A stretch of 35,154 bases of DNA. It comes from a virus (lineage: Duplodnaviria > Heunggongvirae > Uroviricota > Caudoviricetes). Made by a program: the position numbers and the translations under genes. The notes beneath the pieces were generated by a model. The model searched no databases. It was not told the DNA's origin and was given only the letters and a program-made list of their open reading frames with translations. Of this stretch, positions 1 through 35,154 are shown in pieces. Within the stretch, counting starts at the first letter, position 1, and each line of letters starts with the position of its first letter. Location of the stretch: IMG/VR virus record IMGVR_UViG_2913152634_000005; one strand, given 5' to 3'.

Positions 1-10565: not shown

Positions 10566-11329
10566 TACCTAATTTTTAACCTCAACTGATTAAATTTCGG
10601 TCAAACATCCGTTAGTGAAATACAAGTTGCTATGTAAATACACACCTGCAACTTGTATTACCAACCAAGTTTAGCTCCCGATATTACTCATTTCCATTAT
10701 TTTTCCTTGGCTAGCGCTTCGTCGAACATTTTTACGTGTTATCTTCAAGGTAGATGCTCGCAGAAATGATAGTACCACCGATTCGGCGTTGACCATAAGC
10801 CAGCAGAACAAGATCCCCTTGGCCGGTTGTATTCGTTACACCACCAAATGCATAGAATGCCTTGTTATCAGTATCTTGCTTACTCGGCTACCCACAAGAT
10901 TGTGGGGATAGCATTTGAGCAACGTAGCCTATCGTCACAGAAGCCCCTACTACAAACATCATATTACTGGACGCTATACGCGCTCCTGACATTCAGATAG
11001 ACACAGCAACGCAAATCATTTGCAGCAGACCAGAGCTTTTACTTTCCACAATAACTGGCACAAATACGAATTTCCCGACCCTCAGTAGAGAGCACAAGCG
11101 CATCTTTTCCAATATTCTGTTTCCTATGAAAAATACAGAATGTCAGCTCGCGAAATTTACTAGTATTCAGATACTTTTCTAATCGAACCTCTCAGTTTAA
11201 TCGTCATCATTACCTTATAGCTCTGCATTTCGAGTTCCTACAGTAGAGTAAGTGTTCAGTAACCCAAGTTCAGGAGAAAGGAAACGATCATGCCATTTTC
11301 AGTCCCAAATAATGCTTTCCATTTCCTTT

Positions 11330-11480
11330 CTTTTCAGGTGGTGTTTTAAATAAAAACATAAAGTTACGGCGAAGAAGAACGGAAACGCCTTAAACCGGAA
11401 AATTTCCATAAATAGAGAAAAACTGCGCGCCTTCCGCCCCGTAACGCTCCGGATCACCGGAAAGGACCCGCTCAAAAAAA
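11330..11480. other. cos-like DNA packaging site of the integrated element (cosB/cosQ conserved, cosN divergent)
   Basis: About 150 bp with roughly 85-90% identity to the prophage cos region at 27122-27270; cosN position reads GGGCGGAAGGCG versus GGGCGGCGACCT. Confidence 0.7.
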
Positions 11481-11513
11481 GCGGCCACTGACGTGATTGT
11501 TTATGTTCCATGA

Positions 11514-11545
11514 GCGACAAAACCGCCCGGAGGCGGTTTCACATA
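11514..11545 (-). terminator. rho-independent terminator after the gpI-like gene
   Basis: minus-strand CCGCC-tccg-GGCGG stem followed by TTTTG. Confidence 0.5.
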
Positions 11546-11557
11546 AAACATTCTGCA

Positions 11558-12205
11558 TCAGCGACCAATCACCACGATTTCACCACCATCACCTTCATCA
11601 GCTGTGCTGATCTCCTGAGATACCACACGTGACCCCACGCGCATTTCACCGTACAGAACAGGCAGGACATTGCCCTGGGCAACCATGTTATCCAGTGACG
11701 AGAAATACGTGTTCTGCTTACCGTTATCCGTTGTCTGTGTACGGGGAGTTCTGGCTTTCGGTGCCAGCATCTGAGCCACACCGCCAAGGATCATACTGGC
11801 CCCCGCACTATACATTCCTGTAATTGCTGCCGCTCCTAGCCAACCAGCGGGGTTCCACCACGCCACCGCAATCAGCGCCGCCCCCAGCACGGTCTGAAAC
11901 ACACCGCCACTTTTAGCGCCAGCAAGACGCGGTACGATGTGGATCACAGCACCATTCGCCAGCGGCTCATTAAGACGGGCTGATAATTCATTTTCGCCTG
12001 CATCCCGCCCGGCAATCCGTACCTGATACCAACCGTCGCTCAGTTTCTGACGAAACGACGGTAGCTGTGTGGACAGAGCTCGGATGGCTTCAGCCCCCGT
12101 TTTTACACGAAGGTCGATGCGGCGGCCGAATCGTTGCAAATCCCCGTAAAGGCAGATTCGTGCCATGCCCGATGACGCCAGAGGGAGTGTGTGCGTAGTT
12201 GCCAT
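11558..12205 (-). CDS. I: lambda gpI-like tail assembly protein
   Basis: 215 aa; MATTHTLPLASSGMARICLYGDLQRFGRRIDLRVKTG...NTYFSSLDNMVAQGNVLPVLYGEMRVGSRVVSQEISTADEGDGG closely matches lambda gpI as remembered. Confidence 0.8.
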   Translation of the reverse strand: MATTHTLPLASSGMARICLYGDLQRFGRRIDLRVKTGAEAIRALSTQLPSFRQKLSDGWYQVRIAGRDAGENELSARLNEPLANGAVIHIVPRLAGAKSGGVFQTVLGAALIAVAWWNPAGWLGAAAITGMYSAGASMILGGVAQMLAPKARTPRTQTTDNGKQNTYFSSLDNMVAQGNVLPVLYGEMRVGSRVVSQEISTADEGDGGEIVVIGR

Positions 12206-12245
12206 TTGTCGGTATACCTCTCTCGTTTGCTCTGTTGTTCAGAAA

Positions 12246-12629
12246 TTAGCAGATCAACTTATAGCGTCCCTTCCGAGCATTGCGGCGTACACGTTCAATC
12301 TTGAGGCATAGCGCCGCATCTGGCTTTTTTGGGACTGGTACACGGCAATATTCAGAAGCGCGAGGAATATTATTTATCCAGTCAATCACTTCGCTTAAAT
12401 ACCAGGCCTTACGCCCTTCCGTAACCTGCACACGCTCCGGGAACTCTCCACGGGCCTCAAGGTTTAGCAGTGTACGACGACTCAGGGTTGTAAGTTCCAT
12501 CACCTGATTCATATCAACAAGACGCTCGCTTAAACGCATTTTGTCAGCGATAGCTTTTAATTCCTCTACAGCTGGATTTGGGTACATAATTTCGGCAATT
12601 GGCTTAAGGTCATTGTAATGATTCTGCAT
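12246..12629 (-). CDS. AlpA/MerR-like winged-HTH DNA-binding protein (function uncertain; candidate packaging-specificity factor)
   Basis: 127 aa; HTH segment MELTTLSRRTLLNLEARGEFPERVQVTEGRKAWYLSEVIDWI; strong RBS aaggggga. Confidence 0.55.
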   Translation of the reverse strand: MQNHYNDLKPIAEIMYPNPAVEELKAIADKMRLSERLVDMNQVMELTTLSRRTLLNLEARGEFPERVQVTEGRKAWYLSEVIDWINNIPRASEYCRVPVPKKPDAALCLKIERVRRNARKGRYKLIC

Positions 12630-12640
12630 TGTATCCCCCT

Positions 12641-12982
12641 TTACACACGAGCCAGCGGCTGAACAGAAATACCTGAGCCAACAAACGCTGCAACCTTTAC
12701 TGACAGTTCTTTTACAGACTCAGGCCAGTTCAGAGCATCAACATTTAAGACACCTGTCTTATAGACCTGAGCCTGTGTTTTTTTCGCGGTGTCGATTTGT
12801 ACAGCGGATACATAAACCGCTTTACCTACGCTCGTACCATCCCATACCACCAGTGCACCTGTTGCATCTTCCTGCATCAGTGGCGTAAATGCAGGAATTA
12901 CCCCTTTATTAGCTGAAAATATCCCCAGCGTAGTAACCAGTGCTTCAGTGCCAGCCATGAGTTCAGTGTAATGAGTAGCCAT
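12641..12982 (-). CDS. head decoration protein, distant lambda D homologue
   Basis: 113 aa; TPLM...LVVWDGTS.GKAV...Y.KTG...WPE...AF.GSGIS pattern parallels lambda gpD; translationally coupled to the capsid gene. Confidence 0.6.
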   Translation of the reverse strand: MATHYTELMAGTEALVTTLGIFSANKGVIPAFTPLMQEDATGALVVWDGTSVGKAVYVSAVQIDTAKKTQAQVYKTGVLNVDALNWPESVKELSVKVAAFVGSGISVQPLARV

Positions 12983-12991
12983 TGCTCCCCC

Positions 12992-14038
12992 TTAGCCAAT
13001 GCGAACGGTAACAAAACGATTGATGCGGGCCGGTATTGGCTGTGGTGCTGAATGTGTCTGCACATATTCAATAGCCGGATCACCAGGCACAATATAGTTT
13101 TTCGGTGCAAGTTCGGCTTTAGTCAGCCCCATTCGGATTAGCTCCGGATCCTGAATACCGCCATAGGCGACAATCCCCTGAAGAGCCGTATTGCCAAGCA
13201 CCATCAAATCAGGATCAAGGAAATGTTTTTCAGTTCCGTCCTCGTCGGTATAACGCCCGCTGTAAACAACAATCGCAACATCGCCCATATACCCTTTAAA
13301 ACTCACCGAATCACCAAGGTCTTTAAGGGCCGTTTCCAGTTCGGAATTAGAACCACGACGGGTATCCAGAGCCTCTTTTATCGCTCTGAATGAACGGTAT
13401 TTCTTCCATACATTACCGCCCATAATGATGATATTAGTGACGCCCTCACTAAATTCTGCGTAGTTCTCAATATCATCATTTGGATCAAAAGTTTCTTTAT
13501 CCTTACCTGACCACTCAGCACCGCCAGACTGAGTGATGATATTTTGTGGTTTAATATTCCAGTCCAGCTCATAACGTTCAATACCATCGCCCTCAATGAT
13601 ATTTTTCCCCGTTGTGATTGCCTGAACGGCAAGCCATTCAATACGTGCACGAATAGCTTTAGCTTGATTTACAATCGCCTGTTTAACTTTAATATTACGC
13701 GCCCCAAAAGCATTGTATTGCTCAGGTGATACACCAGCAGGGCGCACAGCTAACTTATTTGGATCAATGCTGCTTTTCGGCTTCATATAGCCTGGACGAA
13801 TTGTTTTTGATTCGTACCCTTCGTCACGTGAAACTTTACTACCCACCATAGGAGAACAAAACGCTGCAATTGGGATATTTGGATCGTCGATTGTATCAAG
13901 AATAATATCGCGCGATTCAAACATTACCGAGCGAGTAAAAAACAAACGGGTAAACAACGCATTTAGTTGTTTTTGTACATCTACAGCATTAACCACCTGT
14001 ACAAGCTGGGTAGGCGAATATAAATCAACCATACGCAT
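12992..14038 (-). CDS. major capsid protein, lambda E-like, encoded by the integrated element
   Basis: Conserved blocks ITQSGGAEWSGKDKETFDPNDDIE, DTRRGSNSELETALKDLG, YMGDVAIVVYSG, LGNT shared with lambda gpE at roughly half identity; start at ATG 14036-38 or 14030-32. Confidence 0.82.
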   Translation of the reverse strand: MRMVDLYSPTQLVQVVNAVDVQKQLNALFTRLFFTRSVMFESRDIILDTIDDPNIPIAAFCSPMVGSKVSRDEGYESKTIRPGYMKPKSSIDPNKLAVRPAGVSPEQYNAFGARNIKVKQAIVNQAKAIRARIEWLAVQAITTGKNIIEGDGIERYELDWNIKPQNIITQSGGAEWSGKDKETFDPNDDIENYAEFSEGVTNIIIMGGNVWKKYRSFRAIKEALDTRRGSNSELETALKDLGDSVSFKGYMGDVAIVVYSGRYTDEDGTEKHFLDPDLMVLGNTALQGIVAYGGIQDPELIRMGLTKAELAPKNYIVPGDPAIEYVQTHSAPQPIPARINRFVTVRIG

Positions 14039-14249
14039 CCTCTTTGCATTCATTAAAAATAATTGTGGATATATGCTATCACCGATATTTGTCATGCGAA
14101 TACATGCAACCGAGTGCAATGTTGTATAAAGTTTTGGGATGACAACTTCAGCGCGGATAATTAGTGTTAATATCTTCACTCCCTTTGGTCGGGATTTATG
14201 TAGCATGCCGGAAAATTTATTTTTTTCCGGCCTTTTTTATTGGCAATAT

Positions 14250-14699
14250 TTAAAACGGAATATCATCTCCCCATTGCTCATTATCTCCCACTGGTGGATG
14301 GCTTCCTTGCTGATCTGCCTGTTGTTTTGCTCTGTTCAGTGCGTCAGTAGCCTGCCCCTGTTGGCCTTTTTTGCCGCCCGGTCGCACCGTTCGCGCACTG
14401 ATTACGCTGTCTGCGATAACCTGCCAGCCCTGCCGCGTTTCACCGTTCTGTCCAGTCCACTGACTCACCTGCATGTTACCCGCCACGCTCAGGAGTTCGC
14501 CTTTGTGATGCTTTGCCAGCGCGTCGGCTTGTCTGCCAAACGCCAGAACAGATAACCACATCGTCGCCTGACCGTCATCCGATTGGCTGCAGGGCAGTGA
14601 TACCGCCATACGCGCCAGCGTCATGGGGGTGCCCTTGCTGGTCTGTTTTGTCTGCGGGGCGTCCACCAGCCGCCCGTAAGCTGCTATTTGCGCCGTCAT
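14250..14699 (-). CDS. ssb: single-stranded DNA-binding protein
   Basis: 149 aa; OB-fold SSB pattern, Gly/Gln-rich linker and C-terminal acidic tail DDIPF. Confidence 0.85.
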   Translation of the reverse strand: MTAQIAAYGRLVDAPQTKQTSKGTPMTLARMAVSLPCSQSDDGQATMWLSVLAFGRQADALAKHHKGELLSVAGNMQVSQWTGQNGETRQGWQVIADSVISARTVRPGGKKGQQGQATDALNRAKQQADQQGSHPPVGDNEQWGDDIPF

Positions 14700-14953
14700 G
14701 CTGCCTGCTCTCCGGACTTAATATTGATGGTTGTCACTTCCTCCGCTTCGGCAATCTCCCGTTCGGTCAGCGTGGCAAAGTTTGCAGCCGCCGTTGTCAT
14801 GAATGCGCTTATCAGTTCGGGATGTGCTTTCGCGTATCCTTCCCCGGCGTTGCGGTCTATTGCCTTAATCGCCACCCTTAGCCAGTGTTCAGCCATATCA
14901 AGGGCGCGGTAATGTGGCTTTATATGTTTGTTCAGTTTTCCTGATGTGTGCAT
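14696..14953 (-). CDS. hypothetical protein, translationally coupled to ssb
   Basis: 85-aa ORF; stop overlaps the ssb start. Confidence 0.4.
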   Translation of the reverse strand: MHTSGKLNKHIKPHYRALDMAEHWLRVAIKAIDRNAGEGYAKAHPELISAFMTTAAANFATLTEREIAEAEEVTTINIKSGEQAA

Positions 14954-14989
14954 TTTTATTTTTACCCCCTCGTTTAAAAAGTTTTTTGT

Positions 14990-15240
14990 GCACCACCACC
15001 TTGTCTACCTTGTCTACCTGATTAGTTATCAGGCCAGTAATGGCGCGGGTTTCAGGGAGGTAGACAGCCCCAAATAGCTGTCTACCTCATCTCTACCCGT
15101 CTCCTTACCTGTCTACAAAAATGGGTAGATAAGGTAGATAACAGGTAGACAGTGAAAAATAGTTATCTACCTGCATTAATACATTGAAATAAAAGTATTT
15201 TCTTTCAGTCAGGTAGACAAGGTAGATAACCATTGCCATT
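14990..15240. repeat. iteron array, putative replication origin of the element
   Basis: At least ten copies of GGTAGACA/GGTAGATA and their complements TGTCTACC in both orientations, directly downstream of the helicase gene. Confidence 0.7.
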
Positions 15241-15242
15241 TT

Positions 15243-16334
15243 TTATAAAAACGCATCGCAATCATCAGTAGTCGTTGCGTTGGTCTGCGTGACTCCCTTA
15301 ACTTTTCGCGTAATATATTCATATCCGTAAACTTTCGCCGCTGACCTCATAGCCTTTCCGAACTCATTCACGCTCAAACATTTCCCCTTTCCTGTGTATG
15401 CCATGAAGGCCATATAGACACGGTAAAGGCTGTTTCTGGTCGTGTACTTCACGGAGTCACCACCACCGCCCATCATTAGCCCACGAGCTTCCTCCAGAAA
15501 CTCAAGCGCCGCGCAAAGCTCAACAACTGGATCCGTTTGCTGCTTTATTGCCAGAGCTTCATCACCGTCACGCTGTTCCAGTAGTAAAGCCCTTGCCTTT
15601 TCAGGGTCAGCAAAGTTAGCCAGCAAGCGGCGGATAATTACGGGGATTTCTGCCGCTATCTTTTCCGGTAATTCCTTGTCTTTTTCGTCCTCCCTTACAA
15701 TGTTGTCGAACCGGAAAATCACCCGACGGCGTGACACACCTCCGGCCCGTTCGGTAAAGATCATCGGGTCGTTATTGGTTGCCAGTACCACCGCCCTTAT
15801 TATCGTCGTGAATCGCTTCTCATATTTCGGATTGATTTCAACGGGATCGCCTCCCGTGATTTTCTTGATGCCCGTGCCTTCCCCCGTATATTTCGGCTGA
15901 TCGGCAAGGACGATAAGACGACTCCCGACAACCTGCGCGCGCCCTCCTGCATCATCGAGTGATGTCATCTCTGCGCTTACGGTGTTCTGTTTGCCTGCAA
16001 GCAGGGTGGCAATATGGGTAAATGTACTCTTACCGCTTCCCCCGTCTCCGGTGGCCTCAATGAACATCTGCCAGTCGTAGCGGTTCGCCATAATCATGTA
16101 TAACGCGGCACATATACGCATCATCTTGCGCGGGTCTTTTCCTGCAGCATGTTCAAGCCATTTATGGAAATTTGGCGCATTATCGCGGATGTTTTCCCCT
16201 GCTACTGGTGGCGTGTACTCAATACCATTGTGCGTGGTGCTCCAGTGCTCCGGCGAGTGCGGAGAAAATTCCCCCGTTTTCAGATTAAGCACACCATTAG
16301 TGAACGGTAGCAAATCACCGGACGGCTCCCCCAT
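15243..16334 (-). CDS. replicative helicase domain protein (P4-alpha/D5-type, SF3)
   Basis: 363 aa; Walker A GDGGSGKST, Walker B LIVLADQP; FTNGVLNLKTGEF motif typical of the D5_N/primase linker. Confidence 0.8.
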   Translation of the reverse strand: MGEPSGDLLPFTNGVLNLKTGEFSPHSPEHWSTTHNGIEYTPPVAGENIRDNAPNFHKWLEHAAGKDPRKMMRICAALYMIMANRYDWQMFIEATGDGGSGKSTFTHIATLLAGKQNTVSAEMTSLDDAGGRAQVVGSRLIVLADQPKYTGEGTGIKKITGGDPVEINPKYEKRFTTIIRAVVLATNNDPMIFTERAGGVSRRRVIFRFDNIVREDEKDKELPEKIAAEIPVIIRRLLANFADPEKARALLLEQRDGDEALAIKQQTDPVVELCAALEFLEEARGLMMGGGGDSVKYTTRNSLYRVYMAFMAYTGKGKCLSVNEFGKAMRSAAKVYGYEYITRKVKGVTQTNATTTDDCDAFL

Positions 16335-16993
16335 GGGGCGGCAATAACTTTTAACGCTTCCACGGCGTTATTGATTACGCGTTTGCTGAACGTGGCCCTG
16401 TGCTCTGAATAGATCGCCACCATTTCGCGGCTCAGCTCCATTGTGCTGACCGGACACCATACCCCGCCGCGCCATACGTGGACGATTTCACTTTCTGCAT
16501 GAACACAAACACCATCAAAGCGATCGGCAAGTAGTTGTGCCCGCTCACTGTCTGCCATCTGTGAAAGTTGCGCCTTTTGCTTCGTCGGAAGATTAAGCAC
16601 CAGGCTTTCCCCACGCTCGCATTCCTCTTTGAGTCGCGGCAACTGGTCGGATAAATCCACAGGGCTGGTGTCAGTAATCCCCGCGTATTCGTGTACGGTC
16701 TTCACTCCAGCCACAGCCAGTAACGTAACAATCTGCGTCATGCTGTGCTCTGTGATATGTCCTGCGCGGTAAACACGCACACACTGACGATCTTCATCAA
16801 TGATCCGGTAATCGGTGATGTTTTTCAGTTGCTCATCAGCCAGCACGACAGGCGGCACATCGTCGGCGGCAATATGTTTACCCGCCCATTCCTGCCACTC
16901 TTTCGCATGGCTCCACGCATCACTACCTGCAAAGATGATTACCTCTGTCAGTCTGTCGCGTGGCTGTTTTTTTAAGTTCGGTGCCAGTTTCAT
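16280..16993 (-). CDS. primase-like replication protein, N-terminal module (overlaps the helicase ORF by 55 nt in another frame)
   Basis: 237-aa ORF upstream of the helicase; the overlap suggests one primase-helicase gene split by a frameshift. Confidence 0.5.
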   Translation of the reverse strand: MKLAPNLKKQPRDRLTEVIIFAGSDAWSHAKEWQEWAGKHIAADDVPPVVLADEQLKNITDYRIIDEDRQCVRVYRAGHITEHSMTQIVTLLAVAGVKTVHEYAGITDTSPVDLSDQLPRLKEECERGESLVLNLPTKQKAQLSQMADSERAQLLADRFDGVCVHAESEIVHVWRGGVWCPVSTMELSREMVAIYSEHRATFSKRVINNAVEALKVIAAPWGSRPVICYRSLMVCLI

Positions 16994-17289
16994 TTTTTGC
17001 CCCTGAATGCGTTAATCATGCTTTTCATTTTCTGGATGTTTCCCCGCGCTTTTTCCCTGCTGGTGGGCTTACTGCGGGGTGCGGCATATACCAGGGAAAA
17101 ATCACGCCGGAACTGATAAACAGGCATCACGCAGTCATAGCTATACCCCTCACGGCGGTAAGTGATGCGCCGTTCTGCCACGCCTTTAATCGTTACCGTG
17201 CCGCCGTATTTATCGCGGTAAATATCGCCGTTCATAAATTCAGGCCGAGCGGGGCCGCTGGCAATAAAGCCAGAATTTTTCATTTCCAT
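16990..17289 (-). CDS. hypothetical protein
   Basis: 99-aa ORF, stop overlaps the primase start (ATGA). Confidence 0.4.
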   Translation of the reverse strand: MEMKNSGFIASGPARPEFMNGDIYRDKYGGTVTIKGVAERRITYRREGYSYDCVMPVYQFRRDFSLVYAAPRSKPTSREKARGNIQKMKSMINAFRGKK

Positions 17290-17306
17290 ATTATTTATTC
17301 TTCGAC

Positions 17307-17528
17307 TTAACTCGACTTATTTGATAGCAGGGCACTATTTATTGCGTCATTGAGTTTTTCTGCTGCTTCATCAATAAGTGACAACAGGCCATAAGCAATA
17401 TTTGCATCTTCATTGTCATTTATGCAATCAAGCCACATATTTAATATTGCTTTTGCTGAATTATTTAAAGTTAATGAACTCTCTGCACATGCTAACAATT
17501 TAAAAAAGACTTCTCGTTCTGTATTCAT
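17307..17528 (-). CDS. hypothetical protein
   Basis: 73-aa ORF in a tightly packed leftward operon. Confidence 0.35.
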   Translation of the reverse strand: MNTEREVFFKLLACAESSLTLNNSAKAILNMWLDCINDNEDANIAYGLLSLIDEAAEKLNDAINSALLSNKSS

Positions 17529-17720
17529 TTAATCCCCCACCAGCTTACTTTCTTCCTCAATCAGGAAACTAGCGACACTTCCCGAAAGGCGCGCCAGTAG
17601 GCTCGCCAGCGCGGATATATCAGCATCTGTAATTTTGTTCGGGTATACCTCAAGAAGGCGGCAAATAATCTCTGTTTGGTGCGCACGTTCAGCGGCTTCG
17701 TGTAATGTGATTTCCTGCAT
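17529..17720 (-). CDS. hypothetical protein
   Basis: 63-aa ORF abutting its neighbours. Confidence 0.35.
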   Translation of the reverse strand: MQEITLHEAAERAHQTEIICRLLEVYPNKITDADISALASLLARLSGSVASFLIEEESKLVGD

Positions 17721-17905
17721 TAATGCACCTCTTTTAATTCATACACTGCTGAAATAATGACTTGTGATAAGCCATATTCTGATGATTCGCTTCTCACCGC
17801 AGCAATAGCCGTCTGAACATTAACAGCCTTCACGTTCTGAGCGATACCAATTGTGTGGCCTCGTGGGTTAACAGCTCGGGCAAATACACGGAAGGTTTTA
17901 AGCAC
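17720..17905 (-). CDS. hypothetical protein
   Basis: 61-aa ORF abutting its neighbours. Confidence 0.35.
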   Translation of the reverse strand: MLKTFRVFARAVNPRGHTIGIAQNVKAVNVQTAIAAVRSESSEYGLSQVIISAVYELKEVH

Positions 17906-18161
17906 GGCGCACCTCCTGACGAATACGGGCAGCGAATACCATCACGCAGCCAGTTGGGGATTGCTGGCGGGCTTCCTGTTCGCTGATGGCCTCGATGGTA
18001 ATCACGCGCGGTTGTGCCGTACTCAAGGCGATAAAACGCCAGATGTATTTATTCAGGTTGTGCGAGTTCCGCCCTTGCGGGTGTGTGGTATGATTTCTCA
18101 TAGCTACCTCGATACTGTTGCTATCGTTGGTGGTTAAACGCCCTGTATGTGTTGCGAGCAC
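17898..18161 (-). CDS. hypothetical protein, first gene of the leftward operon
   Basis: 87-aa ORF starting next to the divergent promoter region. Confidence 0.35.
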   Translation of the reverse strand: MLATHTGRLTTNDSNSIEVAMRNHTTHPQGRNSHNLNKYIWRFIALSTAQPRVITIEAISEQEARQQSPTGCVMVFAARIRQEVRRA

Positions 18162-18196
18162 TGCAGGGCGTTGTTCCAGAGCAATAAAACATGATA

Positions 18197-18240
18197 AGGT
18201 GTGTACCTATCAAGAAGCATACTAAGCAATAGGTACATAC
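18197..18240. promoter_or_regulatory. inverted-repeat operator in a divergent promoter region
   Basis: TGTACCTAT (18202-18210) and ATAGGTACA (18229-18237) form a 9-bp inverted repeat immediately upstream of the RHH gene. Confidence 0.45.
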
Positions 18241-18435
18241 ATGTCAACTATCATTCAGCGCGATAAACAGCCGAAAGGTGCTGGTAAGGCACCGGCATTT
18301 CAGATCCGTATCAACCCGGAACTAAAAGAACAAATGGTTAGTGCGGCTGCAAAAGAAGGAATGAGTTTGGCTAATTGGCTTAAAGAACTAGCAAGAGCAG
18401 AACTACGCAAACAAGGTATTGAACCTAGAGGTTAA
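18241..18435 (+). CDS. ribbon-helix-helix DNA-binding protein (repressor or antitoxin-like)
   Basis: 64 aa; beta-strand FQIRINPEL followed by two helices (KEQMVSAAAKEG / MSLANWLKELARAEL), typical of CopG/Arc RHH proteins. Confidence 0.55.
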   Translation: MSTIIQRDKQPKGAGKAPAFQIRINPELKEQMVSAAAKEGMSLANWLKELARAELRKQGIEPRG

Positions 18436-18459
18436 GACTTTTAAAAGGATCTGTGAGAG

Positions 18460-19185
18460 ATGCAAAATCTAAAACGAATAAGTGAATATAATTTAACAGA
18501 CAATCCTATCCCACATTATTTCCCTCATGATAGTAGATTCCTGTCTCTACTTGGGAAATTTTCGTTCCGACTTGAAGATCTAATAGTATTTCACTCATTT
18601 GTTTATCATACATATAACATAAATCTTAAGGAGATACAAAAAATTGCAGATAACACTCCCCAATATAATCCAGACTTATTAGACGATGAAGAGCATGAAA
18701 TGGCCTTGATTTCTCAAGCCAGACATAGAGAGAGGGTTGGTTATTATGATGATCTTAATAGAAAAGCCTCATTTTTTGCCAATGACAGTGTCGTAATTAA
18801 TCTTTGGGCTATTATTGAACAGTTTAGTACCATGGCATACTCTTTGCTAGAAGCAATTATTAAAGAAATACCTGAAAATCAAGTTAAAGTTCCATATACA
18901 TGGGATAAATTAAAAAAGAAATACTTAAGTTATGGTATTGACCTCTCCCAACTTGATTCTTACGATGTCATTAACGAAACTAGGGTTTTAAACAACAAAA
19001 TCAAACACCTTTATATTGTCGATGAAAACCTTGCCTCTTTTCCTTTTTTCAAGGACAAAGAGAACAAGTCATTATTAGGAATGGAATATAGGCTTCAAGA
19101 TTATGTTATTGGAACTCATAAGTTCATCGGGCATCTTTTAGAGGATTGCTCCATAAAATTAGGAAATAAGGCAAACATGATTTAA
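18460..19185 (+). CDS. hypothetical protein, AT-rich cargo gene (candidate toxin or defence effector)
   Basis: 241-aa ORF 24 nt after the RHH gene; no family recognised; visibly AT-rich. Confidence 0.5.
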   Translation: MQNLKRISEYNLTDNPIPHYFPHDSRFLSLLGKFSFRLEDLIVFHSFVYHTYNINLKEIQKIADNTPQYNPDLLDDEEHEMALISQARHRERVGYYDDLNRKASFFANDSVVINLWAIIEQFSTMAYSLLEAIIKEIPENQVKVPYTWDKLKKKYLSYGIDLSQLDSYDVINETRVLNNKIKHLYIVDENLASFPFFKDKENKSLLGMEYRLQDYVIGTHKFIGHLLEDCSIKLGNKANMI

Positions 19186-19189
19186 ATTA

Positions 19190-19222
19190 ATTAGGTAGGT
19201 AATAAACCTACCTAATTGAAAT
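19190..19222. terminator. bidirectional terminator hairpin between convergent genes
   Basis: Perfect palindrome TTAGGTAGGT-aataaa-CCTACCTAA. Confidence 0.55.
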
Positions 19223-19225
19223 GAT

Positions 19226-19459
19226 TTACTTATTTAAGTACCATTCCCCACGAATCCACGCCTGCACCTCCGAAAGGCGATATGCTACGGCAGTGGCACC
19301 TATTTTAATTCGCTTTGGAAACTTTCCTTCTTTCTCTAACTTCCATCGAGTGCTATTAGCAAGAGTAGTTAACTCACGGCATTCTTTCTCACGGATCATT
19401 CGGTCAATGTTAGGAATGTATTCCAGACCCTTTTTATCAACAATTGCCATTTTTTTCAT
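19226..19459 (-). CDS. alpA: AlpA-family excisionase/transcriptional regulator
   Basis: 77 aa; HTH CRELTTLANSTRWKLEKEGKFPKRIKIG; immediately downstream of int. Confidence 0.7.
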   Translation of the reverse strand: MKKMAIVDKKGLEYIPNIDRMIREKECRELTTLANSTRWKLEKEGKFPKRIKIGATAVAYRLSEVQAWIRGEWYLNK

Positions 19460-19460
19460 G

Positions 19461-20573
19461 TTAACCAGCCTTTTGTTTGAGGATTGTCACTTTTGAATCA
19501 GCAGCTGCGATGCTATTGAGATATGTAGTCCAGAGTTCCAGAGCATCCAGTTTTTTAGCCATAAACTTACTCCGGTTGTAAACACCTGCCACGCCAGGTA
19601 GCGCATGGCCTAACAGTTGTTCTACTACATAAAATTCAACACCGAGATCACTTAGATGAGTAGATAGCGTTCTTCTAAGGTCGTGTAGTGACCATTGTTT
19701 TTCATGGCCCAAACGTTTACCGATTTTCCCCCCAATCTTGCTTACGCTTTCTCTAATTCGCAGACTTCCCAGCACATAACCAGTATGTTTTGTCTCTTCG
19801 TGAACATCCGTTACCCACTGTCGTAGAATTTCAGGTACTGGTCTGACGATTTCAACACCAGTTTTTGAGTGATCTTTTGGTACAGTCCAAACCCAACTTT
19901 CGAGATCCCATTCGCTCCATTCTGATAATCGGGCTTCACTCATTCGACATCCAAATACTGTACAAAGCACAAACATTTTTCGCGTGTATTCAGACATTAG
20001 TTTTAAATCAGGCTCGACAAAAATTGCCTTCCAGAGCTGGCCGAGTTCGGCTTCATCCAGAACCCGATCCCGCTTACCTGCAATCTGCCCCACATCACTC
20101 ATGCGCAAATCCTTTAAAGCATCACACGTCGCGTACTGGCGTACCCGACAAAAACGAAGAGCTAATTTAGTGTCAGAAAAAACATACGCCGCCATAACTG
20201 GTGCATTACTTTTAATTCGGTCAAAACAGTCCAGCCATTCATATAGGTGAGTGTCATTTACGGGCAAATGACCGATATAGGGAAAGATATGCTTTCGAAA
20301 TCTGCCAAGCGTTACAGCATGAGTTTTACGACGCACCTTACAGTAATTTTCATACCAGTAATTTAGTGCATCCTCCACTGTGACCGGCTTTAAGCGTTCT
20401 TCAGCCTGAATCTTAATCTGGATACGCGGATCACGTTTGTCAGCCAACCAAGCACGGCACTCGTCGCGCTTTTCCCTTGCCTGTTTGAGTGACATATCAG
20501 GATATTTACCCAACGTTAGCCAGACCGGAGCAGCCCGGCCACCTGCTAACCTGTAGAAGAAAACAAAGCTCAC
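19461..20573 (-). CDS. int: tyrosine integrase (P4-type), catalytic portion; N-terminal arm-binding segment lies in another frame at 20573-20695
   Basis: 370 aa with R...HDLRRT...LLGH...Y tyrosine-recombinase motifs; ORF 20570-20827 encodes the expected N-terminus MAGENKLSDKALKGYLGKPREKQITIADGKGLSIRVSTKGL and stops 1 nt out of frame. Confidence 0.8.
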   Translation of the reverse strand: MSFVFFYRLAGGRAAPVWLTLGKYPDMSLKQAREKRDECRAWLADKRDPRIQIKIQAEERLKPVTVEDALNYWYENYCKVRRKTHAVTLGRFRKHIFPYIGHLPVNDTHLYEWLDCFDRIKSNAPVMAAYVFSDTKLALRFCRVRQYATCDALKDLRMSDVGQIAGKRDRVLDEAELGQLWKAIFVEPDLKLMSEYTRKMFVLCTVFGCRMSEARLSEWSEWDLESWVWTVPKDHSKTGVEIVRPVPEILRQWVTDVHEETKHTGYVLGSLRIRESVSKIGGKIGKRLGHEKQWSLHDLRRTLSTHLSDLGVEFYVVEQLLGHALPGVAGVYNRSKFMAKKLDALELWTTYLNSIAAADSKVTILKQKAG

Positions 20574-20827
20574 AGCCCCTTGGTACTCACACGAATAGAA
20601 AGCCCCTTTCCATCAGCAATGGTGATCTGCTTTTCTCTGGGTTTCCCCAGATATCCTTTAAGTGCTTTGTCGCTCAGTTTGTTCTCGCCAGCCATTTTTA
20701 GCCCCAAAAAGCAATACAAGCTGCAATACAGAGATGATTGCAACACACAGATAACGAGGAAAATCCAGTGAAAGCGCCAGATAAACTTATTCTTTATTAT
20801 CAAAAGATTAAGTGTAAAAACCAGCAA

Positions 20828-21103
20828 CTACACGAAAGCCTCAGAAAGCCATGCTAAGTGCTTCGGCTTGACATATCCCGGCGTAAATTCAGAGGTGGAG
20901 CCGCCACGGGAGCGGATAACCTCACCGGAAACAATCGGCGAAACGTACAGCGCCATGTTTACCAGCCCCGGAATTTGTGAGAGATAGACTTTCTCCGTGG
21001 TGAAGGGATAGCTCTCACGGAAAAAGAGACGCAGAAACAGCGGATCAAACTTAAATTTCTGCTCATTTGCCGCCAGCAGCTGGGCGGTTGTGTACATCGA
21101 CAT
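20828..21103 (-). pseudogene. E: major capsid protein E, 5' fragment (codons 1-84 plus 9 element-derived codons)
   Basis: MSMYTTAQLLAANEQKFKFDPLFLRLFFRESYPFTTEKVYLSQIPGLVNMALYVSPIVSGEVIRSRGGSTSEFTPGYVKPKH matches lambda gpE 1-84, then LAWLSEAFV-stop. Confidence 0.88.
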
Positions 21104-21158
21104 AAAAAAATCCCGTAAAAAAAGCCGCAAAGGCGGCCTTTAGTGATGAAGGGTCAGG

Positions 21159-21491
21159 TTAAACGATGCTGATTGCCGTTCCGGCAAACGCGGTCCGTTT
21201 TTTCGTCTCGTCGCTGGCAGCATCCGGCCAGAGCACATCCTCATAACGGAACGTGCCGGACTTGTAGAACGTCAGCGTGGTGCTGGTCTGGTCAGCAGCA
21301 ACCGCCAGAATGCCAACAGCAGCACCGTCAGTGGTGCCATCCCACGCAACCAGCTTACGGGTGGAGGTATCCGGCATCAGCGGGGTCATTGCAGGCGTTT
21401 TCGCACTCAATCCGCCGGGCGCGGTTGCGGTATGAGCCGGGTCACTGTTGCCCAGCGGCTGGTAATGGGTAAAGGTTTCTTTGCTCGTCAT
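21159..21491 (-). CDS. D: head decoration protein D
   Basis: [12 protein letters not shown]...[11 protein letters not shown] near-identical to lambda gpD. Confidence 0.92.
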
Positions 21492-21500
21492 AAACATCCC

Positions 21501-22800
21501 TTACACTGGTGTGTTCAGCAAATCGTTAACGGCATCGGATGCCGGGTTACCTGCAGCCAGCGGTGCCGGTGCCCCCTGCATCAGACGATCCAGCGCAGTG
21601 TCACTGCGCGCCTGTGCACTCTGTGGTGCTGCGGCCAGAATGCGGCGGGCCGTTTCCACGGTCATTCCGGGGGTTTCTGCCAGCACGCGTGCCTGTTCTT
21701 CACGTCCGTGGGCCTCCTCACAGTTGAGGATCCCCATAATGCGGCTGTTTTCTGCCGCAACCGCTGCGGTGATCTGCGCGTTCACGTCCGGCTGCGCCGC
21801 GCTGGCGTTTTCGCCCTCCGTCGCTGGAACCACGTCAGTAACGTCAGCCTGCGAAGCAGTGGCAGAAACAGTTGTTGATTGAGTCTCTTTGGTCATTCGC
21901 CCTCCTGAGAGACGGGATTTACGTGCATCCAGTGCATCACGCATGACGGTGATCGCATCGGTGCTGTTAACAAGTTCATCAGCCAGTCCGGCATCAATGG
22001 CCTCCTGACCGCTGTATACTGCAGCCTCGGTATCCAGCACGGCCTGCACGGACAGGCCGGTATATGCCGACACCTTCTGCGCAAACATCCGGCGGGTTGC
22101 ATCCATCCGGGACTGCAGTGTTTCCCGGACATCATCCGGAAGATGGCTGTAGGGGTTGCCATCCACCTTATGGCTGCCGCTGTAAATCAGCGTGATTTCC
22201 ACACCCTGTTTCTCCAGCGCAGCGCCGTAATTACTGTGAGCCATCATGACGCCGATGGAGCCTGTCCGGGCGATCTGCGTGACCAGACGCCGGGAGGCGG
22301 CACTGGCAAGCAACTGACCTGCACTGCAGTTCATGTCATTGGCCAGCGCCCATACCGGCTTTATGTCACGCACACGGGCGATGATGTCAGCGCAGTCAAA
22401 TGCCCCCGCCACCATTCCGCCCGGCGTGTCCATATCCAGCAGAATGCCGTCCACCATCGGGTCGCTGGCAGCCTGTTGCAGACGGGAGATAATGCCGTTG
22501 TAACCGGTCATCCCCGAATACGGCTGCAGCGCCCGCGTCCGGCTGACCAGCGTGCCGGAAACCGGCAGCACGGCGATGCCGTTCATGACCTGATAACTGC
22601 GGGCCTGTCGTGGTCCGTCATCATCACCGGATAACGCCAGCGTCGCGGGTGCCTCTCCGGCAGTCAGGCTGTCACCGGACACTGCATCTGTCAGGCGGCT
22701 GATCCCAAGCTGGCCTGCAAGCGCACAAAAGAAAACCCGCGCATAGGCGGGTTCAAGCATCAGCGGCTCATTAAAGGCCATGCTGGCAATATGCGGGAGA

Positions 22801-22820
<20 letters not shown>
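21501..22820 (-). CDS. C: prohead protease/scaffold protein C (Nu3 nested in frame)
   Basis: 439 aa from GTG (ggagga RBS), VTAELRNLPHIASMAFNEP... as in lambda gpC. Confidence 0.9.
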
Positions 22821-26501
<3,681 letters not shown>

Positions 26502-26527
<26 letters not shown>

Positions 26528-27047
26528 TCAGCAACCCCGGTATCAGTTCATCCAGCGCGGCTGCTTTGTTCATGGCTTTGATGATATCCCGTTTCAGGAA
26601 ATCAACATGTCGGTTTTCCAGTTCCGGAAAACGCCGCTGCACCGACAGTGGGATCCCGTCGAGAATACTGGCAATTTCACCTGCGATCCGCGACAGCACG
26701 AAAGTACAGAATGCGGTTTCCACCACTTCAGCGGAGTCTCTGGCATTTTTCAGCTCCTGTGCGTCGGCCTGCGCACGCGTAAGTCGATGGCGTTCGTACT
26801 CAATAGTCCCTGGCTGGAGATCTGTCTCGCTGGCCTGCCGCAGTTCTTCAACCTCCCGGCGCAGCTTTTCGTTCTCAATTTCAGCATCCCTTTCGGCATA
26901 CCATTTTATGACGGCGGCAGAGTCATAAAGCACCTCATTACCCTTGCCACCGCCTCGCAGAACGGGCATTCCCTGTTCCTGCCAGTTCTGAATGGTACGG
27001 ATACTCGCACCGAAAATGTCAGCCAGCTGCTTTTTGTTGACTTCCAT
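26502..27047 (-). CDS. nu1: terminase small subunit Nu1
   Basis: 181 aa, MEVNKKQLADIFGASIRTIQNWQEQGMPVL... as in lambda Nu1. Confidence 0.92.
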
Positions 27048-27119
27048 TGTTCATTCCACGGACAAAAACAGAGAAAGGAAACGACAGAGGCCAAAAAGCT
27101 CGCTTTCAGCACCTGTCGT

Positions 27120-27245
27120 TTCCTTTCTTTTCAGGGGGTATTTTAAATAAAAACACTAAGTTACGACGAAGAAGAACGGAAACGCCTTAAACCGGAAAAT
27201 TTTCATAAATAGCGAAAACCCGCGAGGTCGCCGCCCCGTAGCCTG
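27120..27245. other. prophage cos site (cosB, cosN at 27216-27227, cosQ)
   Basis: Minus strand reads ...CAGGCTACG GGGCGGCGACCT CGCGGGTTTTCGCTATTTATGAAAATTTTCCGGTTTAAGGCG..., the lambda cos as remembered. Confidence 0.85.
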
Positions 27246-27536
27246 CCGGATCGCCGGAAAGGACCCGCAAGCGTTCTGGTTTATTCGCAATGAATTCAAT
27301 GTCTGACAGACCAGCGTCGTGCGACCACGGTCGCACGCTCCTGAATACATGCCCTGTTTCTTCCACCCTCGCACAAGACTGGCGAGCATGAGGGACAAAC
27401 CCGCGAATCATTAGCGCGGTAAAAACCCGGTGTGCATCGTTTTGATTATTCCCGCACACTCGCGCAGAAGGAATTCCCCGTCGGGCTACGGTCATGGTTA
27501 ATGCGGGAATACGGCGACGATACAGCGCATAATGTG

Positions 27537-28154
27537 TCAGGCTTGAATACCTTTATCGAATCCCGGTAATAAAAACTGTCCCTGTCTCTCCAGACGTTCC
27601 AGCTTTGCAAGCAATTGAGGTTTTTTCGTTCTCCCCCAGCGATTGAGCAGACGGCCTGACATGCTGGCGACATCCTTCTCTTTCATGTACTCCAGCATTA
27701 CGGCGTTACGTTCTGCTTCATAACTTTCGCTGTACTTACGGAGTTCTGCTGACATCCAGTTAAACGCATTGATATAGGCTTCTTTAACAGCATCGGCTTT
27801 TGCCCCGTTAAATCCCATAACCAGCATAACGAAGCCACTAAAGTCCATGCGGTAGTAAATCTGTTTCTTGTCAAAAATCCCTAAGTCATTGATTTTCTCG
27901 ACGGCCCAAAAATGGGTTGTCGAGAATTCCTCAGAACATCTCAAACATTTAATAGCCCTAATCACATGCTGATGGCGTTTACCAAATGCCCTGGCAATCT
28001 GGAAGGTGTCAGTTACCGGTTGACCTTCTGCTGCGGTAACTAACTGGCGAAAGTCGAAGTCATGATTCGCAATTAATTCATTCATGGCGTTGCCTGCTTC
28101 TTTGAAATGAACCTTTGCCGCACAGGAAACCAGCCCACCGAGGCTCGCCAGCAC
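27537..28154 (-). CDS. rha: Rha-family phage regulatory protein
   Basis: 205 aa; motif VTDTFQIARAFGKRHQHVIRAIKCL typical of the Rha family; GTG start with gagga RBS. Confidence 0.55.
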   Translation of the reverse strand: MLASLGGLVSCAAKVHFKEAGNAMNELIANHDFDFRQLVTAAEGQPVTDTFQIARAFGKRHQHVIRAIKCLRCSEEFSTTHFWAVEKINDLGIFDKKQIYYRMDFSGFVMLVMGFNGAKADAVKEAYINAFNWMSAELRKYSESYEAERNAVMLEYMKEKDVASMSGRLLNRWGRTKKPQLLAKLERLERQGQFLLPGFDKGIQA

Positions 28155-28234
28155 TAACTGGTATCCTCAAAGGCCCATTCCAAAGGGTCAGGTTCGGTGT
28201 TTATTGTGCGCTGCGGTGCGCGGTGAAATACCGG

Positions 28235-28262
28235 TACAAAAATGCCCCGCATCTGCGAGGCA
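28235..28262 (-). terminator. terminator-like hairpin downstream of Rz
   Basis: minus-strand GCCTCGCagatGCGGGGC followed by ATTTTTG. Confidence 0.4.
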
Positions 28263-28303
28263 TTTTCCTGAAAGTCACTTGTTAAATTTCAGTGAAATTA
28301 AAA

Positions 28304-28741
28304 TTATTTTAAGCACTGCGTCCTGATGTATTCCTGCAGGTAGTTAACCTGCGCGGTTATCTTGTCGATTCCACCTCGGAGACGGTAATAATTGAGTTCA
28401 GCATCTGCTGTAAGTCCTGGGCTTTCTCCATCGCCCATGCTGCTGGCTCCGGTCGTTGACTTTGCACAGGTGGCGGAGACTTGCAGGCGCTTACGCCCAG
28501 CAGAAACATCAGCACGGAGACTTTCGATAGTCGCATTAGCATCAGCAAGCTCCTTTGTGTATCTGGCGTCGAGTTCTGCTACATCACGTTGACGCTTCTG
28601 CATGTCAGCGATGATGGATGTGGCTTTGTCGCGCTGGTCTTTGTAGGCGATGGCGTTATCACGGTAATGATTAACAGCCCATGACAGGCAGAGGATGATG
28701 CAAATAACCAGAGCGGAGATAATCGCGGTTACCCTGCTCAT
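28304..28741 (-). CDS. Rz: i-spanin Rz
   Basis: [30 protein letters not shown]... matches lambda Rz; start overlaps the R stop (ATGA). Confidence 0.85.
28357..28548 (-). CDS. Rz1: o-spanin lipoprotein Rz1 (embedded in Rz, +1 frame)
   Basis: 63 aa; signal peptide with lipobox LLGVSAC; proline-rich mature region. Confidence 0.7.
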
Positions 28742-29235
28742 TGCTGCCCCCACAAACAGACTTCACGCTCAATATCACGACGGGTCATCAGCCCTTTCCA
28801 TTGCTTACCGCCAGCGTATGTCCAGCGACGTAGCTGGTCACATGCGCCTTTGATATCACCCTGGTTTATTTTGCGAAGAAGCGTCGATGTTCTGAAATTA
28901 CCAGCGCCCACGTTGTAAACGAACGAGTAAAGAGCGCCGCGCGTTGTTTCCGGTATATCGACTTTGATGTACGGGTTAATTTGTCTGGCGACCGTGGCAA
29001 GGTCTTTATTCAGGAGGGCTTTGCATTCTGCTTCGGTATACGTTTTACCGGGAATGATGTCTTTTCCGGTGTGTCCGTGACATACAGTCCATACGCCAAC
29101 GATATCTTCGTATGGTATGTAGCTGACACCTTCCAGGCCATCGTCACCACTCGGACCAGTGATGAGCACAGACGCTATGGCAACAGCCCCACCACCAATA
29201 GCAGCAGCAACAGCCTTGCGTAATGATGGCGACAT
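28738..29235 (-). CDS. R: SAR endolysin (T4-type lysozyme, P21 R-like)
   Basis: 165 aa; N-terminal signal-anchor-release segment [20 protein letters not shown], then a lysozyme domain. Confidence 0.85.
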
Positions 29236-29450
29236 TATTCACCTCTCGCAGCCTTACGCTTATCTTCTTTAATCTTGAAATAAAGGTTTGTCAGATACGT
29301 CAGCAAGCCAAACACCAGGCTACCCAATACGCCTATTGCCACCCACTGGGATGGGGAGACTTTGTCCAGCAACTGCAGTAGCCAGTATCCCGTCCCCACC
29401 GCTGACGTGGTGTATGACACACCTGTTGTTATTTTTTCCATCTGGTACAT
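29235..29450 (-). CDS. S: pinholin (phage 21 S-like) with upstream antiholin start
   Basis: [68 protein letters not shown] resembles the S21 pinholin. Confidence 0.85.
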
Positions 29451-30315
29451 ACCCCGTCTCCCGTTATCCGGAAGCTGACAACAATAAAAAGCCACCAGTT
29501 AATTCCTGATGGCCCTGATGCATAAACGTCATAATACCTGACTGTTATGATTGACAATAATGATAATGTTTATATAGAAAGGTTCCCGATGTGTGTTACA
29601 TATCATTTCTCCACGGGGAATATCCCCACGCCAGCGCAGACTCTTTTACCCGTTCTCTTCTGCGCTGGCTCTTTTTTATTATGCTGCTGCATTTACCTCT
29701 GGCACCATGCTTTCTATCTCAACACAATACGTGGTACTTCTTGTAACCAATATCATAACGATTAATCGACATAGAATTTCTCCCGTGTACAGGAACAGAG
29801 TTAAAAAGCCGGAACCGGAATCAAATCACAGGATGACCATCTGCCAGTGGCAGGTCATAAAAAAAAGGCCGCGCCATGCGCAGCCAGAACTCACAAGGAA
29901 AATGATAGAAGGAAATAACATTAGTGATGTACGCATGGCGCCTCCCGCTAAGTTCTGCAATGATCAAACAGAACTCGCTACGTGCCCTTAAAACTCGATC
30001 ATTTAGCCCCTCCAAGGAGGATTCACCATGCGGTTGATTTTTTAATAAACAGTAAACAAAAAAGTCAAGAATTATTCATTCTGTTCTTTCATCATCGGCC
30101 ACAGCAATACCACAATGCCGCAGACCAGAGCGCCATCAGTCAGTACCAACATTATCCTGCTGGTGAAATCCATCATCACCATCACTAAAAGCAGGATCAC
30201 AACAGCAAGCAGACACAGTTTATAAAACAATGTTCAGAAAACGCATTCAGCATGCCTAAGGTTCTATTCCTACGAATAGCCAACTTGCAACTTAAAATAT
30301 TATTTATGCAGCCAA

Positions 30316-31074
30316 TTAAATTCTGGTCCTTACAATATCAACCTGAAGATTCTTATCTTGTGCTGATTGATAAATGACAAACCTTTTACTACCTGCATTG
30401 AAAGAAGTAGACAAAACCAGACAATTATCATAACGAGCAAGAACATAATACCAACCATCATTATAATTAATCATTTCATATTCTTTCTTAAACTGCGGTT
30501 TGTAATATCCTGTCAGAAATGAAAAAAGCCAGAAATATGCCACAAAAGCAATCATCACAATCTCAAAAAAATGTTTTTTTATAAATGGCTTATCATAGAA
30601 GCATGATACCGATAAAAATCGCCCATAAGATCTTATCGAAATTGTAACCGCCAGCGCAATCGCTGCTGACAGTAGCAAAAGAGGTACCTGAATCTTCTGT
30701 CTCAATATAGAAAACTCAATAATTGCCGGCACAAACAATAATTCCACAGCAAAATAAAGGCGAAATACATTTAGCTCTTGCATAGAATGTTTTCTTTTCA
30801 CTGCGAAAAAGAATACAACACCAATACCCCAACCGATAAGAAATATAGCAATGACGATAACTGCAAAAAATAAACTTCTGGCAACATCATCAACACCTGC
30901 ACCTACAATCCACCATGGGAAGCCGTAGTAAAAAGAAGTACCCCATCCATAGAAATAAGCACTCCCCCATCCAAGGCATCCCATGTAGGCAATAAAAAGT
31001 GAAGAACTCCTGAGCAGCGCACCATCCTTCATAACCACCCCAATACAAGATGATAACATTGGCTTACAACTCAT
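30316..31074 (-). CDS. polytopic inner-membrane protein of unknown function (late-operon moron between Q and S)
   Basis: 252-aa ORF with about four hydrophobic helices and aromatic-rich N-terminus; AT-rich; start codon uncertain (Met1, Met6 or Met15). Confidence 0.55.
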   Translation of the reverse strand: MSCKPMLSSCIGVVMKDGALLRSSSLFIAYMGCLGWGSAYFYGWGTSFYYGFPWWIVGAGVDDVARSLFFAVIVIAIFLIGWGIGVVFFFAVKRKHSMQELNVFRLYFAVELLFVPAIIEFSILRQKIQVPLLLLSAAIALAVTISIRSYGRFLSVSCFYDKPFIKKHFFEIVMIAFVAYFWLFSFLTGYYKPQFKKEYEMINYNDGWYYVLARYDNCLVLSTSFNAGSKRFVIYQSAQDKNLQVDIVRTRI

Positions 31075-31229
31075 AACAAAAGCAATTCAATGCCGTCAAG
31101 AGGTTACAGGCTAAAAAACTCTATTACATTGCAGTCAGCATGTTTACTACACAAATACAATTCAGAGCATAAAAACTACTCGGCGGCAGGTTATTGAGAC
31201 TCATCAATGACATGTAAAAAACGCCCATT

Positions 31230-31272
31230 ATTGGTGTCAAGTTTCCCCAAAGTTATTCAAAAAGTCAATATT
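31230..31272 (-). promoter_or_regulatory. pR'-like late promoter downstream of Q
   Basis: minus strand TTGACTTTTTGAATAACTTTGGGGAAACTTGACACC resembles the lambda pR' region. Confidence 0.4.
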
Positions 31273-31310
31273 ATGCCGTTAATATGTTGCCATCCGTGGC
31301 AATCATGGCG

Positions 31311-31934
31311 CTAACGTGTGATCGCATTCAAAATGTTGTCTGCGATTGACTCTTCCTTGTGGCATTGCACAACCAGAGCGTCATACAGCGGCTTAACAGT
31401 GCGTGACCAGGTGGGTTGGGTAAGGTTTGGGATTAGCATCGTCACAGCGCGATATGCGGCGCTTGCTGGCATTCTTGAATAACCGACGCCTTTACATCTT
31501 CCGCACTCTTTCTCAGCAACTCTCCCCCACAGCTCTGTTTTGGCTATATCAACCGCACGGCCTGTACCGTGGCAATCTCTGCATCTTGCGCCCGGCGTAG
31601 CGGCACTACGGCAATAATCCGCATAAGCGAATGTTGCGAGCACTTGCAGTACCTTTGCCTTAGTATTTCCTTCAAGCTTTGCCACGCCACGGTATTTCCC
31701 CGATACCTTGTGTGCAAATTGCATCAGATAGTTGATAGCCTTTTGTTTGTCGTTCTGGCTGAGTTCGTGCTTACCACAGAATACAGCCATTCCGAATCCG
31801 GCTTGTGATTGCGCCATCCCCATAGCAGCCATCACATCAGTACCGGAAAGAGAGTCAGAAGCCGTGGCCCGTGGTGAGTCGCTCATCATCGGGCTTTTTG
31901 GCGAATGAAATTTAGCTATGCTTTCGAGTCTCAT
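31311..31934 (-). CDS. Q: late antiterminator Q
   Basis: 207 aa, near-identical to lambda Q. Confidence 0.92.
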
Positions 31935-32596
31935 GCGCCTTCTCCCTGTACCTGAATCAATGTGAGGTTTCCGCAGAACACTGCGCCAGTATCGATATAC
32001 ATCTGGTTGGCAAATTTGAGTGGTTTCACTGCTGGCGTATGACCAAAGATGAACGTGTCCGCGCCTTTGATTTCTTTCACGATCCCGTCTTGTGAGTTGC
32101 TGATTCGTTCGCGGTTCCAGATTACCTGCTGATGATCAACTGGCTTTCCAAACTCGTATTTATCACAAGGATAATCGGCGTGGCAGATGACATATTTTTT
32201 TCCTTTACTCACCAGTTCGATGATTAACGGAAGTTCATCTGCTTTATGGGCAAGAGCTTTAGCCAGAATTTCTTTGTCGTAATCGAGATTAAAGAACCAG
32301 CCACCGCCATTAAGCAGCCAGTGATTGACGTTTCCACGCTCTGATAAGCCATCAATCATCATTTGCTCATGGTTTCCACGTACAGCTCTGAACCAGGGGA
32401 ATGTGATTAATTCCAGGCATTCAACGTTCTCTGCACCACGATCAACCAAATCGCCCACCGAGATAAGCAGGTCTTTTTTGTTGTCGAATCCAATCGTATC
32501 CAGTTTGTTCATCAGGTTCGTGTAGCATCCGTGCAGATCGCCAACTACCCAAGTATTTCGGTATTTGCTGCCATCAATTCTTTCGTAGATATTCAT
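31931..32596 (-). CDS. Ser/Thr protein phosphatase (lambda orf221 / NinI)
   Basis: 221 aa; GDLHG, GDLVDRG, GNHE metallophosphatase motifs. Confidence 0.9.
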
Positions 32597-33216
32597 GCAG
32601 CCTCACTTCTGCTGTTTCGCAGTTTTTTAAGTTTCTGTTGATACTCCGCCTTGATGGTCCTGCACTCTTCGATAGTCCAGCGATGGCGGTTATGGTTTGA
32701 TTCGATTTCGTCTACTGCTTCCTGCCCGATGCGGCTAATCAGTTCGACGCGATACGGAACGAGATTTCCGCTTTTGTGCTGGTTGCACACCACACATTGC
32801 TTGTGAATATTGCGTTCATCAAATCGGAGTTGAGGTGCCGCAGCAGTTGTCCGGTAATGCCCGGCATCCCACTGAGCAGACGTGAGCGTTCCGCACGAGA
32901 TACATGGTAAGTCGCGGTCTCTTTCTCTGATGAAGGCGTTTACGGCTTGTTGGGCTTGTTTAATCCAGTAACTGCGGGGCTTTAAGGCGAGTTTTTGAAT
33001 CTTAAGTTTATCTTTCTGTTTCTGCTCCTCTCGTCGTCGTTTCTTCTCTGCTGCCTTTTCTGCCTTTTCCGCTTTTTCGCGTTCTTTGCTTCGTCGTTCG
33101 AGTGCTATCTTGGTTCCACACTCTGGAGAGCACCACCACTGATTAGCGAATGCAGGGTGAAACCATTCCCGACATTCATCGTTTTTACATCGTCTTCGCG
33201 CTGGTTTAGCCATCAT
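32593..33216 (-). CDS. ninG: NinG (Rap-like) protein
   Basis: 207 aa, matches lambda NinG; Cys-rich N-terminus. Confidence 0.85.
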
Positions 33217-33378
33217 CTTCTTCCTCGTGCATCGAGCTATTCGGATCGCTCATAAGTTCTGCGCAACAGTGCTCACACACGTGAACTTCCAGCACATGCA
33301 GCTTCTGACCGCAGTTAGCGCACGTTAAAGCTCGCTCGACGCTTTCTTGTTCGTAACTTCGATTTTGGTCAATCACCT
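33213..33378 (-). CDS. ninF: NinF-like small zinc-ribbon protein
   Basis: Hand translation of the minus strand gives ...[41 protein letters not shown], stop overlapping the ninG start; below the ORF-track size cutoff. Confidence 0.55.
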
Positions 33379-33555
33379 TGTTTTCCTCGCACGTTCTCTA
33401 AGCCACCGGATATCCCACAGGTGAGCCGTGTAGTTGAAGGTTTTTACGTCAGATTCTTTTGGGATTGGCTTGCGTTTATTTCTGGAGCGTTTCGTTGGAA
33501 GGTATTTGCAGTTTTCGCAGATGATGTCGGTGAAACTTCGTCGCTGTCGTCTCAT
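33373..33555 (-). CDS. ninE: NinE
   Basis: 60 aa [60 protein letters not shown], lambda NinE-like. Confidence 0.75.
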
Positions 33556-33962
33556 TCGTACCTCCTGTCGGTAAATCTGACACCCTGACCAATAGCCCAT
33601 GCTGTCGTGTACTCAATCAGACTTGCCATACGCTTCACACTCATCTGCGCGCTGCTTTCGCGAATGTTGACGCATTCGCCTTCAAGCCCGGGTAAAACAT
33701 CAGCTTCCTGTTTCGTTGCCACTGCATGACCGCTTATCAACAAAACCTTCCATTGTTCTGGTTTTAACCATTTGCCGCGCCACTGAACTTGCCTAGCGAT
33801 ATCTGCGACCATCGCGTGAAATTTTGCGTTCTGGTCAAGGTTGCGCTTGTAGTCAGTAATGCGGATGGTAACTGGCTTGTCTTTATCGAGTGGTGTTGCG
33901 AGGATGGCGTTGATTGCGGCTTGCTGTTGTTGCTTAGTTCGGAGGAAGATTGTTTGCTTCAT
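33552..33962 (-). CDS. ninB: NinB recombination protein
   Basis: 136 aa with lambda NinB-like pattern; stop overlaps the ninE start. Confidence 0.8.
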
Positions 33963-33969
33963 CGTTACC

Positions 33970-34176
33970 TCAACTCACAAAACGCCACGCCACTTTTGCT
34001 ACGACAACAGGCATAACACCGATAATCACCCACAGGAAAATGCTACCGAAAAGCACACCAACCAGGTCTTTACCTTCGCCTACCAGCCGGACAAAACTGC
34101 TGGCAACCACAATGAACGTCGCCACCATCCACATAGCACCGAGAATCCTCAATGCAGAAAAAATCAACTCAACCAC
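33970..34176 (-). CDS. hypothetical small membrane protein
   Basis: 68-aa ORF with two hydrophobic segments; preceded by a terminator-like hairpin at about 34205-34235. Confidence 0.35.
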   Translation of the reverse strand: MVELIFSALRILGAMWMVATFIVVASSFVRLVGEGKDLVGVLFGSIFLWVIIGVMPVVVAKVAWRFVS

Positions 34177-34248
34177 GATTTACTCTCCCCCAAATAAAAA
34201 GGCCTGCGATTACCAGCAGGCCTGTTACAAGCTCAGTGATGTAGATGG

Positions 34249-34539
34249 TCATCTTTTAACTCCATATACCGCCAATACCCGTTTCATCGCGGCACTCTGG
34301 CGACACTCCTTAAAAATTAGGTTCGTGCTCATCTTTCCTTCCCGTTCTTCCTTGGTAGCAAACCGGTAATACACCGTTCGCCAGACCTTACCTTCGATAA
34401 CCAGAAGACCTGCCCGTGCCATTTTAGCCGCGGCCTGATTTATGCTGGTTACTGTTGCGCCTGTTAGCGCGGCAACGTCCGGCGCACAGAAGCTATTATG
34501 CGTCCCCAGGTAATGAATAATTGCCTCTTTGCCCGTCAT
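34249..34539 (-). CDS. ren: Ren exclusion protein
   Basis: 96 aa near-identical to lambda Ren. Confidence 0.88.
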   Translation of the reverse strand: MTGKEAIIHYLGTHNSFCAPDVAALTGATVTSINQAAAKMARAGLLVIEGKVWRTVYYRFATKEEREGKMSTNLIFKECRQSAAMKRVLAVYGVKR

Positions 34540-34779
34540 ACACTTGCTCCTTTCAGTCCGAACTTAGCTTTGAGTTCTGCGATCTTCGCCAGAGCCTGTG
34601 CACGATTTAGAGGTCTACCGCCCATGACAGGAAGTTGTTTTACTGGTTCAGGGATCGCCTCACCACGGTTAATTCTCGCAGTCATATGGACAAGCTCATC
34701 TGCGGCCTTACGGCGTAATTCCGCATCAGTAAGCGCATTGGCCCGCATGTTCTGATACAGGTTGGTAACCAGCCAGTAG
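34536..34779 (-). pseudogene. P: replication protein P, 3' fragment truncated by IS911
   Basis: Translation ends ...NRAQALAKIAELKAKFGLKGASV as in lambda P; the reading frame runs into the IS911 terminal repeat at 34780. Confidence 0.8.

Positions 34780-35154
<375 letters not shown>

What the first reader, a model, noticed from the sequence alone, without database searches (positions are those of the whole stretch)
10566..11300. Decayed coding remnant between the Abi-like gene and the element cos
There is no intact ORF, but the minus strand gives protein-like stretches broken by stops (for example SKQDTDNKAFYAFGGVTNTTGQGDLVLLAYGQRRIGGTIISASIYLEDNT). This is where a terminase small-subunit gene would sit relative to cos. 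A stable hairpin (ATACAAGTTGC...GCAACTTGTAT) lies just after the Abi-like gene stop.
Basis: seen in the sequence. Interest (0 to 1): 0.35.

Follow-up and report, generated by a model that had tools for sequence, protein, structure and literature searches.

The report
Dead tail-tip gene in phage satellite
The broken coding stretch is a dead copy of a phage tail-tip gene (lambda gpI family), not a lost small-terminase gene; it sits just after the packaging site of a known kind of phage satellite embedded in a prophage capsid gene, and is ordinary except that intact copies occupy the same slot in related satellites.

Summary
Window 10566-11300 has no ORF longer than 57 aa. Its minus strand carries a decayed gene (11228->10732), and the hairpin at 10620-10658 is real.

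The implied identity is wrong. The remnant belongs to the lambda gpI tail-tip protein family (PHROG 32, E 6e-37; phage HK225 I, 61% over 108 aa). It shows no similarity to Nu1/TerS.

Five lesions separate it from intact relatives: an 86-bp deletion, a +1 insertion, a 12-bp deletion and two nonsense codons.

The host element (about 9446-20858) is a helper-embedded PICI of the published 11capE type, inserted in the major capsid gene of a lambdoid prophage. The remnant starts 45 nt after cosB R1, which is the Nu1 position.

Intact counterparts occupy this slot in satellites of Kluyvera and Citrobacter, and sit after TerL in an E. coli fis island. With the remnant they form one clade apart from phage K-I-J genes (bootstrap 87/100). 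Three of them give dN/dS of 0.06-0.15.

The copy here is a non-functional relic and of low interest in itself. The recurring satellite-borne I gene is a modest lead.

The parts
10732..11228 (-). Pseudogene (I') of a satellite-borne tail-tip/tail-assembly protein I gene. Start ATG is 11226-11228 and the original stop TAA is 10732-10734.
   Evidence: HK225 I: 61% over 111 aa plus a second HSP in another frame. Closest intact protein is P0001 (C. freundii, 197 aa): 68% identity, 99% of query covered, E 1e-51. PHROG 32 E 6e-37. 80.4% nt identity to the intact gene in L011.
11184..11185 (-). Junction of an 86-bp deletion, which removes about codons 15-43 of the ubiquitin-like N-domain and shifts the frame.
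   Evidence: Nucleotide alignments to the intact genes of L011, L012, L013 and L015. Coordinates. The PHROG match starts at profile position 41. Pfam PF06805 is no longer detected.
11062..11064 (-). +1 insertion in a T run (ATT -> ATTT), giving a second frameshift.
11012..11013 (-). Junction of a 12-bp in-frame deletion (four codons in hydrophobic helix 1).
10993..10995 (-). Nonsense codon TGA; intact relatives have TGG (Trp) here.
10888..10890 (-). Nonsense codon TAG; intact relatives have TTG/CTA (Leu) here.
11274..11286 (-). cosB R1 element of the satellite's lambda-type cos. It lies inside the reported interval.
   Evidence: Alignment A1 with lambda and the resident prophage cos; coordinates.
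11319..11471 (-). Rest of the satellite cos: R2 11319-11331, R3 11374-11387, cosN 12-nt overhang GGGCGGAAGGCG 11428-11439, cosQ 11459-11471.
   Evidence: 3692 E. coli records match this segment.
10620..10658 (.). 11-bp inverted repeat (17-nt loop) between the convergent I' and Abi genes. Possible bidirectional terminator or RNA-stabilising hairpin.
   Evidence: Fold z-scores -4.1 (+) and -6.3 (-). Not called by the terminator consensus scan.
9804..10565 (+). Cargo gene in the variable slot: AbiJ-like abortive-infection protein, convergent with I'.
   Evidence: Pfam Abi_C E 1.7e-23. PADLOC AbiJ E 2.4e-22.
11503..12246 (-). Separately captured segment on the cosQ side: 3' end of a K gene plus an intact lambda-type I gene (ORF 11558-12205). 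Absent from the otherwise identical element in strain VCSW7.
   Evidence: about 91% identity to K-I of many E. coli prophages. Pfam Lambda_tail_I E 1e-23.
9446..20858 (-). The host element: a helper-embedded PICI (11capE type) that splits the prophage major capsid gene (C-part 8664-9452, N-part about 20860-21105).
   Evidence: RefSeq annotation of the identical locus. att junction sequences. Tommasini et al. 2023, PMC10111431.

Best explanation
Window 10732-11228 (minus strand) is a dead copy of a tail-tip protein I gene (lambda gpI family, N15/HK225 subtype). It belongs to the satellite, not to the helper prophage.

The satellite is a helper-embedded PICI of the 11capE type. In this PICI lineage an I-like gene is the last late-zone gene. 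It starts about 45 nt after cosB R1, the position Nu1 holds in lambda, and it faces the oppositely oriented defence cargo (here AbiJ-like).

In this E. coli sub-lineage the gene has been inactivated by an 86-bp deletion, a +1 insertion, a 12-bp deletion and two nonsense substitutions. It makes no I protein.

What the DNA does now is passive. It is a spacer between cosB and the convergent cargo cassette. Read-through late transcripts would cross it and meet the 10620-10658 hairpin.

Shown: the homology, the lesions, the orthologous slot, and the intact counterparts in other satellites.

Inferred: the reason for the loss. The PICI's N15/HK225-type I is only 27% identical to the lambda-type I of the helpers it now sits in, so it probably could not fit the helper's gpJ and became useless.
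For: Homology.
- BLASTP to the lambda-type I in the window: 33% over 131 aa, E 2e-14.
- tblastn against phages: 1628 records, HK225 I 60.7%, E 4e-33.
- 5.8-billion-protein search: best hit is a 197-aa tail assembly protein, 68% identity, 99% coverage, E 1e-51, carrying PF06805.
- PHROG 32 E 6e-37.
- The intact homologue matches solved lambda tail-tip gpI (8iyk_I, E 8e-21).

Lesions. Frameshift-aware and nucleotide alignments locate five lesions.

Context. The identical RefSeq locus shows int, AlpA, primase, SSB, MCP, decoration protein, AlpA-like gene, cos and Abi inside a split major capsid gene. This matches the published HE-PICI 11capE.

Orthologous slot. In Kluyvera georgiana (L015) the order is MCP (87% aa identity), decoration protein, 127-aa AlpA-like gene, cos R3/R2/R1, then an intact 199-aa I. 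The R2-R1-ATG junction is about 88% identical to the window by my count from A2.

Other intact copies in satellites: L011, L012, L013, L033 and L036 (cos, DUF1441, I, cargo) and L038 (TerL, I, att at fis).

Phylogeny. All satellite copies plus this remnant form one NJ clade apart from the 21 phage K-I-J genes in the tree, bootstrap 87/100.

Selection. dN/dS is 0.055-0.15 between three intact satellite copies (L011, L012, L013) and 0.33 for the repaired remnant against L011.

Helper mismatch. The intact helper of the same PICI in strain VCSW7 has a lambda-type I. The remnant is 27% identical to the lambda-type I captured in the window.
Against: - Pfam PF06805 does not detect the remnant. The 86-bp deletion in the N-domain explains this, but the first about 15 codons are assigned only by nucleotide alignment to the satellite genes.
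- The three E. coli genomes that carry the remnant are 100% identical across it, so relaxed constraint cannot be measured within the lineage.
- Another E. coli HE-PICI variant (L003) has an I' C-terminal fragment only about 75% identical at nucleotide level, while the core genes are 94-99% identical. The slot has therefore been exchanged by recombination, not simply inherited.
- The low dN/dS among satellite copies could partly reflect time spent in phages.
- The mismatch-with-helper explanation is inference only.
Confidence: 0.88

Rival explanations
1. It is a decayed small-terminase (Nu1/TerS) gene, as its position right after cosB suggests.
For: The position is right: Nu1 starts 34 nt after R1 in lambda. 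The relative L007 has an intact terS there. 11capE keeps a Nu1 N-terminal stub there.
Against: tblastn with the prophage Nu1 finds no match in 9400-12700 at E 1e-3. There is no Nu1 or HTH family hit. From the start codon to the stop codon the remnant aligns with I-family genes. Only 45 nt lie between R1 and the I' start, which leaves no room for a terS trace.
Confidence: 0.01
2. The remnant is a piece of a helper prophage tail operon, captured directly by this E. coli satellite (late-gene capture) and then decayed. It was not inherited from an ancestral satellite gene.
For: Tommasini et al. propose cycles of late-gene capture and loss in the PICI Late zone. The same element shows a clear capture of K'-I on the other side of cos. 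Phage I genes of Trabulsiella and HK225 are nearly as similar to the remnant (54-57%) as some satellite copies.
Against: The remnant keeps the satellite-specific N-terminus (MQS.KVM.TIKL) and upstream junction, which the nearest phage copies (HK225 and the Trabulsiella prophages L016/L017) lack; a few more distant phage copies have a short partly similar lead-in. It has no K fragment upstream and no J downstream. It groups with the satellite copies at bootstrap 87/100. The cosB-to-ATG junction is orthologous with the Kluyvera PICI.
Confidence: 0.08
3. The region is still functional. Either it is read as a gene through recoding (frameshifting or read-through), or it is a required cis-acting extension of the packaging signal or a regulatory RNA.
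For: It adjoins cosB. I' fragments persist in at least two diverged cargo-slot variants and about 20 genomes. There is a stable hairpin at its 3' side.
Against: Five independent lesions include loss of 28 codons of the N-domain. Relatives show progressively shorter fragments, or none at all, with the same cos (L003, L008, L005, L007), so the sequence is dispensable for the element type. There is no Rfam hit. Promoter- and terminator-like sites are no more frequent than in shuffled sequence.
Confidence: 0.03

Closest known systems
Phage lambda gpI, tail tip assembly protein I (PDB 8IYK/8IYL/8XCG; Pfam PF06805 N-domain)
   Same: Same protein family. The conserved hydrophobic helices, plug segment and C-terminal beta-strand region are recognisable in the remnant (YG.RR.GG..IS). 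Per PMC11101478, gpI is a trimer inside the tail tip that plugs the tube and may insert into the outer membrane.
   Different: Only 27-33% identical to lambda-type I. It is a pseudogene. It is not in a K-I-J operon but lies next to cos in a satellite.
Tail assembly protein I of N15 (gp20) and HK225 (gp19), and other N15/HK225-type siphophages
   Same: Closest phage subtype: 53-61% identity over the C-terminal 108 aa.
   Different: The phage genes overlap K and are followed by J. The closest ones lack the MQ.TEVMTT N-terminal extension of the satellite copies.
Satellite-borne I genes: Kluyvera georgiana tRNA-Ile2 PICI (L015); Citrobacter/Kluyvera Clp-site HE-PICIs (L011, L012, L013, L033, L036); E. 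coli fis island with a cf-PICI-type packaging module (L038); 'Lambda_tail_I' in the Klebsiella HE-PICI gene strings of Tommasini et al.
   Same: Same clade (bootstrap 87/100). Same place as the last co-oriented late gene before the cargo. In L015 the cosB-to-ATG junction is also the same.
   Different: Those copies are intact (194-199 aa), and the three tested pairwise are under purifying selection. The window copy is broken.
HE-PICI 11capE of E. coli NRG857c (Tommasini, Mageeney and Williams 2023, PMC10111431)
   Same: Same integration site in the prophage capsid gene E, same gene order, and core late genes 94-99% identical.
   Different: In the slot after cos, 11capE has a 64-aa ORF that begins with the Nu1 N-terminus, followed by DUF262/HEPN cargo. 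It has no I remnant.
Lambda Nu1 (small terminase)
   Same: Occupies the same position relative to cosB.
   Different: No sequence relationship to the remnant.

Membership tests
Tail tip / tail assembly protein I (lambda gpI family; PHROG 32) | Sequence homology across the hydrophobic helices, the plug and the C-terminal beta-strand region | tested here: met
   BLASTP E 2e-14; tblastn E 4e-33; E 1e-51 to an intact 197-aa member; PHROG 32 E 6e-37.
Tail tip / tail assembly protein I (lambda gpI family; PHROG 32) | N-terminal ubiquitin-like domain (Pfam PF06805 Lambda_tail_I) | tested here: not met
   No Pfam hit for the conceptual translation. The 86-bp deletion removes about codons 15-43. Intact clade members do carry PF06805.
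Tail tip / tail assembly protein I (lambda gpI family; PHROG 32) | Uninterrupted ORF of about 190-220 codons | tested here: not met
   Two frameshifting indels, two nonsense codons and a 12-bp deletion. It is a pseudogene of the family, not a working member.
Tail tip / tail assembly protein I (lambda gpI family; PHROG 32) | Location between K and J in a siphophage tail operon | tested here: not met
   Flanked by cosB and a convergent Abi gene inside a PICI. The phage homologues examined do sit K-I-J.
Small terminase Nu1/TerS | Sequence similarity to a TerS family (winged-HTH N-domain plus oligomerisation domain) | tested here: not met
   No tblastn hit with the resident Nu1. No Pfam or PHROG terminase hit.
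Small terminase Nu1/TerS | First gene downstream of cosB | tested here: met
   The start codon is 45 nt after R1. Position alone does not define the family.
Helper-embedded PICI, 11capE type (host element) | [quoted passage not shown] | tested here: met
   E fragments at 8664-9452 and about 20860-21105. The junction lies at ...KPKH|EVNPQ.
Helper-embedded PICI, 11capE type (host element) | Zone order: Integration (Int, AlpA), Bro, Replication (primase, SSB), Late (capsid genes) | tested here: met
   RefSeq annotation of the identical locus. AlpA-type hits. Core genes 94-99% identical to 11capE.
Helper-embedded PICI, 11capE type (host element) | Helper-type cos site for packaging | tested here: met
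   cosQ, cosN and R3/R2/R1 align with lambda and with the resident prophage cos.
Helper-embedded PICI, 11capE type (host element) | Excision and helper-dependent transfer on induction | not testable with these tools
   Needs an experiment. In this strain the helper has lost its tail genes next to an IS3, so transfer is unlikely.
Rho-independent terminator (for the 10620-10658 hairpin) | G+C-rich stem with a short loop, followed by a U tract | tested here: not met
   Not reported by the consensus scan. The loop is 17 nt and there is no T run on the plus strand. The hairpin itself is stable.

The most novel reading that the evidence does not exclude
Gram-negative PICIs of several types carry their own clade of the tail-tip plug protein gpI as the last late gene, directly after cos or after TerL. 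[quoted passage not shown]

On this reading, these satellites do not merely steal tails. They install a satellite-encoded component in the helper's tail tip, and that component must match the helper's gpJ.

The window would then record a helper switch. The N15/HK225-type I became incompatible with lambda-type helpers and decayed. In two of the three genomes a lambda-type I (with a K fragment) was later captured on the other side of cos as a replacement.
Probability: 0.3. Interest if true: 0.55.

Novelty: new member of a known kind. Interest (0 to 1): 0.25.

Why it matters
The remnant itself is an ordinary pseudogene in a published class of element. Its main value is to correct the annotation: it is tail-tip protein I, not small terminase.

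Following it led to a pattern that the papers I could search list only in a supplementary gene table and do not discuss. Intact, conserved gpI-like genes occupy the last late-zone slot of several PICI types, including one with a capsid-forming packaging module, a type described as stealing only tails. Purifying selection was measured on three of these copies.

gpI is the trimeric plug of the lambda tail tip and is thought to help open a channel during DNA ejection (PMC11101478). A satellite-encoded version could therefore affect tail compatibility, ejection or host range. That idea can be tested with existing strains: Kluyvera georgiana ATCC 51603 and E. coli FDAARGOS_1283.

Tried and rejected
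- Small terminase. tblastn of the resident Nu1 against 9400-12700 gave no hit. Pfam and PHROGs gave no terminase hit. Rejected.
- Short intact ORFs in the interval (57 aa on +, 46 aa on -). No family hits. Treated as chance ORFs.
- Structured RNA. An Rfam E-value scan of 9000-21200 found nothing.
- Canonical terminator or promoter signals. The scan found no more sites than in shuffled sequence and did not call the hairpin.
- Co-capture of Abi and I from a prophage moron slot. The exact Abi gene occurs only in the same three genomes. Its 66%-identical relatives sit in other HE-PICIs next to a terS, not next to I. Phage matches are few and partial. No support.
- Simple in-situ divergence of the I' fragments of the window and SCU-316. 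Rejected because the fragments are about 75% identical while flanking core genes are 94-99% identical, with 1-15% divergence at four-fold sites.
- Less-decayed copies in 5426 complete E. coli genomes. Only three carriers were found, all identical.
- The 127-aa HTH gene upstream of cos as an Rpp/TerS-like protein. By sequence it matches AlpA (8c3t, E 1.6e-10) and no Rpp or TerS structure. Left open.

Full report
**Observation.** Window 10566-11300 contains no ORF longer than 57 aa. The minus strand shows long protein-like stretches broken by stop codons. The inverted repeat ATACAAGTTGC/GCAACTTGTAT lies at 10620-10630 and 10648-10658, 55 nt after the stop of the Abi-like gene (9804-10565). It is much more stable than shuffled sequence, with z -4.1 as plus-strand RNA and -6.3 as minus-strand RNA.

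**What the remnant is.** By eye and by BLASTP, the conceptual translation aligns with the tail assembly protein I gene that lies 300 bp away in the window (11558-12205): 33% identity over 131 aa, E 2e-14. tblastn against 50,697 phage records finds 1628 records. All the listed annotated hits fall on tail assembly/tail tip protein I genes, the best being HK225 at 60.7% over 108 aa, E 4e-33, followed by N15 gp20 and similar genes.

A search of 5.8 billion proteins returns a 197-aa 'tail assembly protein' of Citrobacter freundii: 68% identity, 99% of the query covered, E 1e-51, Pfam PF06805. PHROG 32 'tail assembly protein' matches with E 6e-37, starting at profile position 41. That intact homologue matches the solved lambda tail-tip protein gpI (8iyk_I, E 8e-21).

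Nothing resembles a small terminase. The resident prophage's Nu1 finds no match in 9400-12700, and Pfam and PHROGs give no terminase hit.

**Lesions.** The evidence comes from a frameshift-aware alignment to HK225 I, tblastn HSPs in two frames, and nucleotide alignments to four intact genes. Together they define a pseudogene from ATG 11226-11228 to TAA 10732-10734 with five lesions (coordinates):
- an 86-bp deletion at 11184|11185, which removes about codons 15-43 of the ubiquitin-like N-domain and explains why Pfam PF06805 is no longer detected;
- a +1 T insertion at 11062-11064;
- a 12-bp in-frame deletion at 11012|11013;
- TGG>TGA at 10993-10995;
- TTG>TAG at 10888-10890.

Nucleotide identity to the intact Citrobacter gene is 80.4% over 496 aligned positions.

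**Context.** The window is 100% identical to E. coli 2015C-4136CT1. RefSeq annotation of that locus and the junction sequences show an 11.4-kb island at about 9446-20858. Its gene order is int, AlpA, Bro-like zone, Icd-like gene, DUF4222, primase, SSB, its own major capsid and decoration genes, a second AlpA-like gene, cos, then cargo. [quoted passage not shown]

This is the helper-embedded PICI (HE-PICI) '11capE' type described by Tommasini, Mageeney and Williams 2023 (PMC10111431). The core late genes are 94-99% identical to 11capE of strain NRG857c.

**cos and the slot.** Alignment with lambda and with the resident prophage's own cos identifies five sites on the minus strand: cosQ (11459-11471), the cosN overhang (11428-11439), R3 (11374-11387), R2 (11319-11331) and R1 (11274-11286). 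The upper 27 bases of the reported interval are therefore cosB. The pseudogene starts 45 nt after R1, where Nu1 starts in lambda.

One HE-PICI variant (L007) has an intact terS in this slot. 11capE has a 64-aa ORF there that begins with the first 13 residues of Nu1. The occupant in this window, however, is an I gene.

**Intact counterparts.** The closest intact proteins were traced to their contigs, and a scan of one genome per species was added.
- In Citrobacter, Kluyvera and two unidentified assemblies from sequencing runs, the order is ClpP-capsid fusion, lambda-like cos, a 62-85-aa DUF1441 ORF, I (194-199 aa), then cargo. In L012 and L033 the remainder of an interrupted helper ClpP-capsid gene follows, so these are helper-embedded islands at the Clp site; L011 has the same layout.
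- In Kluyvera georgiana ATCC 51603 (L015) a PICI next to tRNA-Ile2 has an MCP 87% identical to the window's, a decoration protein, the 127-aa AlpA-like gene, cos with R3/R2/R1, and then an intact 199-aa I. The R2-R1-ATG junction is about 88% identical to the window by my count from alignment A2.
- An E. coli island at fis with a capsid-forming packaging module ends with TerS, TerL, I (199 aa).

In contrast, 19 other loci from the species scan have the usual phage order K-I-J, and one more shows I followed directly by J.

In an NJ tree all seven satellite-borne proteins and the window remnant form one cluster apart from the phage genes, with bootstrap 87/100. Most satellite copies share an N-terminal extension, MQ(S/N)(T/I)EVMT(T/N)IKLSGSLAK; the fis island copy has a variant of it. 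The remnant keeps this as MQSYKVMMTIKLRGS. Pairwise dN/dS among three intact satellite copies is 0.055-0.15, and 0.33 for the repaired remnant against L011.

**History (inference).** The three E. coli genomes that carry the remnant are identical over all 755 bp, so the decay predates their split. Another E. coli variant (SCU-316, HYM1) keeps only the last 51 codons of an I' that is about 75% identical at nucleotide level. About 17 further genomes match only the cos-proximal end of that segment, which overlaps the start of the fragment. Flanking core genes differ by only 1-6%, so the slot between cosB and att is exchanged as a cassette rather than inherited strictly vertically.

The intact helper of the same PICI in strain VCSW7 has a lambda-type I and a gene annotated as J. 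The remnant is only 27% identical to the lambda-type I captured in the window. gpI threads through gpJ in the solved tail tip (PMC11101478), so a mismatched I would probably be useless, which would explain the decay.

In two of the three genomes a 744-bp piece (the 3' end of K plus an intact lambda-type I, 11503-12246, about 91% identical to many prophages) has been inserted between the AlpA-like gene and cosQ. This is either an unrelated late-gene capture or a functional replacement. I cannot tell which.

**Mechanism today.** The remnant encodes nothing. No start codon precedes the conserved C-terminal segment, and the largest in-frame piece is 34 aa. Its DNA is a spacer between cosB and the convergent AbiJ-like cargo (PADLOC AbiJ E 2e-22).

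The hairpin lies between the two convergent transcription units. A similar inverted repeat follows the intact I gene in L013 (by eye). It is a plausible bidirectional terminator or RNA-stabilising structure, but it fails the canonical terminator pattern and is unproven.

**Known versus new.** The element class, its cos, late-gene capture and the variable defence cargo are all published. The remnant is a new instance of a known thing: a decayed late gene in a PICI Late zone.

What I did not find discussed is the recurrence of an intact, selected I-like gene as the terminal late gene of several PICI types. Searches found no discussion; only a listing appears in a supplementary table.

**Caveats.**
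- The tree rests on 29 sequences and NJ distances.
- dN/dS among satellite copies could include time spent in phages.
- The word-indexed protein search returned only nine hits, so the clade is under-sampled.
- The E. coli survey covers complete genomes only, at blastn sensitivity.
- The incompatibility and replacement scenarios are inference.

Noticed in passing
window 9446-20858 (E fragments 8664-9452 and about 20860-21105): An 11.4-kb helper-embedded PICI of the published 11capE type splits the major capsid gene of a lambdoid prophage at about codon 80 (...KPKH|EVNPQ). It carries its own E-like capsid gene and D-like decoration gene.
   Followed up: yes
window 11503-12246 (plus 31 unassigned bases at 11472-11502): The 3' end of a K gene plus an intact lambda-type I gene has been inserted exactly between the stop of the AlpA-like gene and cosQ. 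It is present in 2015C-4136CT1 and Z1323HEC0355 and absent from the otherwise identical element in VCSW7. So cos is flanked by a live I gene on one side and a dead I gene of another subtype on the other.
   Followed up: partly
window 11428-11439 versus about 27225-27236: The satellite's 12-nt cohesive-end sequence is GGGCGGAAGGCG. Other capE HE-PICIs have GGGCGTCAGGCG. The helper prophage in the same window and lambda have GGGCGGCGACCT. Satellite and helper ends would therefore not anneal to each other, although cosQ and R3/R1 are nearly identical.
   Followed up: no
window about 5478-6914 (from L001 annotation): An IS3 element abuts a truncated tail-tube gene, and chromosomal genes (vWA', pphC, yegI, yegD, alkA) follow. 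The helper prophage in this strain has lost all tail genes beyond V, so the prophage-satellite composite is probably immobile here. VCSW7 keeps the full tail module.
   Followed up: partly
window 9574-10565; L003 7621-8493; L005 6957-8673; L007 5697-7690; L008 2630-3565: The slot between cosB and att is a cargo hotspot with a different occupant in each variant: AbiJ-like (window), a restriction endonuclease, DUF262 plus HEPN, terS plus a 91-aa ORF plus an Abi 66% identical at nucleotide level, or a 311-aa hypothetical protein.
   Followed up: partly
window 12246-12629: The 127-aa gene just upstream of cos is a second AlpA-family HTH protein (PHROG 2790 E 3.5e-48; PDB 8c3t E 1.6e-10). By sequence it is not detectably Rpp- or TerS-like. 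Unlike EcCICFT073, this PICI keeps phage-type cosB R elements.
   Followed up: partly
window 15058-15230: Clustered direct repeats (AGGTAGACAG...CTGTCTACCT twice, and GGTAGATAAGGTAGATAAC twice) lie just downstream of the primase gene. They look like iterons and are probably the satellite origin of replication.
   Followed up: no
L011 7640-8014; L013 6640-7039; L012 480-865: In Citrobacter/Kluyvera Clp-site HE-PICIs a lambda-like cosQ/cosN is followed by a short DUF1441 ORF (62-85 aa) and then the intact I gene. By my reading the DUF1441 ORF looks like a TerS N-terminal DNA-binding domain. This is a different solution for the Nu1 slot.
   Followed up: partly
L015 8993-9068: The Kluyvera georgiana PICI with the intact I gene lies next to a CAT-anticodon tRNA (tRNA-Ile2/ileX by its mug-rpoD neighbourhood), not inside a prophage. 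The same late module therefore occurs in both helper-embedded and chromosomal PICIs.
   Followed up: partly

Follow-up and report, generated by a model that had tools for sequence, protein, structure and literature searches.

Apparent capture of a lambdoid tail-tip gene beside the cos site of a helper-embedded PICI of the 11capE type

Main finding

The stretch of DNA analysed here (hereafter, the window; 35,154 nucleotides, IMG/VR record IMGVR_UViG_2913152634_000005) contains a lambdoid prophage and, embedded in it, a phage satellite. More likely than not, though with a fair share of doubt, the region of interest is the late-zone end of a helper-embedded PICI (HE-PICI) of the 11capE type which presents: (i) a full lambda-type cos site; (ii) a natural cosN allele; and (iii) a single-gene capture of the tail-tip gene gpI, likely neutral or of marginal benefit to the satellite. 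Actually, descriptions already exist of HE-PICIs in gene E, of helper-like cos sites, of naturally polymorphic cosN and of late-gene capture, and the arrangement as a whole (a satellite inside gene E with a capsid gene of its own, a cos in common with the helper, and late-gene capture) has been published (PMC10111431). The value of the present case lies in a clean, datable capture of one gene with borders resolved to the base pair.

The satellite and its helper prophage

The element (9445..20869, minus strand, approximately 11.4 kb) lies within the resident prophage's gene for the major capsid protein, E, in the same orientation. Fragments of E are found on both flanks, and the element ends carry the attR core AACCCAAGCA (9445-9454) and the attL core AAGCCGAAGCA (20859-20869). 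This att core matches the identity block E_Phage_cap_E_80 in the supplement of PMC10111431, and the flanking E fragments and both att cores place the insertion site in the E:Phage_cap_E:80 group. The domains detected were int, AlpA, primase, SSB and capsid, the inward-pointing tyrosine integrase showing both Phage_integrase and Arm-DNA-bind. An HTH gene (19226-19459) adjoins the integrase gene, as in the 11capE clade; the clade assignment is by identity, the family integrase being 99-100% identical in 40+ IMG/VR siblings. The gene order is int, HTH, variable genes, DUF4222, D5/DUF5906 primase, SSB, E-like, D-like, AlpA-like, (I), cos and AbiJ-like, which is the PICI succession of integration, variable, replication and late zones, with neither tail nor lysis modules.

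The capsid block of the satellite (12641..14032, minus strand) is diverged: its gpE-like capsid protein (12992-14032) is 42% identical to gpE, and its gpD-like decoration protein (12641-12982) is 40% identical to gpD. The last ancestral gene before cos encodes a late AlpA-like wHTH protein of 127 aa (12246..12629, minus strand; PF05930, phrog_2790; PDB 8c3t, AlpA, E 1.6e-10). Element typing, together with the cos anatomy described below, identifies a helper-dependent satellite of a known, published type that enters gene E of lambdoid prophages site-specifically; this agrees with an earlier note on this DNA, which had read the element as relying on a helper for packaging, with a cos of the lambda type but lacking terS.

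The type was described by Tommasini, Mageeney & Williams (2023; PMC10111431) as HE-PICI Eco567.11capE of E. coli NRG857c, in the E:Phage_cap_E:80 group, with its own capsid gene, a cos shared with the helper, no terS and late-gene capture. Excision was shown in NRG857c, the published attempt to obtain particles failed, and the family was reported in ~5% of E. coli genomes. According to that description, the window element shares with Eco567.11capE the gene E site, the att core, the co-orientation, the int/AlpA genes, the variable zone, primase/SSB, an E-like capsid of its own, a cos-like region (with about 90% identity to that of the helper in the 11capE type) and the lack of terS. It differs in that the window sublineage has gained 781 bp of K'-I sequence, placed after the late AlpA-like gene and before cosQ, and carries the cosN allele GGGCGGAAGGCG, while most siblings carry GGGCGTCAGGCG or GGGCGGCGACCT. 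Furthermore, PMC10111431 covers late-gene capture in general terms and clusters of 5 to 17 genes, whereas here a single gene is concerned.

The resident prophage has its own cos (27071..27268, minus strand; cosN GGGCGGCGACCT, 27225-27236), with Nu1 (26502-27047) and A (24602-26527) coming after it. Its genes G to J are missing, as the earlier note had read: V is cut by an IS3, after which comes lom. The element integrase and primase are both frameshifted in the window copy and intact in the Z1323HEC0355 copy. With these two genes frameshifted and V' to J absent from the helper, the window genome probably harbours an inert system.

The cos site of the satellite

When aligned with the prophage cos and with the left end of lambda, the satellite shows a complete lambda-type cos (11273..11469), the subsites being placed by lambda numbering as in PMC9026076. 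On the minus strand, it comprises cosQ (GGGTCCT, 11463-11469), cosN (11428..11439) and a cosB with R3 (about 11375-11390), I1, R2 (about 11318-11335) and R1 (about 11273-11288), R3 being at bp 50-65, I1 lying between R3 and R2, and R2 and R1 being inverted. The spacing of cosQ, the conserved left half of cosN and the flanking CG is equal in the element, the prophage and lambda. The likeness of about 150 bp to the prophage cos claimed earlier is real, 11322-11471 being 87.3% identical to 27119-27268 over 150 bp (E 3e-51). That claim had the site begin at 11330, which is too high: the R1 stretch at 11274-11287 matches the prophage R1 at 14 of 14 positions, and the functional cos therefore extends down to ~11273. 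R3 and the I2 region show full or almost full identity to the prophage and lambda; R2 and R1 have 2 bp changes each with respect to their prophage counterparts, and the spacer between the two is unrelated.

The earlier statement that no small-terminase gene follows the cos holds true, there being no ORF of >=50 aa and nothing Nu1-like after it on its strand. The missing terS is reminiscent of the EcCICFT073-type PICIs (Fillol-Salom 2019; Murialdo & Feiss 2022, PMC9026076), which likewise depend on lambdoid helpers, are packaged from cos, have no terS or terL and, as the window element does, carry cosQ and cosN near identical to the phage ones. But in those elements the lambda R sites are absent and rpp, just downstream of cos, retargets TerS (PMC9026076), while the window element has a lambda-type cosB (R3, I1, R2, R1) and no rpp-like ORF after cos: what follows is a gpI-like pseudogene, with no intact ORF. 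The neighbouring 127-aa wHTH protein, for its part, matches AlpA and gave no Rpp match in the PDB search. On the basis of the cosB, the sequence after cos and this protein, redirection of the Rpp type was discarded.

The cosN allele

The cosN of the satellite, GGGCGGAAGGCG, differs from that of the resident prophage at five of the 12 positions (7, 8, 9, 10 and 12), so the earlier note was right that the two are unlike; the same positions differ from lambda, bp 1-6 and bp 11 being unchanged. Its view of this cosN as a peculiar alteration did not stand, in that the same 12-mer is present in many lambdoid phages and prophages with a lambda-type cosB and Nu1/A. Among 93 IMG/VR 17-mer matches for it, 83 are cos sites; 60 of these have a lambda-type R3 (followed in 57 cases by a Nu1-type terS) and 18 a 21-type cosB/terS. 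The allele also occurs in sibling satellites. The AAGGCG allele was considered as a PICI-specific cosN and rejected: the IMG/VR group without a lambda cosB, 'CCGGGGAAAATCATGTCGG', which had been suspected of being Rpp-type PICIs, corresponds to a phage-21-type cos followed by a 21-type terS.

A match to the cos variant of another lambdoid phage, which the earlier note had named as speaking against its own reading, does exist. Escherichia phage PhiR46_1 (PV340565) and phage YDC107_1 (CP025712) carry GGGCGGAAGGCG beside Nu1/A; their cosQ core, cosN and R3 are identical to those of the satellite, with 92% identity over 150 bp, and they differ from it in having Nu1/A after cos, where the element has an unrelated R2-R1 spacer and no terS. 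Their terminase is very close to that of the resident prophage (gpA 99% and Nu1 93% identical); between the resident gpA and that of PhiR46_1, 635 of 641 residues are identical, as are Nu1 residues 1-60. Our search found no paper on PhiR46_1, and its plaque-forming status is taken from the GenBank host field. Judging from its distribution among sequences, GGGCGGAAGGCG is a common natural cosN allele of lambdoid phages and their satellites.

According to published work, changes at cosN bp 7-12 have minimal effect and lambda TerL is without cosN specificity (PMC4669245). This tolerance, and the 99% identical gpA of phages with the same cosN, suggest that the satellite cos can be nicked and packaged by a lambda-type terminase.

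The captured gene I

The gene of interest lies in a segment of 781 bp (11472..12252, minus strand), delimited by blastn against the VCSW7 element (L097) and by the junction sequences. It takes the place of 31 bp of the sibling elements, reaching from the stop codon of the late AlpA-like gene to within 2 bp of cosQ, and consists of the 3' end of tail gene K, gene I and the native I-J hairpin. With respect to sibling elements that are 97-98% identical, it is an indel: 77 of 80 IMG/VR siblings lack it and 3 have it, and it is found in 3 of 5426 complete E. coli genomes, all three carriers having the same decayed composite at the same locus.

The gpI gene (tail tip assembly protein I; 11558..12205, minus strand; RefSeq start at 12166) is intact and encodes 215 aa. 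It matches PF06805 (Lambda_tail_I) well above the gathering score (E 1e-23, 84 bits; cut-off 23.8), phrog_32, PDB 8iyk chain I (E 1.9e-108) and, over residues 129-214, PDB 9e7m. Its full-length identity to lambda gpI is 78% (215/223 aa), in agreement with the earlier remark that gpI is nearer to its lambda homologue than the element capsid is to gpE, and 91-94% to I of the mEp460/cdtI/SPF_0923 type. The ubiquitin-like N-terminal domain (PF06805), the Gly/Ala-rich hydrophobic middle and the conserved C-terminal part are those of lambda gpI (PDB 8iyk, 9e7m), and the downstream hairpin is the same. Unlike lambda gpI, it stands alone in a satellite beside cos, with no adjoining K, L, M or J. PADLOC gave a weak, partial LeoBC match for gpI.

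Upstream, the K-only remnant (12206..12246, minus strand) amounts to 41 bp and carries the RBS of I; RefSeq annotates a K pseudogene at 12103-12246 (minus strand) that overlaps I, and in lambda the K/I overlap is 103 bp. Downstream, phage homology stops ~10 bp ahead of the expected position of the J ATG, so that the K-I-J operon setting is absent. This setting is a matter of genomic context and does not define the protein family. The hairpin after gpI (11520..11539, minus strand; dG -19.3 kcal/mol, z -2.6) had been taken for a terminator of the element's own; since lambda has the same native I-J hairpin, that reading was abandoned. Lambda and ordinary prophages have a homologous hairpin between I and J, and the present one arrived within the captured segment; it has only 4 U past the stem, and the terminator scan did not call it. 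No promoter-like site was found between the element capsid gene and gpI.

On the comparison of these sequences, gpI appears as a secondary acquisition from a lambdoid phage. The capture that had been proposed is supported by the 781-bp indel, while its being "recent" holds only in the sense of restricted to one lineage, the best match of the insert outside the three carriers being 91% at the nucleotide level (5426 complete E. coli genomes). Among INPHARED phages, no I protein exceeded 94% aa identity. Nor is gpI continuous with tail genes in related elements, which the earlier note had named as the finding that would speak against a capture; it stands there without other tail genes. The lost tail region of the resident prophage was considered as a source and set aside: that region is deleted, and the K-I region of the VCSW7 prophage is only 90-93% identical to the insert, with its centre unaligned. 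Outside the element, the window and the VCSW7 prophages are 95.5-97.6% identical, and a resident origin is therefore unsupported. Integrase-mediated capture was also discarded, no att-core-like sequence being seen by eye at the insert borders, as was a function of gpI as Tai-like tail-assembly inhibitor, given that Tai genes adjoin pri and act on J, with no tie to gpI.

An older gene I and solo I genes in related PICIs

Just downstream of cos lies a decayed pseudogene of the gpI family (10738..11200, minus strand), with two in-frame stops and a frameshift, which matches the captured gpI by tblastn (E 6e-13). It is 55-65% identical to an intact ORF of a related locus (L098, 12062-12661), intact copies being found in other loci too, and it is also present, decayed, in siblings without gpI. 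From these likenesses, it is read as what remains of an older I gene of the satellite type, of which related PICIs have intact copies; the existence of such a decayed gene downstream of cos may be new.

Intact solo genes of the I family, without K or J and at the distal end of packaging modules near cos or TerL, were found in: (i) 19 loci with cf-PICI-type modules, where they come immediately behind the TerL gene; (ii) about 16 loci downstream of a ClpP-capsid-fusion gene, with cos between the fusion gene and I in 10 and no cos recognised in 6; and (iii) 4 loci after E-like/D-like/AlpA/cos modules. Their pairwise dN/dS medians are 0.05-0.10, the same as in phage K-I-J copies (0.107). The purifying selection on solo gpI-family genes in three PICI architectures is possibly a new observation; in Klebsiella HE-PICIs Kpn6334.16 and Kpn6433.16, a solo Lambda_tail_I appears as a gene label only (PMC10111431 supplement). 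The solo genes belong to a diverged lineage with ~31-35% identity to the captured one. They are found downstream of cos or TerL and look like long-term residents under purifying selection, whereas the intact copy of the window looks like a recent, phage-like arrival upstream of cos.

Discussion

Under the explanation that we favour, a lambda-type Nu1/gpA terminase acting in trans would both start and finish the packaging of satellite concatemers, and no Rpp-like protein would be needed, since cosQ, cosN and the R3-I1-R2-R1 array are complete. Normal cutting of the satellite cosN is to be expected because its changes are confined to the tolerated right half (bp 7-12), and four 11.4-kb units would give a lambda-sized chromosome of 45.6 kb. 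The donor of gpI would be a lambdoid phage of the mEp460/cdtI tail type, and illegitimate recombination would have placed the gene between cosQ and the last of the late genes, bringing its own RBS (in the K 3' end) and the I-J hairpin of the donor. As no promoter-like site lies in between, gpI is most likely co-transcribed with the capsid, decoration and AlpA-like late genes; if expressed, it should give a normal tail-tip protein I. The capture, an instance of the late gene capture known for PICIs, is most likely neutral or of marginal benefit, because nearly all siblings do without gpI, the carriers are one clonal lineage and the helper is crippled. The borders of the insert, in turn, are neat (a stop codon directly on one side, cosQ 2 bp away on the other, and an RBS included), as would fit selection for expression. 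Such borders, together with the retention of solo I by PICIs, mean that "neutral" is perhaps too dismissive.

The captured gene may instead be adaptive, PICIs of this and other families gaining from a tail-tip protein I of their own: the old satellite I would have decayed in the E. coli 11capE lineage, and a sublineage would have regained the function by capturing a phage I upstream of cos. Its product would join the tail tips of the helper (each tip of the solved lambda tails has three copies) and could secure or modify tail assembly or DNA delivery for particles that carry the satellite. We regard this as doubtful. It accords with the decayed pseudogene downstream of cos in the window and in the gpI-less siblings, with the intact orthologues that related PICIs hold at that same position, with the intact solo I genes of three PICI architectures and their low dN/dS, with the insert being a tidy single-gene cassette that includes an RBS, and with gpI being a structural component of the tail tip. 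However, 77 of the 80 close siblings have no intact copy of I, old or new, and the family is nonetheless common in E. coli; the capture is seen in one clone only, whose helper is unable to make tails; and our literature search found neither a discussion of PICI-encoded I nor an experiment tying it to a phenotype. Besides, the new copy is not at the position of the old one, which means that no homologous replacement took place. It is also unlikely that the segment is a non-functional scar, either the last piece of a larger tail-gene capture or debris of the loss of G-J from the prophage. This would suit the cycles of large late-gene captures followed by loss proposed by Tommasini et al., the K remnant inside the insert, the fact that the resident prophage has lost exactly the region expected to hold K-I, and the decay of the composite (IS3 insertions; int and primase frameshifts in the window copy). 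But the gpI ORF is complete, without stops or frameshifts and at 91-94% protein identity to working phage I genes, and the 41 bp of K-only sequence are precisely those with the RBS of I. No further tail-gene fragments lie beside the insert, and its divergence from the VCSW7 K-I region, together with the unaligned central stretch, speaks against prophage debris.

Regarding cosN, its divergence from the helper could be functional, either through non-annealing ends that insulate satellite DNA from the helper (for instance, a chromosome with one end from a helper cos and the other from a satellite cos would be unable to cyclise) or through an allele that needs a matching terminase variant. This seems quite improbable. 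In its favour, the two alleles differ in most of the helper/satellite composites compared (see below), and a 2-nt mismatch of cohesive ends lowers the viable yield about 4-fold (PMC4669245). Against it, some pairs do match, the same alleles are found in ordinary phages with near-identical terminases, the published lambda-type TerL data show no cosN specificity, and the natural variants of cosN among lambda-like phages have been catalogued (Vahanian 2017). The pattern is accounted for by neutral drift in the right half, which tolerates changes, together with recombination.

As regards the wider meaning of the capture, its borders single out the junction next to cosQ as a site for cargo in satellites, just as in lambdoid phages. 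Tentatively, one might go further and suppose that a solo I is retained in at least three architectures of enterobacterial PICIs (cf-PICIs, cos-type PICIs with a ClpP-capsid fusion, and 11capE relatives) in order to place their own protein I in the stolen tail tip, the window representing a turnover event, although this seems less than probable. Such a turnover would comprise the decay of the old I downstream of cos and the capture of a new one, of phage origin, upstream. If true, it would be a previously unrecognised satellite function on the helper tail tip, for example in securing its assembly or in tuning the delivery of DNA into recipients; if confirmed, PICIs thought to "only steal tails" or heads may supply a tail-tip component, protein I.

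A by-product of the analysis, possibly new, is the frequent mismatch between the cohesive ends of satellites and helpers. The satellite cosN is unlike the helper cosN in 27 of 33 helper/HE-PICI composites, which are phylogenetically non-independent and mostly near-identical E. coli elements, and the alleles match in 6 pairs; the usual pairing is GGGCGGCGACCT in the helper with GGGCGTCAGGCG or GGGCGGAAGGCG in the satellite. If confirmed, embedded satellites usually bear cohesive ends unlike those of their helper.

Element type and setting

The observation of a cos site beside a gpI gene is confirmed, and the interpretation first given to it is partly supported: the element is a satellite of a published type which carries an ordinary natural cosN allele and offers a tidy single-gene case of late-gene capture. 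It spans 11.4 kb (9445-20869), interrupts gene E of a lambdoid prophage, and is bounded by the attL core AAGCCGAAGCA (20859-20869) and the attR core AACCCAAGCA (9445-9454). Its gene order comprises (i) a tyrosine integrase, an AlpA/HTH protein, a variable zone, a DUF4222 protein, a D5/DUF5906 primase and an SSB; (ii) a late part with a gpE-family capsid, a gpD-family decoration protein, a second AlpA-like protein (127 aa), the gpI gene and cos; and (iii) a closing AbiJ-like gene, oriented opposite to the late genes. The element matches the helper-embedded PICI (HE-PICI) type of Tommasini, Mageeney and Williams (2023, PMC10111431). The founding HE-PICI, 11capE, is inserted at codon 80 of the Phage_cap_E profile in a lambdoid prophage, brings a diverged capsid gene of its own and has no terS (PMC10111431), and the att identity block for its site group is aacccaagca (supplement, PMC10111431).

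The window is E. coli chromosome, and a 1.7-kb query (11000-12700) is 100% identical to strains RM14723 and 2015C-4136CT1. The integrase (19461-20693) and primase (15243-16993) are frameshifted in the window copy and annotated as RefSeq pseudogenes in RM14723; both are intact in the Z1323HEC0355 copy, which is otherwise 99.9% identical. The frameshifts are either sequencing errors at homopolymers or signs of recent decay.

The late region of the resident prophage lies on the minus strand, with Nu1, A, W, B, C, D and the first ~80 codons of E before the element and, after it, the remainder of E, FI, FII, Z, U, a V gene cut by IS3, lom and tail fibre genes. Since V is cut and lom and the tail fibre genes come next, G to J are missing, as the earlier note had stated.

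The cos site

The element was said to hold about 150 bp closely resembling the prophage cos, with no small-terminase gene after it, and both points hold. Positions 11322-11471 share 87.3% identity over 150 bp with the prophage cos (27119-27268), R1 matches at 14/14 positions beyond that block, and no terS comes after the element cos. This cos (11273-11469, minus strand) comprises cosQ (GGGTCCT), the cosN flanks, an I2 region, an R3 whose core sequence and position are those of lambda, I1, and R2 and R1 with two changes each; the R2-R1 spacer is unrelated to that of the prophage. Judged by its sequence, it is a lambda-specificity cos. Rpp-type PICIs, in contrast, have a cosB without R sites followed by rpp (PMC9026076). 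For the 127-aa wHTH protein next to cos, the match is to a solved AlpA structure (8c3t) rather than to Rpp.

In some siblings, i.e., elements whose capsid genes are nearly identical, cosN is followed by another sequence, not of lambda type, "TATGAGCATTTTAAGGGGACTGGTGG..." (L010/L137, L021, L072, L082; L128), and a different Abi-like gene lies downstream. Given this sequence, cosB specificity may vary within the family.

The cosN allele

The element cosN (11428-11439) reads GGGCGGAAGGCG and differs from lambda and the resident prophage at bp 7, 8, 9, 10 and 12. The 17-mer ACGGGGCGGAAGGCGCG was found in 93 IMG/VR contigs, in 83 of them at a cos site. Lambda-type R3 accompanies 60 of the 83, followed by a Nu1-type small terminase gene in 57 (two others are truncated and one is this element); a phage-21-type cosB with terS is present in 18, and a third cosB type in four. 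Likewise, the GenBank phages PhiR46_1 and YDC107_1 carry the GGGCGGAAGGCG cosN immediately ahead of Nu1 and A. As GGGCGGAAGGCG thus precedes Nu1-type terS in lambdoid phages, the supposedly altered cosN corresponds to a cos variant of other lambdoid phages and is not peculiar to the element; it is an ordinary natural allele. A catalogue of natural cosN variation in lambda-like phages was reportedly compiled by Vahanian in 2017.

The gpA of the resident prophage is identical to that of PhiR46_1 at 635 of 641 residues, and residues 1-60 of Nu1, the DNA-binding domain, are the same in both, so a terminase essentially identical to the resident one would naturally work on the GGGCGGAAGGCG allele. 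Changes at bp 7-12 of cosN have minimal effect, and lambda TerL lacks cosN specificity (PMC4669245). Three alleles segregate among the 80 IMG/VR siblings (capsid genes 97-100% identical): GGGCGTCAGGCG (the majority), GGGCGGCGACCT and GGGCGGAAGGCG. Satellite and helper 12-mers differ in 27 of 33 helper/HE-PICI composites (loci L183-L247, plus the window, 11428-11439 against 27225-27236), a raw count among related, phylogenetically non-independent elements. The commonest mismatch pairs GGGCGGCGACCT in the helper with GGGCGTCAGGCG in the satellite, and bp 1-5 are invariant. Drift in the half of cosN where changes are tolerated is enough to account for the mismatch.

Cos anatomy, the gpI insertion and the distribution of cosN alleles are direct observations, and packaging most likely proceeds as follows: a lambda-type terminase supplied in trans would bind R3/R2/R1 through Nu1, nick the variant cosN and package satellite concatemers from cos to cos, four 11.4-kb units giving 45.6 kb. 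For the related PICI EcCICFT073, packaging in the form of concatemers of ~45 kb has been reported (PMC10111431).

Capture of the gpI gene

The gpI gene (11558-12205, minus strand) is an intact ORF (PF06805, 84 bits). Compared with lambda gpI, its product shows 78% identity along the entire protein; identity rises to 91-94% with protein I of mEp460/cdtI-type phages and of Salmonella phage SPF_0923, and the product also matches the protein I chains in solved lambda tail tips. The element capsid and decoration proteins share 42% and 40% identity with gpE and gpD, which bears out the claim that gpI is far nearer to its lambda counterpart than the capsid is.

In E. coli VCSW7, where the prophage is intact, this site holds an element that shares 97-98% identity but has no gpI; there, 31 bp occupy the place of window 11472-12252 (781 bp). 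The insert contains (i) the final 41 bp of K, bearing the RBS of I (the K-I overlap in lambda is 103 bp); (ii) the entire I gene; and (iii) the I-J intergenic hairpin, stopping ~10 bp short of the expected J start. The hairpin had been taken for the element's own terminator, but lambda and ordinary prophages have the same one between I and J; its stem is followed by four U, and a terminator scan gave no call. The insert begins at the very base that follows the AlpA-like gene's stop codon, the last codon of that gene being changed, and ends 2 bp from cosQ. No promoter-like site was found between the capsid gene and gpI, and the simplest reading is that gpI would be co-transcribed with the late genes.

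The insert occurs in three of 80 IMG/VR siblings and in three of 5426 complete E. coli genomes. The three carrier genomes share both the decayed composite and its chromosomal position, and this points to a single event in one clone. Outside the carriers, the best match reaches only 91% nucleotide identity, so the donor is unsampled. Capture from a lambdoid phage stands; "recent" is to be understood as lineage-restricted rather than fresh.

Among IMG/VR lambdoid cos regions, the upstream edge of cosQ (GGGTCC) is the precise point at which similarity breaks off, and the sequences to its left are many and unrelated. As the insert sits at this junction (11470-11472), the edge seems to serve generally as a boundary for cargo or mosaicism.

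Solo I-family genes in PICIs

A decayed I-family pseudogene lies downstream of the element cos (about 10738-11200, minus strand; tblastn E 6e-13; two in-frame stops and one frameshift) and also in siblings without gpI, such as that of VCSW7 (L097, minus strand, about 11739-12101 in locus coordinates). An intact 199-aa orthologue directly follows cos in a Kluyvera georgiana chromosomal PICI (L098, 12062-12661) and in several IMG/VR relatives. A search with the intact orthologue as query gave 80 loci (L248-L327): ~40 represent the usual phage contexts (K-I-J or I-J); 19 have a solo I immediately after TerL of cf-PICI-type modules (e.g., L276, 6989-7603); ~16 have I downstream of a ClpP-capsid-fusion gene, with cos in between in 10 (e.g., L249, 7001-7600); and four have I after E-like/D-like/AlpA/cos modules (11capE relatives). 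Solo I genes, without K or J, hence end the packaging module in three PICI architectures. In the searchable literature, these genes appear only as a "Lambda_tail_I" label in one list of supplementary genes (PMC10111431), with no discussion found; the papers on cf-PICIs and on SatelliteFinder are silent on them.

If expressed, gpI would be a normal tail-tip protein. Its capture was probably neutral or marginal, because nearly all siblings lack it and the helper of this clone cannot make tails, and would then be an instance of the published capture of helper late genes by the dynamic "Late zone" of PICIs (PMC10111431). A rather unlikely alternative is that carrying a protein I gene of their own benefits PICIs, the element displaying turnover of that gene. 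The solo genes are all intact, with median pairwise dN/dS of 0.05-0.10, like the phage copies at 0.107.

Accessory genes

The 3' accessory region, from cos to attR, contains on the opposite strand a small ORF (9574-9759, plus strand) and the adjoining AbiJ-like abortive-infection gene (9804-10565, plus strand; Abi_C domain; PADLOC AbiJ E 2e-22), of which some siblings have a 56%-identical variant. The variable zone beside int/AlpA also differs among siblings: that of the window (18241-19185, plus strand) encodes a HicB-like antitoxin and a 241-aa protein without a family match, and that of VCSW7 (L097, 18415-20019) a SWIM zinc-finger protein and a DUF2971 protein.

In window 1-7000, the resident prophage is decayed and bears cargo, and IS3 stands in place of G-J; the T3SS effector genes nleB2 and nleC accompany lom and the tail-fibre genes downstream of the cut V, and in RM14723 nleD lies just past the low-coordinate end of the window. 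The nleB2/nleC/nleD arrangement is typical of EPEC/STEC exchangeable effector loci.

Follow-up and report, generated by a model that had tools for sequence, protein, structure and literature searches.

The prevailing view is that one master activator, AlpA, controls the PICIs of Gram-negative bacteria. In P4, the late transcription activator delta is encoded within the sid-delta-psu operon and stimulates that operon's own promoter. The PICI AlpA proteins that have been characterised are transcriptional activators (PMC6092414), positive autoregulation of AlpA, through activation of its own promoter, has been documented in EcCICFT073 and EcCIMP1 (PMC6092414, PMC11773190), and typical E. coli PICIs encode only one AlpA according to a 2025 study (PMC11773190). 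In the pyocin gene clusters of Pseudomonas, which are phage-tail-like, PrtN works through the P-box, four repeats of 10-11 nt that are found 60-100 bp ahead of the SD of structural genes (PMC4905994). Rpp is the known case of a PICI protein through which lambda-type TerS is directed to a PICI cosB of divergent type (PMC6739421). In the account of the helper-embedded PICI family 11capE (site E:Phage_cap_E:80), which is defined by a doubled TGTATTGC motif in the att arms, Phage_AlpA is counted as a marker of the integration zone, and a second AlpA-type gene in the late zone is not discussed (PMC10111431). Here we describe such a gene, a late-module paralogue of AlpA, together with a candidate operator, and neither appears to have an earlier description in the searchable literature.

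The stretch of DNA that we analysed, referred to below as the window, is 35,154 nucleotides long and contains a PICI embedded in its helper prophage (Table 1). Its closest records are NZ_CP148363.1 and NZ_CP027550.1 (E. coli chromosome). Like the 11capE elements, the island is a co-oriented insertion at codon ~80 of a lambda E homologue, carries an E-like gene of its own and is divided into Int-AlpA, Bro, replication and late zones, and the doubled TGTATTGC motif is present in both att arms (9532-9554 and 20711-20733). The helper E gene is split at KPKH; the att junction was read by eye from the sequences, as a MAFFT alignment of the junctions was uninformative. The island itself is already published (PMC10111431). 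On the minus strand it begins with int, the small AlpA gene (77 aa), accessory genes, an Icd-like gene, a DUF4222 gene and a D5-type primase gene, continues with an 85-aa ORF, SSB, the E-like capsid gene, the D-like decoration gene and the gene studied here (hereafter the HTH gene), and ends with a fragment of tail gene K and gene I, cos and a degenerate I-like remnant, after which an Abi_C gene follows on the opposite strand. Iterons of the form GGTAGAYAA, which are likely to belong to the replication origin, lie downstream of the primase gene at 15050-15240. An Rfam scan returned nothing relevant to the satellite, and a tRNA scan returned nothing. The initial annotation had placed the HTH gene between the capsid module and cos and away from the integrase, and this position is correct: the gene is encoded 6.8 kb from the integrase gene at the end of the capsid operon, outside the usual place of AlpA, and it is the small AlpA gene that adjoins the integrase gene.

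Table 1. Features of the satellite and of its capsid operon in the window
Feature	Position	Strand	Description
Helper-embedded PICI (~11.4 kb)	9444..20866	-	Inserted in gene E of a degraded lambdoid prophage; split E gene
Satellite cos	11275..11469	-	Read from the sequence and compared with helper cos (~27060-27270); matches EcCICFT073 cos1 and cos2
cosB sites R3, R2 and R1	11376-11387, 11320-11331 and 11275-11286	-	Lambda-type
cosN 12-mer GGGCGGAAGGCG	11428-11439	-	Part of satellite cos
cosQ-like GGGTCCTTTCCGGTGATCC	11451-11469	-	Part of satellite cos
Insertion	11472..12252	-	781 bp; 3' fragment of tail gene K and complete tail-assembly gene I (11558-12205)
HTH gene (WP_001356806.1)	12246..12629	-	127-aa AlpA-family winged-HTH protein; final gene of the satellite capsid operon
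Shine-Dalgarno AGGGGGA of the HTH gene	12634..12640	-	Read from the sequence
Lambda D-like head decoration gene (113 aa)	12641..12982	-	Cassette gene 2; Pfam HDPD 4e-15; phrog_49
E-like major capsid gene (346 aa)	12992..14032	-	Cassette gene 1; Pfam Phage_cap_E; PGAP coordinates
Putative extended -10 TGATAGCAT (TGnTAnnAT)	14073..14081	-	Predicted promoter element of the capsid operon
Four direct repeats TTATAC / TTGCAC / TTGCAT / TTCGCAT	14094..14129	-	Strict 10-bp period; putative operator or activator site of the HTH protein
Hairpin	14207..14231	.	From a terminator scan; between the SSB gene and the capsid promoter; possible insulator or terminator
Canonical small AlpA gene (77 aa)	19226..19459	-	Adjoins the integrase gene; Pfam PF05930 at 6.5e-15; tblastn cross-matches

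The HTH gene is an ORF of 127 codons that runs from ATG to TAA on the minus strand. It had been annotated as a 127-aa ORF with a strong ribosome-binding site, and we confirmed both points, with AGGGGGA lying 4-5 nt before the ATG. Since this sequence starts straight after the stop codon of the decoration gene, the decoration and HTH genes are tightly coupled. The product had been called an AlpA/MerR-like winged-HTH protein, and the family searches and the structural model agree with that call. Residues 36-85 match positions 2-51 of the 51-position Pfam profile PF05930 Phage_AlpA (E 1.3e-8; 35 bits, cut-off 21), and no other Pfam family, PyocinActivator included, matched at E <=0.01; an NCBIfam search returned no match. 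The protein also matched phrog_2790 ('excisionase and transcriptional regulator') at 3.5e-48, and its sole significant sequence match among solved structures was PDB 8c3t, the AlpA-family excisionase of GIsul2 (E 1.6e-10). An AF2 model built with 24 close homologues had a pLDDT of 49 and was discarded; when 29 small-AlpA sequences were added, the pLDDT was 76, with the core above 90. The deeper-alignment model has two N-terminal helices, a winged HTH (helices 40-47 and 51-60, wing 67-77, helix 78-86) and a basic C-terminal helix (105-119), and thus predicts an excisionase-type winged helix-turn-helix fold. The folds closest to it are those of AlpA/RDF excisionases, Xis, BldC and PrtN-type activators.

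The HTH protein therefore shares its Pfam family and its winged-HTH fold with the AlpA/Vis/TorI-type proteins (PF05930) and with PICI AlpA, and like the latter it is encoded by a satellite. Over the HTH it is 37% identical to the small AlpA of the same island, its paralogue. However, it is 127 aa long, while members of the AlpA family have 60-85 aa, and it adds a conserved N-terminal extension of 34 aa, made of two helices, as well as the basic C-terminal helix. The dN/dS ratio was 0.05-0.18 for the informative main-clade pairs, in which synonymous sites were not saturated as they were elsewhere, and it rose to 0.34 against the most divergent clade (L007/L218). The HTH gene is a real gene under purifying selection.

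Homologues of the HTH protein formed 99 protein clusters, nearly all of exactly 127 aa, from at least 10 enterobacterial genera (Escherichia, Enterobacter, Klebsiella, Citrobacter, Salmonella, Pluralibacter, Buttiauxella and others). The recognition helix was near-invariant across genera, and among E. coli-type elements the whole protein was at least 94% identical. In about 100 related loci the gene order was fixed, with the E-like capsid gene first, then the D-like decoration gene, the HTH gene and cos. The capsid and decoration genes were directly upstream of the HTH gene in all 78 informative viral-contig loci, and the same triplet was found in all 16 loci from genomes and metagenomes (12 loci from genomes or metagenomes and 4 from the species-representative genomes). 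Its product sizes (capsid 346, decoration 113 and HTH 127 aa) and intergenic gaps (9-12 nt) were invariant.

The neighbors of this cassette, on the other hand, were of many kinds. The integrases beside it fell into at least five classes and were 99, 52, 42-45 or 28% identical to that of the window, or unrelated to it. The replication modules contained a D5 primase, AAA_25, DUF927 or a Toprim primase, and the early regulator was AlpA or HTH_17. Some islands occupied a prophage E gene, and others were chromosomal and adjoined mug-rpoD-dnaG. Because the triplet stayed constant while its surroundings changed, the HTH gene is part of the capsid module rather than of the integration module. The range of loci shows that the cassette moves as a unit between helper-embedded and chromosomal islands. 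In this respect also the HTH gene differs from the AlpA family: it ends a capsid operon beside cos, it coexists with a canonical AlpA or HTH_17, and its inheritance follows the capsid module irrespective of the type of integrase.

Upstream of the capsid gene we found a phased array of direct repeats followed by a putative extended -10 (Table 1). Across lineages the consensus was three to four TTRYAC repeats with exact 10-bp spacing, which is one helical turn, immediately upstream of the -10. In the window the repeats precede the capsid-gene SD by about 50-90 nt. Although the 150-330 bp in front of the capsid gene could not be aligned between lineages, the array and the -10 persisted at fixed positions, and seven of eight divergent lineages kept TGnTAnnAT with its distance to the capsid ATG unchanged. 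The capsid promoter has no good -35 and is a consensus-level prediction, which a general promoter scan did not single out. GC-rich hairpins occurred at the same place in relatives as in the window, usually between the array and the replication module, and as a part of the cassette they may insulate the capsid operon from that module.

A scan for phased triples found one array in the whole 35-kb window, where 0.03 were expected by chance, and the array was also unique within 18-20 kb of each relative. An array score of at least 15 of 18 was reached in 89 of 92 loci bearing the HTH gene, in none of 80 EcCICFT073-type capsid loci without it and in 4 of 400 random background windows; the association of array and HTH gene in this two-by-two comparison is phylogenetically shallow, because the EcCICFT073-like contrast group is a single lineage. 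The array of the window, at 15 of 18, is slightly degenerate. Two of the three low-scoring loci bearing the HTH gene belong to the most divergent HTH clade. There was also a weak covariation, in that the clade L007/L218, which has the wing changes E71P, K74T and Y77L, has TTATAC in place of TTGCAC. A scan of viral contigs for the exact pattern TTGCAC-N4-TTGCAC-N4-TTGCA gave 120 matches, of which 115 were without the cassette; since mostly unrelated repeat arrays were returned, the scan says no more than that sites of this type are common. The array was rejected as a replication origin, as there are separate GGTAGAYAA iterons by the primase gene and the array stays constant when the replication module changes.

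In its layout the array of the window matches the four phased repeats of the P-box, and PrtN, like the HTH protein, is a small excisionase-like HTH protein, in its case an activator. PrtN-annotated models were among the viral Foldseek matches of the HTH protein, weakly (E ~1e-2). The likeness is one of working principle only. The P-box consensus is ATTGnn(n)GTnn(n), while that of the array is TTRYAC, and PrtN is encoded apart from its targets and is under PrtR/RecA control.

We propose that the HTH protein is a transcription factor dedicated to the portable capsid cassette, probably its activator and its own regulator, and we give this reading a little less than an even chance. Several HTH monomers would bind head-to-tail on the repeat array, and the bound protein would recruit or stabilise RNA polymerase at the weak capsid promoter. 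The HTH protein is proposed as the binder because it is the only DNA-binding protein that is always inherited with the promoter and the array. Moreover, its winged-helix relatives by fold, Xis, BldC and the PrtN-type proteins, bind phased direct repeats, and so does its family relative PICI AlpA, a positive autoregulator. Activation is favoured because the -35 is poor and the array spans roughly -30 to -65 or, in Enterobacter-type loci, lies one helical turn further upstream. Positive autoregulation would follow from the regulator being the last gene of the operon under its control, and a repressing sign, which would mean negative autoregulation, is the alternative outcome. If an activator is encoded by the last gene of the operon that it switches on, something outside has to start the loop, and this might be read-through from the antiterminated late transcript of the helper or from the early operon of the island. 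EcCICFT073 is without this HTH gene, and there a gene for a PerC-family activator is found immediately upstream of the capsid operon.

Regulation of the capsid operon was one of two roles suggested in the initial annotation. It gains circumstantial support from the conserved phased array and promoter that are co-inherited with the HTH gene, whereas binding of the protein to the array and the sign of regulation are predicted from this arrangement. What links the protein to the array is co-inheritance only, and the array is co-inherited with the capsid-gene type as well, so that the association is confounded.

Another reading, which we consider unlikely, is that the HTH protein is a trans-acting regulator with its targets outside the cassette, either helper genes, through interference or the timing of late genes, or host genes, and that another factor, for instance helper CII, a host protein or the early regulator, occupies the TTRYAC array. 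TTGC-N6-TTGC is the recognition pattern of lambda CII. Since the array contains this pattern, a helper or host factor could be its binder. The near-invariant recognition helix would suit a conserved target in helper or host, and there are PICI regulators with known effects on helper or host genes: EcCIMP1 carries a repressor of LEE, and CapR of PLE is cited in PMC10111431. However, the 35-kb window, of which 14 kb is the late and lysis region of the helper, has no second phased array, and none was found in the 18-20 kb of each relative. The array is a less likely CII site also because it has three to four repeats in a variable register to the -10, and because TTGC is entirely absent from the clade with TTATAC repeats. 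CII sites flank the -35, and the array of Enterobacter-type loci, shifted upstream by one helical turn, does not. Furthermore, the array remains constant whether the early regulator is AlpA or HTH_17.

P4 delta, together with P2 Ogr, offers a parallel in function to the role that we propose for the HTH protein, since delta is a satellite-encoded activator inside a capsid-related operon. It is a zinc-finger protein of the Ogr family and not a winged-HTH protein, and it also transactivates helper late promoters; no such helper sites were found here.

It is also very unlikely, in our judgment, that the HTH protein is a recombination directionality factor, acting either as a late excisionase for the satellite integrase, which would time the exit from the helper E gene, or as a stand-in excisionase for the helper prophage in the manner of AlpA_1 of EcCIMP1. 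Its closest solved structure is indeed the AlpA-family excisionase 8c3t, with 40-44% identity in the core, followed by RdfS and Xis, and excisionase appears in the PHROG label of its family. There is a precedent for a second PICI AlpA that acts on helper excision (PMC11773190), and 11capE excision is delayed until late after induction (PMC10111431). In addition, the att-arm motif TGTATTGCA and the promoter repeats have TATTGCA in common. Nevertheless, membership in the capsid module argues against an excisionase role for the island integrase: HTH proteins at least 94% identical are found beside integrases that are 99%, 52%, 42-45% and 28% identical to that of the window, and the HTH gene is present as well in chromosomal PICIs that have unrelated integrases of 480 aa and are without the arm motif. 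Every element already has an AlpA or HTH_17 gene next to its integrase gene. As for helper excision, helper prophages use many attB sites (PMC10111431), which is a poor fit to a near-invariant protein. AlpA_1 of EcCIMP1 resembles the HTH gene in being a second PICI gene of the AlpA family, which is located at the other end of the island from the integrase gene and is not needed for the canonical role of AlpA. It differs in lying on the opposite strand, in resembling the helper Xis and in substituting for the helper excisionase, while the HTH gene is co-oriented within the capsid operon and has no association with any integrase type.

The other role in the initial annotation was one in packaging. 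A cos site without a terminase small subunit had been reported, and both parts hold for the window: cos was found at the place given in Table 1, and there is no satellite homologue of Nu1. From this it had been suggested that the HTH protein confers packaging specificity by redirecting helper terminase to the cosB of the element. The protein would bind satellite cos, helper Nu1 or both, so that terminase favours satellite DNA, and it would act in the manner of Rpp or as an architectural cos-binding factor on the cosQ side. The HTH gene is the last gene before cos in every locus, with cosN at a median of 62 nt, and cosQ usually begins 25-60 bp past its stop codon. Its co-transcription is directed towards cos, and in many cases no terminator intervenes. 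The cosN 12-mer of the satellite differs from that of the helper. The comparison of cos regions does not support the suggestion, and we now regard it as highly improbable.

In the window, the cosB R sites of the satellite are lambda-type like those of the helper (R3 and R1 identical, R2 with one mismatch), so no redirection of terminase is needed and the helper Nu1 should recognise the satellite cosB directly. Among 91 related elements, all of which have the HTH gene, a Nu1-type small terminase is encoded right after cos in 56. An alternative cosB occurs with an alternative Nu1 in 47 of these and a lambda-type cosB with a lambda-type Nu1 in nine; the elements without Nu1 have a lambda-type cosB in 25 cases and another cosB in 10. 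Thus cosB type covaries perfectly with satellite Nu1 type (56/56 Nu1-bearing loci), while the HTH gene is present throughout and near-invariant in E. coli-type elements. Since cosB and Nu1 covary and the HTH protein is constant, packaging specificity is carried by cosB and the Nu1 of satellite or helper, not by the HTH protein.

Similar to the HTH protein, the Rpp proteins (RppA, RppB and RppC) are small MerR-like winged-HTH proteins of satellites, encoded next to the satellite cos of islands that use a lambda-type helper terminase. Rpp proteins bind the helper TerS and block packaging of the helper, and their TerS-like winged HTH is followed by a helical dimerisation region. However, the winged HTH of Rpp is N-terminal (residues 1-64) and that of the HTH protein is central (35-95), and Rpp islands have a non-lambda cosB, poorly recognised by TerS alone, while the PICI of the window has a lambda-type one. 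In EcCICFT073 (in CFT073) the order is capsid, decoration, c1501, cos1 and rppA, with rppA at the position of Nu1 downstream of cos1 (L013; rppA 32660-33094, cos1 32518-32602), and the HTH gene is upstream of cos; it is on the cosQ side, whereas the Rpp and Nu1 genes are on the cosB side. BLASTP of the HTH protein against RppA (CFT073 c1503) gave no alignment at E <=100 and hhalign a probability of 0.2%, and phmmer gave no match to PDB 6HLK or 6HN7 at E <=10. The HTH protein had no match to Pfam Nu1, and hhalign against the helper Nu1 gave a probability of 1.4%. Neither BLASTP nor hhalign detected similarity between the HTH protein and c1501 of EcCICFT073.

The DNA between the HTH gene and cos also argues against a role at cos. 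From the stop codon to cosN there is no conserved motif except cosQ, which is common to all lambda-like phages, and Cedecea-type and Pluralibacter loci have a terminator-like hairpin and as much as ~420 bp between the HTH gene and cos. The window tolerates 781 bp of inserted tail genes at this place. These are an insertion, since the homology with relatives stops at 12253 and picks up again at 11471, and they are limited to a few near-identical elements (the window, RefSeq relatives H1 and H2, and L138-L140). Gene I in the insertion matches Pfam Lambda_tail_I, and PGAP labels a 'phage tail protein, missing N-terminus' within it.

The reading of the HTH protein as a regulator of the capsid operon leaves its constant proximity to cosQ unexplained. 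A wider reading of the regulator, which we think somewhat improbable, is a late switch, portable and self-contained, made up of the protein and its TTRYAC array. As a late-gene regulator that belongs to the satellite, it would free the E-D cassette from the island backbone and could sense the late phase of the helper. In a bolder variant of this reading, the protein, made late and encoded next to cosQ, may also mark satellite concatemers for cos cleavage or termination.

For the elements studied here, these comparisons correct the packaging hypothesis for the HTH gene: where specificity differs from that of the helper, it is a satellite Nu1 homologue covarying with cosB that provides it. Genome-annotation and satellite-finding tools in which AlpA serves as a marker of the integration zone will encounter two AlpA genes in such elements. 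Deletion of E or D in EcCICFT073 reportedly has no phenotype. A second AlpA-type regulator in the capsid cassette is a testable control point, consisting of one protein and one 36-bp array, and it matters for the control of late genes (capsid and packaging) and for the purpose of the widespread satellite copies of lambda E and D. If the late-switch reading is true, Gram-negative PICIs would have in the HTH protein their first dedicated late regulator to be described, and it would give a handle on why satellites keep capsid and decoration genes of their own.

The cohesive ends (cosN) of the satellite and of its lambdoid helper were compared in the window and in relatives L138-L217. The most frequent cosN 12-mer was GGGCGTCAGGCG, found in 43 of 91 related satellites, and the lambda sequence was second (30 of 91). 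Changes in the center of the 12-mer are evidently tolerated by terminase. Judging from the two 12-mers in the window, the satellite ends would not anneal with those of the helper.

Features of the satellite and helper in the window
Feature	Window position	Strand	Remarks
Satellite cosN	11428-11439		12-nt cohesive-end sequence GGGCGGAAGGCG
Helper cosN	about 27227-27238		lambda 12-mer GGGCGGCGACCT
Abi_C abortive-infection gene	9804-10565	+	right end of satellite
HicB-like antitoxin gene	18241-18435	+	between AlpA and Icd-like gene
GGTAGA(C/T)AA / AGGTAGACAG repeats, direct and inverted, clustered	15050-15240		between primase gene and 85-aa ORF
Gene I, complete copy, and K fragment	11472-12252		inserted between HTH and cos
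Second I-like remnant, degenerate	10738-11100		after cos

The lambda tail-assembly gene I is recurrent in the late zone of related satellites, and islands of Kluyvera and Pluralibacter carry an I homolog after cos (L015 10660-11259; L221 10064-10648). Two accessory hotspots were also seen, the Abi_C site and the interval between AlpA and the Icd-like gene, at which DUF2971, FRG, putAbiC, and other genes are swapped in among relatives. The partner of the HicB-like antitoxin gene is a 241-aa protein in the AlpA/Icd-like interval.

The repeat cluster beside the primase gene probably represents the iterons of the satellite replication origin. Other repeats lie in the att arms (window 9532-9554 and 20711-20733), where the motif TGTATTGCA is doubled with a 12-bp period, and at the capsid promoter, where relatives carry ATTATTGCAC with a 10-bp period (window counterpart 14094-14129). 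The heptamer TATTGCA is common to both motifs, and related half-sites may be recognized by the two AlpA paralogs of the island. In Enterobacter-type cassettes (L004-L006), a near-perfect palindrome, TTGCAGTGATA-GCA-TTATCACTGCAA, encloses the putative -10 in the stretch about 40-65 nt before the capsid ATG. This palindrome, only partially conserved outside these cassettes, could serve a dimeric regulator as a second operator.

Compared with NZ_CP027550.1, one base is missing from the primase gene (window 16335), leaving two ORFs (15243-16334 and 16280-16993), and one from the integrase gene (window 20576), again leaving two (19461-20573 and 20570-20827). These frame breaks reflect either homopolymer errors in sequencing or real pseudogenization in a satellite that has been abandoned. 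Degradation is evident in the helper prophage (window 5405-6618, 6657-6914, 34529-35154, and 1-2034): IS3 copies have truncated replication gene P and the gene for the tail tube, and tail genes G to J are absent. As a result, the satellite lacks a functional resident helper. At the left end are nleC and nleB2, which encode type III effectors, and one IS3 copy contains an Rfam match to the isrC sRNA (135 bits, window 6464-6586, minus strand).

Unlike the window satellite, EcCICFT073 (L013) lacks HTH, the AlpA-family protein gene that ends the capsid operon. Its place is taken by c1501 (L013 32084-32497), which encodes an unrelated 137-aa protein with no Pfam match, and a PerC-family activator gene lies just upstream of the capsid operon (L013 29960-30208). 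Directly after cos, 56 of the 91 relatives encode their own Nu1-type small terminase (e.g., L002, L003, L004, and L008). In our cross-tabulation, there were two types of this satellite terminase and two of cosB, and the covariation between them was perfect. The rppA gene of EcCICFT073 occupies exactly the position of the satellite Nu1 gene in relatives, which fits Rpp being a derivative of Nu1.

Follow-up and report, generated by a model that had tools for sequence, protein, structure and literature searches.

A conserved capsid and decoration gene pair in a satellite embedded in the capsid gene of a lambdoid prophage

Introduction

Why would a phage satellite carry a major capsid protein and a head decoration protein of its own, with no other head genes, while sitting inside its helper's own capsid gene? 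This question is raised by IMG/VR record IMGVR_UViG_2913152634_000005, a stretch of 35,154 nucleotides (the window) that is 100% identical to NZ_CP027103.1, E. coli RM14723. The locus itself is already known. A 2023 publication covers the element, the place it takes in the helper capsid gene and the capsid gene that it carries, and earlier work had described a homologous pair of genes, with deletion and crystallisation. We add evidence for purifying selection on the pair, evidence for a satellite-specific lineage, and the observation that four copies of the element amount to 94% of the lambda genome. The pair is common, strongly conserved and of a satellite-only lineage, yet without a known phenotype. 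Knowing whether its proteins enter particles would throw light on the way in which lambdoid satellites use the helper head or substitute for it.

Results

The satellite splits the prophage capsid gene

The window holds a lambdoid prophage in whose capsid gene E the satellite has been inserted by its tyrosine integrase, at an AAGCA core that lies between codon 82 and codon 83; satellite and E point the same way:

9446..20859, minus strand: whole satellite, HE-PICI Eco8567.11.E_Phage_cap_E_80 (11,414 bp; junctions read directly)
20858..21103, minus strand: prophage E 5' fragment, codons 1-82 (PGAP "major capsid protein, missing C-terminus")
8664..9443, minus strand: prophage E 3' fragment, codons 83-341 and stop (PGAP "major capsid protein, missing N-terminus")
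20859-20863: attL AAGCA core, at the end of the E 5' fragment
9445-9449: attR AAGCA core, with the E 3' fragment starting just after
21159..21491, minus strand: prophage head decoration gene D, intact

This insertion is the main feature of the locus and was absent from the sequence-only reading that preceded our analysis. In-silico excision of the element gives an intact 341-aa E. The prophage D and E had been described as near-identical to lambda. Counted on the printed alignments, 5 of the 341 residues of the rejoined E depart from lambda gpE, and 5 of the 110 residues of D from lambda gpD (PDB 7VII chain H). The E gene, however, is not intact but split by the element. Most of the tail genes are gone from the host prophage, and nle effector genes are present in it.

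The element is an already published HE-PICI of the 11capE type (Tommasini, Mageeney & Williams 2023). Such an insertion, in a late gene of the helper and pointing in its direction, is the arrangement published for helper-embedded PICIs (PMC10111431), and the supplement of that paper lists the element as CP027103.1/2907985-2896572, with the identity block 'aagca'. We found the features of the HE-PICI E_Phage_cap_E_80 type, namely insertion in a late gene, co-orientation, AAGCA at both junctions and restoration of E; the int, alpA, pri, SSB, capsid and decoration genes all lie on the E strand, between the E halves. 11capE itself (Eco567.11.E_Phage_cap_E_80, E. coli NRG857c; PMC10111431) shares the E-gene site, the orientation and the zone order. 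The integrases are identical at 407/411 residues (99%), which by identity places this one in the HE-PICI clade, a figure that uses the intact copy of strain 2015C-4136CT1 and not the frameshifted copy of the window; the capsid proteins are identical at 344/346 residues (99%) and the decoration proteins at 111/113 (98%). The identity block is 5 bp (AAGCA) in this element and 10 bp (aacccaagca) in NRG857c. The cargo also differs, with a K'/I block, a cos with lambda-type cosB, and AbiJ-like, HicB-like and 241-aa genes here, against HEPN/DUF262 genes in NRG857c. Unlike 11capE, this strain has a frameshifted int and primase and a tail-deleted prophage with nle genes.

The element has the properties given for Gram-negative PICIs (Fillol-Salom et al. 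2018): 10-20 kb, int/alpA/pri-rep in one direction, cos or pac, and no full virion set. PGAP, Pfam, PHROGs and tblastn with the prophage head proteins gave none of the portal, protease/scaffold, terminase and connectors of a cf-PICI. Pfam, PHROGs and PGAP gave none of the Sid/Psu/Delta families of P4-like satellites, and the helper context is lambdoid.

Gene content outside the capsid and decoration pair

HE-PICIs are described with four successive zones, named Integration, Bro, Replication and Late. Of these the Integration zone (int and alpA), the Replication zone (primase and SSB) and the Late zone (the capsid and decoration genes and K'/I) follow one another as described. In the second position lie Icd-like and HicB-like genes along with unknown ones, where neither Pfam nor PHROGs gave a Bro-N domain. 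The features outside the pair and the gene that follows it are:

19461..20695, minus strand: satellite tyrosine integrase, with one frameshift in this strain (Pfam Phage_integrase, Arm-DNA-bind_3; PGAP "frameshifted")
19226..19459, minus strand: alpA, excisionase / activator family (PHROG 2790, E=1.2e-17; PGAP: HTH regulator)
15243..16993, minus strand: primase / D5-type helicase, with one frameshift in this strain (Pfam DUF5906, D5_N, Pox_D5; PGAP "frameshifted")
14250..14699, minus strand: single-strand DNA-binding protein (Pfam SSB, E=5e-15)
12103-12246: K remnant ahead of the captured I gene (PGAP: tail assembly protein and partial phage tail protein)
11558..12205, minus strand: captured lambda tail assembly protein I gene, intact (Pfam Lambda_tail_I, E=1e-23)
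11290..11480, minus strand: satellite cos, with lambda-like cosQ and cosB (R3, R2, R1) and the variant cosN GGGCGGAAGGCG (alignment with the prophage cos and other PICI cos)
27225-27236: prophage cosN, GGGCGGCGACCT
9804..10565, plus strand: AbiJ-like abortive-infection gene, cargo at the satellite 3' end (Pfam Abi_C, E=1.7e-23; PADLOC AbiJ, E=2.4e-22)

The integrase and primase are both intact in the near-identical strain 2015C-4136CT1. Because both genes are frameshifted here and the prophage has lost tail genes, we draw no inference on activity in this strain.

The element had been said to lack portal, protease and terminase genes, and this held in tblastn with the prophage head proteins, PGAP annotation, Pfam and PHROGs, which together gave no homologues of Nu1, A, W, B, C, FI, FII, Z or U in it. 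TerS and Rpp were likewise not found in the element. A fragment of a second ordinary prophage, which had been named as the alternative to be checked, can be set aside: no portal or protease genes adjoin, and a single E gene supplies both flanks as its halves. The element is small and integrative, and brings an integrase, AlpA, primase and SSB of its own. A decayed I-like pseudogene is also present in the element. At the gathering threshold, Rfam returned only isrC, inside the IS3, and no P4-type immunity RNAs (C4/isrK). No tRNA genes are present as an integration target.

A lambda-like capsid protein and decoration protein in reversed order

The capsid and decoration genes, together with a third gene, form a tight cluster:

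12992..14032, minus strand: satellite major capsid protein, lambda gpE family (346 aa; Pfam PF03864)
12641..12982, minus strand: satellite head decoration protein, lambda gpD / phage 21 SHP family (113 aa; Pfam PF02924)
12246..12629, minus strand: AlpA-like helix-turn-helix protein, third gene of the cluster (127 aa; Pfam Phage_AlpA, E=1.3e-8)

The capsid ORF matches PF03864 (Phage_cap_E) over residues 14-345 (E=2.7e-41; 142.2 bits against a gathering cut-off of 22.9). Aligned end to end with prophage E, its product is identical at 147/349 positions (42%, E=8e-86), with identical runs that include LDTRRGSNSELETA and GDVAIVVYSG, so the sequence-only description of a gpE-like yet divergent protein was sound. 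Its choice of 14038 as the start, which adds two codons, is less likely than 14032 (MVDLYSP...), the start also taken by PGAP, with AAGAGG 7 nt upstream. Similarity to lambda is uneven along the protein. The central third is closer than the rest, at 62% identity, while the N-terminal part is only 28% identical to that of lambda E, the part that includes the N-arm and E-loop, which in lambda bind gpD. We count this N-terminal divergence, together with the presence of an own decoration protein, in favour of a matched pair.

The decoration ORF matches PF02924, the HDPD family to which lambda gpD belongs (E=4e-15; 56.4 bits, gathering cut-off 29.1), is 38% identical to prophage D (E=4e-18) and has 1TD0 as its best PDB match (E=6.5e-16). 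It begins 9 nt past the capsid gene stop, in a spacer that holds a GGGGGAG ribosome-binding site; the coupling of a D-like gene downstream of an E-like one, reversing the lambda D-E order, is as first described. The third gene follows after 11 nt, in a spacer with AGGGGGA. Its product matches AlpA in the PDB (8C3T, E=1.6e-10), its position after the decoration gene is kept in the compared loci L004-L007, and its dN/dS is 0.03-0.06. We considered it as an Rpp-like packaging redirector and rejected this, as it has no similarity to EcCICFT073 c1501 and the PDB search gave only AlpA 8C3T and no Rpp entries. Searching the element by tblastn with the downstream EcCICFT073 proteins and with the TerS and 93-aa proteins of L004/L005 gave no match. 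A consensus scan for an internal promoter of the pair gave no more sites than in shuffled sequence.

The pair is conserved and belongs to a satellite-specific lineage

The two genes are the conserved late-zone pair of a Gram-negative PICI. In well-diverged comparisons the capsid gene has a dN/dS of 0.06-0.09 and the decoration gene one of 0.07-0.17; comparing the window with L004 gives 0.17 (only 8 differences) and 0.52 (only 5 differences), respectively. No internal stops occur in the pair in four loci. These ratios (about 0.06-0.17) indicate that the pair is under strong purifying selection, and hence probably functional rather than decaying. A full-length close copy is found in 395 of 5,426 complete E. 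coli genomes (about 7%), and the same pair also occurs in a non-embedded, chromosomally integrated PICI. Of 29 reference PICIs, 21 have a capsid gene (PMC10111431).

A search of 50,697 phage records gave lambda, at 42%, as the closest match to the capsid protein. On this comparison the capsid lineage is satellite-specific, with no sequenced phage capsid protein above that identity. Recent capture of the pair from a helper phage was rejected on the same result.

Comparison with known capsid-encoding satellites

The closest tested relative is the c1499/c1500 pair of EcCICFT073, the model PICI of Gram-negative bacteria (Fillol-Salom et al. 2018/2019) and likewise a cos-packaged satellite of lambdoid helpers. 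There too a capsid gene and then a decoration gene come right after the replication genes, and the products are 55% and 54% identical to those of our element. EcCICFT073 differs in lying in the chromosome rather than in a prophage gene, and in having RppA and a non-lambda cosB where this element has a lambda-like cosB and no Rpp; the genes that follow the decoration gene in the two are unrelated. With lambda as helper, the DNA packaged by EcCICFT073 was all phage-sized (PMC6092414), and deletion of c1499 or c1500 left both interference and transfer unchanged (PMC6092414, PMC6739421, PMC6893505).

Lambda gpE and gpD (PDB 7VI9, 7VII) belong to the same Pfam families and align over their full length, at 42% and 38%. 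Unlike lambda, the satellite has the reverse order and no accompanying B, C, Nu3, A or Nu1. SaPIbov5 Ccm is also a satellite homologue of the helper major capsid protein encoded without portal or terminase (PMC6893505). Ccm, however, has no partner decoration gene, and it produces small capsids and strong interference, neither of which was seen with the EcCICFT073 pair. The cf-PICIs also encode their own capsid protein but with a full head set of portal, protease, terminase and connectors (bioRxiv 10.1101/2022.09.08.507074), whereas the head genes of this element are limited to shell and decoration.

Discussion

What, then, might the pair do? We tentatively favour an auxiliary or backup supply of shell protein for full-size heads, rather than a change of head size. 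In the embedded state, the pair and the downstream helix-turn-helix gene would be transcribed by read-through from the helper late operon; both such expression and a 'backup copy' role have been proposed before (PMC10111431). The capsid and decoration proteins would act as matched shell subunit and cementing trimer and, alone or mixed with helper gpE and gpD, could assemble normal T=7 heads on the helper portal, scaffold and protease. Helper terminase would then load these heads from the satellite cos with about four tandem copies (4 x 11,414 bp, or 45.7 kb, is 94% of the lambda genome length), and the pair would be an auxiliary shell supply, useful while the helper E remains interrupted. We count the phage-sized DNA packaged by EcCICFT073, the satellite's own cos, with its lambda-type cosB, and the lack of TerS or Rpp as favouring full-size heads. 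We count against this explanation that 42% identity leaves co-assembly with lambda gpE, Nu3 and B unguaranteed. In the laboratory EcCICFT073 can do without its pair, so whatever the pair contributes must be small or conditional. It is also present in PICIs that are not embedded, and standing in for an interrupted helper E therefore cannot be what it does in general.

A role in interference or defence we regard as unlikely, if worth weighing. The satellite capsid protein might poison the shells of helper or non-helper lambdoid phages, or be a variant that escapes or decoys capsid-sensing immunity, with the decoration protein stabilising only satellite-type lattices. Interference with helpers is general among PICIs, as is defence cargo, of which the AbiJ-like gene is an example here; the lambda-like central third would permit mixed capsomers, and strong purifying selection without a transfer phenotype fits a role against particular phages only. 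However, loss of c1499 or c1500 left lambda interference in place, EcCICFT073 interference maps to RppA (PMC6092414, PMC6739421), and PADLOC models match neither protein.

The stronger proposition that the satellite proteins form the shell of the transducing particle on helper portal, scaffold and terminase, at least while helper E is interrupted, seems to us rather doubtful. If true, a satellite-built shell would be a stage intermediate between the theft of whole capsids by classical PICIs and the capsid-forming PICIs, and the embedded satellite would gain first access to heads.

The sequence-only reading took the layout for capsid redirection, with shells sized for about 11 kb. On that model the satellite proteins would build or nucleate small shells, holding one or two 11.4-kb copies, on helper portal, scaffold and terminase, in the manner of SaPIbov5 Ccm. 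There are precedents, as Ccm is a capsid homologue that makes small capsids (PMC6893505), and PmCI172 also encodes a capsid homologue and makes small capsids (PMC6893505, PMC6092414); the missing portal, protease and terminase and the purifying selection would fit as well. Nevertheless, the closest tested relative, with the same gene order, packaged only phage-sized DNA with lambda, and deleting either of its genes altered neither interference nor transfer (PMC6092414, PMC6739421), which leaves small-capsid redirection unsupported. Four copies of the element, moreover, fit the lambda head almost exactly, as multimer packaging predicts. We consider size redirection improbable.

A functionless passenger, that is, a late-gene fragment taken from a helper by imprecise recombination and now decaying, is highly improbable and disfavoured by the selection analysis: PICI late zones do acquire helper late genes (PMC10111431), the element holds the captured K'/I block and the decayed I-like pseudogene, and the EcCICFT073 pair showed no phenotype, but dN/dS is low in the well-diverged comparisons, the ORFs are intact in all loci examined, order and spacing are kept from 11capE to EcCICFT073 at 55% identity, none of the 50,697 phage records offers a close copy as a possible donor, and most of the reference PICIs (21/29) have a capsid gene.

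Structures for both sides of the comparison are already available, in the crystal of the 55%-identical homologue (c1499 is PDB 3BQW) and the cryo-EM of lambda gpE.

The element and its capsid and decoration genes

The E gene of the lambda-like prophage harbors a PICI (the element) whose capsid and decoration genes are intact, conserved and organized as one unit. The window matches E. coli RM14723 chromosome NZ_CP027103.1 at 100% identity (chromosome position = window position + 2,887,126), and nearly all of its relevant genes lie on the minus strand, in the following order of reading:

27225-27236, minus: prophage cosN
after cos, minus: prophage Nu1, A, W, B and C
21159-21491, minus: prophage D, after C
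20858-21103, minus: prophage E, first 82 codons only, after D
9446-20859, minus: the element, an 11.4-kb block between the two parts of E
19461-20695, minus: element integrase
19226-19459, minus: element alpA
18241-19185, plus: two element genes (HicB-like and a 241-aa protein), between alpA and an Icd-like gene
next, before the primase: element Icd-like gene, small ORFs and DUF4222 gene
15243-16993, minus: element D5/DUF5906 primase
14250-14699, minus: element SSB, ahead of the pair
12992-14032, minus: element capsid gene
12641-12982, minus: element decoration gene
12246-12629, minus: AlpA-like HTH gene, after the decoration gene
11558-12205, minus: intact lambda I-like gene, in a block with a K remnant extending to 12246, element late zone
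11290-11480, minus: element cos site, after the K/I block
9804-10565, plus: AbiJ-like abortive-infection gene, 3' end of the element
8664-9443, minus: prophage E codons 83-341, beyond the block
after the 3' part of E, minus: prophage FI, FII, Z, U and truncated V

The element is a site-specific integrant at codon 82 of E, co-oriented with the gene. The attL sequence is GTCAAGCCGAAGCA/CTTAGCATGG and the attR sequence GTAACCCAAGCA/TGAGGTGAAT, with an AAGCA core common to both. In silico removal of 9445-20858 yields an uninterrupted 341-aa E, and precise excision would rebuild the gene. The prophage E had been described as near-identical to lambda, which holds once the halves are rejoined (5 differences in 341 residues, counted on the printed alignment), but in the genome the gene is split by the element.

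The larger ORF of the pair has a full-length match to Pfam Phage_cap_E (E=2.7e-41), and its product and the rejoined prophage E align from one end to the other (147/349 identical, 42%, E=8e-86). The smaller ORF falls in the gpD family (E=4e-15); its product is 38% identical to prophage D and, among solved structures, is closest to the decoration protein of PDB 1TD0. These matches confirm the sequence-only reading that the element encodes its own E-like and D-like proteins. Its statement that portal, protease and terminase genes are missing was also borne out and extends to the remaining head genes, as prophage Nu1, A, W, B, C, FI, FII, Z and U used as tblastn queries found no match in the element. 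The capsid gene precedes the decoration gene, whereas lambda has them the other way round. Spacers of 9 nt between capsid and decoration genes (with a GGGGGAG site) and 11 nt between decoration and HTH genes (with AGGGGGA) make the three look like one tight cluster. The capsid start at 14032 is that of PGAP and is better spaced to an AAGAGG site than 14038.

The element is a published helper-embedded PICI

The feature has been described before, at this very locus. Tommasini, Mageeney & Williams described 11capE of E. coli NRG857c, an 11-kb PICI with its own capsid gene that disrupts a lambda-type capsid gene by integration, reported 201 more cases at the same E site, and coined the name "helper-embedded PICI" for such a configuration (NAR Genom Bioinform 2023, PMC10111431). 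Their supplementary table lists the element as Eco8567.11.E_Phage_cap_E_80 (CP027103.1/2907985-2896572, identity block 'aagca'), which corresponds to window 9446-20859, and a capsid gene was found in 21/29 reference PICIs (PMC10111431). Between 11capE and the element, 344/346 capsid, 111/113 decoration and 407/411 integrase residues are identical, the last using the intact copy from strain 2015C-4136CT1. The gene pair was known before that paper, from the model Gram-negative PICI EcCICFT073, where c1499 (capsid) is followed by c1500 (head decoration) (PMC6092414). Both stand in the CFT073 genome in the same order as the window pair, to which they are 55% and 54% identical, respectively, and PDB entry 3BQW is identical to c1499.

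Possible roles of the pair

The interpretation we favor, held tentatively and at slightly less than an even chance, combines read-through expression, a matched protein pair and full-size heads filled with concatemers of about four units. Helper late transcription would reach the co-oriented genes of the embedded element, as proposed previously (PMC10111431), and the satellite capsid and decoration proteins would form a matched shell and cement pair. The N-arm and E-loop through which lambda gpE binds gpD lie in its N-terminal part. The satellite capsid protein has diverged most from lambda in this same part, a divergence that would account for the element carrying a decoration protein of its own. 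The pair would add to ordinary full-size heads, which helper terminase would fill with roughly four-unit concatemers. The element size fits multimer packaging, as four tandem copies of 11,414 bp make 45,656 bp, or 94% of the lambda genome, and may be kept at about a quarter of a helper genome for this purpose. Lengths elsewhere in the site group run from 11.1 to 11.4 kb. Counting against this mechanism, the pair proved laboratory-dispensable in EcCICFT073, as judged by deletions, and is also carried by non-embedded PICIs.

The element has lambda-like cosQ and cosB (R3/R2/R1) and an altered cosN (GGGCGGAAGGCG vs. GGGCGGCGACCT, compared with prophage region 27090-27300, minus strand); neither TerS nor Rpp was found in it. 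Among related loci, the embedded PICI L006 has the cosN GGGCGTCAGGCG, whereas in PICIs L004 and L005 the lambda cosN is combined with a different cosB, and both encode TerS-like and 93-aa Rpp-like proteins themselves.

A role of the pair in interference or defense is unlikely; in EcCICFT073, interference maps to RppA (PMC6739421). Less probable still is that the pair redirects capsid size, as had been suggested from the sequence. Fillol-Salom et al. put this very idea to the test in EcCICFT073, where it failed: with lambda as helper, the DNA packaged was all phage-sized, and deletion of c1499 or c1500 neither restored lambda plaques nor altered island transfer (PMC6092414), and the Dokland review agrees (PMC6893505). 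That the pair is a functionless passenger is very improbable, given the selection data.

Selection and lineage

Selection on the pair is strongly purifying. Across four loci (three embedded elements plus a PICI inserted in the chromosome between cspD and clpS), Nei-Gojobori dN/dS in comparisons with enough differences was 0.06-0.09 (capsid gene), 0.07-0.17 (decoration gene) and 0.03-0.06 (HTH gene), and none of these ORFs has an internal stop. Near-identical pairs from the window and L004 (5-8 differences) scatter higher (capsid 0.17, decoration 0.52). The pair is also common: among 5,426 complete E. coli genomes, 395 have a full-length capsid/decoration copy with a nucleotide identity of at least about 83%.

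By sequence comparison, the pair is a satellite lineage. Recent capture from a helper was ruled out because the capsid protein has no closer match in 50,697 phage records than lambda itself, at 42%. This protein seems to be a mosaic, with the middle third nearer lambda-type E (62% identity vs. 48% to c1499, alignment columns 166-262) and both ends nearer c1499 (51% vs. 28% to lambda-type E in columns 1-165; 67% vs. 43% in columns 263-353), a pattern suggestive of earlier recombination with the E gene of a helper.

State of the RM14723 copy

In RM14723, the integrase and primase genes (19461-20695 and 15243-16993, minus strand) each carry one frameshift. Both are absent from the otherwise essentially identical copy in 2015C-4136CT1 (12,203 bp matched vs. 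a 12,201-bp query), so they would be either very recent mutations or sequencing/assembly errors. In window 1-8660 the host prophage is degraded: its tail genes are gone, starting with the 3' part of V and ending with J. V is truncated by an IS3 (5405-6618), within which an Rfam isrC match falls (6464-6586); lom, tail-fiber genes and the genes of two type III effectors (nleB2 and nleC) follow, with NleD just outside the window. The RM14723 composite is probably no longer self-sufficient for making particles.

About 500 bp downstream of the I gene lies a second, decayed I-family pseudogene (~10738-11100, minus strand), which has 31% identity and is interrupted by in-frame stops. K, I and J genes are missing from the host prophage itself. 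The intact I, K remnant and decayed pseudogene fit a history in which late genes of helpers were captured and decayed more than once. The element also has two opposite-strand cargo spots (9804-10565 and 18241-19185, plus strand). In the latter, the HicB/Arc-like gene encodes 64 aa and the 241-aa protein had no family match. In related elements these spots are occupied by different genes (DUF2971, TIR, HEPN/DUF262), which is what one would expect of defense hot spots.

Follow-up and report, generated by a model that had tools for sequence, protein, structure and literature searches.

Replication module of a capsid-embedded satellite, with an initiator-helicase gene apparently split by one missing base

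Reading frames and iterons of the replication module

The window, meaning the whole stretch of DNA that was analysed, has 35,154 nucleotides and corresponds to the IMG/VR virus record IMGVR_UViG_2913152634_000005 (Caudoviricetes). Its minus strand contains two ORFs, one at 16280-16993 that encodes 237 aa and the other at 15243-16334 that encodes 363 aa. The initial annotation, made from the letters and their ORFs, described these as overlapping by 55 nt in different frames, and the coordinates agree with it, the overlap being 16280-16334. The 363-aa ORF shows the Walker A motif GDGGSGKST at 16023-16049 (minus strand) and, according to Pfam, the DUF5906 (SF3 ATPase), Pox_D5 and partial D5_N families, in line with its earlier description as an SF3/D5-type helicase. 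The D5_N-type motif noticed at the start of the helicase frame, FTNGVLNLKTGEF, corresponds to residues 11-23 of this ORF (16266-16304). The D5_N match extends over residues 7-62, which are profile positions 94-142 of 145, and includes only the last third of the domain. No Pfam match was obtained for the 237-aa ORF, and no Shine-Dalgarno sequence is visible 5' of the ATG at 16334 that begins the 363-aa ORF.

The intergenic region that follows the 363-aa ORF (14954-15242) contains 12 iterons of the type GGTAGAYA, six on each strand. Ten of them are exact copies, all located in 15002-15228, and these are the only exact copies in the 35-kb window; 1.1 are expected per window, and none of 100 shuffles reached ten. 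The other two copies, at 15090 and 15110, have one mismatch. The cluster starts 15 nt after the stop codon, so the array does lie directly 3' of the helicase ORF, as had been observed. The iterons make several inverted pairs, and an AT-rich segment (approximately 15172-15211; inverted repeat I1) lies between oppositely oriented iterons, with 25% GC across 15150-15209. Both the ORF overlap and the iteron cluster are far beyond chance. Downstream, at 14250-14953 on the minus strand, the satellite replication zone contains an 85-aa ORF (phrog_1231) and an SSB gene. A scan of 14600-17400 for promoters and terminators left the coding strand empty, with counts at the level of shuffled sequences, and an Rfam scan of the whole window reported isrC at 6464-6586 and nothing in the replication module. 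This isrC sRNA match (135 bits) adjoins an IS3 copy located at 5405-6618.

Position and nature of the split

The two nearest complete E. coli genomes (NZ_CP027550.1 and NZ_CP148363.1) have the gene intact, as one CDS of 1752 nt that encodes 583 aa (WP_001356811.1). The nearest of them, 2015C-4136CT1, annotates this product as "DNA primase family protein". Alignment to the relatives placed the shift at a single base: relatives show GCCGCCCCCATGGGGG where the window shows GCCGCCCCATGGGGG, a contraction of a C5 run to C4 at 16335-16338 (G4 on the plus strand), directly 5' of the ATG at 16334. The reconstructed pri-rep (initiator-helicase) gene (15243-16993, minus strand) has 1751 nt in the window. 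Its 5' fragment, the 237-aa ORF, has 220 native residues followed by 17 out-of-frame residues (WGSRPVICYRSLMVCLI), and its 3' fragment, the 363-aa ORF, has native residues 221-583. The frameshift falls within a domain, because the D5_N of the intact protein spans the site: it comprises residues 152-282 (16149-16540 in the window; profile positions 1-142 of 145, E 6e-16) and is cut at residue 220/221. Judged by this alignment, the 237-aa and 363-aa ORFs are one gene split by one missing base.

The window is E. coli DNA, and its replication module was matched in 1310 of 5426 complete RefSeq E. coli genomes. An 81-nt probe that crosses the site matched 445 complete E. coli genomes, none of which has the exact C4 allele, and all 30 top matches listed have one extra base in relation to the window. 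Neither of the split ORFs has an exact match in a set of 15 billion proteins; in the same set, the intact 583-aa protein is present on 105 contigs and its cluster has 475 members, mostly of 583 aa. The best 120 protein homologues all have 581-584 aa with 100% coverage, and in 80 of 80 loci, one per other species and with 41-78% identity, tblastn gave a single one-frame segment across residues 190-260. The alignment with P4 alpha likewise runs unbroken across the frameshift site. Homologues in which the two ORFs are separate, conserved genes, named in the initial annotation as the finding that would speak against one interrupted polypeptide, were seen neither among those 120 proteins nor among those 80 loci. 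The homopolymer at the site is lineage-specific, being GAACCAATGGGC in CFT073 and CCGGTAATGGGT in vB_KppS-Ant. On these comparisons, the lesion is private to the window sequence and is not programmed, since all homologues and loci examined read through in one frame and the homopolymers are lineage-specific. Of the causes offered earlier for the interruption, the programmed shift was discarded and mutation and sequencing error were both kept.

The pattern of the pri-rep lesion would fit two readings: a long-read assembly in which homopolymers were under-called, or a decaying element with genuine slippage. The first reading, by which a G/C homopolymer was miscalled during sequencing or assembly and both pri-rep and integrase are intact in the cell, stands in even balance. 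Only two indels in 35 kb are private to the window, and both are 1-nt contractions of G/C 5-mers, located at 16335-16338 and 20576-20579. Each breaks an otherwise conserved gene: the second splits the tyrosine integrase gene (19461-20695, minus strand) into ORFs of 370 and 85 aa. In addition, the satellite shows zero substitutions in relation to 2015C-4136CT1, and we infer a long-read assembly because the window spans IS3 copies. Leftover deletions in G/C homopolymers are typical of long-read assemblies. However, 33 other G/C runs of at least 5 and about 120 A/T runs of at least 5, including 7- and 8-mers, are untouched. The int and pri-rep genes hold 7 of the 35 G/C runs, and if errors were random the calculated probability that both lesions fall there by chance is about 0.035.

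A real slippage mutation is somewhat less probable than a miscall, although still a serious candidate. It would make this a decaying or immobilised satellite, dead for replication and for integrase, with the capsid gene of the prophage permanently interrupted. The host prophage is already defective, as its tail tube gene contains an IS3 and its replication P gene is truncated. Elsewhere, pri-rep has independent lesions: the strain WP7-S17-ESBL-04 shows an IS1 insertion, and the protein cluster includes truncated members of 293 and 499 aa. Furthermore, SSB is a pseudogene in related strains, and two indels versus 13 SNPs are compatible with neutral decay. These data also fit a miscall, however, and neither the 445 complete genomes nor the set of 15 billion proteins contains an independent second genome with the C4 allele. 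In WP7-S17-ESBL-04 (NZ_AP022177.1), the matched span has 777 extra nucleotides and covers an annotated IS1A transposase, so the gene is apparently interrupted; this would be an independent natural inactivation.

If the lesion is real, the satellite would lack autonomous replication and, with the integrase broken in the same way, would not excise either; if it is a homopolymer miscall, the pri-rep gene would be intact. Some residual activity of the 363-aa ORF is conceivable, because it retains the ATPase together with the origin-binding domain. A reading less likely than the adaptor proposal for the N-terminal domain described below is that the int and pri-rep frameshifts are both real and were selected, locking the satellite in the helper capsid gene and permanently disabling the prophage. 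The call of a defective satellite hinges on the homopolymers at 16335-16338 and 20576-20579.

A programmed or phase-variable shift, in which -1 slippage on a G5 run or a reversible change of run length regulates the amount of full-length protein, is very improbable. A C run and a G run flank the site, and a -1 slip on the GGGGG just past it would restore the 583-aa protein with M221W as the sole difference. No relative needs such a shift, however, neither the 120 best homologues nor the 80 loci. Moreover, neither the shift nor the C and G runs are conserved in homologues, an X XXY YYZ heptamer is absent at the site, and efficient phase variation requires runs longer than 4-5 bases. The programmed frameshift was therefore rejected on the homologue survey and the lineage-specific homopolymers.

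In 1995, Ziegelin et al. reportedly found that primase-null and helicase-null mutants of P4 alpha complement each other in trans. Two genuine genes, one for a primase-like N-terminal protein and one for a helicase-initiator, with products that cooperate in trans, are nevertheless the least probable reading of all and were ruled out by the homologue survey and the break within D5_N: pri and rep are encoded separately in some PICIs (Fillol-Salom et al. 2018, PMC6092414), but here the break lies inside a domain and not between domains, the last residues of the 237-aa ORF are out of frame, no ribosome-binding site precedes the ATG at 16334, no homologue is split at this site, and standalone conserved N-domain proteins were not seen among 1.84 billion proteins apart from contig-end fragments.

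Domains of the initiator and iteron classes of its relatives

The 237-aa ORF is made up of a domain of about 135 aa without family match (16589-16993, minus strand), the first two-thirds of D5_N and the 17 out-of-frame residues. Residues 1-150 of the intact protein gave no Pfam or NCBIfam match. In P4 alpha and in relatives of about 800 aa, Zn_Ribbon_Prim and Toprim_3 are located before D5_N and show the EGYATA and AADND motifs. The 583-aa family has the ~135-aa domain, to which no function was assigned, in place of this Zn-ribbon/Toprim primase module. The AF2 model of the domain is confident (pLDDT 83.7); a Foldseek search with it found no match, hhalign of the domain against the Toprim region of the ~800-aa relatives gave Prob 0.3%, and no E-G or DxD motif is found among the invariant residues of the 583-aa family. 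In comparison with a P4 alpha-type protein, D5_N, the SF3 ATPase with Walker A and the C-terminal origin-binding domain are present, whereas the Zn-ribbon and Toprim primase with EGYATA and DxD motifs is not. The single primase-helicase interrupted by a frameshift that the initial annotation suggested is thus kept as one polypeptide, the Zn-ribbon/Toprim primase module is absent, and the "primase-like" character given to the 237-aa ORF is not established. A mildly useful by-product is that the name "DNA primase family protein" stems from TIGR01613, which covers the helicase part, and so labels a protein whose primase module is missing.

The ~135-aa domain defines a small family (86 representatives in a set of 1.84 billion proteins) and is fused to four unrelated types of replication ATPase: D5_N-SF3, DUF927, AAA_25 and VapE-like (P0142, P0143, P0144, P0146, P0148 and P0169). 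That it is a non-primase adaptor replacing the Zn-ribbon/Toprim primase of the P4-type relatives is a doubtful proposal, though worth stating: if true, these proteins would form a class of satellite initiators that have no primase and recruit a host factor, for example DnaG.

Downstream of D5_N, the intact protein has the SF3 ATPase core (DUF5906; residues 315-416, 15747-16052, minus strand), which includes the Walker A motif, and a C-terminal origin-binding domain (residues 487-578, 15261-15536, minus strand) supported by matches to 1KA8 and Pox_D5. This C-terminal domain is the putative iteron reader. In 37 of 75 relatives, the 450 nt 3' of the gene contain five or more copies of a 7-mer; inside the gene, the counts are 2-3, rarely 4-5. 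The word classes found in relatives are GGTAGA(C/T/G)A, GGTGAACA, GGTATAC, GGACAGT and CAGTGAC. In other Enterobacterales and in Aeromonas (L012-L090), words located 3' of the gene include the last four of these and also CCCTACC. The word GGTGAACA is the P4 type 1 repeat, as checked on the P4 genome, and is also present in the cfPICI-like vB_KppS-Ant.

When loci were divided into three classes, the iteron class followed the identity of the C-terminal domain to that of the window protein and not the identity of the ATPase core. Loci with at least 5 GGTAGA words (n=16) show a median C-terminal identity of 51% (36-82) and a core median of 70%; those of the GTGAAC class (n=8) show 35% (32-38) and 58%; and the other loci (n=39) show 32% (26-46) and 67%. 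Two Xenorhabdus loci give the same picture: L018, with 70% identity in the core and 51% in the C-terminus, has 12 GGTAGA words, and L033, with 67% and 30%, respectively, has none. Because the iteron class covaries with C-terminal identity, these data support the assignment of the C-terminal domain as iteron reader. A large group of Xenorhabdus and Photorhabdus relatives, with proteins of about 800 aa, shows no obvious array within 450 nt of the gene; in this group the origin may be located elsewhere, as in P4.

The satellite and its relation to known systems

The module belongs to a satellite of about 11.4 kb (window ~9453-20857) located inside the lambda E-like major capsid gene of a defective lambdoid prophage. 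The two pieces of this capsid gene, at 8664-9452 and 20858-21103, are on the minus strand and co-oriented with the satellite genes, which is the arrangement of a helper-embedded PICI. The satellite also has its own capsid (12992-14032) and decoration (12641-12982) genes. The unidirectional synteny of Gram-negative PICIs, with int, alpA, pri, ori and late-gene homologues, was found by comparison with two near-identical genomes and CFT073. The helper-embedded configuration has been published, with "11capE" as an example (Mageeney et al. 2023, PMC10111431). The likeness to 11capE is one of configuration, an 11-kb PICI in a lambdoid major capsid gene, co-oriented with it and equipped with its own primase-family gene and ori; the difference is that int and pri-rep of the window both carry 1-nt deletions.

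The closest characterised system is EcCICFT073, for which a plasmid with rep and ori replicates and needs both (Fillol-Salom et al. 2018, PMC6092414). Its protein is 80% identical over 583/584 aa, that is, over the full length. The two elements share the gene order int, alpA (AlpA-like HTH), Icd-like gene, small ORFs, DUF4222, pri, ori of about 289 nt, a 258-nt ORF (85 aa), SSB, lambda-E-like capsid and decoration. The intergenic region at 14954-15242 aligns with the EcCICFT073 ori, with the GTCTACC/GGTAGAC iteron cores conserved at aligned positions around the AT-rich stretch and the spacers diverged. On the other hand, the reading frame is broken in the window by the 1-nt deletion at 16335-16338, identity falls to only about 45% in the N-terminal 135 aa, and EcCICFT073 is found at a chromosomal site whereas the satellite of the window is in a prophage capsid gene.

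Because of the 80% identity, the full synteny and the alignment with an ori that has been tested, the module is identified, with high confidence, as an EcCICFT073-like Gram-negative PICI replication module, with one 583-aa initiator-helicase and a 3' iteron origin, in a capsid-embedded satellite, one base of a C5 run being missing here. We infer the origin function and the iteron reading of this module by analogy. A replicon of this kind is already known, as RefSeq contains the intact protein (WP_001356811.1), experiments have been done on the orthologous replicon and the helper-embedded configuration has been published, and its significance reaches little beyond annotation: a single frameshifted pri-rep gene is to replace the two ORFs in the annotation, and the integrase gene is to be treated in the same way.

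The likeness to P4 is more distant. Residues 137-578 show 42% identity to residues 321-762 of alpha, a region that includes D5_N, the SF3 ATPase and the origin-binding domain, and the C-terminus matches the origin-binding domain 1KA8 with an E of 3e-7. Both systems have a cluster of 8-bp iterons directly 3' of the gene; however, the Zn-ribbon and Toprim primase module of alpha is absent from the window protein, and the window has GGTAGAYA in one cluster whereas P4 has TGTTCACC type 1 iterons in separate ori and crr. P4 is also the model for a different reading of the repeats, in which they are not the origin but an operator for the 85-aa ORF/SSB operon, or an auxiliary site such as crr, with the origin elsewhere. 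The P4 iteron cluster just 3' of alpha is crr, with ori 4.4 kb away, and the cluster of the window ends 48 nt short of the next start codon. This reading is improbable, as no second GGTAGAYA cluster exists anywhere in the window, the aligned EcCICFT073 region is the tested ori (PMC6092414), and the scan of 14600-17400 showed no sigma-70-like promoter on the coding strand.

A further comparison is SaPI5, whose PriRep5 is a hexameric self-loading SF3 helicase with a C-terminal winged helix that reads iterons; these are located just 3' of the gene and flank an AT-rich centre in opposite orientations (Qiao et al. 2022, PMC9371898). Residues 225-441 of the intact protein match the SF3 ATPase and N-tier of 7OLA with an E of 7e-15, and the iterons of the window share the location 3' of the gene and the opposed orientations around an AT-rich centre. 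SaPI5 differs in being Gram-positive, in an unrelated N-terminal region and in iterons of 5-6 bp.

In its normal state, the module would encode one 583-aa self-loading initiator-helicase, made up of the ~135-aa N-terminal domain, the D5_N collar, the SF3 ATPase and the C-terminal P4-alpha-type origin-binding domain. The predicted origin, directly 3' of the gene, would comprise the 12 GGTAGAYA iterons in both orientations around the AT-rich stretch. By analogy with SaPI5 PriRep5, the C-terminal domain would bind the iterons, the AT-rich segment (presumed melting site, 15172-15211) would melt, and a hexameric SF3 ring would load and unwind the DNA. Priming would probably come from the host DnaG, because the protein has no recognisable primase module. 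In the window, the loss from the C5 run at 16335-16338 would break the gene within D5_N and leave the 237-aa and 363-aa ORFs.

Outside the replication module, colinear genome annotation places the type III effector genes nleC and nleB2 at the prophage end (window 1-2034). Within the satellite, accessory genes are found at 9804-10565 and 18241-19185; according to the colinear genomes, they encode an abortive-infection family protein and a HicB-like antitoxin with a 241-aa hypothetical protein, and are possible defence cargo.

What the first reader, a model, noticed from the sequence alone, without database searches (positions are those of the whole stretch)
16990..18161. Operon of five tiny unknown ORFs upstream of the primase
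Five back-to-back ORFs of 61-99 aa with overlapping or abutting stops and starts run leftward from the divergent promoter region toward the replication genes. In satellites this position commonly holds derepression and helper-interference functions. None matches a family I recognise.
Basis: inference. Interest (0 to 1): 0.4.

Follow-up and report, generated by a model that had tools for sequence, protein, structure and literature searches.

The report
Satellite early operon ahead of primase
The five small genes are real and are the front end of the early (replication) operon of a known kind of phage satellite that sits inside its helper prophage's capsid gene; the first is a cell-division-inhibitor homologue, the last a widespread domain of unknown function, and the three in between are swappable genes of unknown function, so the finding is genuine but ordinary.

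Summary
Five minus-strand ORFs (17898-18101, 17720-17905, 17529-17720, 17307-17528, 16990-17289) are abutting or overlapping, each has a Shine-Dalgarno site, and they run into the primase gene through an ATGA overlap. The first ORF most likely starts at ATG 18101 (67 aa), not GTG 18161.

Two ORFs belong to named families. The first is an Icd-like division inhibitor, homologous to the Kil part of P4 Eta. The last is DUF4222. The middle three fall only in 'unknown function' PHROGs and are confined to Escherichia and Shigella.

The element is a helper-embedded PICI, a satellite type published in 2023, inserted in a lambda-E-like capsid gene. In 87 related loci the Icd head and the DUF4222-plus-replicase tail are constant. 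The interior is a mosaic of at least 10 small-ORF families.

The operon starts at a promoter whose -10 is bracketed by a 12-nt inverted repeat. That repeat co-varies with the divergently encoded ribbon-helix-helix protein. A leader hairpin with covariation follows. No P4-type C4/CI RNA and no P4 epsilon homologue is present.

Verdict: a new member of a known kind, of low to moderate interest. The functions of the three middle ORFs remain untested.

The parts
18219..18247 (-). Promoter-like site of the operon: -35 TTGACA (18247-18242), 17-nt spacer, -10 TAGTAT (18224-18219). It overlaps the start codon of the divergent RHH gene.
   Evidence: 10 of 12 matches. A TTGAC[AG]/TTGAAG hexamer aligns at the same place in the related loci. 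No transcript data are available.
18199..18240 (.). Operator-like 12-nt inverted repeat (18199-18210 / 18229-18240, 18-nt spacer) that brackets the -10.
   Evidence: 92% complementary. In related loci both copies change together, and each of 16 clusters of the divergent RHH protein has its own repeat pair. The binding protein is inferred.
18241..18435 (+). Divergent 64-aa ribbon-helix-helix protein, the candidate repressor of the operon. RefSeq names it 'HicB family antitoxin'.
   Evidence: Pfam HicB 5.5e-05. phrog_228 Arc-like repressor 4.6e-07. YlcI/YnfO 9.9e-05, below cutoff. A small divergently oriented YlcI/YnfO-type gene sits at the same place in L004-L006 and in most IMG/VR relatives.
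18138..18171 (-). Leader RNA hairpin: an 8-9 bp G+C-rich outer stem plus a 3-4 bp inner stem.
   Evidence: 12 pairs, 8 with changes on both sides, 87.9% of cells paired, covariation 0.231 against 0.070 in shuffles (0 of 500), and it collapses when the partners are slid. RNAfold predicts it (-33 kcal/mol, z -2.76). There are at least 8 sequence variants of the hairpin.
18102..18137 (-). Nearly invariant leader tail TTAACCACCAACGATAG, plus a small hairpin (CGATA/TATCG) whose base pairs ACC with GGU of the SD (GAGG 18107-18110).
   Evidence: Conservation. The pairing is predicted only, and no covariation is available because the sequence does not vary.
17898..18101 (-). ORF1: Icd-like protein, 67 aa (87 aa if read from GTG 18161).
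   Evidence: NF033153 2.6e-18. phrog_6196 3.2e-55. The same HMM hits the C-terminal (Kil) part of P4 Eta at 7.8e-21. dN/dS 0.20-0.37. Annotated as such in RefSeq.
17720..17905 (-). ORF2 (o61): 61 aa, beta-beta-alpha-beta fold, function unknown.
17529..17720 (-). ORF3 (o63): 63 aa, sequence suggests a helical protein (not modelled), function unknown.
   Evidence: phrog_1478 2.5e-34. 42 clusters, all Escherichia or Shigella. dN/dS 0.17-0.18. No PDB relative. Not related to P4 epsilon.
17307..17528 (-). ORF4 (o73): 73 aa, low G+C, sequence suggests a helical protein (not modelled), function unknown. It belongs to a divergent family that usually sits just before DUF4222.
   Evidence: phrog_2196 2.2e-28. 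29-31%-identical proteins occupy the same slot in L003 and L004. The o73 family precedes DUF4222 in most architectures. No PDB relative.
16990..17289 (-). ORF5: DUF4222 protein, 99 aa. It has an SH3/Tudor/KOW-like barrel (residues about 21-68) and a basic C-terminal helix. Its stop overlaps the primase start (ATGA).
15243..16993 (-). Primase/helicase (D5_N, DUF5906, Pox_D5). It is split into two ORFs in this window by a 1-nt deletion at 16335.
   Evidence: It is a single 583-aa CDS in NZ_CP027550.1. The deletion is located.
15000..15235 (.). Iteron cluster (AGGTAGAYA, at least 10 copies in both orientations), a probable satellite origin of replication.
   Evidence: Its position downstream of pri matches the PICI ori described in PMC6092414.
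14250..14953 (-). Distal genes of the same transcription unit: an 85-aa ORF (14696-14953) and SSB (14250-14699).
   Evidence: TIGR00621 ssb 6.3e-17. No minus-strand terminator-like site was found between 18212 and 14250 by a simple pattern scan.
19226..20695 (-). Integration zone of the satellite: integrase (19461-20695, frameshifted at 20576 in this window) and AlpA (19226-19459).
   Evidence: The frameshift is located.

Best explanation
The five ORFs are the promoter-proximal genes of the single long early operon of a Gram-negative phage-inducible chromosomal island (PICI). This copy is a helper-embedded PICI inserted in the lambda-E-like capsid gene of a lambdoid prophage.

The transcription unit reads: P(icd) - structured leader - icd-like - o61 - o63 - o73 - DUF4222 - primase/helicase - ori - orf85 - ssb.

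Shown:
- The genes are real, translationally coupled and under purifying selection.
- ORF1 is a member of the Icd-like family, the family of P1 Icd and of the Kil part of P4 Eta.
- ORF5 is a DUF4222 protein that is invariably fused in an operon to the replicase.
- The three interior ORFs occupy a recombination-prone slot in which at least 10 small-ORF families are exchanged between otherwise near-identical elements.

Inferred:
1. In the quiescent state the divergent 64-aa RHH protein binds the inverted repeat bracketing the -10 and keeps the operon off. The leader hairpins further limit icd translation by sequestering the SD.
2. On induction of the helper-satellite composite, the operon is transcribed. 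This happens either by relief of the RHH block or by AlpA-driven read-through from upstream, for which no minus-strand terminator-like site was detected.
3. The Icd-like protein blocks Z-ring formation, as P1 Icd does by binding FtsZ. This holds the cell undivided while the satellite replicates.
4. DUF4222 (a Tudor/SH3-like barrel with a basic helix) acts with the conserved N-terminal domain of the replicase or on nucleic acid at the origin, in the position that Cnr holds in P4.
5. o61, o63 and o73 are exchangeable accessory proteins that bind host, helper or competitor targets not yet identified.
For: Context:
- RefSeq annotation of the 100%-identical locus shows int, alpA, Icd-like, three hypotheticals, DUF4222, primase, SSB, then capsid and decoration genes. 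All of this lies between the two halves of a prophage major capsid gene.
- This is the HE-PICI E:Phage_cap_E configuration with Integration/Bro/Replication/Late zones, as described in PMC10111431.

Family assignments.

Coding and selection.

Synteny:
- Icd-like, small ORFs, DUF4222 and a replicase follow in that order in four other E. coli elements, in E. albertii and in IMG/VR loci.
- Of the 87 loci analysed, 62 hold a DUF4222 gene, always directly before the replicase. The replicase can be of the primase, DUF927 or RepA-helicase type.
- The exact window gene order occurs in 10 of the 87 loci.
- By megablast, icd occurs in 1299 and DUF4222 in 1184 of 5426 genomes, against 236, 263 and 129 for o61, o63 and o73.

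Regulation:
- Promoter.
- Inverted repeat around the -10.
- 16 RHH clusters, each with its own repeat pair.
- Hairpin covariation.
- Predicted SD pairing.
- No minus-strand terminator-like site within the unit.

Function of the family:
- P1 Icd binds FtsZ and blocks the Z ring, with core residues 12-51 (PMC11897509).
- In ECOR61, an Icd-like gene plus five linked genes including a primase gave growth arrest when a phage accessory gene was expressed. Removing the Icd-like gene abolished the effect (bioRxiv 10.1101/2023.04.06.535777).

DUF4222 fold.
Against: - No expression or phenotype data exist for this locus.
- The Icd-like protein is only HMM-level related to P1 Icd. tblastn against 50,697 phage records finds one satellite-like record and not P1. 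FtsZ targeting is therefore extrapolated.
- RHH-operator co-variation could partly reflect physical linkage of adjacent sequences. Some relatives (L017 type, L003) have the repeats but apparently lack an intact RHH start codon.
- The published model for Gram-negative PICIs is activation by AlpA, with no known repressor (PMC6092414).
- The DUF4222 and o61 folds are generic and give no specific function.
- The o61 model rests on a 7-sequence alignment, and the five AF2 models disagree.
- In this window primase and integrase each carry a 1-nt deletion. This copy may be defective, or the assembly may be in error.
Confidence: 0.7

Rival explanations
1. Some or all of the small ORFs derepress the helper or interfere with its late gene expression or assembly. 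Precedents are P4 epsilon (an antirepressor of the P2 C repressor) and the SaPI and PICI interference proteins.
For: - The block is positionally equivalent to P4 epsilon and orf151, between eta/kil and the primase.
- The interior genes are narrow-range and shuffled between elements, as expected for genes in an arms race.
Against: - None matches PF25738 (the epsilon family) or any other Pfam or NCBIfam model of a known interference protein. hhalign of o63 against epsilon gives probability 0.1%.
- The known E. coli PICI interference protein Rpp is 135-154 aa, is a winged HTH and is encoded beside cos in the late zone (PMC6739421, PMC9026076), not here.
- A satellite embedded in its helper is induced with it and already delays capsid expression in cis (PMC10111431), so derepression is less needed.
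Confidence: 0.2
2. The block is primarily an abortive-infection or superinfection-exclusion module. The Icd-like protein is a toxic effector kept silent by the RHH protein and leader, and is released when an incoming phage perturbs the control. The linked small proteins act as sensors or modulators.
For: - The ECOR61 precedent: growth arrest triggered by phage gene orf24 required an Icd-like gene and five linked genes including a primase.
- P4 kil is lethal when derepressed (same paper, and my own knowledge of the P4 literature).
- The RHH is annotated as an antitoxin.
- The satellite carries other defence cargo, an Abi_C protein at 9804-10565.
Against: - No PADLOC model matches any of the proteins.
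- The RHH lacks a HicA partner. The 241-aa neighbour matches no family, and most relatives have the RHH alone.
- Translational coupling to the replicase fits a life-cycle operon better than a stand-alone defence system.
- The two readings are not exclusive.
Confidence: 0.2
3. The ORFs are chance open frames or decaying pseudogenes in a non-coding spacer between promoter and primase.
For: - They are very short, and three have no curated family.
- The first ORF as given includes 60 nt of non-coding leader.
- Two other genes of this copy are frameshifted.
Against: - Every start has an SD, and the stops and starts are coupled.
- dN/dS is 0.17-0.7 at dS up to more than 1.
- o61 has a full-length homologue at 48% identity.
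- All five score 1e-28 to 1e-55 against PHROG profiles.
- The sequences are intact in hundreds of genomes.
Confidence: 0.02

Closest known systems
[quoted passage not shown] 11capE (Tommasini, Mageeney & Williams 2023, PMC10111431), and Gram-negative PICIs such as EcCICFT073 (PMC6092414)
   Same: - int, alpA and primase are co-oriented with the interrupted lambda-E-like capsid gene.
- The size is about 11.4 kb.
- The four zones are present, with captured capsid and decoration genes.
- An iteron ori lies after pri, and there is a cos-like copy.
- The five ORFs lie where that paper places its 'Bro zone', between Integration and Replication.
   Different: - No Bro-N or Ash domain protein and no C4/isrK RNA is found in this element's zone.
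- Instead there are a divergent RHH gene with cognate repeats and a different leader hairpin.
- The papers read do not describe the small ORFs individually. They state that a repressor for Gram-negative PICIs is unknown.
Left (early) operon of satellite phage P4: vis(alpA) - eta/kil with embedded CI RNA - epsilon - orf151 - cnr - alpha
   Same: - The order of functions is the same: an Icd-like gene first, small genes, then the primase.
- ORF1 and the C-terminal part of P4 Eta hit the same Icd-like HMM.
- DUF4222 shows a weak resemblance to the N-terminus of orf151: blastp E 0.009 and hhalign E 0.0012 at probability 19%.
   Different: - There is no Ash domain on ORF1.
- There is no C4/CI RNA and no seqA/isrK site. 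Rfam finds both in P4 and in relative L006 but not here.
- There is no epsilon (PF25738) and no Cnr (DUF5375) homologue.
- The primase is of a different family.
- alpA is separated from the operon by a plus-strand cassette.
immI operon of phage P1/P7: c4 antisense RNA - icd - ant
   Same: A small Icd-family gene is the first cistron. It is translationally coupled to the next gene and is preceded by a structured leader that occludes its ribosome-binding site.
   Different: - There is no c4 RNA with a'/b' sites and no ant gene.
- Similarity to P1 Icd is detectable only through the family HMM.
stl/str divergent control region of SaPIs and Gram-positive PICIs
   Same: A small DNA-binding protein gene is transcribed divergently from the operon that leads to the replication genes, with the operators in the shared intergenic region.
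   Different: - Stl proteins are larger HTH repressors counteracted by specific helper proteins.
- Here the candidate is a 57-106-aa RHH protein (64 aa in this window), and its role is inferred only from repeat co-variation.

Membership tests
Icd-like host cell division inhibitor (NCBIfam NF033153; P1 Icd, P4 Kil) | Match to the 48-residue family domain above the curated cutoff | tested here: met
   65.8 bits against a cutoff of 25, E 2.6e-18, residues 39-82 of the 87-aa reading. The same model hits P4 Eta residues 85-132.
Icd-like host cell division inhibitor (NCBIfam NF033153; P1 Icd, P4 Kil) | Blocks cell division or binds FtsZ when expressed | not testable with these tools
   Shown for P1 Icd only (PMC11897509). 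This needs expression and microscopy.
DUF4222 (Pfam PF13973) | Match to the domain above the gathering score | tested here: met
   83.2 bits against 27, E 9.1e-24, residues 16-67.
P4/P1-type RNA immunity (C4/CI RNA with seqA/a1b1 targets) | C4 (RF01695) and isrK/c4-a1b1 elements upstream of or within the icd-type gene | tested here: not met
   No hit at E up to 10 in 16800-18600. The same search finds C4 and isrK in P4 and in relative L006, as positive controls.
P4 epsilon helper-derepression protein (Pfam PF25738) | Sequence match to the family | tested here: not met
   None of the five ORFs hits at E up to 0.1, while P4 epsilon scores 9.2e-51. hhalign of o63 against epsilon gives probability 0.1%.
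Gram-negative PICI / helper-embedded PICI | [quoted passage not shown] | tested here: met
   AlpA 6.5e-15; primase D5_N/DUF5906. The element is about 11.4 kb between capsid-gene fragments at 8664-9452 and 20828-21130, all on the minus strand.
Gram-negative PICI / helper-embedded PICI | Excision, replication and transfer on helper induction | not testable with these tools
   In this window int and pri carry 1-nt deletions relative to NZ_CP027550.1.
HicAB type II toxin-antitoxin (RefSeq name of the divergent 64-aa protein) | An adjacent HicA toxin gene | tested here: not met
   The only co-oriented neighbour (241 aa, 18460-19185) matches no Pfam, NCBIfam, PHROG or PADLOC family. Most relatives have the RHH gene alone.
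Known anti-phage defence systems (PADLOC-DB 2.0) | Match of any of the five proteins to a defence-system model | tested here: not met
   0 families for all five.

The most novel reading that the evidence does not exclude
A large group of E. coli PICIs has replaced the P4/P1-type C4/CI RNA immunity upstream of the Icd-like gene with a protein switch. A tiny divergent RHH repressor has element-specific operator repeats around the -10, in at least 16 specificity types. A new, covarying leader hairpin sits with an invariant ACCACCA-containing tail. The interior of the operon (o61, o63, o73 and at least 7 other families) is a hot spot of exchangeable host-takeover or counter-defence cassettes.

This would give Gram-negative PICIs the repressor that the literature says is missing, and a ready catalogue of small effector proteins.
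Probability: 0.3. Interest if true: 0.55.

Novelty: new member of a known kind. Interest (0 to 1): 0.3.

Why it matters
As stated, the finding matters little. It re-describes annotated genes of a published satellite class.

It gains some value as a map.
- It shows that roughly a quarter of complete E. coli genomes carry a conserved 'Icd-like ... DUF4222-replicase' frame, with a shuffled interior of tiny genes.
- It suggests that this frame is governed by an undescribed RHH-operator module and a structured leader, rather than by the P4-type RNA.

If confirmed, that would bear on the open question of how Gram-negative PICIs are kept silent. It would also point to a compact set of candidate host- or phage-directed small proteins for screening.

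Tried and rejected
- **Rfam, gathering and E up to 10, on the operon and leader.** No C4, isrK or other family. The positive controls P4 and L006 were found.
- **blastn 'distant' of the whole block against 50,697 phage records.** No match.
- **tblastn of ORF1 against the same records.** One satellite-like record only.
- **P4 homology.** blastp and hhalign against eta, epsilon, orf151, cnr and orf88 gave only the family-level Icd link and an inconclusive DUF4222/orf151 resemblance.
- **o61 as a paralogue of the Icd-like domain.** Rejected, hhalign probability 0.1%.
- **A 247-aa protein with an o61-like C-terminus (P0175).** It looked like a possible domain-fusion clue. Its N-terminus looks by eye like a hexapeptide-repeat acyltransferase, and the fusion is probably a gene-call artefact.
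- **PDB sequence searches with profiles of o63 and Icd and with o73.** Nothing meaningful.
- **Fold searches.** DUF4222 is a generic SH3/Tudor/KOW barrel. o61 is a generic eL20/PurS-like fold, and its BFVD matches are all uncharacterised.
- **PADLOC.** No hit for any of the five ORFs.
- **Genome-wide species scan with the DUF4222 alignment.** It returned only Shigella and E. albertii loci, because the pattern search is tied to near-identical motifs.
- **Literature searches.** DUF4222 and RHH repressors in PICIs have no functional study in the library.
- **Rpp (packaging redirection).** Considered for the small ORFs and rejected on size, fold and location.
- **The second helix.** My structure string was one column out of register, so its counts are meaningless. 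That small hairpin rests on the RNAfold prediction only.
Full report
**1. Observation**

The ORF list and the sequence show five consecutive minus-strand ORFs:
- 17898-18161 (87 aa from GTG)
- 17720-17905 (61 aa)
- 17529-17720 (63 aa)
- 17307-17528 (73 aa)
- 16990-17289 (99 aa)

They are joined by a GTGCTTAA overlap, TAATG, TAAATG and a 17-nt gap. The last ORF is joined to the primase ORF by an ATGA overlap. Each start has a purine-rich SD.

The block is 100% identical to annotated CDSs of E. coli 2015C-4136CT1, NZ_CP027550.1.

Codon-level comparison with diverged copies gives dN/dS of 0.20-0.37 for ORF1, 0.17-0.18 for o63 and 0.24-0.70 for DUF4222. The weak o73 relatives give 0.38-0.87 at near-saturated dS. 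o61 has a full-length 48%-identical homologue in E. albertii. These are real genes.

One correction concerns the first ORF. The 60 nt between ATG 18101 and GTG 18161 fall in a leader hairpin that evolves by compensatory changes and single-base indels. The upstream frame is closed in some relatives. The first protein is therefore most likely the 67-aa product that RefSeq annotates.

**2. Context**

The window is a lambdoid prophage whose major capsid gene is split. The N-terminal fragment is at 20828-21130 and the C-terminal fragment at 8664-9452. Between them lies an element of about 11.4 kb, co-oriented with the capsid gene. It carries:
- integrase and AlpA
- a plus-strand RHH gene followed by a 241-aa gene
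- the five ORFs
- a primase/helicase
- an 85-aa ORF and SSB
- its own lambda-E-like capsid gene and a D-like decoration gene
- a second AlpA-domain protein
- tail-gene fragments
- an Abi_C protein

[quoted passage not shown] They divide such elements into Integration, Bro, Replication and Late zones. The five ORFs lie between Integration and Replication.

**3. What the five proteins are**

ORF1 is an Icd-like protein. It hits NCBIfam NF033153 (65.8 bits, cutoff 25) and phrog_6196, which is labelled 'transcriptional repressor'.
- My reading is that this PHROG label comes from the old annotation of the P4 'cI' ORF, which is really eta/kil with the CI RNA inside it.
- The same HMM hits the C-terminal (Kil) part of P4 Eta. 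The N-terminal part of Eta is an Ash domain that ORF1 lacks.

ORF5 is a DUF4222 protein.
- Its AlphaFold model has a confident five-stranded SH3/Tudor/KOW-like barrel and a basic C-terminal helix.

o61, o63 and o73 hit only 'unknown function' PHROGs.
- They have no Pfam, NCBIfam, PADLOC or PDB relatives.
- They are narrow-range. o61 has 7 relatives among 1.84 billion representative proteins. o63 has 42 clusters, all Escherichia or Shigella.
- o61 is predicted as beta-beta-alpha-beta. The best model has pLDDT 92.6, but the alignment is shallow and the five models disagree.
- The closest folds to o61 are ribosomal eL20/LX and PurS, plus many uncharacterised phage proteins.

**4. Conservation and architecture**

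Four other E. coli elements, E. albertii and 80 IMG/VR contigs show the same frame:
- int
- alpA
- often a divergent small YlcI/YnfO-type RHH gene
- Icd-like
- two to five small ORFs
- DUF4222
- a replicase
- a small ORF
- SSB

Clustering the ORF chains of 87 loci shows three things.
- The Icd head and the DUF4222-replicase tail are constant. The tail holds whether the replicase is of the primase, DUF927 or RepA-helicase type. All these replicases share the same N-terminal sequence of roughly 35 residues or more.
- The interior is a mosaic of at least 10 families.
- The window's exact gene order occurs in 10 of the 87 loci.

By megablast, the Icd region occurs in 1299 and DUF4222 in 1184 of 5426 complete E. 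coli genomes. The figures for o61, o63 and o73 are 236, 263 and 129.

Divergent homologues of o73 (29-31% identity) occupy the slot just before DUF4222 in other elements.

**5. Regulation**

The best promoter-like site is TTGACA-17-TAGTAT at 18247-18219. It overlaps the start codon of the divergent 64-aa RHH gene.

A 12-nt inverted repeat (18199-18210 / 18229-18240) brackets the -10. In the related loci the divergent RHH proteins fall into 16 clusters. Each cluster has its own pair of repeats, direct or inverted, at the same two positions.
- That both copies change together is the signature of operators.
- That the RHH protein binds them is inferred from adjacency and from how RHH proteins usually bind DNA.
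- A caveat: some relatives keep the repeats but seem to lack an intact RHH start codon.

Downstream, a hairpin at 18138-18171 is supported by covariation:
- 8 of 12 pairs change on both sides.
- 87.9% of cells are paired.
- 0 of 500 shuffles reach the observed score.
- The slid controls are far lower.

The hairpin is followed by a nearly invariant TTAACCACCAACGATAG. After that comes a small hairpin predicted to pair ACC with GGU of the SD (prediction only).

Hairpin type and promoter type recombine freely. The hairpin is therefore an RNA feature, not the operator.

Rfam finds no C4 or isrK here. It does find them at the equivalent place in P4 and in relative L006. This element therefore lacks P4/P1-type RNA immunity.

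No minus-strand terminator-like site lies between alpA and the operon, or inside the operon, by a simple pattern scan. AlpA-driven read-through, antisense to the RHH cassette, is therefore possible but untested.

**6. Mechanism**

The best-supported reading is that these are the first cistrons of the satellite's early/replication operon.

By family membership, ORF1 should inhibit division.
- P1 Icd binds FtsZ and blocks Z-ring assembly (PMC11897509).
- In ECOR61, an Icd-like gene linked to five genes including a primase caused growth arrest when a phage gene was expressed. The Icd-like gene was required (bioRxiv 10.1101/2023.04.06.535777).

DUF4222 is most simply a partner of the replicase or of the origin. 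The origin is an iteron cluster at 15000-15235. This is inferred from DUF4222's invariant coupling to the replicase and from its basic tail.

The three interior ORFs are exchangeable accessory proteins, and their targets are unknown.

There is no epsilon-family match. The known PICI interference protein Rpp is larger and is encoded beside cos.

**7. Comparison and novelty**

- The element type, the Icd-like family and DUF4222 are all known.
- The individual ORFs are annotated but unstudied. Literature searches for DUF4222, and for RHH repressors in PICIs, found no functional work.
- The finding is therefore a new member of a known kind.
- The parts I could not find described are the RHH-operator specificity modules, the covarying leader hairpin that stands where relatives have a C4 RNA, and the quantified mosaic of the interior.

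**8. Limits**

- There are no expression or phenotype data.
- The AlphaFold models rest on shallow alignments.
- The hairpin alignment comes from closely related elements, so relatedness inflates the shuffle statistics. The slid controls argue against an artefact.
- This window's copy has 1-nt deletions in the primase (16335) and the integrase (20576) relative to NZ_CP027550.1. These may be real inactivation or assembly error.

Noticed in passing
window 8664-9452, 20828-21130 and about 9453-20860: An 11.4-kb satellite lies inside, and co-oriented with, the lambda-E-like major capsid gene of a lambdoid prophage. This is a helper-embedded PICI of the published E:Phage_cap_E type. It carries its own full-length E-like capsid gene (12992-14032) and D-like decoration gene (12641-12982).
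   Followed up: partly
window 18199-18247 and 18241-18435; loci L004-L088: The divergent 64-aa RHH gene and the repeats bracketing the -10 of the operon co-vary. There are 16 RHH clusters, each with its own repeat pair. It looks like a set of immunity-type repressor/operator modules, which I did not find described for Gram-negative PICIs.
   Followed up: partly
window 18102-18171 (minus strand): A leader hairpin with compensatory changes (at least 8 variants) is followed by an invariant TTAACCACCAACGATAG and a predicted SD-sequestering stem. It stands where P4 and some relatives have the C4/CI RNA, but it matches no Rfam family.
   Followed up: partly
window 16335 and 20576: Single-base deletions relative to NZ_CP027550.1 split the primase (into 237-aa and 363-aa ORFs) and the integrase. 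Either this satellite copy is disabled or the assembly has indel errors.
   Followed up: partly
window 15000-15235: A dense iteron cluster (AGGTAGAYA, at least 10 copies in both orientations, flanking an A+T-rich stretch) lies directly downstream of the primase. It is a probable satellite origin.
   Followed up: partly
window 11322-11471 versus 27119-27268: The satellite carries a copy of the helper's cos region, 88% identical. The cosN core differs: GGGCGGAAGGCG in the satellite against GGGCGGCGACCT in the helper at 27225-27236.
   Followed up: partly
window 18460-19185 (+): A 241-aa, low-G+C ORF follows the RHH gene and is convergent with alpA. It matches nothing in Pfam, PHROGs, NCBIfam or PADLOC. 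It is a possible cargo or defence gene, seen in this element but not at this position in the four annotated E. coli relatives (L003-L006); the IMG/VR loci were not checked for it.
   Followed up: partly
window 9804-10565 (+) and 12246-12629 (-): The late zone of the satellite encodes an Abi_C (abortive infection) protein and a second AlpA-domain protein of 127 aa.
   Followed up: partly
window 6464-6586 (-): A full-length Rfam isrC (Hfq-binding sRNA) match, 135 bits, lies at the edge of the prophage remnant, next to an IS3 element.
   Followed up: no
loci L003-L088, first ~35 or more residues of the replicases: Replicases of three different types (primase/DUF5906, DUF927, RepA helicase) share the same N-terminal sequence (MK.APNLK.QP.D..TEVIIFAG.DAW...). 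The DNA match of the DUF4222 module extends into it, so DUF4222 and this N-terminal domain seem to travel as one unit.
   Followed up: no

Follow-up and report, generated by a model that had tools for sequence, protein, structure and literature searches.

A swappable cargo slot behind an Arc-like regulator in a helper-embedded phage satellite, and the candidate HEPN-like anti-phage gene that it carries

Beside the integrase and alpA genes of a phage satellite, a short gene for a ribbon-helix-helix (RHH) protein is followed by a gene for a 241-aa protein, and the question raised by this locus is whether the two belong together. A first-pass annotation took them for a candidate toxin-antitoxin or defense pair. 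Our analysis of the 35,154-nucleotide stretch of DNA that contains the locus (hereafter the window) favors another arrangement, in which the RHH protein is the switch regulator of the satellite and the 241-aa protein is co-transcribed cargo, a solo HEPN-like abortive-infection effector. We give this reading as a whole, with its presumed nuclease and defense activities, about an even chance of being right. It makes the 241-aa gene a good candidate anti-phage gene rather than part of a toxin-antitoxin pair.

The element in the window is a helper-embedded PICI (HE-PICI) that has inserted into a lambdoid prophage, within capsid gene E. The two parts of gene E (Phage_cap_E) lie at window positions 8664-9440 and 20828-21130, and the satellite between them carries int, alpA, a D5-type primase, an SSB, and Phage_cap_E and HDPD genes of its own; five or more further E. 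coli strains carry the same insertion. Its size of ~11.4 kb, its gene set (int, alpA, primase and SSB, with capsid and decoration genes of its own) and its insertion in a lambdoid prophage, within Phage_cap_E and in the same orientation, are those of the HE-PICI ‘11capE’ (Tommasini, Mageeney and Williams 2023, PMC10111431), which places it in the capE site group of that paper, where hundreds of HE-PICIs (491-519) are mapped. There is no difference at the level of the element, but int and primase are frameshifted in the window copy, and the present-day regulation of this satellite is uncertain because of that. The tyrosine integrase gene (19461-20695, minus strand; Pfam Phage_integrase and Arm-DNA-bind_3) is labeled ‘frameshifted’ in RefSeq, and alpA (19226-19459, minus strand, 77 aa; Pfam Phage_AlpA, E 6.5e-15) forms the right flank of the region considered here. 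In the HE-PICI paper, the area between alpA and the early operon is a regulatory ‘dynamic/Bro’ zone, in an account from which the RHH protein and defense cargo are absent (PMC10111431). The literature that we searched did not mention the RefSeq accessions of the locus, and the whole satellite had no Rfam match at E<=1, including no C4, isrK or CI-type immunity RNA.

The cargo gene (18460-19185, plus strand) begins 24 nt after the stop codon of the RHH gene and is co-oriented with it. It has a GC content of 32.2%, where the satellite has 45.3%, and its dN/dS of 0.11 indicates purifying selection. The first-pass annotation had described an AT-rich open reading frame of no recognizable family, and our searches bear this out: no entry in Pfam, PADLOC, PHROGs or NCBIfam matches the protein significantly, Pfam searches over 91 family members gave no recurrent family and matched HEPN models in none of them, and tblastn against 50,697 phage records (phi80 included) found nothing. 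We considered and set aside a structural or replication protein, the identity that the annotation had named as refuting it and for which there was no match, and a member of the Bro-N network, since the protein has no Bro-N domain.

Relatives of the protein form ~255 clusters at 50% identity in Enterobacteria, Vibrio, Pseudomonas, Moraxellaceae, cyanobacteria and planctomycetes; searching again with the 91-sequence alignment brought in hardly any more. A genome scan with a smaller alignment (A4) placed members in 16 genomes, and none of these 16 has an RHH neighbor or a conserved partner. One of the family lies in a P2-like phage between the tail-fiber-assembly and tail-sheath genes, alone and without an RHH gene, which is likewise missing beside the family in viral contigs. 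Neighbors of other members include AbiGi, a PLD nuclease and integrases, along with putative HipBA-like and HigBA-like modules that we labeled by eye from translations of open reading frames, while some members occupy ordinary-looking chromosomal settings (lgt-thyA in Vibrio, beside smc in a cyanobacterium).

The predicted model of the 241-aa protein (pLDDT 92) is all-helical and looks like a single enlarged HEPN-like four-helix domain from a family that has not been recognized as such. HEPN proteins share an up-down bundle of four helices, in many cases with an insert that separates the second helix from the third. Helix 3 ends in an Rx4-6H motif whose arginine is directly followed by a polar residue, helix 2 holds a further conserved residue, which is acidic and typically lies within Ex3[K/R], and the metal-independent RNase activity of these proteins depends on the motif histidine (PMC3710099). 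The predicted topology agrees with this description: it has the core bundle and the insert, an acidic residue in helix 2, and the motif where helix 3 ends. The acidic residue is E120 (codon at 18817-18819, plus strand), which is 99% conserved and lies in the long helix 2; around it the family has the consensus E-Q-F-x-x-R, or Ex4R, and hhalign aligns it with E104 of a DUF4145 HEPN profile. The motif, E173-T-R175-V-L-N178-N179-K-I-K182-H183 (codons at 18976-19008, plus strand), closes the helix of residues 168-183, with N179 at the position expected for the polar residue and H183 at the helix end. This is the stretch (ETRVLNNKIKH) that the first-pass annotation had called a weak HEPN-like R-x7-H. 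The spacing is as it said, but the stretch is not weak: it is the most conserved part of the family, with E173, R175, N178, N179, K182 and H183 each kept in 93-99% of 119 diverse members, N179, K182 and H183 invariant in 91 sequences, and R..NN..KH retained in 16/16 genome-borne relatives. It is a variant motif all the same, in that the canonical arginine position is N178 (95%) and the conserved R175 gives R-x7-H, outside Rx4-6H.

The DUF4145/Swt1-like HEPN families (Pfam clan CL0291; Anantharaman et al. 2013, PMC3710099) are among the closest known systems. They share with the 241-aa family an order of conserved elements, W..(I/V)E in an early helix and E-x-R-x-L-x-N-x3-H-L where helix 3 ends, but their catalytic arginine is replaced by asparagine in the 241-aa family. 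A DUF4145 protein is also among the cargo of the Raoultella sister satellite. One protein of this type gives a gapless 11-residue match (MRHLRNSAAHL against TRVLNNKIKHL). The profile-profile match is borderline: against a 33-sequence DUF4145 profile, hhalign gave E 0.066 and a probability of only 0.8%, with all five conserved residues in register, and its score of 17.6 falls in about the top 3-5% of 150 column-shuffled controls (mean 12.2, 95th percentile 16.0, maximum 23.4). PDB sequence searches with two profiles (A1 and A2) returned chance matches only, with no HEPN chain at E<=10. Foldseek found nothing significant in the PDB, and nothing below E 0.06 in the PDB and BFVD together except one uncharacterized myovirus protein. 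Remote homology and structure prediction, which the annotation had suggested, yielded a confident model of HEPN-like topology and no significant library or Foldseek match. The family also gave no hhalign alignment with the window's own Abi_C/AbiJ-like protein, taken as a single sequence.

The departure from the canonical motif bears on whether the protein is a nuclease at all. With asparagine at the canonical arginine and an R..H spacing of 7, it could be non-catalytic, a HEPN-like fold for nucleotide or ligand binding or for scaffolding, as in inactive HEPN domains, with a role that may be unrelated to defense. Several HEPN families have lost catalysis (PMC3710099), some members of the present family sit in core-like neighborhoods, and HEPN support at the level of sequence is weak. 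Set against this, the invariance of N179, K182 and H183 and the retention of R175 and E120 in 97-99% of members extend across very distant taxa, some documented HEPN families use a basic residue at a shifted position in place of the arginine (PMC3710099), and the gene is linked to a satellite hotspot and a phage moron position. We consider a non-catalytic protein of this kind improbable, and favor an active site formed by a glutamate in helix 2 and R-x2-N-N-x2-K-H at the end of helix 3.

Among known systems, the closest to such an effector are HepS and, probably, the related Tai systems. HepS is the ‘HEPN solo’ abortive-infection anticodon nuclease of Gifsy-1 (PMC13043305), and Tai systems are single-gene systems of phi80 and PICIs (PMC11364771); their traits include activation by the tail-tip protein J and anticodon-nuclease activity. 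The 241-aa family has in common with them a stand-alone, partnerless gene on prophages or satellites. The proteins themselves differ: the HepS motif is R-N-x3-H at residues 100-105 of 218, that of the 241-aa protein is R-x2-N-N-x2-K-H at residues 175-183 of 241, and the first two helices are much longer in the latter. Neither a PDB search at E<=10 nor tblastn of phage genomes showed sequence homology between the family and HepS/TaiEcA, and hhalign against a 204-aa phi80 protein aligned 38 columns only (E 0.021, probability 2%). MNT-HEPN and other HEPN toxin-antitoxin modules (such as SO_3166/SO_3165, 5yep) differ in that no MNT or conserved partner lies near the 241-aa family, and the 241-aa protein is nearly twice as long, with a non-canonical motif.

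The position of the gene offers a separate line of evidence. Homology between the window and sister HE-PICIs stops at 18431-18444 and restarts at 19239-19241 with 97% identity, which delimits a swappable cassette bounded by the stop codons of the RHH gene and alpA (about 18445-19238); homology in the flanks of this slot is 77-97%. Behind the same RHH gene, sister satellites carry a 360-aa PD-T7-1 homologue (E 1e-124), a 227-aa putAbiC protein (E 2.8e-16), a 118-aa SWIM protein, a 147-aa or a 158-aa protein of unknown type, or alpA directly, as in E2348/69, where the slot holds no gene. At least six downstream arrangements of the RHH gene are thus known besides that of the window. PD-T7-1 is an experimentally validated defense gene (PMC9519451). 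Conserved flanks, interchangeable content and known defense genes among the alternatives are the marks of a defense hotspot, and the earlier suggestion that the place beside int and alpA holds variable defense cargo stands on the PD-T7-1 and putAbiC genes found there. Conserved flanks around variable, lower-GC content that includes validated defense genes are likewise seen in the hotspots of P2 and P4 (Rousset et al. 2022, PMC9122126) and in the accessory regions of PICIs (PMC10085698); the slot behind the RHH gene of capE-type HE-PICIs differs from these known hotspots in being absent from the description in the HE-PICI paper (PMC10111431).

Between the convergent cargo and alpA genes lies a perfect hairpin (19187-19219), with 14 pairs between 19187-19200 and 19206-19219 and a 5-nt loop. 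Its folding energy is -18.1 kcal/mol on the plus strand (z -6.8) and -16.2 on the minus strand, with z values of about -6 to -7. All alternative cassettes bring a hairpin of their own, of differing sequence and -16 to -22 kcal/mol. The annotation had called it a perfect bidirectional terminator hairpin. Perfect it is, and a transcription stop is its probable function, but the terminator is an interpretation: there is no U-tract on either strand, and a terminator scan did not call it.

A cargo gene that sits in this zone might instead serve the satellite's dealings with its helper, as a sensor or anti-repressor that couples helper induction to the RHH switch, or as an anti-helper interference protein, rather than general defense. 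The gene lies within the regulatory ‘dynamic/Bro’ zone of the HE-PICI paper (PMC10111431), E. coli, Raoultella and Yersinia satellites keep it after the RHH gene down to 47% identity (in Citrobacter by protein homology only), and variation of the slot among satellites could track helper specificity. Against such a role, the invariant motif is also present in homologues that lie outside satellites, in Vibrio, Pseudomonas, Acinetobacter, Psychrobacter, one cyanobacterium and one planctomycete, bona fide defense genes occupy the same slot, and the invariant E/R/N/N/K/H set resembles an active site more than a binding surface. We regard a helper-directed role as distinctly unlikely, and retain defense as the preferred function of the cargo.

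The RHH gene (18241-18435, plus strand) is by contrast with its varying cargo a backbone gene, a gene of the same 195 nt occupying the same position in 10 other satellites with a dN/dS of 0.06-0.26. That it encodes a 64-aa RHH protein, as first annotated, is supported by matches to Pfam HicB PF05534 (E 5.5e-5; 23.4 bits, cut-off 21), confined to the RHH part at residues 20-48, to PHROG 228 ‘Arc-like repressor’ (E 4.6e-7) and, as top PDB match, to P22 Arc over its full length (E 0.079); these matches fit an RHH fold of ~45-60 aa, and residues 12-59 align end to end with the 53-aa Arc. A 64-aa protein of Arc size leaves no space for a toxin-binding tail. The putative switch or maintenance repressor differs from that of EcCIMP1, which is PerC/ANR-like, and a literature search on RHH regulators of PICIs found nothing relevant. 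A type II toxin-antitoxin system, in which a HicB/RelB-like RHH antitoxin would neutralize a HEPN-like toxin and repress the shared operon through a palindrome, would explain the adjacent, co-oriented genes with an operator-like repeat at the promoter, the RefSeq name ‘HicB family antitoxin’ and the weak matches to RelB and TacA antitoxin models, and has precedent in HEPN toxins such as 5yep and 7ae2, but it is highly unlikely, because the RHH gene precedes unrelated genes or none in sister satellites, the cargo family elsewhere has neither RHH neighbor nor partner (0/16, and alone in the P2-like phage), no HicA domain was found with Pfam, and the RHH protein is Arc-sized. The two genes are not a dedicated pair. 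The RHH protein is most likely a switch repressor of the satellite rather than a cognate antitoxin, since the genes downstream of it vary and since, in the sequences compared, an inverted repeat beside it covaries and brackets a conserved leftward promoter.

The repeat had been noticed as 9 bp in a divergent promoter region. Its perfect core, TGTACCTAT (18202-18210) and ATAGGTACA (18229-18237), extends to 12-nt arms, GTGTGTACCTAT (18199-18210) and ATAGGTACATAC (18229-18240), with 92% complementarity, 18 nt between them and a center-to-center distance of 30 bp; any perfect 9-bp inverted repeat with a loop of <=40 nt arose in 1.9% of 5000 dinucleotide shuffles of the 139-nt intergenic region. 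The arms vary in concert, falling into four sequence classes among 11 satellites, with 93% of cells paired and changes on both sides at 6/12 pairs; heterologous putative operators include GTACACCTAT and ACGTACGTAC. We rejected an RNA stem as the explanation, as predicted transcription starts lie between or inside the arms and the mismatches lack strand bias, unlike those of stem-loops upstream. Because its mismatches are a mixture of G.T-type and A.C-type, the repeat looks like a DNA site.

The ATG of the RHH gene directly follows the right arm, which also adjoins the -35 of a sigma-70-like promoter (18219-18247, minus strand) for the icd-like/primase early operon. This promoter has -35 TTGACA (18247-18242), a 17-nt spacer and -10 TAGTAT (18224-18219), or 10/12 consensus matches, and lies in identical position in two others, L009 and L007, which makes it conserved in three diverged satellites including that of the window; its -35 overlaps the conserved ATGTCAAC at the start of the RHH gene. 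A putative extended -10 (TGaTAAGGT, 18192-18200, plus strand) may drive transcription rightward through the RHH and cargo genes; a promoter scan did not call it, and its pattern TG(A/T)TAA(G/C/T)GT is kept in 10/11 aligned satellites. The covarying repeat that brackets the conserved promoter is a putative symmetric operator overlapping the promoter it would regulate, with the RHH protein as predicted ligand. The beta-strand (FQIRI) is near-identical in satellites with different operators, so specificity may be set by another protein or by the N-terminal arm of the RHH protein.

We propose that the RHH protein would bind both arms, bracketing the leftward icd-like/primase promoter and overlapping the start of its own transcript, and would in this way keep the satellite quiescent and regulate its own gene. 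The content of the slot would be transcribed along with RHH in the resting state, up to the cassette's own hairpin. The 241-aa protein would act alone, as HepS does, and may be made constitutively as an inactive oligomer until a cue from an infecting phage activates it to cut tRNA or mRNA, whereupon infection would abort. More speculatively, and with less than an even chance, the 241-aa protein may found a widespread, unannotated family of solo HEPN-derived abortive-infection nucleases whose catalytic arginine has moved by one helical turn, and which in helper-embedded satellites is expressed from the transcript of the repressor, such that a silent composite of satellite and prophage defends its host against competing phages. 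If the prediction of a HEPN-like defense effector holds, a broadly distributed single-gene defense family has been missed by Pfam, PADLOC, PHROGs and NCBIfam, HEPN active sites with a relocated arginine have a natural example, and HE-PICIs offer a precise and easily mined hotspot, from RHH stop codon to alpA stop codon, whose 147-aa, 158-aa and SWIM proteins become defense candidates by the same logic. No new principle is involved, as solo HEPN effectors and satellite hotspots are already established.

The Arc-like repressor, the covarying operator, the opposed promoters and a possible antisense RNA together give a first sketch of the switch region of HE-PICIs, a region not covered in PMC10111431. 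The antisense RNA is a candidate cis-acting small RNA of roughly 75-80 nt (18101-18180, plus strand) on the strand opposite the icd-like gene, across its leader and ribosome-binding site, and would form two covarying stem-loops. It has no match in Rfam. Pairing in its helices 1 and 2 reaches 98%, both partners have changed in 9 pairs, the plus strand shows 41 G.U cells and zero A.C cells and folds better than the minus strand (-27.6 against -19.4 kcal/mol), and a T-run follows in relatives. The immI region of P22 encodes the RHH repressors Arc and Mnt and the sar antisense RNA and has a single 21-bp operator site, and P2 and 186 use switches with face-to-face promoters. With P22 immI the region shares an Arc-like RHH protein and, possibly, a short antisense RNA over the ribosome-binding site of the first early gene; with all of these switches it shares a predicted operator overlapping closely spaced opposed promoters, here in a satellite rather than a phage, and with putative operator arms 30 bp apart in place of the single 21-bp site.

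The 241-aa gene (18460-19185, + strand) lies within an 11.4-kb satellite (~9447-20856) that interrupts the major capsid gene E of a lambdoid prophage, with which it is co-oriented, leaving an N-terminal piece of E at 20828-21130 and a C-terminal piece at 8664-9440. The satellite's gene content includes int, alpA, a D5-type primase and SSB, along with capsid and decoration genes of its own and, at the far end, an AbiJ-like gene. The same insertion into E is seen in at least five further E. coli strains. It is a helper-embedded PICI (HE-PICI), a satellite inside a prophage, of the capE site group and the published ‘11capE’ type (PMC10111431). Tommasini, Mageeney and Williams described the capE-group HE-PICIs and named the area from alpA to the replication genes a dynamic ‘Bro zone’ (PMC10111431); the ribbon-helix-helix (RHH) gene and the 241-aa gene are both unmentioned in that paper.

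Against sister E. coli elements, nucleotide homology breaks off at 18431-18444 and picks up at 19239-19241, with 97% identity, and the variable cassette is therefore bounded by the stop codons of RHH and alpA. In this slot, SCU-316 carries a 360-aa PD-T7-1 homologue (satellite locus L008:5629-6711), 07-4299 a 227-aa putAbiC protein (L037:3728-4411), E1, MLI106K3 and PEB20 a 118-aa SWIM zinc-finger protein (L009:5364-5720), and IMT16316, UK_Dog and cq9 unknown proteins of 147 aa (L034:3868-4311) and 158 aa (L039:3759-4235), while E2348/69 has no gene, alpA coming directly after RHH. The 147-aa, 158-aa and SWIM proteins are all without defence annotation, and by position are further defence candidates. 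Each cassette has its own hairpin, differing in sequence and ranging from -16 to -22 kcal/mol. The first-pass annotation had placed a perfect bidirectional terminator behind the 241-aa ORF: the perfect 14-bp hairpin stands (19187-19219, opposite the end of alpA; dG -18.1 kcal/mol, z -6.8), and its designation as a terminator is an interpretation; it has no U-tract and drew no call from a terminator scan. Satellites of this type, the hotspot concept and HEPN effectors acting alone were already known; new here is where precisely the hotspot lies, behind RHH in HE-PICIs of the capE type. At another accessory position, downstream of the primase, a Raoultella/Klebsiella sister satellite encodes a 192-aa DUF4145/Swt1-type HEPN protein (L002:4003-4581, - strand) with homologues widespread in Enterobacterales.

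The AF2 model of the 241-aa protein is all-helical (pLDDT 92, pTM 0.84), and 119 family members conserve E120, E173, R175, N178, N179, K182 and H183. Its TRVLNNKIKHL falls at the same stretch as MRHLRNSAAHL in the Raoultella satellite's DUF4145/Swt1-type protein, and hhalign of the family against a 33-sequence profile of that type brings E120/E104, R175/R148, N178/R151, N179/N152 and H183/H156 into register. The alignment is weak (E 0.066, probability 0.8%; score 17.6, where shuffled controls had a 95th percentile of 16.0 and a maximum of 23.4), Pfam HEPN models matched none of the family members searched, and Foldseek and PDB sequence searches with the protein or family returned nothing significant. 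The family also departs from the strict Rx4-6H pattern, having Asn at the canonical arginine position and its conserved arginine one turn upstream. We therefore term the protein HEPN-like and place it in no named HEPN family, though we consider it probable that it is a true HEPN derivative. Because the canonical arginine is missing, a non-catalytic HEPN-like protein is an alternative reading, albeit an unlikely one. A second low-GC cargo gene, the AbiJ-like gene (9804-10565, + strand; 253 aa, 37% GC; PADLOC AbiJ E 2.4e-22, Pfam Abi_C E 1.7e-23), lies at the opposite end, and the satellite thus has putative HEPN-type effectors at both ends.

The 241-aa protein has its nearest functional analogue in HepS, the Gifsy-1 solo HEPN abortive-infection protein, a 218-aa protein that is an inactive tetramer at rest and becomes an anticodon nuclease upon binding the tail-tip protein J (PMC13043305). 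By analogy, the 241-aa protein would be a trigger-activated RNase that brings about abortive infection, with activity, trigger and phenotype all proposed on this basis. In the quiescent satellite, the cargo would be transcribed together with the repressor, a parallel to defence genes expressed during lysogeny: HepS is produced constitutively (PMC13043305), and Tai, the single-gene defence systems of phi80 and PICIs, is expressed in the lysogen (PMC11364771). The 204-aa phi80 gene at L040:6366-6980 (- strand), taken to be taiEcA (orf63) from gene order and position, encodes a canonical HEPN motif, RNDLAH, and a CERMVEAW helix, and the 241-aa family aligns weakly with its product just upstream of the motif (hhalign E 0.021). 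The motif and helix point to Tai proteins being HEPN proteins of the HepS kind. Phages escape both Tai and HepS through mutations that affect J in its C-terminal part; HEPN is unmentioned in the Tai paper (PMC11364771).

The 241-aa gene has a GC content of 32% against 45% in the surrounding element, a dN/dS of 0.11, and a rare occurrence in E. coli (4 of 5426 complete genomes). It belongs to a new family, so far without annotation and marked by a variant motif; a search of 1.84 billion proteins gives 255 cluster representatives for it at E<=1e-3. Enterobacterial homologues reach down to 47% identity, and wherever context was examined in E. coli, Raoultella and Yersinia satellites the gene stands behind RHH; the Citrobacter homologue is known as a protein only. 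Outside satellites it stands alone, with neither RHH nor a conserved neighbour in 16 species representatives (Vibrio, Pseudomonas, Acinetobacter, Psychrobacter, Aphanizomenon, a planctomycete and others). Its neighbours there include AbiGi, a DrmC-like PLD nuclease, an HNH protein and integrases, as well as modules read from ORF translations alone as HipBA-like, HigBA-like and IS200/605, and some loci resemble ordinary chromosome (lgt-thyA, smc). One copy sits in a P2-like phage between tail-fibre-assembly and sheath genes, a slot that in P2 belongs to Z/fun. A satellite-helper sensor or interference factor is hard to square with the presence of homologues on free-living chromosomes from distant phyla, and we regard this reading as quite improbable. 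We consider the 241-aa gene a well-supported defence candidate.

The first-pass annotation correctly drew the 64-aa RHH ORF (18241-18435, + strand) and the 241-aa ORF starting 24 nt past its end. In 10 other satellites the RHH gene keeps a constant distance from an icd-like gene, its product being 64 aa long in E. coli satellites and 63 and 61 aa in three non-E. coli satellites. The protein matches PHROG 228 (E 4.6e-7), and among PDB entries P22 Arc matches it best, in an end-to-end alignment (E 0.079); by sequence it is Arc-like, without an additional region able to hold a toxin. RHH is a satellite backbone gene and not a partner of the cargo. The proposal that the two genes form a toxin-antitoxin pair is contradicted by their independence of each other and is quite improbable.

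The inverted repeat reported before RHH was borne out: its core is 9 bp of perfect pairing, its arms extend to 12 nt each (18199-18210 and 18229-18240), and the right one abuts the RHH ATG. When the 139-nt intergenic region was dinucleotide-shuffled 5000 times, only 1.9% of the shuffles held any such repeat. Alignment of the switch region from 11 satellites yields four operator classes: GTGTGTACCTAT / ATAGGTACAYAC, GTGTACACCTAT / ATAGGTGTACAC, ACGTACGTAC in two copies, and TGGTATATACC in two copies. The arms covary, with both-sided changes in 6 of 12 pairs and 93% of cells paired; sliding the 3' partner by 1-3 columns, a control computed for the whole three-helix structure, gave 27-46%. A strong leftward promoter (18247 to 18219, - strand; TTGACA, 17 nt, TAGTAT), found at the same position in two diverged relatives, is flanked on both sides by operator arms, and its -35 overlaps the RHH start codon. 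With covarying arms so bracketing the promoter, the natural reading would be that RHH, through putative DNA binding, represses the icd-like/primase operon and regulates its own gene, though the pairing of RHH with operator calls for caution, as operators differ between satellites with nearly the same beta-strand. A conserved TGnTAAnGT (18192-18200, + strand) could serve as an extended -10 element in rightward transcription. These findings give a first outline of the switch region in capE-type HE-PICIs.

Two further covarying stem-loops (18102-18136 and 18138-18172, + strand) lie across from the icd-like gene's leader, Shine-Dalgarno sequence and ATG; in relatives a T-run comes after them. The + strand has 41 G.U cells and 0 A.C cells, and 18101-18180 folds at -27.6 kcal/mol on that strand vs -19.4 kcal/mol on the other. 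These features suggest a cis-antisense RNA of ~75-80 nt from 18101-18180, possibly an immunity RNA; it has no Rfam match. TGgTATGAT at 18086-18094 could be its promoter, although this element overlaps conserved His-Thr codons.

The 1.2-kb region around the RHH and 241-aa genes is 100% identical to E. coli RM14723. In this satellite copy int (19461-20695) and primase (15243-16993; broken into 237-aa and 363-aa ORFs) are both frameshifted, and the RHH, 241-aa and AbiJ-like genes are unbroken; the satellite can probably no longer move, and domestication of its cargo is possible. The host prophage is damaged too, an IS3-family transposase adjoining a truncated tail-tube gene (~6100-6914, from RefSeq annotation of the identical region). 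Beside the satellite's capsid and decoration genes, a late zone (11558-12629, - strand) encodes a 215-aa homologue of lambda tail-assembly protein I and a second AlpA-domain protein (127 aa). Two Yersinia satellites with a 241-aa family member (L005, from Yersinia kristensenii, and L006, from a Logan assembly) are inserted in a prophage ClpP-protease/capsid fusion gene, the truncated protease adjoining int and the remainder of the fusion lying at the opposite satellite end.

Follow-up and report, generated by a model that had tools for sequence, protein, structure and literature searches.

A helper-embedded PICI of the 11capE type in a lambdoid prophage remnant: conserved attP arm motif and a probable homopolymer error in its integrase gene

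The window, i.e., the whole stretch of 35,154 nucleotides analyzed here, carries an 11.4-kb element (9445-20858; 11,414 bp with one copy of the crossover core) that we assign by its sequence to the helper-embedded PICIs (HE-PICIs) of the 11capE, or E:Phage_cap_E:80, group, a type that has already been published. The locus as a whole is probably best explained by an 11capE-type HE-PICI that carries the attP arm motif of its family, and in which the frameshift in the integrase gene is a homopolymer error.

Results

The satellite splits the major capsid gene of its helper

The element interrupts, at about codon 80, a lambda-E-like major capsid gene (E) of a lambdoid prophage and has the same orientation as E. 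The 5′ fragment of E, which is annotated as a partial major capsid protein in the sibling copies L001 and L003, ends with the residues ...GYVKPKH and is followed by satellite DNA, and the capsid gene resumes ~11.4 kb downstream at ...(H)EVNPQMTLRR. The split point corresponds to positions 77-78 of the Pfam Phage_cap_E profile, in agreement with the insertion at about position 80 that characterizes the site group. The int, alpA, and primase genes are all located on the minus strand, as is E, which is also the placement seen in this group. The junction between int and the capsid gene is present in 173 complete E. coli genomes, and 201 instances have been mapped to the site E:Phage_cap_E:80 (PMC10111431). 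The window contains no tRNA gene, and the possibility that the element is a tRNA-targeting island was therefore rejected; int does not adjoin a chromosomal gene either.

L013 is a related copy of this prophage remnant in which the site is empty, with attB reading GTCAAGCCGAAGCATGAGGTG and an intact E of 341 aa. When the left side of attL was joined in silico to the right side of attR, the reading frame passed through KPKHEVN, identical to the empty site of L013. The identity blocks published for attL/attR are agccgaagca and aacccaagca (PMC10111431). The attL and attR blocks of the window (Table 1) each correspond to one published variant, and the junction pair is a hybrid, with only AAGCA identical between attL and attR (7 of 10 positions). 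These hybrid junctions indicate that the crossover lies within or to the right of AAGCA.

The genes of the satellite are arranged in the order int-alpA...primase...capsid/decoration...cos on the same strand as E. The satellite capsid gene is a second, divergent lambda-E-like copy beside the split E of the helper, and the 12-nt cosN sequences of satellite and helper differ in their second half. Also located between the two capsid fragments are a divergent accessory zone and Icd-like, DUF4222, ssb, second AlpA-like, gpI-like, and Abi_C genes. According to the Pfam scan, which covered part of the small ORFs, and to the RefSeq annotation of the siblings, the head genes of the satellite are only the E-like, D-like, and gpI-like genes. 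The feature that defines this locus, namely a satellite that sits within a phage major capsid gene and has its own capsid gene, was missed in the first-pass annotation.

The genes that flank the satellite are nu1-A-W-B-C-D upstream of E and FI-FII-Z-U-V′ downstream, where V is truncated. Copies of IS3 cut the replication gene P (window position 34780 onward) and the tail tube gene V (~5405-6618). The window lacks tail genes G-J as well as the immunity region and the integrase of the prophage. The helper is accordingly a remnant, IS3-cut on both sides, from which most tail genes and the early region are gone. Beyond the truncated tail follow lom, a tail fibre gene, and the type III effector genes (NleG-like, nleB2, and nleC).

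Table 1. Positions of the satellite features and of the split helper capsid gene in the window.
Feature	Position	Strand	Basis or remark
Helper major capsid gene, 3′ fragment	8664..9444	-	Phage_cap_E profile positions 77-328
attR crossover block AAGCA, within AACCCAAGCA; right junction	9445..9449	-	attL/attR/attB comparison
P-arm doubled motif TGTATTGCAtgaTGTATTGCA	9531..9551	-	Ends 84 nt from attR core centre
Satellite cos-like region	11322..11471	-	87% identical to helper cos region 27119-27268
Satellite gpD-like head decoration gene	12641..12982	-	Pfam HDPD, E = 4e-15
Satellite's own lambda-E-like major capsid gene	12992..14032	-	Pfam Phage_cap_E, E = 4.5e-41; 346-aa in siblings
Primase/helicase gene (D5_N, DUF5906), split by C5-to-C4 at 16335-16338	15243..16993	-	Pfam; sibling alignments
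alpA (AlpA-family regulator/excisionase-like), directly downstream of int	19226..19459	-	Pfam Phage_AlpA, E = 6.5e-15; sibling RefSeq annotation
Integrase gene int, P4-type tyrosine recombinase (Arm-DNA-bind_3, SAM-like, catalytic domains)	19461..20695	-	Pfam; 1235 nt here vs 1236 nt in relatives
G4 run, one G short of the G5 of lineage-mates	20576..20579	-	Alignments with L001, L003, L004, L005
P′-arm doubled motif TGTATTGCAgctTGTATTGCt	20710..20730	-	Starts 131 nt from attL core centre; 15-35 nt upstream of int ATG
Third, degenerate half-site TGTGTTGCA	20739..20747	-	One mismatch; outside the published doubled motif
Helper major capsid gene, 5′ fragment (82 codons)	20858..21103	-	Phage_cap_E profile positions 1-78
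attL crossover block AAGCA, within AGCCGAAGCA; left junction when following int transcription	20859..20863	-	attL/attR/attB (L013) compared
Predicted satellite attP			Contains ...CATGTAACCCAAGCACTTAGC...

A doubled arm motif is conserved at both ends of the element

Half-sites of the sequence TGTATTGC occur as co-oriented pairs, 12 bp apart, at both ends of the 11.4-kb element. The exact 9-mer TGTATTGCA is present in three copies in the 35-kb window, all on the minus strand (9531-9539, 9543-9551, and 20722-20730), compared to 0.40 copies expected from shuffled sequences, where 1 of 100 shuffles reached three. Copies with one mismatch are located at 20710-20718 and 20739-20747. The pair is spaced by exactly 12 bp in both clusters, and near int it is completed by a one-mismatch copy. 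Across the whole window, neither TGTATTGCA with one mismatch (9 copies, 11.1 expected) nor GTATTGC (7 copies, 5.1 expected) exceeded chance. The repeat signal consists of the exact copies, their clustering, and their conservation, and not of the raw count.

The first-pass annotation had proposed arm-type repeats in the same orientation at both ends of the element. The three exact copies all fall in the two clusters that it named, these clusters lie on either side of the element, at its true junctions with the split capsid gene, and match the published motif, and all copies are on the minus strand, so this proposal holds. Its count of two to three copies at 20711-20748 needs to be refined: the pair at 20710-20730 stands, whereas the third copy is weak and is degenerate in relatives, where it reads GTGTTGC or GCGTTGC (GCGTTGC in Kosakonia and Cedecea). 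The accurate description of the repeats near int is two copies plus one weak copy.

In HE-PICIs, the doubled motif tgTGTATTGCantgTGTATTGCa is found twice per attP, 81 +/- 2 bp upstream and, co-oriented, 132 +/- 2 bp downstream of the centre (PMC10111431). The repeats in the window agree with this description in sequence, doubling, orientation, and spacing. The TGTATTGC pairs are identified by this match as the conserved attP arm motif of the family, which is already in the literature. In five elements from Escherichia, Kosakonia, and Cedecea, each end carried a co-oriented, 12-bp-spaced GTATTGC pair, and the distance of this pair to the crossover varied by at most ~1 nt. The doubled motif of the P′ arm was invariant in all five. 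In the P arm of these five elements, the motif columns alone were invariant, while the surrounding sequence was mostly unalignable. Identity of the integrase was 88% for Kosakonia and 83% for Cedecea. A scan of species-representative genomes gave three loci, one of which (L008, Kluyvera) retains only the last 110 integrase residues and has no motif pair.

It has been suggested that the arm domains of an integrase tetramer occupy the four half-sites, or that these are bound by AlpA or another protein instead (PMC10111431); a literature search found no later experimental work on what binds the motif. Most simply, the four half-sites would be the sites bound by the arm-binding N-domains of the integrase tetramer. 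The arrangement of four half-sites in one orientation, with a pair in each arm at a fixed distance from the crossover, corresponds to the classic arm-binding geometry of a tyrosine recombinase tetramer, the integrase in its intact form has a full Arm-DNA-bind_3 domain, and over 14 target sites the occurrence of the motif follows the integrase clade (PMC10111431). These points speak against a role of the pairs as operators or architectural sites, whether for AlpA, which would then direct excision, or for a different DNA-binding protein of the satellite. We nevertheless retain this as a tentative alternative of rather low probability, because it is named in the original paper, where fis-PICIs with closely related integrases lack the motif (PMC10111431), and because the P′ pair, with a promoter-like site (20818-20789) on one side and the int ATG on the other, is in an operator-like position. 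This site, which lies upstream of the P′ motif and is the only one from the promoter scan, is weak and serves as a hint only.

The integrase gene is interrupted within the arm-binding domain

The N-terminus of the integrase had been described as 1 nt out of frame with a 370-aa ORF at a G4 run, and this is confirmed by the sequence. The gene starts with the ATG at 20695-20693, reads MAGENKLSDKALKGYLGKPREKQITIADGKGLSIRVSTKGL, and reaches a premature TGA (20572-20570) just past the G4 run. The frame is broken after codon 40, and the 370-aa ORF (19461-20573) continues in the next frame. The ORF 20570-20827, to which the arm-binding N-terminus had been attributed, encodes only about the first 40% of Arm-DNA-bind_3, and the 44 codons counted from its TTG start belong to non-coding sequence upstream of the gene. 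The break is therefore located inside the domain and not after it. In the Pfam analysis, the N-terminal fragment covered Arm-DNA-bind_3 positions 1-30 and the 370-aa ORF positions 33-79, followed by the SAM-like and catalytic domains; the intact homologue has positions 1-79 in one piece.

As written, the window does not contain a continuous ORF that joins the N-terminal arm domain and the C-terminal catalytic domain of a P4-type integrase. The addition of one G yields such an ORF, a 411-aa integrase that is identical to that of L005 at 411/411 positions and to that of the NRG857c type element (WP_000896726-type Int) at 408/411. The gene, broken as it stands, encodes after this repair an integrase of the 11capE clade. 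In the type element and in L002 the Lys codon is AAA, so that the in-frame run is G4 (AAA GGG GCT). The G4 run of the window is a true deletion relative to its own lineage, because the window keeps AAG.

Both contractions are private to the window

The 45-mer with the G4 form was found in 0 of 5,426 complete E. coli genomes, while the 46-mer with the G5 form was found in 30 genomes. The comparison with intact homologues that the first-pass annotation had recommended gave a uniform result: all five near-identical copies that were fetched have G5 and an intact 411-aa integrase. L001, L003, L004, and L005 all have G5/C5 and encode both the intact 411-aa integrase and the 583-aa primase. L001 (strain 2015C-4136CT1) is 99.95% identical to the window over 28.3 kb, with 11 substitutions and two indels. 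L003 (strain Z1323HEC0355) aligns end-to-end over the full 35,154 bases and differs by 12 substitutions, by one tandem unit of 9 bp, and by the same two indels. L004 and L005 were located via a peptidase variant that they have in common with the window. Over 13,317 bp, L004 differs from the window by no substitution and by the two indels only, both of which are 5-to-4 contractions of G/C runs (int and primase), and L005 differs by one substitution over ~13 kb and the same two indels.

The second contraction (C5 to C4 on the coding strand) splits the 583-aa primase of the satellite, which after repair is identical to the primase of L005 over all 583 residues. Neither the 237-aa primase fragment nor the product of the 370-aa integrase ORF had an exact match in a gene index of 153 billion gene positions. 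Apart from the two homopolymer contractions, the window has one private change over all 35 kb, a substitution inside a multi-copy IS3. In the part of the window aligned to L001, 0 of 127 A/T runs of 5-8 nt differed in length, compared to 2 of 27 G/C runs of >=5 nt. L015 differs from the window mainly at GATC sites, which indicates that systematic errors occur in public assemblies of this locus and is in line with an artefact.

Origin of the frameshifts

The first-pass annotation had left two branches, an inactivated integrase with the element locked in place or a homopolymer error, and the evidence clearly favors the error branch: the variant is a singleton, lineage-mates have G5, a second contraction is present, and L004 lacks both. 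The contractions in int and primase are most likely homopolymer errors of the assembly. This origin is favored over decay because two homopolymer indels are present and substitutions are absent. In E. coli mutation-accumulation data, substitutions outnumber real indels roughly ten-fold, so that two indels and no substitutions in 13.3 kb are improbable as neutral evolution and typical of residual assembly error. If the frameshifts were real instead, the satellite would be trapped and decaying in a dead, IS3-truncated helper with int and primase inactivated; it could neither excise nor replicate, and the capsid gene E would stay split permanently. Several observations fit such decay. The helper is without its early region and tail genes G-J and is IS3-cut at both ends, so relaxed selection on int is expected, and homopolymer slippage is the commonest class of real indels. 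Moreover, the long A/T runs are all concordant and only two G/C runs are not, which is not the pattern of crude homopolymer error. However, both genes have stayed intact in five sibling copies that share the dead-prophage context, although ~10 substitutions per 30 kb separate these siblings, the comparison with L004 gives two indels but no substitution over 13.3 kb, and the look-ups of the 45-mer and of the products found the variant in no other assembly. We thus consider real decay unlikely. Both contractions fall in the two essential genes of the satellite, which could be held against an artefact but is not significant: the satellite holds 15 of the 27 G/C runs (p ~0.3), and this location was rejected as a sign of selection.

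If the frameshifts were real, a protein started downstream of the break would be missing the beginning of its arm-binding domain. Such a truncated integrase could not, by analogy with lambda Int, assemble on the arm sites, and the satellite would stay in E. Little would be changed by this in the source strain, as its helper is already a remnant. It is very unlikely that the contractions are both real and selected, with the satellite locked inside E and fixing the inactivation of a lambdoid prophage that has type III effector cargo (nleB2, nleC); were this so, it would represent a satellite-mediated step in prophage domestication. A programmed or regulatory -1 frameshift, in which tRNA-Gly slips back on the G run (with AAG GGG C being decoded as ..G GGG followed by GCT) and a low level of full-length integrase is made, is effectively excluded. 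A -1 slip on G4 would in principle recreate the wild-type TKGAVSF, but all homologues examined (L001-L007 and L017) and the 30 genomes with the G5-form 46-mer have a single continuous ORF, a slippery heptamer of the form X XXY YYZ is absent, and the codons at the site vary (AAA GGG vs AAG GGG), so that the out-of-frame arrangement is not conserved.

Discussion

The closest described relative of the element is Eco567.11capE, an 11-kb island of E. coli NRG857c in the capsid gene of the icd prophage (Tommasini, Mageeney & Williams 2023, PMC10111431). The two elements have the same target codon in a lambda-E-like capsid gene and the same orientation, the same P′ arm sequence, the same doubled TGTATTGC motif in both arms, and the same AACCCAAGCA at attR. 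The late zone with the capsid, decoration, and AlpA-like genes is 97.8% identical at the DNA level, and a cos-like segment is present in both; the equivalent cos match of 11capE is 258 bp at 90% (PMC10111431). In contrast, the middle is mosaic: the primase shows only ~75% identity, along a short stretch, and the accessory genes are Abi_C and HicB-like in the window element and HEPN and DUF262 in Eco567.11capE. The window element also differs in its attL, which is the AGCCGAAGCA variant, in its helper, which is an IS3-truncated remnant rather than the 50-kb icd prophage, and in the private one-base contractions in int and primase.

Gram-negative PICIs such as EcCICFT073 resemble the window element in their size of ~11 kb, the int-alpA module, the divergent regulatory zone, the primase replication zone, and the lambda-type cos site for packaging by a lambdoid helper. 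Unlike the window element, which lies inside the capsid gene of its helper and has its own capsid and decoration genes, EcCICFT073-like PICIs insert into chromosomal genes at a distance from the helper and work in trans only. A satellite-encoded major capsid protein is also a feature of cf-PICIs (e.g., EcCIEDL933). These carry a full head module with portal, protease, connectors, and small terminase (TerS), and membership of the window element in the cf-PICIs was rejected because this complete module was not found among the annotated genes or in the Pfam scan, which covered part of the small ORFs. The attP sites of lambda and P4 are alike in having short repeated sites in both arms at fixed distances from the core and an integrase with an N-terminal arm-binding domain. 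They are unlike the attP described here, where all four half-sites form co-oriented tandem pairs and binding is predicted.

After mitomycin C treatment of NRG857c, the composite of helper and satellite excises and replicates, and the satellite then excises precisely, as determined by qPCR and deep sequencing (PMC10111431). Excision has been shown experimentally in this type strain only, and we infer the remaining steps of the cycle. Induction of the helper would cause the composite to excise and replicate. The P4-type integrase, together with AlpA, would then recombine attL with attR at the short AAGCA-containing core, and this excision would release the satellite circle and rebuild an intact capsid gene E. 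The satellite is presumably packaged via its lambda-like cos site, and may also supply its own E-like and D-like head proteins.

Both the type of element and the exact repeat motif were described in 2023 (PMC10111431), and the window adds little: a further copy, located in an IS3-eroded helper remnant, a hybrid junction pair, and a probable sequencing artefact in int. The last of these calls for caution, as a single-base homopolymer frameshift that is private to one assembly does not equal inactivation of the gene unless reads support it. The underlying biology of the family is that of a satellite that keeps the capsid gene of its helper split until excision and brings a capsid gene of its own.

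Integrity of the satellite primase

Besides the contraction in the integrase gene, a second one-base homopolymer contraction found only in the window sequence was located in the primase gene of the satellite (15243–16993, minus strand). There, C5 on the coding strand is shortened to C4 at positions 16335–16338, which breaks the 583-aa primase into ORFs 16280–16993 and 15243–16334. When one C was put back, the primase became identical to that of L005, a near-identical sibling copy. Another pattern was observed in the public complete genome L015 (CP148527.1), where seven of the nine substitutions relative to window positions 1–12673 are G>A or C>T at GATC sites. These look like base-calling artefacts of the L015 assembly caused by Dam methylation, and the same GATC-site pattern splits the Abi_C gene in L015.

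Attachment, packaging and candidate replication sequences

The 10-bp identity blocks at attL and attR each correspond to a different published variant and share only AAGCA. Therefore, strand exchange took place either inside AAGCA or on its right-hand side, unless mismatches in the overlap are tolerated.

Coordinates of attachment-site blocks, accessory genes and effector genes in the window
Feature	Coordinates	Strand	Sequence or remark
attL 10-bp identity block	20859–20868		AGCCGAAGCA; one published variant
attR 10-bp identity block	9445–9454		AACCCAAGCA; another published variant
Abi_C-domain abortive-infection protein	9804–10565	+	
HicB-like antitoxin	18241–18435	+	
241-aa protein	18460–19185	+	function unknown
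NleG-like gene	2396–2974		type III effector
nleB2	1054–2034		type III effector
nleC	1–1020		type III effector

The cos-like segment of the satellite (11322–11471) is 87% identical to the helper cos (27119–27268). The cosB-side sequence is nearly the same in both, whereas the 12-nt cosN differs in its second half (GGGCGGCGACCT in the helper, GGGCGGAAGGCG in the satellite). The primase stop (15243) is followed by an intergenic gap of ~290 nt. This gap contains 2.4 copies of the perfect 9-bp tandem repeat ACCTTGTCT (14998–15019), shortly before ORF 14696–14953; the repeat is one unit shorter in L003, another sibling copy. A further 9-bp repeat, GGTAGATAA, occurs twice at 15124–15141. Both may be iteron-like repeats of a replication origin.

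Satellite cargo and the helper remnant

Accessory genes on the opposite strand lie close to both ends of the satellite. The corresponding place in the type element, Eco567.11capE of E. coli NRG857c (Tommasini, Mageeney & Williams 2023, PMC10111431), is occupied by HEPN and DUF262 genes instead, which suggests that the accessory genes are swappable defence cargo. The satellite also carries E-like (12992–14032) and D-like head genes and a lambda gpI-like tail assembly gene (11558–12205), next to which the sibling annotation places a tail-gene remnant. The gpI-like gene and this remnant fit the published "late gene capture".

Of the helper prophage, a remnant is left (window 1–6650 and 34780–35154). 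IS3 copies cut short both gene V (tail tube) and gene P (replication), tail genes G–J and the early region are missing from the window, and the downstream sequence holds lom and a tail fibre gene as well as the genes for type III effectors. The same IS3-truncated remnant is found in L013, a related copy (GCA_000352465.1, KB733108.1; locus 2984–4009), where the site is empty and the 341-aa capsid gene intact. The satellite is thus polymorphic among copies of this dead helper: either it was excised, or its integration came after the helper had been truncated.

What the first reader, a model, noticed from the sequence alone, without database searches (positions are those of the whole stretch)
29500..31300. 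AT-rich moron between Q and the lysis cassette encoding a polytopic membrane protein
This is the late-operon position where lambdoid phages carry lysogenic-conversion genes such as stx. Here it holds a 252-aa multi-pass membrane protein of no recognisable family, downstream of a pR'-like promoter. A possible 36-aa hydrophobic peptide on the same strand (about 30071-30181) follows. Candidate roles include superinfection exclusion, abortive infection or a virulence function.
Basis: inference. Interest (0 to 1): 0.6.

Follow-up and report, generated by a model that had tools for sequence, protein, structure and literature searches.

The report
Prophage cargo membrane protein, function unknown
An AT-rich cargo block in the late-gene leader of a lambda-like E. 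coli prophage encodes a conserved five-helix inner-membrane protein of unknown function, a tiny two-helix protein and the published small RNA PasD; identical copies are already on record in phage 434 and in EPEC strain E2348/69, so it is real and expressed in lysogens but not new.

Summary
All late genes are on the minus strand. An AT-rich block (about 29748-31224; 38.7% GC against 48.9% for the window) lies between Q (31311-31934) and an S21-type pinholin (29235-29450). It starts just after a lambda-type pR'/qut.

The large ORF is real (dN/dS 0.05-0.20). Its true start is probably 31032, giving 238 aa rather than 252. It belongs to a small uncharacterised family: Pfam PF27470 "TfpB", PHROG 1521, PGAP "STM1630 family".

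The "36-aa peptide" is the C-terminal part of a 52-aa DUF3927/"TciB-like" ORF (30072-30230). Downstream lies the published Hfq-dependent sRNA PasD (30031-29859, 173/173 identical to PasD1). Its terminator is the first strong terminator after pR'.

The locus is 99.5% identical to prophage PP4 of EPEC E2348/69. Published RNA-seq there gives the gene about 20-fold more reads than Q or the lysis genes.

A confident AlphaFold model (pLDDT 81) shows five TM helices plus a small C-terminal beta domain. It resembles no solved or viral structure. Homologues sit beside toxin or effector genes (eltAB plasmids, Shigella pINV, Salmonella sseJ) and stand alone in Pasteurellaceae chromosomes.

Verdict: a lysogen-expressed conversion gene acting at the periplasmic face of the inner membrane. 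Its biochemical role is unknown. Modest interest.

The parts
31311..31934 (-). Q antiterminator, lambda type. It forms the left border of the block.
   Evidence: PF03589, E 6e-58. Its 3' end is 93% identical to Q of HK97, HK022 and mEp phages.
31239..31266 (-). pR'-like late promoter with a qut-like Q-binding element. The sequence is TTGACT-N17-GAAACT, followed by an AATAAT pause-like element.
   Evidence: Aligns with the annotated pR'/qut of mEp234. The -35 element is identical. The -10 element is TAAATT in mEp234 and GAAACT here. Homology to these phages ends about 10 nt after the promoter, at about 31224.
31033..31103 (-). Conserved 5' leader of the membrane-protein gene. It carries promoter-like hexamers (TTGACG-N18-TATGAG; TTGTTA-N18-TGtTATCAT) and a GGGGTGG Shine-Dalgarno sequence.
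   Evidence: The consensus scan lists a site at 31079-31050. Nucleotide homology to the ETEC-plasmid copy extends to 31103 and no further. Function as a promoter is not shown.
30316..31032 (-). Gene for a 238-aa inner-membrane protein of the PF27470 'TfpB' / STM1630 family. The ORF is open up to 31074 (252 aa), and RefSeq aa from 31059. It has five TM helices and a C-terminal beta domain.
   Evidence: It is 100% identical to the phage 434 protein UMO75332 region and to WP_001302581.1 of E2348/69.
30072..30230 (-). 52-aa ORF with two TM helices and a TTG start, in the DUF3927 / 'TciB-like' family.
   Evidence: Pfam PF13064, E 3.4e-14, 53 bits against a cut-off of 25. PHROG 1470. Annotated in RefSeq and in phage 434. 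It is degraded in the E. albertii and Escherichia sp. loci L009 and L010.
30040..30068 (-). Promoter-like element for PasD (TTGACT ... TATTAA), immediately after the stop codon of the 52-aa ORF.
   Evidence: Read from the sequence. PasD is roughly 60-fold more abundant than the upstream mRNA in EPEC, so it needs its own promoter or processing. This is an inference.
29859..30031 (-). PasD, a published Hfq-dependent sRNA (PasD1 of EPEC; its EHEC homologue is EcOnc13; related to STnc100). Its seed is CCUUGUGAGUUCU.
   Evidence: 173/173 identical to NC_011601 1060260-1060432. The Northern probe sequence is present. There is a sub-threshold Rfam STnc100 hit: 37.7 bits, E 7e-6. The fold is a 5' stem, a single-stranded seed and a terminator, z = -2.1.
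29859..29885 (-). Strong intrinsic terminator: an 8-bp stem with 7 G-C pairs, followed by U8. It is the first strong terminator downstream of pR'. It ends PasD and probably also the lysogen transcript of the two ORFs.
   Evidence: Terminator scan. No other terminator-like site lies between 31266 and 29885 on this strand. The weak hairpin that phage 434 has upstream of the gene is degenerate here.
29719..29772 (-). 18-codon remnant of the 5' end of the nanS-p (SASA) sialate esterase gene. This gene follows PasD in phages 434 and 2B8. It marks the right border of the shared block, at about 29748.
   Evidence: Alignment with phages 434 and 2B8. Annotations.
29575..29680 (+). Second Hfq-dependent RNA, Esr41-like and convergent with PasD. 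It has a terminator hairpin at 29631-29668 followed by a T-run. The 5' end is approximate.
   Evidence: Weak Rfam Esr41 hit at 29590-29679: 32 bits, E 0.002. RIL-seq fragments assigned to 'E2348C_1013' map to 29637-29678 on the plus strand. BaseMean is 2064 with log2FC -2.9 in the hfq mutant. Promoter-like site at 29538-29567 on the plus strand.
29593..29991 (+). 132-aa ORF annotated in RefSeq (WP_012578864.1) on the opposite strand. It is probably not a gene. It overlaps the plus-strand sRNA and is antisense to PasD.
   Evidence: No Pfam, PHROG, NCBIfam or PADLOC hit. The reads assigned to it behave as an sRNA.
29235..29450 (-). S21-type pinholin with a dual start (MYQM...). It forms the right border and begins the lysis cassette.
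   Evidence: PF04971, E 2e-32. RefSeq calls it a class II holin.

Best explanation
The block is a self-contained lysogenic-conversion cassette (a moron) inserted about 10 nt downstream of the late promoter pR'.

In the lysogen, transcription starts after Q. It starts from the constitutive pR' and/or from a promoter in the gene's own conserved 70-nt leader. It runs through the 238-aa gene and the 52-aa ORF and stops at the PasD terminator, so the cassette is expressed while the lysis genes stay silent. After induction, Q-modified polymerase reads through that terminator into the holin.

The main product is a five-helix inner-membrane protein. Its predicted topology is N-terminus in the cytoplasm and C-terminus in the periplasm. 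Its most conserved parts are an aromatic/glycine-rich stretch (AYFYGWG..YYGFPWW..DDVARSLF, at the periplasmic end of TM1, loop 1 and TM2) and a roughly 55-residue C-terminal beta domain. Both face the periplasm.

The protein works as a single gene with no obligatory partner. It benefits the bacterium (envelope or host-niche fitness) rather than the phage's lytic programme.

Shown: the gene, the purifying selection, the family, the fold class, lysogen transcripts in a 99.5%-identical prophage, and the mosaic borders.
Inferred: the promoter used, the topology, the absence of a partner, and the host-benefit role. The molecular activity is unknown.
For: Real, selected gene:
- dN/dS is 0.20, 0.05 and 0.09 against three alleles.
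- Homologues at 45-68% identity keep the full length.

Moron anatomy:
- Foreign composition.
- Absent from phages with the same Q and pR'.
- Present behind a different Q in phage 434.
- It carries a conserved leader of its own and ends at a strong terminator.

Lysogen expression in E2348/69 PP4, which is 99.5% identical and has the same protein accession. BaseMean values are Q 6.0, this gene 147, holin 5.4 and lysozyme 3.9. In PP2 they are 226 for this gene against 3.5 for the holin.

Structure:
- AlphaFold pLDDT 81, pTM 0.75.
- Helices at 6-36, 47-78, 89-111, 116-136 and 149-181; strands at 184-235.

Topology from K/R counts: N-tail, loop 2 (KRK) and loop 4 (R, R, K, K, K) hold 10-11 positive charges, against 2-3 in loops 1 and 3.

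Conservation is highest in TM1 and loop 1: 0.81-0.85 against 0.34-0.44 for loop 3, TM4 and loop 4.

No obligatory partner:
- The DUF3927 ORF accompanies it only in the Escherichia lambdoid copies of the sampled loci, and is decayed in two of them.
- Copies stand alone among housekeeping genes in Avibacterium and Actinobacillus.

Host-side role:
- An intact copy lies divergent from eltAB on ETEC plasmids.
- 106 Shigella virulence plasmids carry one.
- A copy lies next to sseJ in Salmonella.
- It directly follows Q in Yersinia prophages.
- The Salmonella member STM1630 is induced in macrophages and co-regulated with SPI-2 (PMC2639726; bioRxiv 10.1101/689075).
- The link to STM1630 is supported by synteny and by the PGAP name 'STM1630 family protein'.
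- Only 3 of 50,697 phage records hold it (phage 434 and two records of 2B8), against 1196 of 5426 complete E. coli genomes.
Against: - No phenotype is attached to any family member. Deletion of STM1630 gave no intramacrophage defect. A hypermotility phenotype from a screen was not reproduced with clean deletions.
- Transcript is not protein, and no proteomic or ribosome-profiling evidence was available.
- The reads cannot say whether pR' or the gene's own leader drives transcription. The -10 element of pR' is weakened here (GAAACT).
- The two E2348/69 copies are nearly identical, so read assignment between them is uncertain.
- Topology rests only on the positive-inside rule.
- Linkage to toxins could be hitch-hiking, if those loci are relics of lambdoid late regions.
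- Nothing excludes a phage-defence role.
Confidence: 0.5

Rival explanations
1. Superinfection exclusion or colicin tolerance. The lysogen-made inner-membrane protein, possibly with the 52-aa 'TciB-like' protein, blocks passage of incoming phage DNA or of colicins across the inner membrane. It would do so by occupying or altering the periplasmic face of the entry route.
For: - Prophage location, expression in lysogens and inner-membrane residence.
- The conserved surfaces are predicted to face the periplasm.
- The neighbour carries the PHROG label 'TciB-like inhibition of cell division or resistance to colicin'. That label is itself a prediction taken over from phage P1.
Against: - No hit to any of the 5027 PADLOC defence models at E<=1.
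- No similarity to viral structures.
- Very rare in sequenced phages: 3 of 50,697 records, namely phage 434 and two records of 2B8.
- Intact copies occur outside prophages: on Shigella and ETEC plasmids and in Pasteurellaceae chromosomes.
- The Salmonella member is regulated with SPI-2 inside macrophages.
- The TciB-like partner is dispensable.
Confidence: 0.2
2. Abortive infection. The protein is a membrane effector that collapses the membrane potential when a second phage infects, in the manner of RexB.
For: It is a polytopic membrane protein made in lysogens.
Against: - No sensor partner is conserved next to it.
- No PADLOC hit.
- It is tolerated in up to four copies per genome and on virulence plasmids.
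- The conserved parts are periplasmic rather than pore-lining. TM4 and its flanking loops are the most variable region.
Confidence: 0.06
3. A late phage function. The protein tunes lysis (an antiholin-like or spanin-related helper) or virion release, and its position just upstream of the holin reflects that role.
For: It lies in the late transcript directly upstream of the lysis cassette in this prophage.
Against: - In phage 434 an esterase gene separates it from the holin.
- Most lambdoid phages with the same S21-type lysis cassette lack it.
- Plasmid and chromosomal copies have no lysis genes nearby.
- It is transcribed when the lysis genes are silent.
- No holin-family hit.
Confidence: 0.04
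4. A transporter or channel for a small solute, that is, a housekeeping-type membrane function carried by chance.
Against: - No profile match in the local Pfam-A copy, NCBIfam or PDB.
- Five helices, with few conserved polar residues inside the membrane.
- The family is tiny: 76 representatives among 1.84 billion proteins.
Confidence: 0.05

Closest known systems
Pfam PF27470 'TfpB' / PHROG 1521 / PGAP 'STM1630 family protein'
   Same: The window protein is a member. The 100%-identical cluster representative carries PF27470. It matches PHROG 1521 at E 2e-154. Related E. coli copies are named 'STM1630 family' by PGAP. The family shares one architecture: five TM helices, an A-Y-x-Y..G..YG.P motif, and a C-terminal beta domain.
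   Different: The protein itself does not differ from the family. The family has no known function. The name TfpB is, from my memory, that of an ORF in the Moraxella pilin-inversion locus; I could not verify that link with these tools.
Salmonella Typhimurium STM1630
   Same: About 46% identity over the full length to the Salmonella copy next to sseJ. It is AT-rich, horizontally acquired, and expressed from its own promoter.
   Different: STM1630 is chromosomal, not in a prophage late operon, and has no DUF3927 or PasD neighbours. Its published data are macrophage induction, silencing by a promoter SNP in ST313, and no replication defect. These data may not transfer to the E. coli copy.
stx, LT-II and other cargo genes in the Q-to-S slot of lambdoid phages
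   Same: The position is the same: after pR' and before the holin. The mosaic, AT-rich character is the same. In phage 434 it is followed by nanS-p, exactly as stx is in Stx phages.
   Different: The product is an inner-membrane protein, not a secreted toxin. It appears to be expressed without induction, whereas stx2 depends mainly on Q read-through (established knowledge).
Prophage inner-membrane exclusion proteins (P22 SieA, T4 Imm, HK97 gp15, lambda RexB)
   Same: Small membrane proteins made by a resident phage that act at the envelope. This is the functional analogy behind the main rival.
   Different: No sequence, profile or fold similarity was found: PADLOC, PHROG functional classes, BFVD. 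The family also lives outside phages.
Phage P1 TciB / DUF3927 (for the 52-aa ORF)
   Same: Pfam DUF3927 match above the cut-off and PHROG 1470 'TciB-like'.
   Different: There is no BLAST-level similarity to P1 itself; tblastn found only phages 434 and 2B8 plus a few partial hits. The Tci name was assigned in P1 by prediction, not experiment (from memory; the P1 genome paper could not be opened).
PasD / EcOnc13 / STnc100 sRNAs, and StxS as a precedent for regulatory RNAs ending at late-operon terminators
   Same: The window copy is identical to PasD1. Zhu, Shabalina and Storz place pasD next to Q and upstream of the esterase and holin genes.
   Different: PasD targets are only known from RIL-seq and no function is established. 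Unlike StxS (from memory), PasD seems to have its own promoter rather than starting at pR'.

Membership tests
Pfam PF27470 (TfpB) / STM1630 family | Match to the family profile | tested here: met
   Precomputed PF27470 on the 100%-identical representative P0001 and on all full-length homologues. The name is shown. The model is absent from the local Pfam copy, so hmmscan returned nothing. PHROG 1521 matches at E 2e-154.
Pfam PF27470 (TfpB) / STM1630 family | Shared architecture: five TM helices, a conserved TM1-loop1 motif, and a C-terminal beta domain | tested here: met
   Alignments A1 and A3. AlphaFold model at pLDDT 81.
Moron (lysogenic-conversion cassette) | An extra gene between conserved neighbours that is absent from closely related phages | tested here: met
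   HK97, HK022 and mEp phages share Q and pR' and then diverge at about 31224. Only phage 434 and two records of 2B8, among 50,697 phage records, hold the gene.
Moron (lysogenic-conversion cassette) | Base composition different from the surrounding phage genes | tested here: met
   36.4% GC and GC3 31%, against 48.9% for the window and 50.8% for Q.
Moron (lysogenic-conversion cassette) | Own promoter and own terminator | tested here: inconclusive
   The terminator at 29885-29867 is strong. Promoter-like hexamers lie in a leader conserved with the ETEC copy, but no transcription start site was mapped, and pR' lies upstream with no terminator in between.
Moron (lysogenic-conversion cassette) | Expressed from the repressed prophage | tested here: met
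   Published RNA-seq of E2348/69 gives baseMean 147 against 6 for Q and 5 for the holin. That locus is 99.5% identical to the window. This is a transcript-level result from another strain.
DUF3927 / TciB-like (52-aa ORF) | Profile match above Pfam's gathering score | tested here: met
   53 bits against a cut-off of 25, E 3.4e-14, covering residues 7-50.
PasD sRNA | Sequence identity to the experimentally validated PasD1 transcript, including the probe site and the terminator | tested here: met
   173/173 identical. Coordinates and probe come from PMC8550237 Table S6.
Rfam STnc100 (RF02076) | Score at or above the gathering threshold | tested here: not met
   37.7 bits against 47. It is not listed at the gathering threshold. 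Zhu et al. regard PasD and STnc100 as related families.
Known anti-phage defence or exclusion systems | Match to a model of a known or candidate defence protein | tested here: not met
   No PADLOC hit at E<=1 for any of the four ORFs. No BFVD match at E<=0.001.
Known anti-phage defence or exclusion systems | Reduces plating of a challenge phage | not testable with these tools
   This needs efficiency-of-plating assays.
Holin or antiholin | Match to a holin family, or constant linkage to an endolysin | tested here: not met
   No holin family hit. Homologues on plasmids and in Pasteurellaceae have no lysis genes nearby.

The most novel reading that the evidence does not exclude
TfpB/STM1630-family proteins may be an unrecognised class of single-gene envelope effectors with a fold unlike any solved structure. 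They travel with toxin and effector loci (the stx slot of lambdoid phages, eltAB plasmids, Shigella pINV, the Salmonella sseJ-steB locus). They would use a periplasm-facing aromatic pocket plus a small beta domain to gate or modulate an envelope machine. Examples would be blocking entry of phage DNA or colicins, or tuning a pilus- or secretion-type apparatus during host colonisation.
Probability: 0.2. Interest if true: 0.6.

Novelty: new member of a known kind. Interest (0 to 1): 0.33.

Why it matters
The gene occupies the slot that carries Shiga toxin in related phages. It is present in about a fifth of complete E. coli genomes, including O157:H7, EPEC and ETEC plasmids, and on Shigella virulence plasmids. 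It is under strong purifying selection and is transcribed in lysogens, yet nobody knows what it does.

A defined function would explain why it is so persistently retained next to toxin and effector genes. That function could be phage exclusion, colicin tolerance or a host-niche envelope role.

The sequence itself is not new. Identical copies are on record in phage 434 and in E2348/69, and the adjacent sRNA is published. The value here is a cleaned-up map and a sharpened, testable hypothesis, not a discovery.

Tried and rejected
1. Family searches. The local Pfam-A copy, NCBIfam and PADLOC gave nothing for the large protein. Scanning all 31 members of A3 against Pfam at E<=10 gave only noise.

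4. Partner hypothesis. I tested whether the DUF3927 ORF is an obligatory partner. This was rejected: it is absent or decayed outside the close Escherichia copies.

5. The 63-aa 'putative membrane protein' annotated in phage 434 downstream of TciB. Rejected as a gene: it overlaps PasD, and a 1-nt indel breaks its frame in the window.

6. The 132-aa plus-strand ORF annotated in RefSeq. Rejected as a gene: it overlaps two sRNAs and has no family.

7. CDI-immunity reading, prompted by the Klebsiella locus next to a two-partner secretion pair. Rejected: the gene is on the wrong side and wrong strand, and is separated from the pair by an IS element.

8. Literature.
- 'tciB' leads only to P1-type annotation.
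- DUF3927, the accession numbers and PF27470 gave nothing.
- 'TfpB' and 'Moraxella' gave nothing relevant.
- The P1 genome paper and one 2026 preprint could not be opened.

9. The genome-contig scan returned only five loci, so it added little.
Full report
**What is in the sequence**

All late genes in this part of the window are on the minus strand. Read in the direction of transcription, the order is as follows.
- NinG, a Ser/Thr phosphatase, and a lambda-type antiterminator Q (31311-31934; PF03589, E 6e-58).
- An intergenic stretch.
- A long ORF (30316-31074).
- A short hydrophobic ORF (30072-30230).
- About 600 nt without a convincing protein gene.
- An S21-type pinholin (29235-29450), a SAR endolysin (28738-29235), Rz, and a Rha-family gene.

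The stretch from about 31224 to about 29748 is AT-rich: 38.7% GC against 48.9% for the window. The long ORF has 36.4% GC and GC3 of 31%; Q has 50.8% and 49.5%.

**Promoter and borders**

Directly after Q lies TTGACT-N17-GAAACT. It aligns base for base with the annotated pR' and qut site of phage mEp234. That site is described there as lambda pR' with one mismatch and the lambda qut site with two.
- The -35 element is identical.
- The Q-binding element has a few changes.
- The -10 element is weakened, from TAAATT to GAAACT.
- A -10-like pause element, AATAAT, follows.

Homology to HK97, HK022 and mEp-type phages ends about 10 nt after the promoter, at about 31224.

Phages 434 and 2B8 carry the same insert at 98% identity. 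In phage 434 it sits behind a different, Q82-type antiterminator, and homology begins at about 31175. On the right, phages 434 and 2B8 continue into the nanS-p (SASA) sialate esterase gene. The window keeps only an 18-codon remnant of that gene (29772-29719), after which it diverges. These are the mosaic borders expected of a moron.

**The large gene**

The ORF is open for 252 codons, but the first two ATGs are unlikely starts. The third, at 31032, is the probable start.
- It has a GGGGTGG Shine-Dalgarno sequence.
- Nearly all homologues are 237-238 aa.
- Phage 2B8 and the original E2348/69 annotation nt.

The gene is under strong purifying selection. dN/dS is 0.20, 0.05 and 0.09 against alleles that differ by 5, 24 and 31% at synonymous sites.

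It is not without a family.
- The 100%-identical database cluster and all homologues carry a precomputed Pfam domain, PF27470. The tool that lists gene contexts names it TfpB. The local Pfam copy predates that model, which is why hmmscan returned nothing.
- It matches PHROG 1521, of unknown function, at E 2e-154.
- PGAP names some E. coli copies 'STM1630 family protein'.

The family is small. A profile search of 1.84 billion representative proteins found 76 at E<=0.001. They come from Enterobacteriaceae, Neisseria and Pasteurellaceae, and all are annotated as hypothetical.

**Structure**

An AlphaFold run on close homologues alone was poor (pLDDT 59). Adding the distant members gave a confident model with pLDDT 81 and pTM 0.75.
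- Five long helices: 6-36, 47-78, 89-111, 116-136 and 149-181.
- A five-stranded C-terminal domain: 184-235.

Counting Lys and Arg puts 10-11 positive charges in the N-tail, loop 2 (KRK) and loop 4, against 2-3 in loops 1 and 3. By the positive-inside rule the N-terminus is cytoplasmic, and loop 1 and the beta domain are periplasmic. This is an inference.

Conservation is highest in TM1 and loop 1, which carry the motif AYFYGWG..YYGFPWW..DDVARSLF. The commonest residue there has a frequency of 0.81-0.85. Conservation is lowest in loop 3, TM4 and loop 4, at 0.34-0.44. So the conserved face of the protein looks outward.

**The small ORF**

It matches Pfam DUF3927 over residues 7-50 (53 bits, cut-off 25) and PHROG 1470, 'TciB-like'. 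It is annotated in RefSeq and in phage 434. The Tci label goes back to the phage P1 annotation and, to my knowledge, rests on prediction only.

Among the sampled loci, this ORF accompanies the large gene only in the Escherichia lambdoid copies. In two of those loci (E. albertii and Escherichia sp.) it is truncated or frameshifted while the large gene is intact. No counterpart follows the Salmonella, ETEC, Klebsiella or Pasteurellaceae copies; the Yersinia contigs end too soon to tell. It is therefore not an obligatory partner.

Rfam gave a sub-threshold, full-length hit to STnc100 at 29856-30061 (37.7 bits, E 7e-6). Following that lead through Zhu, Shabalina and Storz (bioRxiv 10.64898/2026.05.13.724894) and Pearl Mizrahi et al. 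(PMC8550237) identified the element as PasD. PasD is an abundant Hfq-dependent sRNA of EPEC E2348/69 that was validated by Northern blot.

Prophage PP4 of E2348/69 is 99.5% identical to window 31953-28691. The published PasD1 transcript (NC_011601 1060260-1060432) is 173/173 identical to window 30031-29859 on the minus strand.

PasD has a promoter-like TTGACT...TATTAA immediately after the stop codon of the 52-aa ORF. It has a long 5' stem and a single-stranded seed. It ends in an 8-bp, 7-GC terminator followed by U8. That terminator is the first strong one downstream of pR'. The weak hairpin that phage 434 has upstream of the gene is degenerate here.

**Expression**

DESeq2 baseMean values under activating conditions are as follows.
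- PP4: Q 6.0, the membrane-protein gene 147, holin 5.4, lysozyme 3.9.
- PP2 (the 434-like arrangement): Q 69, the gene 226, the DUF3927 ORF 37, esterase 102, holin 3.5.

Per kilobase, the gene has about 20 times the reads of Q and 8-27 times those of the lysis genes. Transcription therefore begins after Q and stops before the holin in uninduced cells. The data cannot tell pR' from a promoter in the gene's own leader. A stretch of about 70 nt upstream of the start codon, with promoter-like hexamers, is conserved with the ETEC plasmid copy, which has no pR'. The Salmonella member has its own mapped promoter.

**Where else the family lives**

- Yersinia enterocolitica prophages: directly after a different Q.
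- ETEC plasmids: divergent from eltAB (heat-labile toxin), near STb and flanked by IS elements. That allele is seen in 1285 blocks of the contig collection.
- Shigella virulence plasmids: 106 records, for example pWR501 135269-135985, isolated between IS remnants.
- A Klebsiella island with an STb-like gene.
- Salmonella: between sseJ and the frmR-frmA genes, which by gene order is STM1630.
- A degraded copy in an iro-carrying island of E. coli.
- Avibacterium and Actinobacillus: stand-alone among housekeeping genes.

Among 5426 complete E. coli genomes, 1196 have a match, 766 have a near-full-length match, and some carry up to four copies. Only phage 434 and two records of 2B8 hold it among 50,697 phage records.

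For STM1630 the literature reports the following.
- Macrophage induction and co-regulation with SPI-2.
- Silencing by promoter SNPs in ST313.
- No intramacrophage replication defect on deletion.
- A hypermotility phenotype in a screen that was not confirmed with clean deletions.

**How it most likely works**

The evidence supports a lysogenic-conversion cassette. In the lysogen a transcript starts after Q, covers the two ORFs, and ends at the PasD terminator. On induction, Q-modified polymerase reads through that terminator into the lysis genes.

The product is a single-gene inner-membrane protein that presents a conserved aromatic/glycine loop and a small beta domain to the periplasm. Four observations make a service to the bacterium more likely than a role in the lytic cycle:
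- it persists outside phages;
- it recurs next to toxin and effector genes;
- it is intact on the otherwise decaying Shigella plasmid;
- the Salmonella member shows the expression pattern above.

I put this reading at about 0.5. Superinfection exclusion or colicin tolerance is the main rival, at about 0.2. It fits the location and topology, but it has no support from defence-gene models, from phage distribution or from context. Abortive infection, lysis control and a transporter role are each unlikely, for the reasons given under the rivals. The molecular activity remains unknown, and I found no phenotype for any family member.

**Comparison and novelty**

- The protein is a member of an existing, uncharacterised family: PF27470, PHROG 1521 and the STM1630 family.
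- The small ORF is a DUF3927 member.
- The RNA is PasD.
- The whole block is identical or nearly so to records of phage 434 and E2348/69.
- As a kind of element, it is a classic late-operon moron in the stx slot.

What is new is only the integrated map. The corrected start codon gives 238 aa. The peptide is 52 aa. PasD and its terminator form the 3' end of the cassette. A probably spurious RefSeq ORF lies on the opposite strand. The family's association with virulence loci is also brought together here. Interest is modest (0.33). It would rise if the family proved to be a new class of envelope effector.

Noticed in passing
window 29575-29680 (+): A second Hfq-dependent RNA, convergent with PasD. 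There is a weak Rfam Esr41 hit at 29590-29679. It has a terminator hairpin at 29631-29668 followed by a T-run. In E2348/69, reads assigned to the 'CDS' E2348C_1013 (baseMean 2064, log2FC -2.9 in the hfq mutant) and its RIL-seq chimeras map to 29637-29678.
   Followed up: partly
window 29593-29991 (+): The RefSeq 'hypothetical protein' WP_012578864.1 (132 aa) overlaps the plus-strand sRNA and is antisense to PasD. It has no family in any library searched. It is probably a mis-annotation.
   Followed up: partly
window 29719-29772 (-): An 18-codon remnant of the 5' end of the nanS-p (SASA sialate esterase) gene. The gene is complete at this position in phages 434 and 2B8. The esterase has been deleted or replaced in this prophage.
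   Followed up: partly
window 31130-31160 (-) vs L001 2982-3007: Phage 434 has a small hairpin with a T8 run (annotated as a terminator) between its pR' and the membrane-protein gene. In the window and in phage 2B8 the 3' arm and four T residues are missing. As a result, nothing terminator-like separates pR' from the gene.
   Followed up: partly
window 6464-6586 (-): A full-length isrC Hfq-binding sRNA (Rfam RF01387, 135 bits, E 1e-32) lies elsewhere in the prophage.
   Followed up: no
L016-L019 (ETEC plasmids), 5001-5714: A 59%-identical family member lies divergent from the heat-labile enterotoxin genes eltAB, about 870 bp away, with STb nearby and IS elements around. About 70 nt of 5' leader are conserved with the window copy. 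This may be a relic of a lambdoid late region around LT.
   Followed up: partly
L025 (Shigella flexneri pWR501), 6001-6717: An intact 57%-identical copy sits on the Shigella virulence plasmid, isolated between IS fragments. 106 Shigella plasmid records carry it.
   Followed up: partly
E2348/69 PP2, E2348C_0686 (NC_011601 740203-740290): RIL-seq chimeras (57 reads, weak p = 0.02) link the coding region of the PP2 copy of the gene to the sRNA PasA. This region encodes the conserved AGVDDVARSLF loop. PasA lies further downstream in that prophage. It is a possible case of post-transcriptional control.
   Followed up: no
L009 6805-6977; L010 6843-6920: In the E. albertii and Escherichia sp. loci the DUF3927 ORF is frameshifted or truncated. 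The adjacent large gene stays intact there, with dN/dS 0.05-0.09.
   Followed up: yes
L008 (contig labelled 'MAG: Veillonella sp.'): A 3-kb contig binned as Veillonella carries a 100%-identical copy of the E. coli gene and of the DUF3927 ORF. This is almost certainly a binning error or contamination.
   Followed up: no
window 29439-29450 (-): The pinholin begins MYQM..., the dual-start arrangement of S21-type holin/antiholin pairs. A terminator-like hairpin (29516-29488) lies just upstream, as annotated in phage 434.
   Followed up: no
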